Shown here: positions 1 to 39,320 of the stretch, in pieces
Numbering within the stretch: position 1 is the first letter of the stretch
Layout: each line of letters starts with the position of its first letter
Sequence record: SRR20825006_2439
Strand: one strand, 5' to 3'
DNA length: 39,320 nt
Program-made: the position numbers and the translations under genes
Notes under the pieces: model-generated
Database searches by the model: none
What the model was told of the DNA's origin: nothing
What the model saw: only the letters and a program-made list of their open reading frames with translations

Positions 1-861
1 CTTGATGATGTCCATCGTCGCCATGGCGAGGCCCGCGCCGTTGACCATGCAACCGATCGTGCCGTCGAGGGCGATATAGGCGAGGTCCCATTCGGAGGCC
101 TCGATCTCTTTTTCGTCTTCCTCGGTCGTGTCCCGCAGCTCGACAATGTCAGGGTGGCGGAACAGGGCGTTGCCGTCAAAGCTGACCTTGGCGTCGAGCA
201 CGCGCAGACGGCCATTTTCCATGACGATCAGCGGGTTGATCTCGAGCATCGCCATGTCCTTCTCGATGAAGGCCTTGTAGAGGATCGGGAAGAGTTTCAT
301 GCCATCTTCGCGGGCCGCACCGTCCAGCTTCAGCGCGTCGCAGAGCTGCGCCGCATCGGCTTCGGTCACACCAGCCGTCGGGTCGATTGGCAGGGTGAGG
401 ATTTTCTCAGGCGTCTCGTGCGCAACTTCCTCGATGTCCATGCCGCCTTCAGTAGAGGCAACAAAGGCCGGACGGCCCGTGGCGCGGTCAACGAGAAGGG
501 AGAGATAGAGTTCGCGGTCAATGTCGGCGCCGTCTTCAATGTAGAGGCGGTTGACCTGTTTGCCAGCATCGCTGGTCTGCGCGGTGACGAGGTGATTGCC
601 CAGCATCGCCTTGGCGTGATCCAGAACGTCTTCCTTGGAGAAGGCGAGGCGAACACCGCCCTTTTCGCCAGCTGCGGCTTCGATGAACTTGCCCTTGCCG
701 CGTCCACCGGCATGAATTTGGGACTTCACGACCCAGAGCGGCCCCGGCAGCGTATCGACCGCCTTTTGCACATCATCGAGAGAAAGAACGGGTACGCCTT
801 CTGCCACTGGAGCGCCGAAAGATTTCAGCACGGCCTTGGCCTGGTATTCGTGTATGTTCAT
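1..861 (-). CDS. sucC: Succinyl-CoA synthetase beta subunit (partial, runs off window start)
   Basis: Not in the ORF track. The reverse complement from ATG at 861 reads MNIHEYQAK..., contains [12 protein letters not shown], and ends at the window edge with [26 protein letters not shown]; all are SucC signatures. Confidence 0.97.
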
Positions 862-983
862 GGAAACTTGCCTTGTCTGCCCTGGCTTGCGGAAAGAGCC
901 GGCACAGGCCGGCCCGTTTGATTGTCCGCGCTATATAACAGTCTTGGCAGGCCCGTAAACCAGCTGAGTACTCAAGTCTGGAC

Positions 984-2234
984 TCAGGTTTCGGCTTCCC
1001 GGTCCGGATTGCGCGGATCGAGTTCCACGCTGGCCAGAGGCGTTGGCAGGATCGGGCTCCAATCCTCCTGCTGGTGCTCTTCCGGAGCTGCCCTTGCGGA
1101 AACCCGCCAGACCATGATCAACGCCAACAGGATGAGCAACAAGCCAGACAGACCGAACAGGCCTGTCGCACCTGCACCGCGCATGGCGATACCCGACAAT
1201 AGTGGCCCCACAATTGATCCACCGGCCCAAATGAAAAGCAGACCGGACATGACCTGCGGAATCTTTCCCTTGGGGGTTCGGTCAATGGCGTGGGCCACGC
1301 ATAATCCAAAAAACGTCAACGCACCGGCGCCCCACACGACCAGCACCATCATCACGCCAACCTCTCCGAGGCTGCGTCCGAGTATCGCGATCACCATCGC
1401 AGCCATGCCCGAAATGGCGCACAATACCGCGATCACCAATCGGCGCTCGATTCGGTCGGACAACCGCCCTGCAGGCCATTGAATGATGAAGCCGCCCAGC
1501 CACGCAGCCGCCAGGGCGGTTGCGGCAGCCGCCGTCCCTCCCCCGCCAATGGAGAAGCTTTCAAAATAGATCGGCAGCAAAGCGAGCGTACCGGTATTGA
1601 TCACGCCCGCCAGCATCACCCCGATGACAGCCGCCGGAGCCAGTTTGTACAGGCGCCCAATCGGCATTGCCTTGCGATCCGGCGCTTCCGGCTGTTCCTG
1701 CTGTGTGAGGCAGATCGGCACGAGCGCCAAGGTCAGAAACAATGCGGCCCAGCTATAGGCGCGGCTGTCGAGCGGCGACAGGCCCGCCACGAAGAACGGA
1801 CCAATCATCAGCGAGAGTTTCGCGCCCATGTGATACAGGCCCATGACATTGCCGCGCGACTTGTCCGGCACGGCCTGACCCAACCAGCTCTCCACGCTCG
1901 TGAACATGTAGGCAAAACTGACACCCTGTACGATGCGTACGATGGCCCAGAAGCCGGGCTCATACCACAGTGACAAGGCAATGGACCCCGCCGAAGTGAC
2001 TGCTGCGGCAGCAGCGAACAGGCGGATGTTGCCAAAGGAGGCAAGCGCTGCAGGTGCGGTCCATGCCCCCAGCATGAAGCCCGTCGCATAGAGCGCGGCG
2101 ATGCCACCGATGAATTGGGGCGCCGTGCCCAGCGCTTCGAGCCCAAGCGGAGTCAACATGCTCAACAAGCCGCCCGCAATTTGCAGGATCATCACCGCCA
2201 GGATGAGGGCGAAGACATTGCGGGTATCGGTCAT
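984..2234 (-). CDS. MFS transporter (YcaD-like)
   Basis: 416 aa with about 12 hydrophobic segments, the MFS motif GRLSDRIERR, and an ESWL motif typical of YcaD-like MFS proteins. Confidence 0.88.
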   Translation of the reverse strand: MTDTRNVFALILAVMILQIAGGLLSMLTPLGLEALGTAPQFIGGIAALYATGFMLGAWTAPAALASFGNIRLFAAAAAVTSAGSIALSLWYEPGFWAIVRIVQGVSFAYMFTSVESWLGQAVPDKSRGNVMGLYHMGAKLSLMIGPFFVAGLSPLDSRAYSWAALFLTLALVPICLTQQEQPEAPDRKAMPIGRLYKLAPAAVIGVMLAGVINTGTLALLPIYFESFSIGGGGTAAAATALAAAWLGGFIIQWPAGRLSDRIERRLVIAVLCAISGMAAMVIAILGRSLGEVGVMMVLVVWGAGALTFFGLCVAHAIDRTPKGKIPQVMSGLLFIWAGGSIVGPLLSGIAMRGAGATGLFGLSGLLLILLALIMVWRVSARAAPEEHQQEDWSPILPTPLASVELDPRNPDREAET

Positions 2235-2271
2235 AATCTACAGGCGGCCTTTCCGTTGCCGCGTGGCATAG

Positions 2272-3444
2272 CTACCGGAATTGGGCGGTTGTTTGACGAA
2301 CCGTCTCGCCTGCGGCGTTTTTTATCTCAAGATCGACAGACCCAGCGGCCCAATCGATGCCGATTGCACCATAATTGTCCTGCGAAAAGCCTTCGCCGAC
2401 CTGTGCTGAGTCCATCTCGTCCGTCGTATCTTGGAACGACACATTCAGCGATGACGCCGTCAGCTCATAGGCCGGGTATGGCAGCGCCGTCTCACTGCGA
2501 TAGAGGAAGGATGCGTGCCGGTCGCCTGACACGAACACCACGCCGTTCGCACCTGTCTCACTGATCAGACTGTAGAGGCGCTGCTGTTCGGCTGGCAGGC
2601 GCGACCAGCTTTCCCAGCCATGCCCATCAGTCGGCAAGACCTGGATCGACGAGACGATCAGGCGCAAATCCGCCGGCTTTTGCAGCTGGTTTTCCAGCCA
2701 GGTCCACTGGTCATTGCCCAGCATGTCCTGATTGGGATCGGAAGACTGGATATAACGCTCCTTGCTGGTCACGCCATACTCGTCTGTCGCGGTCAGCGGC
2801 GACCGGAAGAAGCGGGTATCCAGCATGATGATCTGGGTGCGCTGGCCTTCCGGGCCAAAGCTGCGCGCATAATAGGTGCCGGGCCAGGCGCCGACATCCA
2901 TGTTCTCGATCCCCCAGAAGCGTTCGTGCACGCGCTCGGCAAGACGACGGAACGGAAATTCTCGGCCCGCATCATTGGCGCCATAGTCATGGTCGTCCCA
3001 TGCCACCATCATCGGATGGCTTGCCCGCACGGCCTGAAAGTCGCTACGGGCGGCGAGATCGGCAAAACTCTCGCGAAGTTCGTCGAGCTCAGCCTGATTG
3101 GTGGCATAGCTTATGCCGTCCTTGTCGCCATAGACATTGTCGCCAATCATCAGGAAAAGGTCCGCGTCTTCGGCGGCGATGCGCTGCAATGTATCGGACG
3201 GTCCGGCTTCTTCCTCATCATGACAAGAGCCAACCAGCACGCGCGACAGGACAGAGTCTTTCGAAGGCAGCGGCAATCCGGCGGGCGCGGTCGGATAAAA
3301 CTCTTCCGGCAATGTGCGGTAATAGGCGTCGAGCGCGTCTTCGGCACTCTGCGGCGCGCGCGTTATGCCCGGAATGGTGATCGGCCCCGGCGCCTGACAC
3401 GCCGCGAGCCCTGCAACGACAATCGCACTGACAATACGTTTCAT
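2272..3444 (-). CDS. phoD: Alkaline phosphatase D family lipoprotein
   Basis: PhoD motifs GSC, IGDNVYGD, WDDHDYG, LDTR, SGDRH. Likely start is ATG 3444 (MKRIVSAIVVAGLAAC, a lipobox), preceded by GGAGG. Confidence 0.9.
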   Translation of the reverse strand: MKRIVSAIVVAGLAACQAPGPITIPGITRAPQSAEDALDAYYRTLPEEFYPTAPAGLPLPSKDSVLSRVLVGSCHDEEEAGPSDTLQRIAAEDADLFLMIGDNVYGDKDGISYATNQAELDELRESFADLAARSDFQAVRASHPMMVAWDDHDYGANDAGREFPFRRLAERVHERFWGIENMDVGAWPGTYYARSFGPEGQRTQIIMLDTRFFRSPLTATDEYGVTSKERYIQSSDPNQDMLGNDQWTWLENQLQKPADLRLIVSSIQVLPTDGHGWESWSRLPAEQQRLYSLISETGANGVVFVSGDRHASFLYRSETALPYPAYELTASSLNVSFQDTTDEMDSAQVGEGFSQDNYGAIGIDWAAGSVDLEIKNAAGETVRQTTAQFR

Positions 3445-3447
3445 TCT

Positions 3448-3499
3448 ACCCCTCCAAGGTACCTCTACCTGCAATAGGTGTAGCGGTCTTTGGAGGGGT
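3448..3499 (-). promoter_or_regulatory. Long hairpin sequestering the phoD Shine-Dalgarno
   Basis: ACCCCTCCAA (3448-3457) and TTGGAGGGGT (3490-3499) are perfect inverted repeats with further imperfect inner pairing. On the minus-strand mRNA the 3' arm contains the SD of phoD. Confidence 0.55.
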
Positions 3500-3519
3500 C
3501 GGTAAGAGGCTTATTCCGG

Positions 3520-4071
3520 TCAAACGCCGAAGAAGATCGACCACATCATGCGGCCCGGCAGGAAGGTAAACAGGCCGGCAACCAACATGCCCCCTGTGAA
3601 CATTCCGGTCATTTCCTTGCGGTGCTTCGCAATGTCCTTTCGCCGCGCTGCAGCGATGCCCATGGGCAGGCCGATGATTGTCCAGGCTGACAGGCCATGG
3701 ATCCAGCTGAAGCTGTTGCCATTGAGGCCTGTCAGGAAGAAGGAACTGATCGCCGTGATCGCCATCGCCACAACCCAGGCATAGCCAAGCCGCTTGTGCA
3801 GCCCCCTGCCCTTCACGCCCATCATCAAAGCCGTGCCGATACCAAACGCGCTGAGCGCTCCCGCCAGGTGCATTTTTAGCACGACCGGCGACTCGGTCAG
3901 ACGCGCGGCATCCAGCCTGAACCGGATCGGAGGATTGTCCGCGCTTTTCAGGATCATCCAGCTGATCACCGCATAGGCGGCAAGGCCGATCAGGATCACG
4001 GTGCGGTTGCTGGGCCGTCCCAGCGACAGGCGGGGCAGTCCGGATGGCAGGGCAAAGGCAGGGCTTTTCAT
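3520..4071 (-). CDS. DUF2306-family membrane protein
   Basis: Hydrophobic helices with the His motifs KGRGLHKRLGYAW, FSWIHGLS, HRKEM and C-terminal FTFLPGRMM, typical of DUF2306. Confidence 0.82.
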   Translation of the reverse strand: MKSPAFALPSGLPRLSLGRPSNRTVILIGLAAYAVISWMILKSADNPPIRFRLDAARLTESPVVLKMHLAGALSAFGIGTALMMGVKGRGLHKRLGYAWVVAMAITAISSFFLTGLNGNSFSWIHGLSAWTIIGLPMGIAAARRKDIAKHRKEMTGMFTGGMLVAGLFTFLPGRMMWSIFFGV

Positions 4072-4094
4072 GGCAGGTCTCCTTGGCGACAGGC

Positions 4095-4517
4095 TTAGCG
4101 CAGCGTGACTGTGTGGACGGCGCCATCGGTCGGCAGGGCGAACGCGGCATCGCCGAAGCTTGGCGGGCCAAAGCGAACCGGCGCGTCATTGGAGAAACCA
4201 TAGGGTTCTGTCGGAATACCGAAATTTCCACGCGCCAGTTCGCCGTCGCCATCTACGTCGTGAAACAGCTTCACACCGTATGTGCCGGGCTCCAGCCCTT
4301 CGAAGACGACGGAATCAGCGCCTTCTGAAACGTCGACACTGTCCGCCGCAACAGCGTCATTCCCGGACCAGCCGCCTGCGTCGAAGATCGCAATGCGCAG
4401 CGCCCCGGTATTCTCGCCGACATTCTCCACCTTGAGTGTCAGGTCAGCGGCAGACGCCGAAACAGGCACAATGGCAATGGCGGCCAGGATCGATACGAGT
4501 GTGTGGTTGATGTTCAT
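4095..4517 (-). CDS. DUF2141-family exported protein
   Basis: Signal peptide from ATG 4517 (GGAG upstream). Contains PGTYGVKLFHDVDGDGEL...GIPTEPYGFSND...FGPPSF, the DUF2141 signature. Confidence 0.88.
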   Translation of the reverse strand: MNINHTLVSILAAIAIVPVSASAADLTLKVENVGENTGALRIAIFDAGGWSGNDAVAADSVDVSEGADSVVFEGLEPGTYGVKLFHDVDGDGELARGNFGIPTEPYGFSNDAPVRFGPPSFGDAAFALPTDGAVHTVTLR

Positions 4518-4680
4518 TTGATGTCTCCATAGTGTGGGGGCGGTCGCCCCGTGGCGGGTGATGAAGACAGGGTGTGGCGCGGGCCGGATCGGCGCTACGC
4601 AGATTGCGCGGACGGGCTGGAATCCTTCGCCAAATACCTGCAAACCCATTCACGAAGCGCGAAATACACGGGATGACACG

Positions 4681-5421
4681 ATGGCATCAGCCCTGAAGGA
4701 TATTGGAAAAACACTCGGCATAGTCACCCTGCTGGCGGCTGGCTTCACATGGTTCGGAGTCTATGGCACCGGCGGCTCACTCAAACTCCGATTCCTGATG
4801 TGGTTCGTCACAATGCTGGTCGGGTCGGTCGCATCCTATTGGGTCGTACCCTTTGTCTTCCACACGCACATGAAGACGTCCCACCCGGCCCTGAGAATTG
4901 TGGCCGCGGCCGTCCTGCTTGCAATTCCGGTCACGATCTCACTCTGTATTTTCCTGGCTTTTCTGGGCGCGTCCATTTCCCTGGCGCAAATCCCCATCCA
5001 ATTCGCCTATGTGCTGGCGATCTCGCTCGTCATCACGACGGGTGGTTTCCTCATTGATCGGGCCCGCCAACTGGCCGAGCTGGAAGACGCCGAACCGGAA
5101 GACCGGGTCGCGGGCTTCCTGTCGCGCCTGCCAGTGCGATATCGGGGGGCAGATCTTTGGGCCATCTCCTCGGAAGATCACTATCTGCGCGTTCATACAG
5201 ACCGGGGAGAAGAACTGATCCTGATGCGGCTGGCCGATGCGATGCGAGAACTGGGCGAAGACAACGGCCTGCAGACTCATCGCTCATGGTGGGTCTCGCA
5301 CAATGGCGTCGCCGATACGCGGCGCACCAATGGCAAACTGGTTCTCATCCTGAAATCCGGTCAGGAAGCACCGGTTTCGCGCACCTACCAGCCGAATGTC
5401 CGGGCTGCAGGCCTCGCCTAG
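4681..5421 (+). CDS. Membrane-anchored LytTR-family transcriptional regulator
   Basis: Four N-terminal TM segments followed by a LytTR domain (SEDHYLRVHT, QTHRSWWV, PVSRTY); no receiver domain. Confidence 0.88.
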   Translation: MASALKDIGKTLGIVTLLAAGFTWFGVYGTGGSLKLRFLMWFVTMLVGSVASYWVVPFVFHTHMKTSHPALRIVAAAVLLAIPVTISLCIFLAFLGASISLAQIPIQFAYVLAISLVITTGGFLIDRARQLAELEDAEPEDRVAGFLSRLPVRYRGADLWAISSEDHYLRVHTDRGEELILMRLADAMRELGEDNGLQTHRSWWVSHNGVADTRRTNGKLVLILKSGQEAPVSRTYQPNVRAAGLA

Positions 5422-5672
5422 CCCTTTCCGGTGCCTCGGCGTTTGTTGCAAATGGCATGGGCAAGACGGAGATTGCTGATCTCGTCCGACCCCTCATGCG
5501 CGCGCGGTATGATATGGTCGAATGTCGGCCGCCATTTCTTCCAGAGCGTGGAATGCGCCACATCGGCCCGGCTGGGGGGCATGGGCTTTCCACACAGGGC
5601 GCAGAGGCCGTCCTGATCTTGCCAAAGTTGCCGGAATCGCGGCGTGTCCGGCGGGGAAAAGGACTGGCTCAC
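5418..5672 (-). CDS. Small standalone HNH endonuclease (84 aa)
   Basis: C-terminal part of track ORF 5418..6017. The GTG start at 5672 overlaps the folD TGA (GTGA). Motifs [26 protein letters not shown]. Confidence 0.8.
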
Positions 5673-6556
5673 AGACCGTCTGGAACAGGCCAGCCACGCC
5701 GGGCGCAGGCGGCCAGCACCGTGTTGCGCAACAGGCAGGCAATGGTCATGGGTCCGACCCCGCCCGGCACGGGCGTGATGTAACCCGCAACTTCCGCGCT
5801 GGCGGCATAGTCGGCATCGCCCACCAGACGGGTCTTCCCCTCGCCCTTTTCGGGCGCGTCGATCCGGTTGATCCCGACATCGATAATGGTCGCGCCCGGC
5901 TTCACCCAATCGGCCTTGACCATTTGCGGACGTCCGACGGCGGGCACGAGAATGTCGGCCTCGCGGCACATGGCCGGCAGGTCCTTTGTGCGGCTGTGCG
6001 CGATGGTGACCGTGCAATTCTCGGCCAGGAACAATAGCGCGGCCGGCTTGCCGACGAGAATAGAGCGACCAATCACGACGACATGTTTGCCGGAGAGGTC
6101 ACTGCCCAGCGCGCGCTTGGCCAGGATCACACAGCCGGTCGGTGTGCACGGGCGCAGGCCCGGCTTGCCGAGCGTCAGGCGACCGGCAGACACTTCGGTC
6201 AGTCCGTCGACATCCTTGTCGGGGTCGATCTTCTCGATCGCCGCATCAGCATCGAGACCCTTGGGCAGCGGCAACTGCAGCAGGATGCCATCGACGCTTT
6301 GATCGGCATTCAGGGTTGCAATCAGGGTTTCGACATCGGCCTGGCTGGCCGTATCCGGCAGGCGGTGGTGCACGGAGACCATGCCAACCTCTTCGGTCTG
6401 GCGCACCTTGTTGCGCACATAGACCTGGCTCGCAGGGTCTTCCCCCACAAGGACCACAGCCAGTGAAGGCTGTCCGGGCAATTGGCTGACCGCTTTTGCC
6501 ACGTCTGCGCGGACATCTGCCGCAACCGATTTTCCGTCAATTACCTGCGCGCTCAT
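5669..6556 (-). CDS. folD: Bifunctional methylenetetrahydrofolate dehydrogenase/cyclohydrolase
   Basis: MSAQVIDGK start, [39 protein letters not shown]. Confidence 0.97.
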
Positions 6557-6833
6557 TGCCCTGATCCCCGGCCAGTTTCGCCGCCAGATCGGGCGGCCCG
6601 TCAATGTCGAGGCCTTTTAACCGGTTCTTTGGGCCCGTCACCACCCTGACCGCAGACTTTGGCACGCCCAGCCATTTCGCGATCAGTTTTTCAACCGCCG
6701 CATTGGCCTTTCCGCTTTCCGGCACGGCGCGCACACGAACCTTCAAATAGGTCCGGCCCGCAGCGTCTGTTTCCCATGTTTCGATCCGGTCGGCCGAGGC
6801 GTTCGGCTGAACGCGAACGATCAGCCTGTGCAT
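6537..6833 (-). CDS. yggU: DUF167/YggU family protein
   Basis: VRVQPNAS...[17 protein letters not shown] motif; lies between yggT and folD as usual in alphaproteobacteria. Confidence 0.88.
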
Positions 6834-6837
6834 GCGA

Positions 6838-7131
6838 TCAGAACGGGACGATGCCGTAGCCGTAGCGCGCGATCACACGCTCGAGGAAGAAAATGATCAG
6901 CAGAACCACCATAGGCGTCAGGTCCAGCCCACCCATGGGCGGCAGGATGTTGCGGATCGGGCGGTAAACCGGCTCGGTAATACGCTGCAATCCACCCCAG
7001 ACACTGCGTACGGTGGGGTTCTGGAGGCTCAGCACATTGAAACCGACCAGCCAGGACAAGACAGCCTGAATGATGATGATGAATGTGGCGATCCGCAGAA
7101 CGACCATGATGAGATCAAGAATGGCGGCCAT
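6838..7131 (-). CDS. yggT: YggT family membrane protein
   Basis: AVLSW...ITEPVYRPIRNILPPMGGLDLTP motif; start taken at ATG 7131. Confidence 0.92.
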   Translation of the reverse strand: MAAILDLIMVVLRIATFIIIIQAVLSWLVGFNVLSLQNPTVRSVWGGLQRITEPVYRPIRNILPPMGGLDLTPMVVLLIIFFLERVIARYGYGIVPF

Positions 7132-7290
7132 GGGGCGACGCTCCGATTTTTCTGTTGTTGCCTTCACTTAGGGTGATGCCCCTAGCTTGTGCAAGGCGTT
7201 CTCTCTAGCTTTGCCAGTTGGGAACACATTCCGTTTGGCAAGGCGGGCAAACACAAACAATTATAACAATTGCCGAGGGAGCCCGCTTGC

Positions 7291-8535
7291 ATGACAGATC
7301 CGGACAGGCCGCTGCTTCCGCTCACCGGGGTCCAGAAAGCGATGATCGGCATTGCCATGGTGGCCATGGGCGCCGGCATGAGCATCAACTTCGTGGTCGT
7401 TGCCCCCCTCGCCCGCAAGGCTGGCCTGACCGAAATTCAGGTCGCGGGTATCCTGACCCTGTCTGCGGCCGTCTATGCGCTGCTCATTCCAACCTGGGGC
7501 CGGCTGGCTGACCGGTTCGGCCGCAAACGCGTCATGGTCTTCTCGCTGGCGGCCATGGGCCTGACCAACATGATCTTCGTGTTCGCCCTAAGCGCCGCGC
7601 TGGCAGGAGTCCTGACCGGGCTAACCGCCTTTTTCACACTTGTCTTCGTGCGCCTCTGGTTCGGCCTGTTGTCGCCCGGTCTGCAACCAGCCGCCATGGC
7701 CGCGATGACGGATGCCACCACGCCGCTCGACCGGGCCGGCGGGCTCGGCATGCTTGGCGCCTGTATGAGCATCGGATCCATCCTCGGCCCGGCAGGTGCC
7801 ACCGTGCTCGCCCCGTTTGGGGCGCTGATGCCGATCTGGGGGACTATCGCCTTCAATCTGATCGTAGCGCTTGTTCTGGCAGTGGTTCTGCCCCCGACCA
7901 GGCCGCGCCCGAAATCAGCCAAACGCCCCACCCCACTCGCGGTGCGCGACCCGCGCGTCTTCCCGCACCTGCTTTTCCTGTTCACCTATTTCATCGGAAT
8001 CGGAATCGTACAGCAGACGATCAGCTGGTTCATCGAAGATCGCTACCAGTTTGTGGACACAGCCAGCCGCTCTGCTGGCGAAGCCGTCGTGCTTCATTCT
8101 GGGATTGCCTTCGCCTGCATCGCTGCGGGCATGATCATGGTGCAGTTCGGCTTTGTTCAGCCGCGCAAACCCGATCCGCGACGCATCCTGCCCATCGGCC
8201 TCGCCATTGTGGCCATGGGCTATGTTTCAGCCGACCTCTTCTTCCCGTTCTGGTCGCTCGCACTCAGCTTCTTTGCTGTTGGGTGTGGTGCGGCGCTGGC
8301 CGTGCCCGCCGCCAATGCGCTGGGCAGCCTTTCGGTCTCTCGCGAGGAGCAAGGCTCAGCGGCAGCGCTGCTCGCGGCAGCGCCCCCGGCCGGCTTCATC
8401 TTCGGCCCCCTTATCGGGGCTATGCTGTACTCATTCATGCCGGAACTCCCGCTCTACGTATCGGCAGGCTTGGTCGGCACACTCGCCGTCTATGCCGTGA
8501 TCGTGACGTCGAAACGCCCGCTTACACCATCGTGA
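7291..8535 (+). CDS. MFS transporter (DHA1/TetA-like)
   Basis: About 12 TM segments, MFS motif A WGRLADRFGRK and motif C-like GSILGPAG. Confidence 0.87.
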   Translation: MTDPDRPLLPLTGVQKAMIGIAMVAMGAGMSINFVVVAPLARKAGLTEIQVAGILTLSAAVYALLIPTWGRLADRFGRKRVMVFSLAAMGLTNMIFVFALSAALAGVLTGLTAFFTLVFVRLWFGLLSPGLQPAAMAAMTDATTPLDRAGGLGMLGACMSIGSILGPAGATVLAPFGALMPIWGTIAFNLIVALVLAVVLPPTRPRPKSAKRPTPLAVRDPRVFPHLLFLFTYFIGIGIVQQTISWFIEDRYQFVDTASRSAGEAVVLHSGIAFACIAAGMIMVQFGFVQPRKPDPRRILPIGLAIVAMGYVSADLFFPFWSLALSFFAVGCGAALAVPAANALGSLSVSREEQGSAAALLAAAPPAGFIFGPLIGAMLYSFMPELPLYVSAGLVGTLAVYAVIVTSKRPLTPS

Positions 8536-8893
8536 AAGCATTGAGCTTGTTGCCATCCGGATCCCGGAAGTAAGCGGCATAGAACCCTTCATCGCCACGC
8601 GGTCCGGGTGCGCCTTCATCACTGCCGCCATTTGCCAGCGCGATCTCATACAGCTTGTGCACCTGATCCTTGTCCCTGGCCTGCAGCGCCACCATCGTGC
8701 CATTGCCGACAGTGGCAGGCTGTTTGTCGAATGGCAGGGTCGCCGCCACGCCTGCTGCACCGCCGGGCGTGCCCCAGGCGATGAATGTGTCGAAATCCAT
8801 CATCCGCCCAGTGCCCATCTCGGCCGCAATGGCATCATAGAATTTCGCCGCGCGCTGCAGGTCTGACGTCCCGACTGTTACATACCCGATCAT
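8522..8893 (-). CDS. VOC/glyoxalase family protein, probably MmcA-like (SOS-regulated)
   Basis: MIGYVTVGTSD...FYD...GNGTMVAL...YFRDPDGNKL is a VOC fold signature. LexA box upstream. Confidence 0.88.
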   Translation of the reverse strand: MIGYVTVGTSDLQRAAKFYDAIAAEMGTGRMMDFDTFIAWGTPGGAAGVAATLPFDKQPATVGNGTMVALQARDKDQVHKLYEIALANGGSDEGAPGPRGDEGFYAAYFRDPDGNKLNAFTMV

Positions 8894-8921
8894 AAGTCCC
8901 TCCCATCAATTGGACAGAATG

Positions 8922-8936
8922 GAACATAACAGGAAC
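8922..8936 (-). promoter_or_regulatory. Alphaproteobacterial LexA (SOS) box
   Basis: GAAC-ATAACAG-GAAC is an exact GAAC-N7-GAAC (GTTC-N7-GTTC) match, 29 bp upstream of the VOC gene start in a 62-bp intergenic gap. Confidence 0.75.
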
Positions 8937-8955
8937 AGCCGGGAGCGACAAGCCT

Positions 8956-9726
8956 TTACATGGCCGAGATGCCACCATCCACTTTCAGCTCGATTCCGGT
9001 GACGAGCTTCGACTCATCCGATGCGAGATAGAGCACCGCATAGGCGATATCGTCCGGCTCACCGACCTTGCCGAGCGGGATCTGGCGACCGAGCTTGGCG
9101 AGCGCTTCTTCCTCGCCGAACATTTCCTTCGTCCGGTCCAGGATCGGCGTATTGATGAAGACCGGATGCACCGAGTTACAGCGAATCTGGCCGCCCTTGG
9201 CGCAATGCAACGCGATGGATTTCGAGATATGCCGCACGGCCGCCTTGGCGGTGTTGTAGGAGACGTAGTTCGCACTCGCGATGATACCGGCAATGGACGA
9301 GATGTTGATGATCGAACCAAGCCCGTGCGCGCGCATCAGCGGAATGGCGTACTTGCAGCCGAGAAAAATGGAATCGACATCGACGGTCTGCACCTTCTTG
9401 AACATGTCGTAGTTTTCGTCTTCGACCGAGCCGAGCGAACCGATGCCGGCATTGTTGACCAGCACGTTCAGGCCGCCCATCGCATCATGCGCCGCTTGCA
9501 GCACTTCCTGCCATTGCGCCTCATTGGTCACGTCATGCTGCCAGGCAAAGGCCGTGCCTGCGCCATGTTCGTCATTGATCGAGGCGGCGACAGCTTCGGC
9601 CCCTGCCCCGTTCACATCCGTGACGGTCACCTTGGCGCCTTCGCGAGCCATCATGCGAGCCGTTGCCTCGCCCAGCCCCTGCGCACCGCCGGTGATAAAT
9701 GCCTTCTTGCCCTGTACGCGACCCAT
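8956..9726 (-). CDS. Short-chain dehydrogenase/reductase (hydroxysteroid/cyclopentanol dehydrogenase-like)
   Basis: TGGAQGLG, NNAG, catalytic YNTAK, C-terminal VDGG. ATG 9726 follows GGAGGAG. Confidence 0.9.
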   Translation of the reverse strand: MGRVQGKKAFITGGAQGLGEATARMMAREGAKVTVTDVNGAGAEAVAASINDEHGAGTAFAWQHDVTNEAQWQEVLQAAHDAMGGLNVLVNNAGIGSLGSVEDENYDMFKKVQTVDVDSIFLGCKYAIPLMRAHGLGSIINISSIAGIIASANYVSYNTAKAAVRHISKSIALHCAKGGQIRCNSVHPVFINTPILDRTKEMFGEEEALAKLGRQIPLGKVGEPDDIAYAVLYLASDESKLVTGIELKVDGGISAM

Positions 9727-9825
9727 GCCTGTCTCCTCCACTGTTTCAGGTTTTCCTACCCGTAACAGTGCACTCGAAACCGGGCCAGCTTGACCTTGGG
9801 AGAAGCGACAGTCCTGCCAGGAGGA

Positions 9826-10119
9826 TCAGGAAAGTTTCGCGGCCAGTTCGTCCATGAACCGGGCCAGTTCAACGTCCTTTTCAGACACACCGTCCACATC
9901 ATGCGTCGTCAGCGTAACCTCGACCTTGTTGTAGACATTGAACCATTCAGGATGATGGTCCATTTGCTCGGCTTTCAGTGCGACAGCCGACATGAAGCTC
10001 CAGGCCGTCTTGAAATCGGCCAGCCTGAACGTCTTCTCGATCGTATCGCGATCGCCGGCACCTTTTGCCCAGCCGTCCAGTTTTGAGAGCGCCGCATCTG
10101 CGCCAATCCTGTCTGTCAT
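9826..10119 (-). CDS. phhB: 4a-hydroxytetrahydrobiopterin dehydratase
   Basis: [17 protein letters not shown]...TTHDVDG signature. Confidence 0.95.
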
Positions 10120-10122
10120 AGC

Positions 10123-10707
10123 TCAGTCCTCTGCATCCTGACCGAGTACATAATAGACCCATCGGCCATTGCCCGCGATGGCGGTGCGCATGCCAGGATA
10201 GCCTTCGCCCTGCCGTATCCGTTCAATTCCCTCTTCGCCAATCAGTTCCATGAGGCGTCGCCGGTCCTGGAAGGACAGTTTTTCCGGGATCAGGTCCTCA
10301 GCGTCACGCGCGGCAAGGTCTGGCCAGACATACCAGACTTCGCCATCAATCTCGCGCATGCCGGGAGGCAGTTCGAACAATTTGCGCAAGCTGCGGTTCG
10401 GATCGGCGCCAATCCGGCGCATCAGATCCCAATACTGCCGGTGCGGCGTACCGCCCAGATTGGAGACAAAGCCGTCATTCGCATTGGCCACCCGCGACAA
10501 ACGGCTGAGCGATCCGGCTTTCGCATGCGACAATAGCTGGTCCCGCATCGCCTCTGCTTCTTCAGTCAGCACGACCGGCTCAGGCACCTGTGGCGGCTGC
10601 ATCAGGGATTCATCCGGCACCAATGGCCGTTCCGGCTCGGCCGCAGGCGAGCACGCCGCCAGGAGCGCGGCCCCCAGCGCGCCGACGAGGGCGCTAGCCC
10701 AGTTCAT
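10123..10707 (-). CDS. Hypothetical lipoprotein
   Basis: ATG 10707 gives MNWASALVGALGAALLAAC (lipobox); overlaps the upstream HAD stop, so it is operonic. Confidence 0.75.
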   Translation of the reverse strand: MNWASALVGALGAALLAACSPAAEPERPLVPDESLMQPPQVPEPVVLTEEAEAMRDQLLSHAKAGSLSRLSRVANANDGFVSNLGGTPHRQYWDLMRRIGADPNRSLRKLFELPPGMREIDGEVWYVWPDLAARDAEDLIPEKLSFQDRRRLMELIGEEGIERIRQGEGYPGMRTAIAGNGRWVYYVLGQDAED

Positions 10708-11344
10708 ACCCGGTCGCCGCCTGAAGGTCCGACAGCAATTGGTCTTCATTGAGCACCTTGATCGTTGTCATGCCCATATCGCGGGCCGGTTTCAGATTAT
10801 GCCCGAGATCATCCAGATAGACACAGCTTGCCGGATCAACATCGAGCGTCTCGCACATCAGAGCATAGATTCGCGGATCGGGCTTGCGAATGCCGAGCTT
10901 GGAGCTTTCGATCACATGGTCGAACATGTCGAAGACCTTGGCCACGTCGCGTGCTTTTGCCTCGTCATTGGTCATCGAGGCGCCTTTGCCGACCGGCGCA
11001 TTATTGGTGATGCAGCCAACCTTGCCCTTGGTCTTGCAGACGCTCAGCGCCTTGACCACGCGTGGCCGCAGCGAGCCGGACAATAGCGCCAGCACTTCCC
11101 CGCCGGGCACTTCATGCCCCATCGCCTTTGATTCCTCGCGGAACATGCCGTCGAACTCTGCCGCCGTGACGAGGCTCTGCTCGAGCTTGGCCCAGGCATT
11201 GTCCAGCGGATTGGTCGCATTGACCGTGCGGATGAAATCCTTTGGCAGGCCATGCGCGGCCTCGTAACGGGTGAAGGCGTCGAAGGGAGAGGTCGTGAAT
11301 ACGCCCCCGAAATCCCAGATTACAGCTTGGAATGTCTTTGTCAT
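10694..11344 (-). CDS. HAD-IA family hydrolase (epoxide hydrolase N-terminal phosphatase-like)
   Basis: VIWDFGGV motif I, TNN motif II, RKPDPRIY and YLDD motifs III/IV. Confidence 0.9.
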   Translation of the reverse strand: MTKTFQAVIWDFGGVFTTSPFDAFTRYEAAHGLPKDFIRTVNATNPLDNAWAKLEQSLVTAAEFDGMFREESKAMGHEVPGGEVLALLSGSLRPRVVKALSVCKTKGKVGCITNNAPVGKGASMTNDEAKARDVAKVFDMFDHVIESSKLGIRKPDPRIYALMCETLDVDPASCVYLDDLGHNLKPARDMGMTTIKVLNEDQLLSDLQAATGYELG

Positions 11345-11446
11345 GCCAGCACCTCTACCCGCACCAGCGACGATTTCAAACCTTGAACATTACGGGCCGA
11401 GTTCTAGTGTGGCGGCGACTGCAACATATAAAGGGAGTTTCGTCTG

Positions 11447-12364
11447 ATGGGCGTTCTGGAAGGCAAAGTGGTCCTCGTGACCGGCGGTGGTAATGGCATC
11501 GGCAAGGAAACCGCGCTGCTGGCGGCGCGCGAGGGCGCAAAAGTGGTCGTCAACGATCTGGGCGGCAGCCTGACCGGCGCCGATGAAGGCAGTGCAGGCC
11601 CGGCCGAAACCGTGGCTCAGGAAATCCGCAAGGCGGGCGGCGAGGCTGTCTCGAACTCGGAAAGCGTGACCGACATGAAAGCGGTCCAAGGCATGATCGA
11701 ACAGGCCAAGGACGAGTTTGGCGCCCTGCACTCGATCATCAACCCGGCCGGCATCTTGCGGGACGGCATGTTCCACAAGATGAGCGAAGATGATTGGGAC
11801 AGCGTCATCGACGTGCACCTGCGGGGCAGCTTCAACGTCACCCGCGCGGCCATCGAACTGTTCCGCGAAAAGGAAGACGGCAATTTCGTCCTCTTCACCT
11901 CCACATCCGGCCTGATCGGCAATATCGGCCAGGCGAACTATGCCGCCGCCAAGATGGGCATTGTCGGCCTGTCGCGCATCGTCGCCATGGAAGGCGCGCG
12001 CAAGAATGTCCGCTCCAATGTCATCGCGCCATTTGCCTGGACGCGCATGATCGCCTCCATCCCGGTCAAGGACGAAGCCGGCGCAGAGCGTGTCGAGCGG
12101 ATGCGCCAGGGCATGCGGGCCGACCAGGTGGCACAGCTCGCCGTCGCCCTCTGCGCCGACAAGGCCAATGACGTGTCCGGACAGATTTTTGCCGTGCGCG
12201 GCAATGAAGTCGTGCTGTTCGACCAGCCGCGTCCGGTCAAGTCGCTGGCGCGTATGGAGGGCTGGACGCCGGAAAGCCTGCTCGAACAGGCCATGCCCGC
12301 CATGAAAGCCAACTTCTTCGACATGGGCGCCTCGGCCAGTGTCTTCCCCTACGACCCAGTCTAG
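11447..12364 (+). CDS. SDR oxidoreductase (3-hydroxyacyl-CoA dehydrogenase/MFE-2-like)
   Basis: TGGGNGIG, VVVNDLG, AGILRD, GQANYAAAKMG. Confidence 0.9.
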   Translation: MGVLEGKVVLVTGGGNGIGKETALLAAREGAKVVVNDLGGSLTGADEGSAGPAETVAQEIRKAGGEAVSNSESVTDMKAVQGMIEQAKDEFGALHSIINPAGILRDGMFHKMSEDDWDSVIDVHLRGSFNVTRAAIELFREKEDGNFVLFTSTSGLIGNIGQANYAAAKMGIVGLSRIVAMEGARKNVRSNVIAPFAWTRMIASIPVKDEAGAERVERMRQGMRADQVAQLAVALCADKANDVSGQIFAVRGNEVVLFDQPRPVKSLARMEGWTPESLLEQAMPAMKANFFDMGASASVFPYDPV

Positions 12365-12375
12365 GCGGATAGCGC

Positions 12376-13944
12376 TTGGCGGAAGATGGCGTCACCTACC
12401 AGAAATGCATCACCGGCGGTGATGGGGAAACCTATTGCCGTCCGGTGGATGCGACGGAAGCGACCGGACAAGCCACTCCGCCATCGGAGGATATCCTTCC
12501 GCCGGTAGAAGACGTCATTAATCCGCTACTCAAATGGATAGAGCCTGCTCGACCCTTTCTCGACGACCCAGCCGGCTGGCTTCAGACAAAGGCGCAACAG
12601 CCTGAATTTCTCTATCCCATCCTGATCCAGCTCGGCTGTATTATCCTGGCGCTCGCGCTGGGCGCCCTGCTCACCCCACCCTTCAAGCGCCTGATCACGG
12701 TCACGCTGCGACGCTTTGTCGAGCCGCCCCGCCGCGAAGGACTGGACGTCTTGCACAAGGCGGTTCGTCCGGCGCTCTGGTCCATCCTTCTGGGGCTTGC
12801 GGTCTCATTGCTCAGCTCCATTGACCACTCGCTGATCCTGGTTCGGACAGCCTTGTCACTCGCGATTGCCTGGCTTGCCATCCGCGTGACCATGACCTTC
12901 CTGCCGGAAGAATTGCGCGGTCTTGCATCATTCCTGACATGGACGTTCGCGATATTCTTCGCCCTCGGCGTCCTGCCGGATGTCATGAACTGGCTTTCGA
13001 GTATTGGTCCATCCTTCGGGAATCGGCGGATCAGCCCGGTCTTCATCTTCCAGGCCATCCTGACCGCTGCCGTCTTGCTGTTCATCGCCAACCGAGCCGC
13101 GAAATCCATGAAGCGGCGGGTCAACCATATTCCCAAAGTCGAGCCCTCGATCCGTATCCTGATCGGCAATGCCATCCAGATTGTCTTCATTGTGGCGGCT
13201 GCCCTGCTCACCCTCGCAGGGCTCGGCATTCCGCTCGGCGCGCTAACGGTCATCTCCGGTGCCATCGGCCTTGGCTTTGCCTTTGGTATGCAGAAAGTTG
13301 TCTCGAACTTTGTCTCCGGCATCGTCCTGCTCTCGGAGCGCTCGATCAAGCCGCAGGACGTAATCGAGGTCGGCGAGACGTTCGGCGTCGTGGAATCCCT
13401 CGGCCTGCGCTACACGTCGATCACGACGCAGGAAGGCAAGGAATTCCTGATCCCGAACGAAAAGCTGATGACCGATACGGTGATCAATTGGAGCTTTTCC
13501 AACAAGCGCGTGCGCATCCACAAGGAGTTGCGCATCGACTATACGTCCGACCTGGAAGAGGCGATTGCCATCGTCATCGCCGCCGCCAAGGCGACCGAGC
13601 GCGTGATCAGCTGGCCGCAACCCGTCTGCCTGGTCAAAGACTTCACCGATGAGTGCATTGTTCTGGAGATGCGCTTCTGGATCATCGACCCGGAAAATGG
13701 CACGGCCAATGTCGGCTCCAACATCCTGCGCGAAGTCTGGAAACGCTTCACCGAGAATGGCATGTCCGTGCCGCTGCGCCGCAAGGAGCTGTTCATCGAA
13801 CCGGACTCCGCGCTCAAGGTCGAGATATCCCGCCCAAAGCGTACACCTGATCCGGCCCCCGCACCGGAACCGGAGGAAAATGAGCCGGAGCCGGACAGTG
13901 TGAAACAGGATGAAACAAAAGCGCGACCGCCGGAAGCCGATTAA
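12376..13944 (+). CDS. MscS-family mechanosensitive ion channel
   Basis: Multiple TMs then the MscS core GAIGLGFAFGMQKVVSNFVSGI, IPNEKL, VINWS; TTG start uncertain. Confidence 0.9.
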   Translation: MAEDGVTYQKCITGGDGETYCRPVDATEATGQATPPSEDILPPVEDVINPLLKWIEPARPFLDDPAGWLQTKAQQPEFLYPILIQLGCIILALALGALLTPPFKRLITVTLRRFVEPPRREGLDVLHKAVRPALWSILLGLAVSLLSSIDHSLILVRTALSLAIAWLAIRVTMTFLPEELRGLASFLTWTFAIFFALGVLPDVMNWLSSIGPSFGNRRISPVFIFQAILTAAVLLFIANRAAKSMKRRVNHIPKVEPSIRILIGNAIQIVFIVAAALLTLAGLGIPLGALTVISGAIGLGFAFGMQKVVSNFVSGIVLLSERSIKPQDVIEVGETFGVVESLGLRYTSITTQEGKEFLIPNEKLMTDTVINWSFSNKRVRIHKELRIDYTSDLEEAIAIVIAAAKATERVISWPQPVCLVKDFTDECIVLEMRFWIIDPENGTANVGSNILREVWKRFTENGMSVPLRRKELFIEPDSALKVEISRPKRTPDPAPAPEPEENEPEPDSVKQDETKARPPEAD

Positions 13945-13953
13945 GACGGCGCG

Positions 13954-14985
13954 CTACTCGGGGGAGTCCTCACTGGCCGGGTCTTCAACCGGCTCCAGAG
14001 ACCGCGGACGCAGATCGGTCGGCCCGCCATCCCGCGCTTCCGACTGGCTCGCTGCGGCTTCAGGTTCCAGCGGCTCAGGCGCTTCCTCGATGGGTTCAGG
14101 GGATTGCCCGGCCTCGCCAAACCGTTCCTGCGCGCCTTCCAAAAACGCATCGAACTCGTCATCTTCTGGCACGGTCTGCACCTCTTCAGGCTCGATTGCC
14201 TCGGGCCCGGTCTCCGGTTCAGGTGGCAGGTCCGGCAAACGATCAGGCTGCGGGGCCGGCTGGCCCTGTTGCGGCTGCGGGCGTGCCGGAGGCGGCGTAT
14301 CGCCCAGCACACAGGCCGCCAAGCCCTGGCTATGCACCACCCGCATGCGCGCCTGCAGCGTGCCGGCGCGTGTGTTGACATATGGCCCCGGCGGATCGAC
14401 GCGCCATTTGTTCGGGCTCGGCAGAACGGCGGCCAGCAGTGCGGCCTCGCGCTCGCTCAGGTCTGCCGCGGACTTGCCGAACCGCGCCTGCGCGGCGGCC
14501 TCTGCGCCGAACAGGCCATCGCCCCATTCGGCGACATTCAGATAGGCTTCCATGACCCGGGCCTTGCCCCAGAACTTGTCGATGAACACTCCCATCCACA
14601 TGTCGCCCAGCTTGCGCGGCACACCGCCCCCATTCCAGAGGAAGACATTCTTGGCGGTCTGCTGTGTGATCGTGGAGGCGCCGCGCGTGCGCTTGCCCTG
14701 ACGGCGTTCATCCAGCGCCTTTTCAATCGCGGCACGGTCAATTCCATTATGCTCGCAGAAGCGGGAATCCTCCGCCGCGATGACCGCGCGCACAAGGTGA
14801 GGCGAAATCTCGGACAAGGGCACCGTGTCGCGCCGTACCGTCTCGCCACCTGCCGCGCGCTGCACCATCAGCACCGTGCCCGGAATGGGCAGCCAGATCA
14901 GCGCCAGCGCATAAAGGTGAAACGCCACAAACAGGCCCGCCAGAATGCGCACCGCCCATGTCAGGAAGGTCCAGAAACCGCTCAT
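13954..14985 (-). CDS. mtgA: Monofunctional peptidoglycan transglycosylase with acidic Pro-rich C-terminal tail
   Basis: AAEDSRFCEHNG, GASTITQQTAKNVFLW, YLNVAEWG, LPSP. ATG 14985 overlaps the queG TGA. Confidence 0.93.
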   Translation of the reverse strand: MSGFWTFLTWAVRILAGLFVAFHLYALALIWLPIPGTVLMVQRAAGGETVRRDTVPLSEISPHLVRAVIAAEDSRFCEHNGIDRAAIEKALDERRQGKRTRGASTITQQTAKNVFLWNGGGVPRKLGDMWMGVFIDKFWGKARVMEAYLNVAEWGDGLFGAEAAAQARFGKSAADLSEREAALLAAVLPSPNKWRVDPPGPYVNTRAGTLQARMRVVHSQGLAACVLGDTPPPARPQPQQGQPAPQPDRLPDLPPEPETGPEAIEPEEVQTVPEDDEFDAFLEGAQERFGEAGQSPEPIEEAPEPLEPEAAASQSEARDGGPTDLRPRSLEPVEDPASEDSPE

Positions 14986-16097
14986 CACTCTGTCATCCAT
15001 TCCGCCAGAACGCCCGGATCCGTTTCCGGCTCCATCCGGACGGCCTTTTCCGTCGCAAATCGGGCACGATCAAGGCGGGCGAGCGCCCAGATAGCAGACC
15101 CACGTACCACCGACGCCGGATCATCCAGCAGCGGCAGCAGGCTGGCGACCAGCGCCCCCTCCCCTGAATTGCCGATGGCGATACAGACATTGCGCACGAA
15201 CCGGTCCCGCCCGATCCGCTTGATGGGCGAACCGGAGAACACTTCCCGAAATGTGGCATCGTTCAGCGCGGCAAGTTCATCCAGCCCCGGCGCCTTGAGT
15301 TCGGGCCGTGCATGGAAGGCGATCTCGCTGGCGGCTTCGGCAAACTTGTTCCACGGACAGATGGCAAGGCAATCATCACACCCATAGATGCGGTTGCCCA
15401 TCGCCGCGCGAAACTCTGCCGGGATTGGCCCGGCATGCTCGATGGTAAGATAGGAAATGCAGCGCCGCGCATCGAGTTGATAGGGCGCGGGAAACGCATT
15501 GGTCGGGCAGATGTCCTGACAGGCGCGGCACGAACCGCAATGATCCGCCTCCGGTTGATCAGGTTCCAGTTCCGCGGCGGTCAGCATCACACCCAGGAAA
15601 AACCAAGACCCCAGTTCGCGGCTGACCAGATTGGTGTGCTTGCCCTGCCAGCCGAGCCCGGCCTTTTCGGCCAGCGGCTTTTCCATCAGAGGCGCGGTAT
15701 CGACAAAGACTTTCACCTCAGCGCCGGTCTCGGCCACGAACTCCCGGGCGAGCTGTTTCAGCCGCTTCTTCAACGTGTCGTGATAGTCCCTCCCCCGTGC
15801 GTAGACGGAGATGTTACCAAGCGCCTTCTGTTCCAGAGTGTGGAGCGGATCATGGTCCGGGCCGTAATTGAGCGCGACGACGACGGCAGATTTGGCATCC
15901 GGCCACATCGCAGTCGGCGCCTTGCGCCGCTCCAGCGTCGTCTCCATCCAGTCCATGCTGCCATGATGGCCAGCTTCTACGAATGCTTCCAGCCGGTCGC
16001 CTGCGTCCCACGCCTCATCCGCCCGCGCTATCGCCACGTCATCAAAGCCAAGCGACCGGGCGAGGTGCTTGACGCGGATGTGGAGGGGATCAGGCAA
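14985..16097 (-). CDS. queG: tRNA epoxyqueuosine reductase
   Basis: [17 protein letters not shown], two Fe-S motifs ([16 protein letters not shown]...[12 protein letters not shown]). Confidence 0.96.
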
Positions 16098-16100
16098 GGT

Positions 16101-16775
16101 CTAGAAATCCAAATCGGTATAGTGCGCTACGGGCCGCACCGCCTGCAACCGGTCGGCCAGCAAGGGCCTGAAGCTCGGACGCGACTTGATCCGGGCATAC
16201 CAGTCTTTCAGCTCCGGCACAGCATTCCATTCGACATCGCCGAAATAGTCATAGGCAGACAAGTGCGCCGCTGCAGCCAGATCGGCCAGGGTGAGCTCCC
16301 GGCAGGCAAGATAGCCATTCAGCTCCAGCAGGCCATTCAGGAAGGTCAGACGTCCGCGCAGCGCATGCGCCCCCCGGCGCAAACGCGCTGAATCCGGGTG
16401 CCGATCGCGGCGCACCCATTGCATCACGCGCTCGGTCAGCAGTGTATCGGTAACCTCTTCACACGCAGCTTCAATCCAGGCCCACAGGCGTCGGACTTCA
16501 GCGCGCGCCGCCGGATCTGATGGCAACAGGCCCCGTCCGCTGGAGGTCTCTTCAAGATACTCGCATATGGCGCGCGTGCCGCAGGCAAACATGCGCGGCT
16601 CGCTGTCGATCTCAACCAAAGCGGGCGCAACAGCCCCATGTGCGAGGCGGGGCACGTCCGGATGAGCTGACCAGGGCGGCGATTCCAACGCCTCGAATCC
16701 CTCGTCTTTCTCGCCCAAGGCGAGGCGGACCAGCCGTCCGGCCGGATCAAGAGGCCAATGGTAGAGCCGTTTCAT
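16101..16775 (-). CDS. fzlA: GST-family protein, FtsZ-binding FzlA ortholog candidate
   Basis: GST fold, KSRPSFRPLL, and a C-terminal HYTDLDF tail like Caulobacter FzlA; adjacent to queG. Confidence 0.75.
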   Translation of the reverse strand: MKRLYHWPLDPAGRLVRLALGEKDEGFEALESPPWSAHPDVPRLAHGAVAPALVEIDSEPRMFACGTRAICEYLEETSSGRGLLPSDPAARAEVRRLWAWIEAACEEVTDTLLTERVMQWVRRDRHPDSARLRRGAHALRGRLTFLNGLLELNGYLACRELTLADLAAAAHLSAYDYFGDVEWNAVPELKDWYARIKSRPSFRPLLADRLQAVRPVAHYTDLDF

Positions 16776-16799
16776 GGGTTCAACTTCTCATGGCATCAC

Positions 16800-16814
16800 T
16801 GAAAGGGGTGTTAA
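16800..16814. promoter_or_regulatory. CtrA-like box upstream of fzlA
   Basis: TGAA-AGGGGTG-TTAA has one mismatch to TTAA-N7-TTAA and lies 25 bp upstream of the fzlA ATG. Confidence 0.45.
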
Positions 16815-16899
16815 ATTCAGCTGCATCTGATCGCTTTTGCTGGGCCGTATCCTATGTTTTTTGGCTTCAAACTGTTTCCACCGTTACAGGACCACATTC

Positions 16900-19623
16900 A
16901 TGCACGATTTCCGGTTTCGCGCTGCCTTGGCGGGCGCGGTCTCTCTCCTTGCACTTCACGCCTGCGGAAATGCGAATTCCGCTTCTGAGGCAAGCCTCGG
17001 TTCGCAGACCCAGCCTGTCCAGATTCAAGTACCGCCCGCAGGGCAGTTGCCGACGGATGTTACACCGCTGGCCTACCGGCTGGAGCTGAAAACTGATCCA
17101 GATGCCGACAGTTTCTCGGGTAATGTAGCCATTGATGTGGCCCTGACAGCGCCGCATGCGCGCATCTGGTTGCATTCGGTGGATCAGACGGTGCTGTCGA
17201 CCAAGGCCGTGCTGGACGATGGAACACATATCCCGGCAACTTTTACTGGCAATCAGGCACCGGGCGGAGTTTCAAGGCTCGACTTCGACTCGCCGATCCC
17301 GGCGGGCACGGCCACGCTCGAAATCAGCTATACAGCGCCCTACAATATGGGCCTTGCCGGTCTCTACAAGGCGGTTCAATCCGATACGGACTATCTTGCC
17401 ACCCAGATGGAAGCGATTGATGCGCGCCGGATGGTGCCCTCATTTGACGAACCGCGCTTCAAGACACCGTGGAGCGTGACCGTCACCGCGCCAGAAGGCA
17501 TGCAGGTCGTCTCCAATGGCGAGGAAATCAGCGCCGAACCGGCCGAAGACGGTTGGACCCGGCATGTCTTTGCCGAAACTCGCCCGATCCAGTCCTATCT
17601 GGTCGCCCTCGCAGTCGGCCCTTACGAGATGCGGCCCGCCCCGGCCATTCCGGCCAATGCCCTGCGCGAGGCGTCGGTGCCCCTGCGCGGCTTTGCTGCC
17701 CGCGGCAAGAGAGACCAGCTCAGCGAGGCACTCGACATCACTGACGAGATGTTGCTCTGGCAGGAGGACTATTTCGACTATTCGTACCCCTATGGAAAAC
17801 TGGACCTGATCGCCGCGCCGGAATTTGCCTATGGCGCGATGGAGAATGCCGGCGCAATCATCTATCGCGAAGCCGCCCTCCTGATGAACGAACAGACCAG
17901 CCTGTCACGCCGCCGCCGCATCCTGACGACACATGCCCACGAACTGGGCCATCAATGGTTCGGCAATCTCGTCACGCCGAAATGGTGGAACGATATCTGG
18001 CTGAACGAGGCCTTTGCGACCTGGATCAGCTACAAGACGATGGACGGGGTTGACCCGGACGGCGAGTGGGGCCTCAGCCCAATCCTGGCAGGGCTCAGCG
18101 CGATGGGGGCCGACAGTCTTCAATCGGCGCGCCAGATTCGCAATCCGATCAACACCAATGGCGATATTCTCGACGCGTTCGACTCCATTACCTATCGCAA
18201 AGGCGGCAGCGTGTTGAACATGTTCGAGACCTATCTGGGCGAAGAAGCCTTTCGCGAAGGTATCCGCTTGCACATGCGTCGCTTCGAGGATGGCGTCGCT
18301 GATGCCGACGATTTCATGCAGAGCCTCGCCGACGGGTCCGGCCAGCCGGATATTGTTGAAGCCTTCACCAGCTATATCAACCAGCCAGGCATCCCATCGC
18401 TGGATGTCGCCGTGTCCTGCCCTGCTCCAGATGCGGGCCTGATCACGGTCACTCAAAAGCGCTATGCGCCGCTTGGCTCTGATATTGATACCAATGCTCA
18501 GACCTGGAACGTGCCGTTTGCTGCGCGCCTGAAAGGGCCTGTGGGTGATCGCACGATCCGGCAGATGCTGACCGCACCGGTCACCGAGATTCCTCTGGAT
18601 GGCGATTGCCCCGACTGGGTGATGCCAAATGCCGGCGGCACGGGCTATTGGCGCTTCGATACGAATGCGGAAAACCTGACGGCGCTGATTTCCAACTTTG
18701 ACAGCTTGTCTGACGCCGAACAGATCATGTTTGCGGATGCACTGACCTCCGGTTTCCGTGCAGGGCGGATCAGCACCGATGACCTGATGGCTGGACTGGC
18801 CGCAACCTCAAGCGGTCATCCGCGTGCGGTTTCTGAAGGGTTCGGCATTATTGGCACGCTCGACCGCATGCTGGAGCCATCCGAGCAAGCGGGCCTTCGC
18901 GCGTGGGTCCAGCGCACCTATGGACCGTTGGCCGAATATCTGGAATCCCGTCCGGCCACGGCGCTGAGCCAGCAGGAGATGCTTTTGCGCGACAGGCTAT
19001 ATGGCTTGTTGCTGGAATATGGCGAGCGCCCCGCTGAGCGCCGCGCCCTGCTCGCCCGTGCCCGGCAGTATGTCGGACTCGAAGGCAGCCCGGACGCGAC
19101 GGCGCTTGCGCCGGAGGATCTCTCCACGGCCATGATCATCGGCATAGAGGATGGCGGCGCTGACTTCTATGAAGCTGCCAAGGCCTACGTCACCACTGCA
19201 ACCAATCAGAATGAACGCTCGACAATCCTGAGAGTATTGGCCAGTCGCGGAAGCAAGGATGTCGTGTCAGACCTGTTCTCGGCGGTTCTGAACGGCCCGA
19301 ACTCGACCGACGAAGTCTTTACGGTTGTCTATGGCGCCATGGCCAACCCGGCAGCACAAGACACCGCATGGGATTTGATAACCACAAACTTCGAGACGGT
19401 TGTGGAGCGCATGCCCGAAATCCGTCAGCCAAAGCTCGCGGGCCTGACGGGATATTTCTGCAGCGTCAGAAAGGCCGCAGAGGCGGAAGACTTCTTTCAA
19501 CAGAATGCGCAGCTGATCCCAGGCTATGAGCGATCCCTGGCCCAGGGCACGGAGAAGGCAACGCTCTGCAGCGCGCTAAGGGCTCAGAAAGCGTTGGATG
19601 TGAACAACTTCTTCCAACAGTAA
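16900..19623 (+). CDS. M1 family zinc aminopeptidase, lipoprotein
   Basis: GAMEN, HELGH-x18-E (WLNEAFA), YRKG motifs. Lipobox-like LLALHAC after ATG 16900. Confidence 0.93.
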   Translation: MHDFRFRAALAGAVSLLALHACGNANSASEASLGSQTQPVQIQVPPAGQLPTDVTPLAYRLELKTDPDADSFSGNVAIDVALTAPHARIWLHSVDQTVLSTKAVLDDGTHIPATFTGNQAPGGVSRLDFDSPIPAGTATLEISYTAPYNMGLAGLYKAVQSDTDYLATQMEAIDARRMVPSFDEPRFKTPWSVTVTAPEGMQVVSNGEEISAEPAEDGWTRHVFAETRPIQSYLVALAVGPYEMRPAPAIPANALREASVPLRGFAARGKRDQLSEALDITDEMLLWQEDYFDYSYPYGKLDLIAAPEFAYGAMENAGAIIYREAALLMNEQTSLSRRRRILTTHAHELGHQWFGNLVTPKWWNDIWLNEAFATWISYKTMDGVDPDGEWGLSPILAGLSAMGADSLQSARQIRNPINTNGDILDAFDSITYRKGGSVLNMFETYLGEEAFREGIRLHMRRFEDGVADADDFMQSLADGSGQPDIVEAFTSYINQPGIPSLDVAVSCPAPDAGLITVTQKRYAPLGSDIDTNAQTWNVPFAARLKGPVGDRTIRQMLTAPVTEIPLDGDCPDWVMPNAGGTGYWRFDTNAENLTALISNFDSLSDAEQIMFADALTSGFRAGRISTDDLMAGLAATSSGHPRAVSEGFGIIGTLDRMLEPSEQAGLRAWVQRTYGPLAEYLESRPATALSQQEMLLRDRLYGLLLEYGERPAERRALLARARQYVGLEGSPDATALAPEDLSTAMIIGIEDGGADFYEAAKAYVTTATNQNERSTILRVLASRGSKDVVSDLFSAVLNGPNSTDEVFTVVYGAMANPAAQDTAWDLITTNFETVVERMPEIRQPKLAGLTGYFCSVRKAAEAEDFFQQNAQLIPGYERSLAQGTEKATLCSALRAQKALDVNNFFQQ

Positions 19624-19635
19624 TCGGCCCGGCAC

Positions 19636-19654
19636 GGCCCGGATAACGGGCTTT
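19636..19654 (+). terminator. Short hairpin plus T-tract after the aminopeptidase gene
   Basis: GCCCG-GATAA-CGGGC followed by TTT. Confidence 0.4.
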
Positions 19655-19680
19655 GTCGCTGATCGAATTTGTCTGAGATC

Positions 19681-19897
19681 TCCGGCTTGTATCTTGTCCG
19701 GGTCGCTTCTTGCCCAAATGGGAAGCGGCGGTCCGGTCGGGGTATGCTCAGGCCCCGGCCAGCGGATGGGAGGCGGCCCGCTGCAGGGGCACGACTTCCC
19801 ACACCAATATGAATACCGTCCCTGCCGAAGGCGCCGCCTTCCGTCCGCAAGGACCTTGGATGACAGGAAACCGGAAGGGCACACGCCCTGTCCGGCT
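19681..19897 (+). ncRNA. Structured intergenic element resembling an IS110-family non-coding end (bridge-RNA-like), no transposase
   Basis: Begins CTTGTAT (19686). Has nested stems GTCGCTT/AAGCGGC, GCCCC/GGGGC with inner CAGCGG/CCGCTG, and GTCC-GCAA-GGAC. Bounded by a TCCGGCT direct repeat (19681-19687, 19891-19897). The IS110 resemblance is from recall. Confidence 0.45.
19863..19895 (-). terminator. Hairpin terminator downstream of gdh (possibly bidirectional)
   Basis: CCGGA-AGGGC-ACAC-GCCCT-G-TCCGG stem, followed on the minus strand by TTTCC, 16 bp after the gdh stop. Confidence 0.5.
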
Positions 19898-19910
19898 CTT
19901 GGTGCAACGA

Positions 19911-22900
19911 TCAGTGGCGCATGAACTGGCGCAACGCGTCGGCCGCAAGCGCAAATCGCGCAAACGCCCAATTGCGATCCTTGCCCAGCGTATGCAACTC
20001 TGCGAGCAATGCCTTGCGCGCATCATTGCGCTCGGCGAGCCAGGCATCTGCCCCGTCTCCGGCGAGAGCCTTCTCTGTTGCATCCGCCTGCATCCGAACC
20101 AGTTCGTTCAACAGGCGACGGCCCGCCACGCGATCCCAATAATCTGCATGCAGCAGATTGTCCCGCGCCATGGCGCGAAGCCGGTCGATGCGCAGCTGGT
20201 CGCCAATCGTGTAGAAAGCCTTGCCGGCCGCCTCCACACTGACACCCGCCTTGCCAGCCAGATCGACCACGAGCAGCCCTTGGGCAAACTGGCCCATCGC
20301 AGCCGCCCATCGCGAAATCTCTTCCGACGCGCCGCGCTTCATCAGGCTACGCACTTCGCGCTCGATGCGCGCAGCCGGGAACGGCGAGTGAATGCCGGCG
20401 AGAATGGCCTTGAACTCGTTCAGAGGCGCTTCGGTATGTTGCACGGCGTCGCCGACATGCAGGTCCGGATGGGTTTCAATGAACCAGAGCGCCGCATCGA
20501 CCATGGCGCTTGCCGCATGCAGACGCAGATCGATTTGCACATCCGCAGGCACGATCGTGTCGAGCTGGTCGACCTCGCGCTGGAAGCCGTCAAAGTTCAA
20601 AACGGCACGCGCCGCTTCGAGCCCGCGCGCGACTTGCGCATTGTCGCCGCCGGTCACTTCGCGCAGACGCAGCAGGGCCACCGGCCCGGCCATGTCCAGC
20701 ACACGATTGGCAATGATCGTCGCGATAATTTCCCGCTTCAGGCGATGGTTCGACATCGCCTTTGAATAGGTGTTGATCGGACTCGGGAAGTAATTGACCA
20801 ACAGGTCTTCGAAATACGGATCGTCCGGAATATCGGAGGCCACAATATCGTCGAACAGAGTGATCTTCGACCAGGCGAGCAAGACGGCTAATTCCGGCCG
20901 GGTCAATGGCTGGCCGCGCTCGGCACGCACCTTCATCTCACCGGTCTCCGGCAAGGTTTCCAGCGCGCGGTTCAATACGCCTCGGTCTTCCAGATACTCC
21001 ATCAGGCGCTCAAGCGCATCATGGTCTTCCTTGGCCGTCGTTTCGGCCAGGGTCAGCGCAAAGGTCTGTGTATAATTATGACGCAGGACAAGCGCCGCCA
21101 CGTCACTGGTCATCTCCGCAAGAAGGTCGTTGCGGTCTGCCGGATCGAGGTCGCCCTCACGAACCGCCTCAGCAGCCAGAATCTTGATGTTCACTTCGTG
21201 GTCAGACGAATCGACGCCGGCGGAATTGTCGATCGCGTCTGTATTGATCCGTCCCCCATGCAGGTCAAACTCGATTCGCCCGGCTTGGGTGACGCCCAGA
21301 TTGGCCCCTTCCCCGATGACTTTCACCTTCAGCTGATTTGCATCAACCCGGATCGCATCATTGGCACGGTCACCGGCGGCCGCATGAGTTTCATGCGCGG
21401 CTTTCACATAGGTGCCAATGCCGCCGAACCAGAGCAAGTCCGCATCCGTCTTCAGCAGGGCGTGGATCAACTCGTCGGGTGTGACCGCATCCTTTGACAA
21501 GCCACTCAGCGCCTTGATCTCATCGCTCAGCGTGATCGACTTGGCGGAGCGCTCGAAGATTCCGCCGCCTTTCGACAGGATTCCTTTGTTGTAGTCCGCC
21601 CAGCTCGATTGCGGCTTGTCGAACAGACGCTGACGTTCAGTCAGGTTCTTGGCAGCGTCCTGAGGGTCCGGGTCGATGAAGATGTGCATGTGGTTGAAGG
21701 CCGCGATCAGCCGGATTTCCGGCGATAGCAACATGCCATTGCCAAACACGTCTCCACTCATGTCGCCCACACCGATCACGGTGAAAGGTTCGGTCTGGAT
21801 GTTCTTGCCGAGTTCGCGGAAGTGACGCTTGACCGCTTCCCAGCCTCCCCGCGCAGTAATACCCATCTTCTTGTGATCGTAGCCAACCGAACCACCCGAC
21901 GCGAACGCATCGCCCAGCCAGTGGCCCATCTCCTCACTGATCGCATTGGCGGTGTCGGAGAAGGTCGCCGTGCCCTTGTCCGCCGCCACGACGAGGTAGG
22001 GGTCTTCACCATCCCAGACAATCGTGTCCGCCGGGTGGGTGACCTGCCCCTCCACGAGATTGTCCGTGATACCGAGCAACGCCCGGATGAATTCCTTGTA
22101 GGCATCCCGTCCAGCCTCGAACCAGGCATTGCGGTCAGAACGATCCGGCAATTGCTTTGGCAAGAATCCACCCTTGGAGCCGACCGGCACGATGACCGCA
22201 TTCTTCACCTGCTGCGCTTTCACAAGGCCCAGAACTTCGGTGCGATAGTCTGATGCACGGTCCGACCAGCGCAGCCCCCCGCGCGCAACCGCGCCAAAGC
22301 GCAAATGCACGCCCTCGACCCGCGGGCTCGACATATATATCTCGCGGAAGGGTTTCGGCTCCGGCAGGTCTTCCAGTTCGCGGCTGGCAATCTTGAGGCT
22401 GACAAAACTGTAGGGCGCGCCATCGCCATTGGTCTGGTAGAAATTGGTCCGCTGAACGGCCAGGATCAGATCAGCGAGACGGCGCAGCACCTGATCGTCT
22501 GCCAGCGCCGACACGTCGCGTAATGCGTCCTCGATCTCTGCGCGCATTTTCTCGGCTTCATGCGTGCGTTCGGCGAGTGACATATCGCGCGCCGGATCGA
22601 AGCGGATAGCGAACAGGTCCAGCAATTTCTGGGCAATCGCCGGATAAGTCGAAAGCGCCGTCTCCTGAACATATTGCGGTTGATCCATGCCGCTCTGGCG
22701 GCGATATCCGGCGAGCGCCCGGATCAGGGCCGCATCGCGCCAGCTTGCGTCAGCGCTGAGCACCAGCCGGTTGAAGCCGTCATTTTCGGCCCGTCCGCTC
22801 CAGACCGCAACAAACGCATCCTCCAGCGCGGTTCGGATTGCATCAAGGTCAATTGCTGCGCCGGCCGTCGCGCACATGACAACATCGTGGATCCAGTAGG

Positions 22901-24638
22901 TCTCGGGCGCATCGTCGGCTGGCTTTTCCGTCGGACGGACCGGATAGCCGGTCTCGAAATCCACGAAGAAACCCATTTGCTCGAAGATTGGCACACAGGC
23001 AGACAGCGGGATCGAACCATTGCGGGAGTATATCTTGACCCGTATCTTGTTGTCGGAATCCCCTTCCAGCCGGTAGGCGCGCGTCAGGATGGGGTGACCG
23101 GCAGACAAATTTGCCATCGCCGCAACATCGCGCATCGCCTCGTCAGGCCCGAAGGCTTCGCGATAGGCTGCATTGAAAGCCCCGATGAAGGAACGTGCAT
23201 TTTCCTGATGTGCGCGTTCAAGGTCAGACTGGACCAGCGCCGACCGGAAGCCTTGCTCCCATGTTCGCGTGATCTGGACGATACGCTTCTCGAGCGCCGC
23301 AAGGTCCGGCAAGGGATGGCCCTGTCCCAGCCAGATTTCGAAATGGACCCGGACCAGGGTCTCGGAATCAAAATACGGTCGGAAGCGCGTCACATGCCCA
23401 TTATAAGCGGTGACCAGTTCCTGCGTGATGCGTTGACGCATGGCGGTGTCATAGGCTTCACGCGGCACATAGACGATTGCGGTGACAAACCGGTCAAATT
23501 GGTCCTGTTGCACGAACAGGCGCGTGCGTGGCCGCCCGATCAGATGCAGCGCGCCGACAATGATCGGATGGAGGATTTTCGACGAGGTCTGAAACAACTC
23601 ATCGCGCGGCCAGGTTTCCAGCAGATTGGTCAACGCCTTTTCGGTATGTCCGCCGGGCGTTGCGCCAGAAGCTTCGAGGATGGCGGCGATTCGACGGCGG
23701 ATCAGCGGGATGGAACGGGCCGTTTCGTCATAGGCCTCGGCGGTGAACAGGCCGAGGAAGCGAACTTCACCATTCACCCTGCCCTGCGCATCATATTTCT
23801 TCACGCCGACATAGTCGCAAGCGACCCGGCGGTGCACGAGGCTGGTCAGCGTCGATTTGGCAACAAGGATCGGATACGGTTCCGACAGATGTGCGCCAAT
23901 CTCAGGCGTCAACACGAGGGGTTCGGCCTCGCGAGACAGAACGTTCAGTTCTTCATCGCGCAGCACGCCCAGATTGGAGCCCTCCACCATGATCGGCTCT
24001 TCGGGCAGCACTTGCCCATCGGCATTTGTCTCGAATTCGTATTCGCGGCAGCCGAGGAACACGAAATGTTCCCGCGAAAGCCATTTCAGGAAGGCAACTG
24101 CTTCGTCGCGGTCCATCTCTTTGAGATGCGTGACGCCCTTCAGCCGGTCGATCTCCTGCTGCATGCGCGCCCGCATGGGCTCAAAGTCCGATACGGCAAC
24201 CGCATTGTGCGCCAGCGCCAGGCGAACTCCGGCTTTCAGGCGCGCCGCCTCATCATGGGTCAGGATCGGCAAATGAACCTGGATGACGGACACGCTGCGC
24301 CCGTCCTGTCGTTTGACAATCGGATGAAACAGGGCCGCGACCTCAAACCCCTGCGCGCCGCACTCGCCAAGCACCGAATCCACGAGGAATGGCATGTCCG
24401 GGCTGGCGGTCTCTAGAATGGTACGTGACAGGGAGTCCCCGTTTTCCCCATCGACCTCCAGCAGGACGCGCACATCCTGCTCTCCCGGAGCGACCGTCTC
24501 TGCCCATTCCCAATGGCGGCGCGCAAGAAATTTTAGGTCGCCATCCGTCAGTCCGGTGAGGTCTTCGTGCCCTGATTCCCGCTGAATCTGGTCGAAAACT
24601 TGCTCCAACGGCTCATGTGAAGCAGAATTTACTGTCAT
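19911..24638 (-). CDS. gdhB: Large NAD-specific glutamate dehydrogenase (GdhB/GdhZ type)
   Basis: 1575 aa; DMPFLVDS, ARGGLRWSDR, VGSKGGF, AADKGTATFSD, GVGDMSGDVFGNG, EGANLG. Confidence 0.96.
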   Translation of the reverse strand: MTVNSASHEPLEQVFDQIQRESGHEDLTGLTDGDLKFLARRHWEWAETVAPGEQDVRVLLEVDGENGDSLSRTILETASPDMPFLVDSVLGECGAQGFEVAALFHPIVKRQDGRSVSVIQVHLPILTHDEAARLKAGVRLALAHNAVAVSDFEPMRARMQQEIDRLKGVTHLKEMDRDEAVAFLKWLSREHFVFLGCREYEFETNADGQVLPEEPIMVEGSNLGVLRDEELNVLSREAEPLVLTPEIGAHLSEPYPILVAKSTLTSLVHRRVACDYVGVKKYDAQGRVNGEVRFLGLFTAEAYDETARSIPLIRRRIAAILEASGATPGGHTEKALTNLLETWPRDELFQTSSKILHPIIVGALHLIGRPRTRLFVQQDQFDRFVTAIVYVPREAYDTAMRQRITQELVTAYNGHVTRFRPYFDSETLVRVHFEIWLGQGHPLPDLAALEKRIVQITRTWEQGFRSALVQSDLERAHQENARSFIGAFNAAYREAFGPDEAMRDVAAMANLSAGHPILTRAYRLEGDSDNKIRVKIYSRNGSIPLSACVPIFEQMGFFVDFETGYPVRPTEKPADDAPETYWIHDVVMCATAGAAIDLDAIRTALEDAFVAVWSGRAENDGFNRLVLSADASWRDAALIRALAGYRRQSGMDQPQYVQETALSTYPAIAQKLLDLFAIRFDPARDMSLAERTHEAEKMRAEIEDALRDVSALADDQVLRRLADLILAVQRTNFYQTNGDGAPYSFVSLKIASRELEDLPEPKPFREIYMSSPRVEGVHLRFGAVARGGLRWSDRASDYRTEVLGLVKAQQVKNAVIVPVGSKGGFLPKQLPDRSDRNAWFEAGRDAYKEFIRALLGITDNLVEGQVTHPADTIVWDGEDPYLVVAADKGTATFSDTANAISEEMGHWLGDAFASGGSVGYDHKKMGITARGGWEAVKRHFRELGKNIQTEPFTVIGVGDMSGDVFGNGMLLSPEIRLIAAFNHMHIFIDPDPQDAAKNLTERQRLFDKPQSSWADYNKGILSKGGGIFERSAKSITLSDEIKALSGLSKDAVTPDELIHALLKTDADLLWFGGIGTYVKAAHETHAAAGDRANDAIRVDANQLKVKVIGEGANLGVTQAGRIEFDLHGGRINTDAIDNSAGVDSSDHEVNIKILAAEAVREGDLDPADRNDLLAEMTSDVAALVLRHNYTQTFALTLAETTAKEDHDALERLMEYLEDRGVLNRALETLPETGEMKVRAERGQPLTRPELAVLLAWSKITLFDDIVASDIPDDPYFEDLLVNYFPSPINTYSKAMSNHRLKREIIATIIANRVLDMAGPVALLRLREVTGGDNAQVARGLEAARAVLNFDGFQREVDQLDTIVPADVQIDLRLHAASAMVDAALWFIETHPDLHVGDAVQHTEAPLNEFKAILAGIHSPFPAARIEREVRSLMKRGASEEISRWAAAMGQFAQGLLVVDLAGKAGVSVEAAGKAFYTIGDQLRIDRLRAMARDNLLHADYWDRVAGRRLLNELVRMQADATEKALAGDGADAWLAERNDARKALLAELHTLGKDRNWAFARFALAADALRQFMRH

Positions 24639-24777
24639 GTGGGTGTCTCGCGAAAGAACTTAACGATGTTCCCATCTAGACTGCGTTGGCACACCGGCAC
24701 AACACATAGGGGCAAATGAATTGCCCCAGCGTCATGACGGGTCTTTGGGGGATCGAATCTTGGGCCCTCAGGGCCCG

Positions 24778-24871
24778 ATATAAACGGACCCGCCGAACGG
24801 GGACGTGTCCGGCGGGTCCTACAGGCCTATTCCGCAGGCTGGGTGGGGGGACGCACGCGGAGGGCCTGATC
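24778..24871 (-). ncRNA. Putative sigma54-dependent small RNA with two CGUCCCC-loop hairpins
   Basis: Starts about 12 nt downstream of a -24/-12 promoter. Hairpin 1 is AGGCC..UCCGC/GCGGA..GGCCU with loop GUCCCCCCACCC. Hairpin 2 is a perfect 10-bp GGACCCGCCG/CGGCGGGUCC stem (24786-24819) with loop ACGUCCCC, followed by GUUUAUAU. Confidence 0.6.
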
Positions 24872-24880
24872 TCACTAAAT

Positions 24881-24898
24881 TTGCAAGCGCTGTGCCGA
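24881..24898 (-). promoter_or_regulatory. sigma54 (-24/-12) promoter
   Basis: Minus strand TCGGCAC-AGCGC-TTGCAA matches TGGCAC-N5-TTGCA with exact GG-N10-GC spacing. Confidence 0.7.
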
Positions 24899-24996
24899 AT
24901 ACAAGTCTTCGTCAGCAGCGCCTGATGTTACCAATAATTGAGTATGGGCTCTGAACCGGATTCGCAATTATTAACTTGCCTAACACTTCGCATAAT

Positions 24997-26124
24997 TTAT
25001 CGATTTTCACCATAGGTCTGAGCAGCGCTGACTGCATCCGACAGCTCCGTATTGGTACCCTTGCCTTGTGGATTACCATCTGCAGAAAGCAGGATTGCAA
25101 TCCATCTGGTGCTGGAAGATTGCGCAAAGAATATCATCATCAGAACCGTCAAAGGTGCCGACAGGAACATGCCGGGAATGCCCCAGATTGCACCCCAGAT
25201 GGCCAGGGAAAGCAGGACGACCAAAGCTGACAAATTCAGCGACTCCCCCATCATGCGCGGCTGGATGAAATTGCCGATCGAGAACTGCCAGAAACTGACG
25301 GCCGCAAACACGATCGCCGCATAGATGTAGTTGTCTTGCGGTGGTGTGCCCGGCACCCAGGCCGGAAGTTCCGGCTGCACGATGGCAAACAGCGGGGGCA
25401 CCAGTGCCGCAACAATTGACCCCACAGTCGGGATATAATTGAGCACAAATATCAAAGCCGACAGGAAGAGCGCATTTTGCACCCCCAAGGCCAGCAATGA
25501 GAAATAGGTCAATGCGGTGATCAGGGCGGAGATCACAGTCTGGGTCCACAGATAGGTTTCGATACTGCGCCGCGCTTCATCGCCCACCTGGCGCACCTGC
25601 GCGCGTTGCTCGAAACCGGGGAAGATATTGTCCAGTTTCCGGGTCCAACTGGACTGCGCCAGGAACAGGAAGGCGACATAGATCAGGATCAGGACCAGAT
25701 CGCCGGACAGGTCACCGGTTTCGTTGGCGATGGTCGCAAAGAAACGTTGTCCGGTTTCGTTGAACAGCAGTTCCTGCAGTGTCGGCGCACCCGACATGTG
25801 CACCACCTCATACATGTCCGCGATCATGTCGTTGATCCGGTTTTCATACTCTCCGGCGTCGCGCCCAAATTCGGCGATGCCATTTGCGAGCAGCGCCATG
25901 AATCCGAAAAATCCACCCAAAACAATCAGGACCGCGAAAACCCGGGCGTGCCCGATCTTGAGCGCGCGAGACCAATTGTCGATCATCGTGGCAAAGCCCT
26001 CGATGACGAGGAACAGGAACACAGCCAGCGCAAAGGGCGCGAGGATGCTGCGGCCAAAATGAAGGAAGGTCAGGATGACGCCGGTCGCGATGATCCAGAT
26101 GCCGGTCTTCGTCGCGCGATCCAT
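24997..26124 (-). CDS. AI-2E family transporter
   Basis: Multi-TM; LNYIPTVGS, IQPRMMG..LNLS, WGAIWGIPGMFLSAP motifs; start taken at ATG 26124. Confidence 0.9.
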   Translation of the reverse strand: MDRATKTGIWIIATGVILTFLHFGRSILAPFALAVFLFLVIEGFATMIDNWSRALKIGHARVFAVLIVLGGFFGFMALLANGIAEFGRDAGEYENRINDMIADMYEVVHMSGAPTLQELLFNETGQRFFATIANETGDLSGDLVLILIYVAFLFLAQSSWTRKLDNIFPGFEQRAQVRQVGDEARRSIETYLWTQTVISALITALTYFSLLALGVQNALFLSALIFVLNYIPTVGSIVAALVPPLFAIVQPELPAWVPGTPPQDNYIYAAIVFAAVSFWQFSIGNFIQPRMMGESLNLSALVVLLSLAIWGAIWGIPGMFLSAPLTVLMMIFFAQSSSTRWIAILLSADGNPQGKGTNTELSDAVSAAQTYGENR

Positions 26125-26255
26125 AATATCCCCCGGAGCTGTGGTTACCACAGGGTGAGGAGAGCCTCGCGCGCCGTCAAGAGCCTGCGCCTCCACCCTT
26201 GCCGAATCCGGCGAATTCTCTAGCGTCGCAGCCTGTAAGGAATGAAGGGGACAGG

Positions 26256-27779
26256 ATGATGGATTCCATCTTTATCGGGGGCGCAGATGCCGAGGGCACC
26301 GGCACGCCAAATGTGGCGCAGAACCTGTTGCTGAAAATCGCAAACCGGCATGGCCTGATCGCGGGCGCAACCGGCACCGGCAAGACAGTCACCCTGCAAA
26401 ACCTGGCTCAGGGCTTTTCCGATGCGGGCGTTCCTGTCTTCTGCGCGGACGTGAAAGGTGACCTTTCGGGCATCTGCATACCCGGCAGCACGGATCACAA
26501 GCTGCACGACAAATTCGTTGCACGCGCCAACAAGATCGGGCTCGGCGAGTATGAGTACACGTCTGCGCCAACCGTGTTCTGGGACGTGTTCGGCGAGAAG
26601 GGCCATCCGATCCGCACCACGATTTCCGAAATGGGGCCCCTGCTCCTCTCGCGGCTGATGGACCTCACCGACGCGCAGGAAGGCGTGCTGAACATCGCGT
26701 TCGAATATGCCGACGATAATGGCCTGCTGCTGCTTGACCTGAAGGATCTGCGCAAACTGCTCGTTCATATGAGCGACAAGGAGGTCCGCGACGAACTCAG
26801 CAAGGAATACGGCAACATTGCCTCTGCGTCGCTTGGCGCGGTGCAACGCAACTTGCTCGTCATGGAACGCGAAGGTGCCGATTTCTTCTTCGGCGAACCC
26901 GCACTGGAATTGTCGGACATGATGCGCACCAATACCGATGGGCGCGGCATCGTGAACGTGCTGGATGCCACCCGCCTGATCAACAGTCCAAAACTCTACT
27001 CCACATTCCTGCTCTGGCTGTTGTCGGAACTGTTCGAGCAGCTTCCCGAGATTGGCGATCCGGACAAGCCGCGCCTCGTCTTCTTCTTTGATGAAGCCCA
27101 CCTGTTGTTCGACGACGCTCCTGCGGCGCTGATGCAGAAGATCGAGCAGGTCGTGCGGCTGATCCGCTCCAAGGGTGTAGGCGTCTATTTCGTTACCCAA
27201 AACCCGCGCGACCTGCCGGAAAGCGTGCTCGCACAACTGGGCAACCGGCTGCAGCATGCCCTGCGCGCCTATACGCCCGCCGAACGCAAAGGCGTACGCG
27301 CCGCGGCGCAGTCCTTCCGCGAGAATGAGACTTTTGACACAGAGGAAGTCATCACCCAGCTTGGCGTTGGCGAGGCACTGGTCTCAACGCTGGACGCCAA
27401 GGGCGCGCCAAGCGTGGTACAATGGACCGTGATCCGCCCACCAGCCTCACGACTTGGCCCGGCAACGGACGCGGAGCGCAAATCGGTCCAGAATGCCAGT
27501 CCCGTCGCCGGAAAGTACGAGAAGTCGATTGACCGTGAGTCGGCCTATGAAGTGCTGGAAGCGCGCGAAGTGAAAGCCGCCAAGGAAGCTGAGGAACTTG
27601 CCAAGAAAGAGGCCAAGGCTCAGGCCGAGCTGGACAAGAAGAAAAAGAAAACGACCACGCGCCGTAGCTCCCGCCGGATGAGTTCGCTCGAGAAAGCGGG
27701 AAATCAGGCAGCCCGAACGGCCAGCCGGGAGATCGTCCGTTACATCCTGCGCGGCATCATGGGCACGTTCAAACGCTAG
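26256..27779 (+). CDS. HerA-like ATPase, DUF853/YjgR family
   Basis: [15 protein letters not shown] Walker [11 protein letters not shown] Walker B, RSKGVG, QHALRA. Confidence 0.92.
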
Positions 27780-27785
27780 CGGGGA

Positions 27786-28697
27786 TCAGTTGGGCAAGCG
27801 GCCGGCTTCGTCGGAGTCTTCCTCGGCATAGGCCTCGTCCTCTTCCGGCAGGTCGTCGTCCATCGCTTCAATCTCGGCCAGGGCGGCATCGACGTTTTCC
27901 GACGGCGTGATATCGGCTTCGCCCTCATGGGTGTCCTCGAAGTCCTCATCGATATATTCAGCTGCTTCGTCGGCTGCCGCGACGGCCATGACTTCCTCGG
28001 TCTTCGGCTTGCGCTTCCAGAACGGCGCATGCGGGTCGGCTTTCCGGTCATACTGCATGCTGTAATATTCATGGGCGGTATGGGTCAGCGGGCGCGGCGT
28101 CAGGTGCAGACCGTACTGGCGCAGACGTTCAACGACTTCATCGCGCAGATGCATGCCCGGAAAGGAATTTGCCGAGAAGCCATGCGCTTTCATCCAGTCG
28201 CGCACGTGCCAGCTGCGCACAGTGCCCGCCTCTGAAGGACGTACACCGGCGTGCTCTTCCCACATATAGAGCGTCGCAATGCCGTTGATCGTCGCATCCA
28301 TCGCGTCGTCGAGCGTTGCGCTGAGATCGCGCTTCTGGGCCAGCACCGCCCGCAATGCCATCTTGCGCGCCTCAAGTTCCTGATAGGTCGCGCCGATCAC
28401 GGCGATCGCATTGCGATTGGTCTTGATCAGGGAAGCGTTTACACCGTCGAGCTGCGGATGCTGGACCGGCAGCAGGACATCTGGTCCGGCTTCCTGCGTG
28501 TCGACGATCTGGGCGACCTCATTCACCATGCGCTGGAGATTGATTCGCATCTCATGGCTGATGCCGTCGAGGGCGGAGATCGCGCCATCGCGTTCTTCAT
28601 CCCTTAGCCGCCAAAGCTGCCAGGCGATCATCAATGCTGCTGCGATAAGCAGGCCGAGCCCGCCGGTGAAGAATGTGTAGAATTGCGCTTCACTCAT
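27786..28697 (-). CDS. Hypothetical membrane-anchored protein with acidic C-terminal tail
   Basis: 303 aa ORF filling the gap; N-terminal TM helix, helical core, D/E-rich tail. Confidence 0.75.
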   Translation of the reverse strand: MSEAQFYTFFTGGLGLLIAAALMIAWQLWRLRDEERDGAISALDGISHEMRINLQRMVNEVAQIVDTQEAGPDVLLPVQHPQLDGVNASLIKTNRNAIAVIGATYQELEARKMALRAVLAQKRDLSATLDDAMDATINGIATLYMWEEHAGVRPSEAGTVRSWHVRDWMKAHGFSANSFPGMHLRDEVVERLRQYGLHLTPRPLTHTAHEYYSMQYDRKADPHAPFWKRKPKTEEVMAVAAADEAAEYIDEDFEDTHEGEADITPSENVDAALAEIEAMDDDLPEEDEAYAEEDSDEAGRLPN

Positions 28698-28753
28698 TCT
28701 GAGATCCCCTCAACGCGTCCACCGTAAACCATGCTTCCCCCGCATGGCGACCG

Positions 28754-28769
28754 GTTAAGTGTTGGTAAA
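28754..28769 (-). promoter_or_regulatory. CtrA-like box
   Basis: Minus strand TTTA-CCAACAC-TTAAC has one mismatch to TTAA-N7-TTAAC and lies about 57 bp upstream of ORF 27786..28697. Confidence 0.5.
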
Positions 28770-28771
28770 CC

Positions 28772-29650
28772 TTAGCCCTTGAGCGCACGTCCTGCAATCA
28801 CTTGAAGACGGTCGAGCAAATCCGGGTCGCGCGCCTGTGGCGCAGTAATCAACGCATAATCCAGACACGTATCCGTGCCGTTCGGATCCGACGTACGCTC
28901 CATTCCGGACAGGGCTTCAGCAAGCCGTACAACAGCCTTACGGGCCACCGCGCTGTTCTGGCCCATGATTTCCAGCACATTCGTCACCGATACCGCCTCG
29001 GTTTCTGCCCGCCAGCAATCATAATCGGTGACCATGCAAAGAATAGCGTAGGGCAACTCGGCCTCTCGGGCGAGCTTGGCTTCCGGCATCGCGGTCATGC
29101 CAATCACGTCGCAACCCCATTGCCGATAGAGTTTTGATTCCGCGAGCGAAGAGAATTGCGGTCCCTCCATGGCCAGATACGTGCCGCCGCGATGCATCTT
29201 TGATCCGACAGCCTCCGCCGCATCTGCTGCAAGCCCCGACAGGCGCGGGCAGACCGGGTAGGCCATGGAGACATGCGCCACCATGCCGGCTGCGAAGAAG
29301 GTTTTGTCGCGCGCAAAGGTGCGGTCGATAAACTGGTCTGCGGCGACGAAGTCACCGGGGGCGTATTCCTCTTTCAGGCTGCCGCAAGCCGAAATTGACA
29401 GGATGTCCGTCACACCCGCCGCCTTCAGTGCAGCAATGTTGGCGCGGTAAGGCACCTCGGTCGGCGTGATGCGGTGACCTCTTCCGTGGCGCGGCAGGAA
29501 GACCAGCTCCACCTCCCCTATCCGGCCGCGCACCAGCACGTCAGATGGCTTGCCCCAGGCAGTCTCGACCTGTTCCTCGCGGCGGTCTTCCAGGTCGTCA
29601 ATTTCGTAAAGGCCCGAGCCTCCGATAATGCCGAGGGTCCATTTGCTCAT
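28772..29650 (-). CDS. mtnP: S-methyl-5'-thioadenosine phosphorylase
   Basis: GIIGGSGLY, LPRHG, MEGPQFS, VIGMT, VTDYDCW; follows petC as in many alphaproteobacteria. Confidence 0.94.
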   Translation of the reverse strand: MSKWTLGIIGGSGLYEIDDLEDRREEQVETAWGKPSDVLVRGRIGEVELVFLPRHGRGHRITPTEVPYRANIAALKAAGVTDILSISACGSLKEEYAPGDFVAADQFIDRTFARDKTFFAAGMVAHVSMAYPVCPRLSGLAADAAEAVGSKMHRGGTYLAMEGPQFSSLAESKLYRQWGCDVIGMTAMPEAKLAREAELPYAILCMVTDYDCWRAETEAVSVTNVLEIMGQNSAVARKAVVRLAEALSGMERTSDPNGTDTCLDYALITAPQARDPDLLDRLQVIAGRALKG

Positions 29651-29662
29651 GATCTGCTCCGG

Positions 29663-29702
29663 AAAAAGAAAACCCCGCCCTTGGATCAGCCAGGGACGGG
29701 GT
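29663..29702 (-). terminator. Rho-independent terminator of petABC
   Basis: Minus strand ACCCCGTCCCTGG-loop-CCAAGGGCGGGGT followed by TTTCTTTTT. Confidence 0.8.
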
Positions 29703-29730
29703 CGTCAATTCAAGGTTCTGTCAGAACTGC

Positions 29731-30723
29731 CTAGTGCTCTACGTTGCGCCAGATGCGCTTGTAGGAGAACCAGAGCAGGATCGCGAGGATGCCAAAATAC
29801 ACCATCACGGCAAGGCCAAGCGATTTGCGGTTGGTCTGTTTCGGCTCACCTGCCCAAGCGAGGAATTGCGCAACATCATAGGCCATCTGGTCGATGGTCG
29901 CTTCGGTGCCGTCGCTATACTCGACGCGGCCCGGAACGAGCTGCGGCGGCATGGCAAGGAAGCCACCCGGAGGCGCATGGCGGGGATCGCCTTCGAATTG
30001 CGGAACCGTATCGCCCGGCATGTACGGATTGTAGTACTGGCCGGCATTCTGGATCAGGTAGCCTTCGTAATGGTCATCACCATGACCAATATGCAGCTTG
30101 GACGCGTCGATAACGGTCTGAACTTCGGCAGGCGTATCGTCGCTCGGATCATCCGGCGTGCCCCCGTCAGATGCTTCAGCGACAACGCGCTCTGAGAATA
30201 CGTCCTCGTCCGGATAGCCTGCCAGCAGGCTGTACACATAAGACGCGCCATCATGGCGGGCCTTGTAGATCACTGACAGGTCTGGTGGCACAGCGCCGCC
30301 ATTGGCCGCACGGGCCGCACTGTCATTCGCATATGGGCTGCGGAATGTGTCGGCGGGCGTCGCCGGACGGAAATCATAGTCACCGACTTCATTTGGCGTC
30401 GGGCTGAGGATTTCGTTCTGCGCGGCCAGAGCCTTCACATACGGGTTGTCGTTCGGGTTCGGATAGGCCTCGTCATAGAACGGGCCACCCGGATCGCCGA
30501 GGTTGCGGTAGCTGAGCAGCTTCATGGAGTGACAGGACGAACAGACTTCCTGGTACACCTGATAGCCACGCTGCAGCGAGGCCTGGTCGAACTGACCCGT
30601 CACGCCTTCAAAGGGCCAGCCCTCTTCCGGTTCGTGCGGGTGAGCAGCGCCGCCGGCAGCATGCGCTGACGCGGCGATCATGAGACCGGCAAGACCGGCA
30701 GTAAGAATGCGGAACGCTTTCAT
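29731..30723 (-). CDS. petC: Cytochrome c1
   Basis: Signal peptide, CSSCH heme motif, PPDLS, AMPP axial Met, C-terminal TM anchor. Alternative TTG start at 30735. Confidence 0.96.
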   Translation of the reverse strand: MKAFRILTAGLAGLMIAASAHAAGGAAHPHEPEEGWPFEGVTGQFDQASLQRGYQVYQEVCSSCHSMKLLSYRNLGDPGGPFYDEAYPNPNDNPYVKALAAQNEILSPTPNEVGDYDFRPATPADTFRSPYANDSAARAANGGAVPPDLSVIYKARHDGASYVYSLLAGYPDEDVFSERVVAEASDGGTPDDPSDDTPAEVQTVIDASKLHIGHGDDHYEGYLIQNAGQYYNPYMPGDTVPQFEGDPRHAPPGGFLAMPPQLVPGRVEYSDGTEATIDQMAYDVAQFLAWAGEPKQTNRKSLGLAVMVYFGILAILLWFSYKRIWRNVEH

Positions 30724-30741
30724 GATTTTCCCCAAAGCTCC

Positions 30742-32199
30742 CTATTCAGCCGGCACGGCCGACGCTGACGCCTTGTGGCGCTTCAGCACGGATTTATGGA
30801 TCGATTCCGGCAATTCCTTCGGCTTCTCGGTCAGACCAAGGAAGAACAGAAGAACGAAGAAGCCGAAATAACAGAAGGTCAGGATCAGCGAGAAGTGACG
30901 GAACATGAAGGTCGGAGCCGGCACAGCCGACAGAGACGGGTTCGCGTCAGCTGGCAGGCTCTCCATGAACCGTTTCGCGTCGATATAGGCTTCGCCACCA
31001 CCCTTGTATTCGCTGGTCGCTTCCTGACCATCCGCCGTATAGCTGACCACCAGTTTCGGATCACCCTGCAGCGCCGGGATGACGGCATCGTCCGGGTTGG
31101 CCGCGCCGCACCAGCCGAGCAGCAGGCAGACGGCGACAAAGCCGAAGAAGAACTGCTTGGCCACCGGACGGTAGCGCATGGACTTCACTTTCGACGTGTC
31201 GAGCCAAGGCAGGATGAACAGGACCGCGATGGCTGCGAACATGAAGATCACGCCGAGCAGCTTGGCCGGGATCGGGCCGAGATCGAACGTGATGGCGCGC
31301 AGGATGGCGTAGAATGGCAGCAGGTACCATTCTGGCACGATGTGCGCAGGCGTCACCAGCGGGTTGGCCTCGATATAGTTGTCGGCATGGCCCAGCACGT
31401 TCGGTGCGTAGAAGACGAAGACGGCAAACATGATCAGGAAGATCACGATCGCGAAGGCGTCCTTCACCGTGTAATACGGGTGGAATGGCACGGTGTCTTT
31501 CGCAACGTCCTGAACCTCAACACCGGTCGGGTTGTTGTTGCCCGGCACATGAAGCGCCCAGACGTGCAGGATGACTGCGCCGGCGATCATGAAGGGCAGC
31601 AGATAGTGCAGCGAGAAGAAGCGCTGCAGTGTCTGGTTACCAATCGATGGTCCGCCGAGGATCCAGGTCTGGAGGCTCTCGCCGATCAGCGGGATGGCAC
31701 CGAATAGCGACGTAATGACGTTTGCGCCGTGATAGGACATCTGGCCCCAAGGCAACATATAGCCGAGGAAGGCGGTGGCCATCATCAGAAGGTAGATGAC
31801 ACAGCCAAGGATCCACAGCACTTCGCGTGGCGCCTTGTAGGAGCCGTAATAGAGCCCGCGGAACATGTGAATATAGACGGCAAGGAAGAACATCGACGCG
31901 CCATTGGCGTGAATGTAGCGGAGCAGCCAGCCATACGGCACATCGCGCATGATACGCTCAACAGACGCAAACGCGCCGTCGACACTGGCCTCATAGTGCA
32001 TGGCCAGGATGATACCGGTCAGAATCTGAATCACGAGACAGACGGCAAGGATGCCGCCGAAAGTGTACCAGTAGTTCAAATTCTTCGGGGTCGGGAAATT
32101 GATCGCCGTGTCCTGGGCAAACCGGACCAGCGGCAAACGCGTATCAAGCCATTTCGTGAAGGCATTGGTCGGCGTGTAGGAGGATTCGTGTCCACTCAT
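30742..32199 (-). CDS. petB: Cytochrome b
   Basis: HANGAS, LPWGQMS, RFFSLHY, PEWY motifs. Confidence 0.98.
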
Positions 32200-32215
32200 C
32201 TGCGGTATCCTTCCC

Positions 32216-32788
32216 TTAAAGCGAAATGTTGATCACGGAGTCGGACACGTAATTGTAGTCCGGAACCGGGAGGTTTGTGGGGGCCGGGCCTTTGCGGATG
32301 CGGCCAGACGTATCGTAGTGCGAGCCGTGGCATGGGCAGTACCAGCCACCGAAATCGCCTGTATTGCCTTGCGCCGGACCAACCGGAACACAGCCAAGGT
32401 GGGTACAAGAGCCCGAGGTGACCAGAATGGCCGGGTTCAACGACCCGTCAGCCTTGGGACGCAGACGCGCATCATCGGTCTCGGGATCGCGCAATGTCGC
32501 GACATTCACCGAATCGGCCGCAGCAATCTCAGCCGCTGTGCGGTGGCGCACGAAGAACGGCTTGCCGCCGATCAGGACGCGGATCTCGCCGCCCAGAGGG
32601 ATTTTGGACACATCGACATCCAGCGCCGAAGCGGCCTTTGTGTCAGCGGCCGGGTTCCACTGGTCAACAGCGGCCCAGGCAAACATGGCAGCGCCGCCAA
32701 AGGCGACCGCTCCAGTGGCGATGTGAATGAAATTGCGGCGATCGTCGTCGATCATCTCGCCGTGTTCGTGTGCAGGTGTGTCAGTCAC
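32216..32788 (-). CDS. petA: Ubiquinol-cytochrome c reductase Rieske subunit
   Basis: Tat RRNF, CTHLGC and CPCHGS boxes. Confidence 0.97.
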
Positions 32789-32976
32789 GCTTATCCCGTC
32801 CCTTGCGAAGGCAGAAATCTGGGCCCGTCATACAGGAGCCCGCCCCCTTGCACATTGCGGCAAGTGGGCGCGGGTGCCTCCCCATAAACTACTATTGGCA
32901 GCGCGTTATCCTGACTTGGCGCCTGTGACAACAGGGCGCTTGCAAGTGTCGCAGTCCTCGCCCCATGTGTCGCGCC

Positions 32977-33861
32977 ATGACAGATGGTGATCTCGAAACG
33001 AAGAAGACTCGCGCACGCGACTGGTTCAGGGTGTTGCAGGAAGACATCTGCGCGCGGTTCGAAGCGCTGGAAAATGCGGCGGAACGCCCCCTTTATTCAG
33101 GCGAACCGGGACGGTTCGAACTGACCGAGTGGAAACGCGGCGATGGCAGCGAAGACCTGGGCGGCGGCCGTATGGGCCTGATGCGCGGCAAAGTGTTCGA
33201 AAAAGTCGGGGTCCACTTCTCCGAAGTCCACGGCACATTCTCTGAAGCCTTCGCTGCCCAAATCCCCGGCGCGGACAAGTCAGATGGCCGATTCTGGGCC
33301 TCGGGCATTTCGCTGATCGCGCATCCGCGCAATCCGAAAGTGCCCGCCGCGCACATGAATACCCGCATGCTGGTGACCAGCCAGTCCTGGTTCGGCGGCG
33401 GCGGAGATCTCAATCCCCTGCTCGATTACCAGCGCGATCAAGACTTCGAAGACACGGTCGATTTCCACGCCGCCATGAAATCCGCCTGCGACACGCATCC
33501 GGGCGCCGATTTCACGCAGATGAAAGAGACCTGCGACACCTATTTCCATCTCGCTCACCGGGATGAGCCACGCGGCACGGGCGGCATTTTCTATGACCGC
33601 TTCAATTCGGGCGACTGGGACGCCGATTTCGCCTTCACACAGGAAGTCGGCAAGCAATTCGCGGAGATCTACCCGAAACTGGTCGCCCGGCGCATGAACC
33701 AGACTTGGAGCGAAGCCCAACGCGAGGAACAGCTGATCCAGCGCGGCCGCTATGTGGAGTTCAACCTGCTCTACGACCGCGGCACGACCTTCGGCCTGAA
33801 GACCGGCGGCAACGTGACGAGCATCCTCTCCTCCATGCCCCCTGTCGTGAAGTGGCCGTGA
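32977..33861 (+). CDS. hemF: Oxygen-dependent coproporphyrinogen III oxidase
   Basis: [41 protein letters not shown]. Confidence 0.97.
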
Positions 33862-33865
33862 GGCC

Positions 33866-34450
33866 CTAGTCTGTCGCGCAATAATGTGCGTCGCCATCCG
33901 GCATTTCAATCGAGACTTTCCGCTCCTTCACAAGGGTGAAATATTCCTCATCCTGTGCCGGGCGCAGATAGATGGCGACACGGGGGTCCTTGAAGGGATT
34001 GGCACCCGGCTTCAGGCAGGGCCTCGTGGTGACGCTGACGGACAGGCTTTTCTGACCGGGTGCCTCCTTGAGGCTCAGCATATGCGCGCGGAAATCGTCC
34101 ATGCGCGGCGCGTCCTTTGGGTGGATATGCAGCCGATGGATCATGAACCCTGCCTTTGCGCGCTTGTTCAGGAAACGGGTTGGCGCGTCCGGCACGGGGA
34201 CAAGGTGGAACAGCTCTTCCCGGGTCTTGTTCCCCTCTTCCTGCCAGACTGACAAAACGAGCGTTGCTGCGTCCTCAGGCAAGTCGTAGTCATCCGGCGC
34301 GCGCACAGCGACCTCGACTTGGCTGGCATCCATGGTCGTCGGATCCAGCGCAGCGAGTTTCGGCAGGCTGGTCACCGGCACGCTTGCGCAGGCCATGGGC
34401 AGAAAAACACCTGCGCCGATGACGAAAATCCTTGCGATAATGGCGAACAT
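33866..34450 (-). CDS. Hypothetical lipoprotein
   Basis: Signal-like N-terminus ending MAC, followed by ASVPVTSL; divergent from the DUF2975 operon. Confidence 0.72.
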   Translation of the reverse strand: MFAIIARIFVIGAGVFLPMACASVPVTSLPKLAALDPTTMDASQVEVAVRAPDDYDLPEDAATLVLSVWQEEGNKTREELFHLVPVPDAPTRFLNKRAKAGFMIHRLHIHPKDAPRMDDFRAHMLSLKEAPGQKSLSVSVTTRPCLKPGANPFKDPRVAIYLRPAQDEEYFTLVKERKVSIEMPDGDAHYCATD

Positions 34451-34474
34451 GCAGATACCCTTCTTTCAATAACT

Positions 34475-34495
34475 AATTCACGTAAAACATGAATT
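34475..34495. promoter_or_regulatory. AT-rich palindromic operator candidate
   Basis: AATTCACGT-AAA-ACATGAATT (8 of 9 positions inverted) in the 66-bp divergent gap before the DUF2975/HTH operon. Confidence 0.55.
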
Positions 34496-34516
34496 TTTAA
34501 TTGGCAAGGACGAATA

Positions 34517-35065
34517 ATGAACACTCCCACACTCCTGCCTGACCGGACACGCCTCGTCTGCCGCGTCTTGAAATGGCTCGCACTCCTCATCCTCGTCCTG
34601 ATGGTGGCAGCCTATTTCCTGCTGGACGTTTCATCCACCATCCTGGATTCGGCCTGGGAGGGCCTTCAGCCGCATGTCCGGGAGGACGTCTCTTATTCCG
34701 GGGGAAAGAAACTGCTCCTGCATGTCCTGGCAGCGATCGGCTATTTCAGCCTCACCCTGATCGTCATCGGCGCTGCGCGTGTCTTCAGCGTGTTCCAGAA
34801 AGGCGTGGTATTTGCGCCCGCCGCTGTCCGGGCAGTGCGCTTCCTGGGCCTGACCATTTTCCTGTTTGCTGCCGTGCAACTGATCCTGCCTACGCTGATG
34901 GTGCTCGGCCTGACCTATGACAATGGACCGGGTAACCGGGCACTCACACTTGGAATCAATTCCAATACCGTCATCTTGTTGATGATTGGCGCGGTGATTC
35001 TGGTAATCGGTCAGATCCTGACTCAGGCGACCGACATCGCCCATGAAAACGAGCAGTTCATCTGA
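34517..35065 (+). CDS. DUF2975-family membrane protein
   Basis: Four TMs, C-terminal ENEQFI typical of DUF2975; TGATG coupling to the HTH gene. Confidence 0.85.
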   Translation: MNTPTLLPDRTRLVCRVLKWLALLILVLMVAAYFLLDVSSTILDSAWEGLQPHVREDVSYSGGKKLLLHVLAAIGYFSLTLIVIGAARVFSVFQKGVVFAPAAVRAVRFLGLTIFLFAAVQLILPTLMVLGLTYDNGPGNRALTLGINSNTVILLMIGAVILVIGQILTQATDIAHENEQFI

Positions 35066-35271
35066 TGGCCATCATAGTCCGCCTCGATGTGATGCTTGCC
35101 TTGCGCAAGATGAAGTCCAAAGAACTGGCCGCGGCAATCGGCATTTCCGAGCAGAACCTGTCGCAGCTACGACAGGGACACGTCAAAGGCGTACGGTTCG
35201 AGACGCTGGACAAGATCTGCGCCGCGCTGGACTGCAAGCCGGGCGATATACTGGACCGGGACGAGGACTAG
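35065..35271 (+). CDS. YozG-like Cro/CI HTH regulator
   Basis: MAIIVRLDVMLA...ELAAAIGIS..NLS...GVRFETL..IC..LDC.PGDIL. Confidence 0.93.
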   Translation: MAIIVRLDVMLALRKMKSKELAAAIGISEQNLSQLRQGHVKGVRFETLDKICAALDCKPGDILDRDED

Positions 35272-35393
35272 TCGCGAAATCCCGTCCGGATTTTGGGCAC
35301 CGACGGAAAAAAGCGATGACGATCAGAGCATTGTGGCTCGAATTAACGTTTCGGAAATGACGAAAACTTCATTCGAAGGTATAAGCGTGGTCG

Positions 35394-35882
35394 ATGGTCA
35401 CCAGTGCGAAAGCCTTTCCCTGGGGGGCAGGGATACTGCTCCTGCTAGCGACGGTGACAGCCGCCGCAGCAGGAGCAGTGATTTCGGGCGGCAGTTCCGA
35501 CCCCTGGTACGCTGCGCTCAGCAAACCTTTCCTCACCCCACCAGACGTCATGTTTGCCCTTGTCTGGCCAATTCTGTTCGTACTGATGGCGGCAGGCGCC
35601 CTGCTGGTGCTGGACCGGGCCGGTTCATTTGAACGTGCCGTCAGCCCGCTCGGCCTGTACTATTCGATGCTGGTGTTCAATGCGGGCTGGAGCCTTGCAT
35701 TCTTTGGCATGAACGAGGTCGCGCTGGCGCTCGGCATTCTGGTGGCGCTTTGGCTGTTGATCGTGGCCATGATGCAGGACTTCTGGCGCTATTCGCACCT
35801 CGCCGCCTTGCTACAAATCCCCTATCTGGTCTGGATCAGTTTCGCCGGATACCTCAACGCGTACATCCTGTTCACGAATTGA
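35394..35882 (+). CDS. tspO: TspO/MBR tryptophan-rich sensory protein
   Basis: WYAALSKPFLTPP..F..VW, NAGWS..FF, PYLVWISFA..LN. Confidence 0.92.
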   Translation: MVTSAKAFPWGAGILLLLATVTAAAAGAVISGGSSDPWYAALSKPFLTPPDVMFALVWPILFVLMAAGALLVLDRAGSFERAVSPLGLYYSMLVFNAGWSLAFFGMNEVALALGILVALWLLIVAMMQDFWRYSHLAALLQIPYLVWISFAGYLNAYILFTN

Positions 35883-37083
35883 GGCGCGCGACCAATTCGT
35901 CTCGAGTCAGACTGAAATCCGACGCCACCCAGCTCTGCTCCAATGTGCGCAGGACTGCGCCGACATCCGGACCGCTAAGCCCTGCTGCAAGGGCATCTGC
36001 GCCGCCCAGCGGAAAGTCCGGCTTCTGCCAGTCGACTGCCGCTGCCTTGATCGTCGTCAGGGCATCCGCTCCAGAAACCTGCGCGGCCTCAATCAAGGCG
36101 CGGTCCAGCACCGCACGTGGGCCAAACTGGTAAAACAGACGACGCAGCGCGTCCGGTTGGACGCCAAGAACATGAGTTAGCGCAGGGTCGGCCCACTCGG
36201 CCAGTCGGCTGGCCTCGGCATTGGATAGCCGCAGATGCGCCGTGACACTGGTCACATCGCGGGCGCGGCGGGGAATCATGGCTATCAAGCGTTGCAATGG
36301 ATCTGGCGCAAGGCCGGCCCCCTGCTCCACCGAAACAAGAGATGGTATTTCCGATGCGTTCGCGCCCGGCAGCACAGCTCCCAGCACGCCCGTCTCTTCC
36401 ATGGCCAGCATGGCTTCGGACGGATCGGGCGCTTCCATCAGGCGTTTCAATTCCTTCCATATCCGCTCGGAAGCAATCTTTGCGAGTCCATCCTTTTGCC
36501 GCTCACATGCAGCAAGACCCTCCGCATCCATGCCCGCGCCATACCAGGCATTAAAGCGGAAGAAGCGCAGGATGCGCAGATAGTCCTCGCGCAGGCGCTG
36601 GTCTGCGTCGCCAATGAAGATCACCCGCCCATCAATGGCATCCTGCACCGAGTTCGGCACGATCTCATGCAGGCGGCCATCGGCGGCGGCGTAGATAGCA
36701 TTGAGCCGGAAATCACGGCGCTCGGCATCCTCGGCCCAATCCTCGGTGAAAGCGACCACGGCGCGGCGGCCATCGGTCTCGACATCGCGGCGCAGGCTGG
36801 TGATCTCGTAGGGGCGGCCGTCATAGATGGCAGTGACGGTGCCATGCTCCAGCCCGGTCGGGATCGCGCGAATGCCGGCCGCTTCCAGCGCCGCAAGCGT
36901 TTCATCGGGTTTCAACTGGGTGGCGATGTCTATGTCATCGACCGGCATGCCGCGCAGTTCGTTGCGCACACAGCCGCCGACGAAGCGCGCGCCACCAGGA
37001 CGCGCCACTTCCAGCGCAGCCATCACGGCGCGTGTGCCCGGCCAGTCCAGCCAGGGCGCGGTCGTCAGGTCAGTCCGTGTCAT
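35872..37083 (-). CDS. cca: CCA tRNA nucleotidyltransferase
   Basis: VGGCVRN, DIDIAT, RRDFRLNA, EDYLRILRFFRF, ERI; ATG 37083. Confidence 0.92.
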   Translation of the reverse strand: MTRTDLTTAPWLDWPGTRAVMAALEVARPGGARFVGGCVRNELRGMPVDDIDIATQLKPDETLAALEAAGIRAIPTGLEHGTVTAIYDGRPYEITSLRRDVETDGRRAVVAFTEDWAEDAERRDFRLNAIYAAADGRLHEIVPNSVQDAIDGRVIFIGDADQRLREDYLRILRFFRFNAWYGAGMDAEGLAACERQKDGLAKIASERIWKELKRLMEAPDPSEAMLAMEETGVLGAVLPGANASEIPSLVSVEQGAGLAPDPLQRLIAMIPRRARDVTSVTAHLRLSNAEASRLAEWADPALTHVLGVQPDALRRLFYQFGPRAVLDRALIEAAQVSGADALTTIKAAAVDWQKPDFPLGGADALAAGLSGPDVGAVLRTLEQSWVASDFSLTRDELVARLNS

Positions 37084-37555
37084 CGTCCGGCCGCACGATC
37101 TCCGGTGTGTCGGCATCGGGGTCCGGGGCCAGGATCACCGGCTCTTCCTCCCGGCGCGCGGCATCTTCGGTATCCGGCGCCGTTGCGCGGATCTCGCCGG
37201 CATCATGGATATCCGTGCCGGGCCCGGTCGCGCCCCGCGCAGAACGGACGCTGTCGCGTTCACGGGGAACGCCGACATTGGTCACATCATGTTCGCATGG
37301 ATAATCGCGGGCCGGGATCAGCTTGCCATTCTCCATACGGGCCGGCTCGTGGCAGATGTCGCGTTCTTTCGGCTCCATCAGGATCAGAACGAACCAGGCC
37401 ACGGTCGCAAGGCCAATGCCGCACAGGAACAGGATATTGATGGGCCATTTGCGTTTGCCCTCCTGTTCTGCATTCGACGTTGCCAGCAGGTAGAGCCCGA
37501 ACACGATGAACGGGATCGAGAAGATGAATAGCTCAAAGACGATGCGTCCGGCCAA
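37070..37555 (-). CDS. DUF6111-like membrane protein with extended acidic tail
   Basis: Two TMs and a PARMENGKLIP motif; sits between the Nudix gene and cca; TTG start. Confidence 0.7.
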   Translation of the reverse strand: MAGRIVFELFIFSIPFIVFGLYLLATSNAEQEGKRKWPINILFLCGIGLATVAWFVLILMEPKERDICHEPARMENGKLIPARDYPCEHDVTNVGVPRERDSVRSARGATGPGTDIHDAGEIRATAPDTEDAARREEEPVILAPDPDADTPEIVRPDDDTD

Positions 37556-37630
37556 GGTGTCGTTCCCTCCGATTGTTTCACCTTAGATAAGGCGTGGATG
37601 GATTGAACAAACCCCTAAAACCGGGTCGGA

Positions 37631-38251
37631 TCAATCGTCGTACAGTGTATGATACAGTTTCCGTATAATCCCGGCGGTCACGCCCCAGATGCGAAAGCCG
37701 CCATGCGGCATCTCGTAAAATTGCCGTTCCTTGCCCTTGTAGACGGCTCGGCCGACCTGATGGTTGGCGATATTCATCAGGAAATCGATGGGCGTTTCGA
37801 ACACGTCCGCAACTTCGGTCGGGTCGGGTTTGGGCTCGAAATCGGCGGGCAGAATCCCCACGACCGGCGTGATGCGAAACATGGTGCCGGTGACATAGGG
37901 CGCGCCGCGACCCAGAACCTCCACCTCTGCCGGGTTCACGCCGACTTCTTCCTCAGCCTCGCGCAGGGCGGCGGCGACTTCGTCCACGTCGATCGGATCG
38001 ATCTTGCCGCCCGGAAAGGCAACCTGTCCGGCATGATTGGCCATCGTGTCCGGGCGCAGGGTGAGCAGCGCGGTCGGACCGGATTTGCGCGGGATGACAC
38101 CAAACAGCACCGCCGCCGGGCGGATTACCGCCAGTTCTTCTGGCGTCAGGAAGTCGAGGTCGCCATATTCGGTCAGCCGCCCTTCGCCATGGGGCGGGTC
38201 AAGCCGGTCTGAGACCCGCGTCAGGAAATCGTCCAGCCCGTTCCAGCTCAT
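37631..38251 (-). CDS. CoA pyrophosphatase (Nudix, NudL-like)
   Basis: AAVL...HAGQVAFPGG, ALREAEEEVG Nudix box, IWGVTA. Confidence 0.92.
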   Translation of the reverse strand: MSWNGLDDFLTRVSDRLDPPHGEGRLTEYGDLDFLTPEELAVIRPAAVLFGVIPRKSGPTALLTLRPDTMANHAGQVAFPGGKIDPIDVDEVAAALREAEEEVGVNPAEVEVLGRGAPYVTGTMFRITPVVGILPADFEPKPDPTEVADVFETPIDFLMNIANHQVGRAVYKGKERQFYEMPHGGFRIWGVTAGIIRKLYHTLYDD

Positions 38252-38257
38252 GCCGGA

Positions 38258-38860
38258 TCAGGCCGCCGGTCCGAGAGGAAAGAAGACACCCTGGCTCCAC
38301 ACGCCCAGCATATCTGATCCGTCGGGTGCAGGTTCTGCCATATTGGCCAGTTCGTAGAAGACCGGCCGGGCAAGTTTGGCTTCGAGCTGTCCGCGCACCA
38401 ATACATAGGGGGAAGGCTCTCCGGTCTCGGGATCGGTCTCGACGCGCAGCGGCGCGTCCGGCCCTGCCAGCGTCACATCGCCCAGATTTGTGACGAAGGC
38501 CAGTGTCTGTTGCGGTCCGGCCTCGCCCGCCCGCTCGACGCGCACAGCAAGGAAAGGCGCATCGGCCACATGCACGATCACTTTTTCGTAGGGCGTGACG
38601 AGCCAGACCGAACCGTCCTCATCCTTGCGCAGGATGCGCGAGAACAGCTTCACCAGTCGCTCGCGATTAATTGGGTCGCCTTCATGCCACCAACTGCCAT
38701 CCGCGCGGATTTCCATGCTGATGTCAGCTGAGCGCTCAGGATTCCACAGATGAACCGGCGGCAGTTTGCCATCTACCTTGCCATCGGGAAGGATCGCTTT
38801 AAGCGTCTCTTCGAGACTGATTGTGGTTGTGGCACTGGAATTCACGTTTTGCTCCGCCAT
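38258..38860 (-). CDS. DUF1285 family protein
   Basis: PPVHLWNP, GSWWHEG.PI.R..LVKLFS.IL, VTPYEK, PYV.VR..LEA.L.R. Confidence 0.9.
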   Translation of the reverse strand: MAEQNVNSSATTTISLEETLKAILPDGKVDGKLPPVHLWNPERSADISMEIRADGSWWHEGDPINRERLVKLFSRILRKDEDGSVWLVTPYEKVIVHVADAPFLAVRVERAGEAGPQQTLAFVTNLGDVTLAGPDAPLRVETDPETGEPSPYVLVRGQLEAKLARPVFYELANMAEPAPDGSDMLGVWSQGVFFPLGPAA

Positions 38861-38919
38861 GATCCGGCCTTAGACATAGGTTTGTTTATTCAGATCGAAA
38901 ACCCGGAGGCGCCCTTTTG

Positions 38920-39320
38920 ATGGCCGATACTGACCAGGTAAGTGATGCAATCATCGCAGAAGCCGAATCCGCCGCCGAAACGCTGGCGCAGGTGAAAGCC
39001 GAAATTGCGAAGGCGGTATTCGGACAGGACCGCGTGGTCGAGTTGGCGCTCGCCGCCGTACTGGCCGGGGGCCATGCCCTGCTGATCGGCGCGCCCGGCT
39101 TGGCCAAGACACGCCTCGTCGAGGCGATGGGCACCGCGCTTGGTCTCGCCAACCAGCGCATCCAGTTCACGCCGGATCTGATGCCCTCAGACATTATCGG
39201 CTCTGAAGTGCTGGACGAAAGCCCGAGCGGGCAGCGCACCTTCCGCTTCCTCAAAGGGCCGATCTTCACCCAGCTGCTGATGGCGGACGAGATCAACCGC
39301 GCCAGCCCGCGCACCCAGTC
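38920..39320 (+). CDS. moxR: MoxR-family AAA+ ATPase (partial, runs off window end)
   Basis: Not in the ORF track. ATG 38920 follows GGAGG; GGHALLIGAPGLAKT, RIQFTPDLMPSDIIG, ADEINRASPRTQ. Confidence 0.93.
   Translation, partial: MADTDQVSDAIIAEAESAAETLAQVKAEIAKAVFGQDRVVELALAAVLAGGHALLIGAPGLAKTRLVEAMGTALGLANQRIQFTPDLMPSDIIGSEVLDESPSGQRTFRFLKGPIFTQLLMADEINRASPRTQ

Follow-up and report, generated by a model that had tools for sequence, protein, structure and literature searches.

A structured RNA element between convergent pepN and gdh genes is one member of a multi-copy putative sRNA family in Hyphomonas

A conserved gap between convergent genes folds on one strand

The stretch of DNA analysed here (the window, 39,320 nucleotides) carries an M1 aminopeptidase gene (pepN, 16837-19623, + strand) that converges on an NAD-glutamate dehydrogenase gene (gdh, 19911-24638, - strand), and the two are separated by a gap of 287 bp (19624-19910), as the original prediction had stated. 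The aminopeptidase gene has a terminator-like hairpin of its own on the + strand (GCCCG-GATAA-CGGGC then TTTG, 19637..19655), which is kept in orthologues although a consensus scan does not call it, and which lies 5′ of a promoter-like region and outside the sRNA described below. Compared with the nearest genome, the gap has 0 mismatches in 287 positions, whereas the two genes beside it carry 109 differences in 3032 bases (72/1823 and 37/1209), mostly at third codon positions. These results show that the gap is under strong purifying selection. The dense structure that had been claimed for the gap was confirmed on the + strand, where the minimum free energy is -147.4 kcal/mol compared to -121.0 ± 5.7 kcal/mol for shuffled sequences (z -4.63) and none of 200 shuffles folded as well. 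On the - strand, the z-score is -1.07 and 29 of 200 shuffles were as stable.

All parts of the element lie on the + strand. The orthologues of the window's copy are syntenic, and an RNAalifold consensus of four of them contains 64 common pairs. The predicted 5′ hairpin is found at 19702..19729 (P1, GTCGCTTCTT/GGGAAGCGGC with loop GCCCAAAT); all of its 10 pairs are kept among the four syntenic orthologues, and the paralogues have a hairpin of variable sequence at this place. It is followed by GGTCC (19730..19734), which pairs with GGACC (19851..19855) inside a conserved CCGCAAGGACC motif to form helix P0 and to close a three-way junction. The positions flanking P0 co-vary in paralogues (CGGGUCC/GGACCCG, CAGGGUCC/GGACCUUG and CCGGUCC/GGACUGG). 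Comparison of the orthologues also defines hairpin P2 (GGTCGGGGT/GCCCCGGCC with loop ATGCTCAG, 19735..19760), in which the changes preserve pairing and one is double-sided (A-U to G-C).

The long hairpin P3-P5 (19762..19848) was located by a covariance-model match. In its base helix P3 (19762-79 with 19830-48), the GCGGATGG/CC.TCCGC part hardly varies within the family, while in the upper helix P5 (GCAGGGGC at 19783-90 with GTCCCTGC at 19818-25) 7 of the 8 pairs change on both sides among the 49 copies. P5 carries a G-poor apical loop of 27 nt (19791-19817) containing CUUCCCAC. The long stem of the original prediction, CAGCGG/CCGCTG flanked by GCCCC/GGGGC, was not upheld, as relatives do not keep it: 57.7% of its cells are paired compared to 57.0% after shuffling, and 212 out of 500 shuffled sets did equally well. 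Instead, the comparative data pair GCGGATGGGAGGCGG (from 19762) with CCGCCTTCCGTCCGC (ending at 19848), and GGTCGGGGT with GCCCCGGCC. Downstream of the junction, a purine- and A-rich single-stranded linker (TTGGATGACAGGAAA, 19856..19870), which is variable in paralogues and often ends in GCAAAA, leads to a conserved hairpin of the terminator type (19871..19904), in which CCGGAAGGGC-ACAC-GCCCTGTCCGG contains a single bulged G and is followed by CTCTTGGTG. The stem of this hairpin is nearly invariant in the 49 copies, with both-side changes at 2 pairs.

The window's copy scores 102.4 bits with the family covariance model (19759-19904). Across the 49 copies, 96.1% of the cells are paired compared to 90.1% in shuffles (0/500 shuffles as good), and 11 pairs have changes on both sides (0/500 shuffles equal). 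Covariation is present in three core helices. At one P5 pair, G-U and A-U alternate (22 vs 21 copies), which only the + strand fits. In the window's subfamily, the native pairing of the middle arms is -17.5 kcal/mol compared to a mean of -12.7 kcal/mol for swapped arms, and 1 of 21 swaps was as good; the arm-swap result for the middle helices is mixed, with 394 of 1104 distant swaps pairing as well as the native arms and no advantage in subfamily B. A palindrome of at least 6 nt precedes P5 in 29 of 40 distinct sequences compared to ~47% of shuffles, a modest excess. Taken together, these results show a structure at the RNA level that is strand-specific and has covarying helices.

Two further ideas about the element were rejected. 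Kissing of the apical loop with the 5′ domain had no support in a contiguous-helix test (14.0 vs 14.08, with 2964 of 5000 permutations as high), and hence a 7-bp UGGGAAG/CUUCCCA match in the window's copy counts as unproven; gapped duplex energies gave -16.4 for native and -15.2 for swapped combinations, with much noise. A small open reading frame was dismissed since no frame is conserved, gaps of 1-2 nt between orthologues disrupt any reading frame, and the Shine-Dalgarno (SD)-like loops have no start codon after them.

A multi-copy family in Hyphomonas and its putative transcription signals

The element is one member of a multi-copy putative sRNA family that is apparently undescribed. In the layout common to the copies, a promoter-like motif is followed by two 5′ hairpins, then by a long hairpin whose apical loop is poor in G, and last by a conserved hairpin of the terminator type. 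With the covariance model of the family core, 20 out of the 28 Hyphomonas genomes gave matches (1-9 each), compared to three weak matches in 123 genomes from 17 other genera of the same family, and no match in 140 genomes from 39 other genera in the rest of the order. Likewise, 18 of 61 relatives matched by blastn and all belong to one genus, and in a pattern search, 47 of 80 among the matches listed are titled Hyphomonas, Hyphomonadaceae or unclassified Alphaproteobacteria. Plasmid and phage collections gave no match to the family. The family appears to be confined, among the genomes searched, to one genus, which the titles of the records give as Hyphomonas, a marine genus. An identical copy of the window's element is present in the record titled Hyphomonas sp. 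L-53-1-40. The paralogues are diverged (median pairwise core identity of 55%; 20 clusters at 70%), and in 19 of the 49 the 5′ loop holds a perfect complement of 8-14 nt to the 3′ tail of 16S rRNA. A pattern of the 3′ hairpin matches 3-13 times per genome in five genomes. The same hairpin also ends other, longer repeat RNAs.

With Rfam 15 at gathering thresholds, there were no hits in the window and none at the element in 20 related loci, and at E-values up to 10 only sub-threshold matches of microRNA type appeared (best mir-4667, 22.4 bits vs a threshold of 68). ARAGORN found neither a tRNA nor a tmRNA, and a full-text literature search with Hyphomonas and sRNA terms, part of which was loosely set, returned no report of such an RNA. 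The fallback of the original prediction, a novel structured non-coding RNA, is the reading that the evidence supports.

Comparison with the paralogues suggests a promoter-like region at 19661..19695 (+ strand). Here, GATCGAAT (19661-68) aligns with the family upstream motif CCAATCCGAC, which is seen across the upstream regions of the 49 copies, and TATCTT (19690-95) aligns with the -10-like box of the family, TATnCT, ~7 nt 5′ of the first hairpin. In the window's copy, the upstream motif is diverged and the spacer is 3-4 nt longer than in the family, and a simple consensus scan gave no canonical sigma-70 promoter or terminator at this copy. As the mark of a possible wider regulon, the promoter motif CAATCCGACCGGGT is enriched in genome G001 only (50 vs 23 in the control) and not in G028 (25 vs 21) or G026 (20 vs 18), and most of its sites lie elsewhere than at sRNA copies. 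The tail after the terminator hairpin is CTTTTGGTG in most paralogues, with only 4 T in 8 positions in the window's copy. Since the hairpin abuts the stop codon of the convergent dehydrogenase gene, it may terminate transcription on both strands. Metatranscriptome assemblies (four runs from four studies) cover 19349-20300 piecewise and at low depth, the gap and the flanking genes alike, and one piece spans the sRNA and gdh (19713-20300); these assemblies carry no starts, ends or strand and so speak neither for nor against the sRNA.

The neighbours of the copies, together with the shared upstream motif and -10-like box, argue for the RNA being a gene of its own. An open reading frame and GC3 heuristic could call the downstream neighbour for 41 copies and placed it on the opposite strand in 30 of them, and in the window the element is followed by the 3′ end of gdh, which is convergent; the upstream genes are unrelated to each other and co-oriented with the element in only 25 of 44 copies. 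A compact three-way junction with alternative pairings and a 3′ terminator is what a cis-regulatory element might look like, either a riboswitch-type leader or a 3′-UTR element of the aminopeptidase mRNA, but this arrangement of neighbours, the hairpin that the aminopeptidase gene has for itself and the absence of an Rfam riboswitch match make it very improbable.

The position of the element between convergent genes, with the hairpin abutting the stop codon of the downstream gene in many copies, also raises the possibility of a DNA-level repeat (a REP- or MITE-like palindrome) or a plain bidirectional terminator that has no RNA function of its own. REP elements are short palindromes present in tens to hundreds of copies. 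Like these and like bidirectional terminators, the hairpin is an imperfect palindrome that lies 3′ of convergent genes and recurs across the genome, and empty sites in related species carry a simple bidirectional terminator. However, its number of 6-13 hairpins per genome is far below the copy number of REP families, and it makes up only the 3′ part of a conserved RNA structure of much larger size, with ~170 nt of conserved, covarying structure upstream of it. In addition, the stability is specific to one strand, the only one that the G-U pairs fit, and the absence of changes extends over the whole gap including the promoter-like part. We therefore consider this explanation highly unlikely.

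Relation to IS110 elements

The element had been proposed to be an orphan IS110 bridge RNA or a non-autonomous IS110 derivative. This proposal failed every test that was run (recombinase neighbours, models and copy identity), and that the element is part of an IS110 mobile element could not be demonstrated. No copy lies beside an IS110 recombinase, with 0 recombinases among 10 upstream neighbours of other family copies, and tblastn of five IS110 proteins against 60 family loci (355 kb) gave a single 26-amino acid fragment more than 1 kb from a copy. Genome G001, the nearest one, which is 99% complete, is 100% identical to the window across the 287-nt gap and has at least four copies of the family, yet neither a PF01548 hit nor a relative of the L211 transposase was found in it. 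Across the genus, an IS110-like protein occurs in 7 of 28 genomes compared to 20 of 28 for the RNA.

The proposed ends did not hold either. The positions of the quoted motifs were correct (TCCGGCT at 19681-87 and 19891-97, ACAGG at 19863-67), but TCCGGCT is a common 7-mer (18 in the window vs about 8 expected), the second of the two proposed end copies forms the 3′ arm of the terminator hairpin that the whole family shares, and the first is not kept in orthologues (CCAGGCC in L002). The supposed terminal inverted repeat CTTGT/ACAGG is a 5-mer with a mismatch. Empty sites, which had been proposed as a check, do exist, but the TCCGGCT footprint is absent from them. CTTGTAT is confined to the orthologue group of the window's copy, and other paralogues have TATnCT. 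In a bridge RNA, two internal loops have strands that can pair with the target site and with the ends of the element itself. In the consensus fold, the long hairpin has a single internal region and the 27-nt apical loop and is thus one long hairpin instead of two internal-loop hairpins, and no element ends are definable. An IS110 element would be expected to have near-identical copies within a genome, ends with a repeated core and empty sites that lack the element alone. Copies of that kind were not seen, the paralogues having a median identity of ~55% and the orthologues being syntenic.

A relation of another kind, in which the family descends from IS110 bridge RNAs or still serves them, was also considered. 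Such an RNA could be a "half bridge" in which the first hairpin, of the target-binding type, is retained and a terminator takes the place of the recombinase gene, and it would act in trans with a recombinase or be domesticated. Several likenesses point this way. The motifs that the original prediction named, an initial CTTGTAT and a CCGCATGACAAGGACAGG ahead of the ATG, are indeed present in the IS110 left ends of Hyphomonas: these start with CCCTTGTAT/CTTGTCT and end with CCGCATGACAAGGACAGG..ATG, and the window has GGCTTGTATCTTGTCC and TCCGCAAGGACC..GATGACAGGAAAC. One Hyphomonas IS110 type has a GCGGATGAGAG...CTCATCCGC helix in its left end, and the first hairpin of two types, built on GCGGATGAGAG/CTCATCCGC or GCGGACGAGG/CTCGTCCGC, resembles P3. 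Positions 4-97 of the sRNA model gave local hits on the sense strand in the left ends of four types, at only 5.6-10 bits; an IS110 left-end hairpin matches P1 of the orthologue in the same genome over 30 nt (83%, E 0.07); and in genome G026 an IS110 lies ~200 nt upstream of 3 of 7 relatives of the sRNA family that are ~430 nt long.

In contrast, the models do not connect the two groups. On 27 IS110 loci, the sRNA model reached at most 12.9 bits (E 0.09), and direct comparison of the sRNA with IS110 left ends gave E=1 with nhmmer and E of at least 0.07 with blastn. In the other direction, a covariance model of 20 Hyphomonadaceae IS110 left ends (R2) matched no sRNA copy in 35 sources and, with filters off in 20 sources, gave overlaps of at most 5.1 bits (E >2), although its reach is limited since it also missed three other IS110 subtypes. 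Taken together, these results make descent from, or service to, IS110 bridge RNAs improbable. The shared short motifs and the IS110 elements near the longer relatives are consistent with a distant ancestry or an insertion-target relation, and it is a long shot that IS110 guide RNAs gave rise to the family as a domesticated offshoot, or that the family is a natural docking partner of IS110 elements. If it were an offshoot, recombinase-less "half-bridge" RNAs, each a first guide hairpin on a common scaffold, would have been re-used across the genus for host regulation, and the SD-complement 5′ loops of 19 of the 49 paralogues could dock on 30S subunits.

Proposed function and comparison with known RNAs

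We put a probability of about 0.6 on the reading that ~19702-19904 (+ strand) is an independent gene for a structured sRNA of ~200 nt belonging to a multi-copy "sibling" family. We infer that it is most likely a regulatory sRNA acting in trans, which is the weakest part of the reading. As suggested by the paralogues, the RNA would be transcribed from its own promoter, made up of the family motif AATCCGAC and then the TATnCT box, and would terminate at the conserved hairpin, which also lies where the convergent gene ends. The base helix of P3 and the terminator helix, both near-invariant, could provide a common scaffold or a protein-binding module, while the variable single-stranded parts, namely the G-poor, C/U-rich apical loop (CUUCCCAC in the window's copy) and the loops of the 5′ hairpins, may give each sibling its specificity through base pairing. 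The likely targets would be purine-rich ribosome-binding regions of mRNAs. An sRNA that depends on Hfq would combine a promoter of its own, a Rho-independent terminator ending in a U-tail and binding to Hfq; Hfq is encoded in all four genomes searched, and the U-tail of the window's copy is weak.

Within orthologue groups, conservation is 0.76 for the apical loop and 0.85-0.99 for the stems, the opposite of a classic seed, which favours a role as a scaffold or in protein binding. Two near-invariant helices, GCGGAUGGG/CCCAUCCGC and CCGGAAGGG/CCCUGUCCGG, share one consensus, and stem sequences are held much more strictly than pairing alone would demand (0.96-0.99 within orthologue groups, with next to no variation across the family). 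The RNA might accordingly be a protein-binding scaffold or sponge in which these double-stranded motifs bind a protein, forming a ribonucleoprotein or a decoy instead of pairing with mRNAs, and the use of the same 3′ hairpin to close other, longer repeat RNAs agrees with this. We regard it as rather unlikely, since no protein stands out as a candidate (the genomes searched yielded neither CsrA nor ProQ), the neighbouring genes are not conserved, and invariant helices are beyond the reach of covariation. The search for CsrA (PF02599) was negative in all 4 Hyphomonas genomes and positive in control genomes, and that for ProQ was negative in all 5 genomes. An RNA that sequesters CsrA/RsmA was rejected on these grounds and because the conserved GGA motifs sit in stems.

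If transcribed as proposed for an independent sRNA gene, the family would be an undescribed one in a group whose RNA biology is almost undocumented, and it is large, structured and multi-copy, with up to nine matches per genome. The conservation of stems above loops points to a protein partner, and in the SD-complement subset the complementarity to the anti-Shine-Dalgarno tail of 16S rRNA is unusually long. The repeated proximity to IS110, in short motifs and in insertion sequences beside longer relatives, marks a place to ask whether guide RNAs and host sRNAs exchange parts; a domesticated offshoot, if true, would link the RNAs of RNA-guided transposons to the birth of a host sRNA regulon.

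Among known systems, the IS110 bridge RNA is encoded in a long non-coding end beside the gene of a DEDD (PF01548) recombinase, according to passages of PMC11208160. As those passages depict it, the bridge RNA resembles the sRNA in its size of ~180-200 nt and in its 5′ stem-loop followed by a long hairpin with unpaired internal strands, and short motifs are common to the sRNA and Hyphomonas IS110 left ends. Unlike the bridge RNA, which in the same passages has two internal-loop hairpins and runs into the transposase gene, the sRNA has one long hairpin and a terminator and does not lie in a non-coding end beside a DEDD recombinase. It also differs in having no element ends or core repeat and in its old, diverged and syntenic copies, and the covariance models are significant in neither direction.

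The Caulobacteraceae are an alphaproteobacterial family related to that of the host. Their sRNA GsrN, as portrayed in passages of PMC5869019, is 106 nt long, depends on sigma-EcfG, usually lies near the stress-response locus and is found by BLASTn in Caulobacteraceae only. GsrN is, in that account, a trans-acting sRNA with a 5′ hairpin, and some Hyphomonas paralogues similarly have a C-rich 5′ loop. In contrast to GsrN, the Hyphomonas element has no GGAAC..CGTT promoter, and architecture and family are different.

Multi-copy families of "sibling" sRNAs are known in Alphaproteobacteria, for example CcsR1-4 of Rhodobacter and AbcR/alpha-r of rhizobia. Like these, the Hyphomonas family has several diverged copies per genome, with a promoter and an intrinsic terminator proposed for each, in genomes that encode Hfq, and its pyrimidine-rich unpaired loops could pair with ribosome-binding regions. 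Unlike these, the Hyphomonas RNA, whose ~200 nt form a three-way junction and a long hairpin, is much larger and more structured, belongs to one genus among the genomes searched, and is conserved most in its stems and not in its loops.

Structure and conservation of the RNA in the convergent gap

The 287-bp gap at 19624-19910 lies where an M1-family aminopeptidase gene (16837-19623, + strand) and a large gene for NAD-specific glutamate dehydrogenase (19911-24638, - strand) converge. The nearest genome, G001, is 100% identical to the window across the gap (0 mismatches in 287 nt), and the flanking coding sequence has 72 mismatches in 1823 nt and 37 in 1209 nt, of which 90 of 109 are at third codon positions. 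If the gap changed at the third-position rate of ~9%, about 25 differences would be expected. On the + strand, the gap folds with a minimum free energy of -147.4 kcal/mol compared to -121.0 ± 5.7 kcal/mol for dinucleotide shuffles (z -4.63; 0/200 as good), which shows that the dense structure noticed in the original prediction is mainly real. On the - strand the fold is unremarkable (z -1.07; 29/200 shuffles equal it), and an asymmetry of this kind arises from G-U pairs in an RNA read from the + strand. The motifs quoted in the original prediction were all found where it placed them. Its long stem CAGCGG/CCGCTG is not conserved (57.7% paired versus 57.0% when shuffled; 212/500 as good), and TCCGGCT, which it described as directly repeated at both ends, occurs 18 times in the window, with its 3′ copy being a terminator arm.

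The RNA, a probable small RNA (sRNA) at about 19702-19904 (+), is one copy of a multi-copy Hyphomonas family, and a side-by-side reading of the family loci showed one common architecture. An upstream motif, CCAATCCGAC..., and then a TATnCT box lie 5′ of the sRNA, followed by the 5′ hairpin P1, the 5′ strand of helix P0 (GGUCC) and the second hairpin P2. The long hairpin comes next, with P3 (GCGGAUGG...CCAUCCGC) as its base and the 8-bp helix P5 at its top, closing a G-poor loop of 25-33 nt. On its 3′ side are the 3′ strand of P0, (A)GGACC, a linker, and at the 3′ end a near-invariant hairpin, CCGGAAGGGC-loop-GCCCUGUCCGG, which in most copies is followed by CUUUUGGUG.

Covariation was measured with R1, a covariance model of the core from P3 to the terminator, built from 37 distinct copies. 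R1 matched the window with 102.4 bits at 19759-19904 (+) and nowhere else in it. When 49 copies were aligned to R1, 96.1% of cells paired compared to 90.1% with shuffled partners (0/500 as high), and sliding the partners by 1-3 columns reduced pairing to 33-54%; an alignment fitted to R1 favours the structure, although the counts are still far from the controls. Both-sided changes were found at 11 of 26 pairs; of these 11, 7 belong to P5, which has 8 pairs. The consensus of four syntenic orthologues (window, L002, L031 and L090) has 64 pairs in P1, P0, P2, P3-P5 and the terminator; nearly all substitutions among the four keep pairing, and P0 is further supported by flanking bases that co-vary in paralogues. 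Since the middle of the long hairpin is poorly alignable, an alignment-free arm-swap test was used. Native 5′ and 3′ arms gave -14.2 kcal/mol versus -12.0 kcal/mol for swapped arms (0/5000 permutations), with 394 of 1104 distant swaps as good as native, and the native-arm advantage is limited to the subfamily of the window (-17.5 versus -12.7; 1/21). The RNA of the window is a selected, strand-specific, compact structure on a family-wide scaffold.

Two further features of the core were observed. The P3 base helix (19762-19770/19840-19848) and the terminator helix (19871-19879/19886-19895) follow one consensus, CGGAWGGG/CCCWKUCCG, and the 5′ strand of each can pair with the 3′ strand of the other (CCTTCCG/CGGAAGG); the common consensus might point to a protein site present twice, or to a switch between two conformations. 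In addition, the palindrome CTGCAG lies at 19780-19785, immediately 5′ of the strand of P5, and folds into a small hairpin in competition with P5. Paralogues have a palindromic hexamer or longer at the same place (such as GTGCAC, ATGCAT, GTCGAC or TGGCCA), and a palindrome of at least 6 nt precedes P5 in 29 of 40 distinct sequences compared to ~47% of shuffles.

Distribution and age of the family

A BLASTN search of 61 relatives with the gap matched 18 genomes, all of one genus. Only G001 and G010 matched over the full length with conserved flanks; the remaining matches cover the 3′ two-thirds or less and lie at unrelated sites, sometimes several per genome. A search of 185,579 species genomes with a degenerate pattern for the 3′ part gave 89 matching stretches. 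Among the 80 of these 89 matches that were listed, 47 are from Hyphomonas, Hyphomonadaceae or unclassified alphaproteobacterial records, and the others (Streptomyces etc.) are without the upstream features. One record, L041, has an element identical to that of the window. R1 detected the sRNA in 20 of the 28 genomes from the genus, with 1-9 matches per genome and four good copies in G001. Outside the genus it gave 3 weak matches in 123 genomes from 17 other genera of the taxonomic family and none in 140 genomes across 39 further genera of the order. R1 matches were only marginal (E at least 0.006) in four complete genomes of the genus, and thus for part of the genus the sRNA was not found. Among copies, core identity has a median of 55%, with 20 clusters at 70%, and orthologues retain their neighbours, as in five copies downstream of a dihydrouridine synthase gene. 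The copies are old, stable paralogues and not recent movers.

The convergent aminopeptidase-dehydrogenase pair is kept across the genus, and the window, G001, G010 and two MAG records are the only places with the sRNA between the two genes. The gap of G034 (L129), where the aminopeptidase tail is 66% identical, is ~75 nt with one plain bidirectional terminator hairpin; gaps of about 30-115 nt occur in a further 8 species, and 6 other loci with the same pair have gaps of ~575-610 nt. Across L129 and L130-L137, gaps of ~57-115 nt hold a single hairpin of this type. The L133 gap gave one weak antisense R1 match (30.7 bits). Since gaps of the G034 type hold a terminator only and G034 carries the family at another place (70 bits), an empty site for the copy in the window exists. 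The original prediction had suggested looking for such a site with a single TCCGGCT; neither TCCGGCT nor any other footprint was found there, and the boundaries are too diverged to map.

Other elements were also seen. A SAM-alpha riboswitch (82 bits) lies at L020:1288-1365 (-), in the same orientation as an sRNA copy and ~135 nt downstream of it. G083 has five ~740-nt repeats, ~87% identical (L202-L206; L209:2710-3441), with the same hairpin type at the end; this genome has only marginal R1 matches, without the sRNA family, and no PF01548 match. In G001, the upstream motif CAATCCGACCGGGT, with up to 2 mismatches allowed, has 50 sites, most of them away from sRNA copies, compared to 23 for the reversed control; it is not enriched in G028 or G026.

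Relation to IS110 ends

The original prediction read the element as an IS110-type bridge-RNA end with no recombinase. As PMC11208160 describes them, bridge RNAs are encoded by the non-coding end that adjoins the recombinase gene, and two internal loops in them pair with the target and the donor. The RNA of the window is not placed in this way, and its consensus fold has one long hairpin with a single internal region and a 27-nt apical loop. No recombinase was found among 10 upstream ORFs of copies, and a search of 60 family loci (355 kb) with five IS110 proteins of Hyphomonas gave one 26-aa fragment only. The fragment (L079:3171-3248), at 1.1 kb from a copy of the sRNA, resembles an IS110 transposase C-terminus. 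In G001, which is 99% complete, neither a PF01548 match nor a relative of the L211 transposase was found; in the genus, IS110-like proteins are found in 7 of 28 genomes versus 20 of 28 for the RNA. R1 scored at most 12.9 bits (E 0.09) against 5 + 22 IS110 loci with filters off, and comparisons of the family with IS110 left ends gave E=1 (nhmmer, family alignment) and E of at least 0.07 (BLASTN). R2, a covariance model built from 20 IS110 left ends of Hyphomonadaceae, recovers such ends at 120 bits, these being within its own training set, and its score never exceeds 5.1 bits at positions that overlap an sRNA copy; the reach of R2 is limited, as three other IS110 subtypes were missed. With no adjoining recombinase, no IS110 protein in G001 and no significant match of R1 or R2 in either direction, these results argue against an IS110 end.

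Other observations speak for a possible, though less likely, link to IS110 guide RNAs. The left-end motifs named in the original prediction are real in Hyphomonas, with IS110 ends that start CCCTTGTAT or CTTGTCT and finish CCGCATGACAAGGACAGG..ATG, and the first hairpin of two IS types, on GCGGATGAGAG/CTCATCCGC or GCGGACGAGG/CTCGTCCGC, resembles P3. G026 has seven ~430-nt repeats (L195-L201; L208:2959-3389), 90-95% identical, with the upstream motif of the family, TTATCCGCCGGGGTC, the same 3′ hairpin, CCGGATGGC..GCCAGTCCGG, without a T-tract, and weak R1 matches (18-28 bits); they are thus longer, recently amplified relatives of the family. At 3 of the 7, an IS110 copy lies ~200 nt upstream, far above chance for 9 IS copies in 3.7 Mb: type a on the same strand at L211 and L214, and type b on the opposite strand at L215. 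The sequence adjoining these IS copies, ..GGGAGGTGAGGGC..CGCCCTATCC(G/A)AC, resembles the sRNA upstream motif. This proximity may reflect targeted insertion beside RNA genes, or remote common ancestry.

Smaller likenesses were noted as well. Hyphomonadaceae IS110 left ends (L211:1305-1485 (+); L242:969-1170 (-)) have the starts and first hairpins given above and finish GACAAGGACAGG before the ATG, and these short motifs recur in the RNA of the window with no model-level similarity. The hairpin of a G010 IS110 left end (L124/L125, ..CTTGTTTCTCACATGCAGG..) and P1 of the orthologue of the window in the same genome (L002:1562-1600) are 83% identical over 30 nt, a match that is not significant (E 0.07).

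Function and known relatives

In 30 of 41 callable copies the gene downstream lies on the opposite strand, and a co-oriented gene upstream was seen in only 25 of 44; together these counts argue against a leader or 3′ UTR. Orthologues differ by indels of 1-2 nt, which speaks against a peptide. We infer that the sRNA has its own transcription; assembled metatranscriptome contigs cover the gap and its flanks alike. Hfq is encoded in the Hyphomonas genomes searched, and CsrA and ProQ were not found in them. Our best guess is that the family RNA is a trans-acting regulator, in which the invariant helices would form the common module, and specificity would come from the variable unpaired parts, namely the apical loop, rich in C and U, and the 5′ loops. 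Within orthologue groups, conservation of the apical loop is 0.76 compared to 0.85-0.99 for stems, which disfavours a simple seed model and gives a substantial share to the alternative that the RNA is a protein scaffold.

In 19 of 49 paralogues, 8-14 nt of the P1 or P2 loop are perfectly complementary to the 3′ tail of 16S rRNA, with AAAGGAGGUGAUCC as the longest such stretch; carriers include L088:2404-2642 (-), L034, L049, L020 and L070, with AAAGGAGGTGATCC as the maximum. As controls, the same measure gave 0/49 for antisense and 22/980 for shuffles. In structure prediction the motif is mostly unpaired, and no start codon follows it. The copy in the window is without the complement, and this observation on the paralogues may matter more than the copy itself.

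No Rfam 15 family and no plasmid or phage record matched the RNA, and a light and partly poor search of full-text literature did not turn up a paper on an RNA of this kind in Hyphomonas. Multi-copy sibling sRNAs are known from other Alphaproteobacteria. In its working, the RNA of the window would be most like these, with the Hyphomonas RNA being larger and more structured, and we file it with the chromosomal trans-acting sRNA families.
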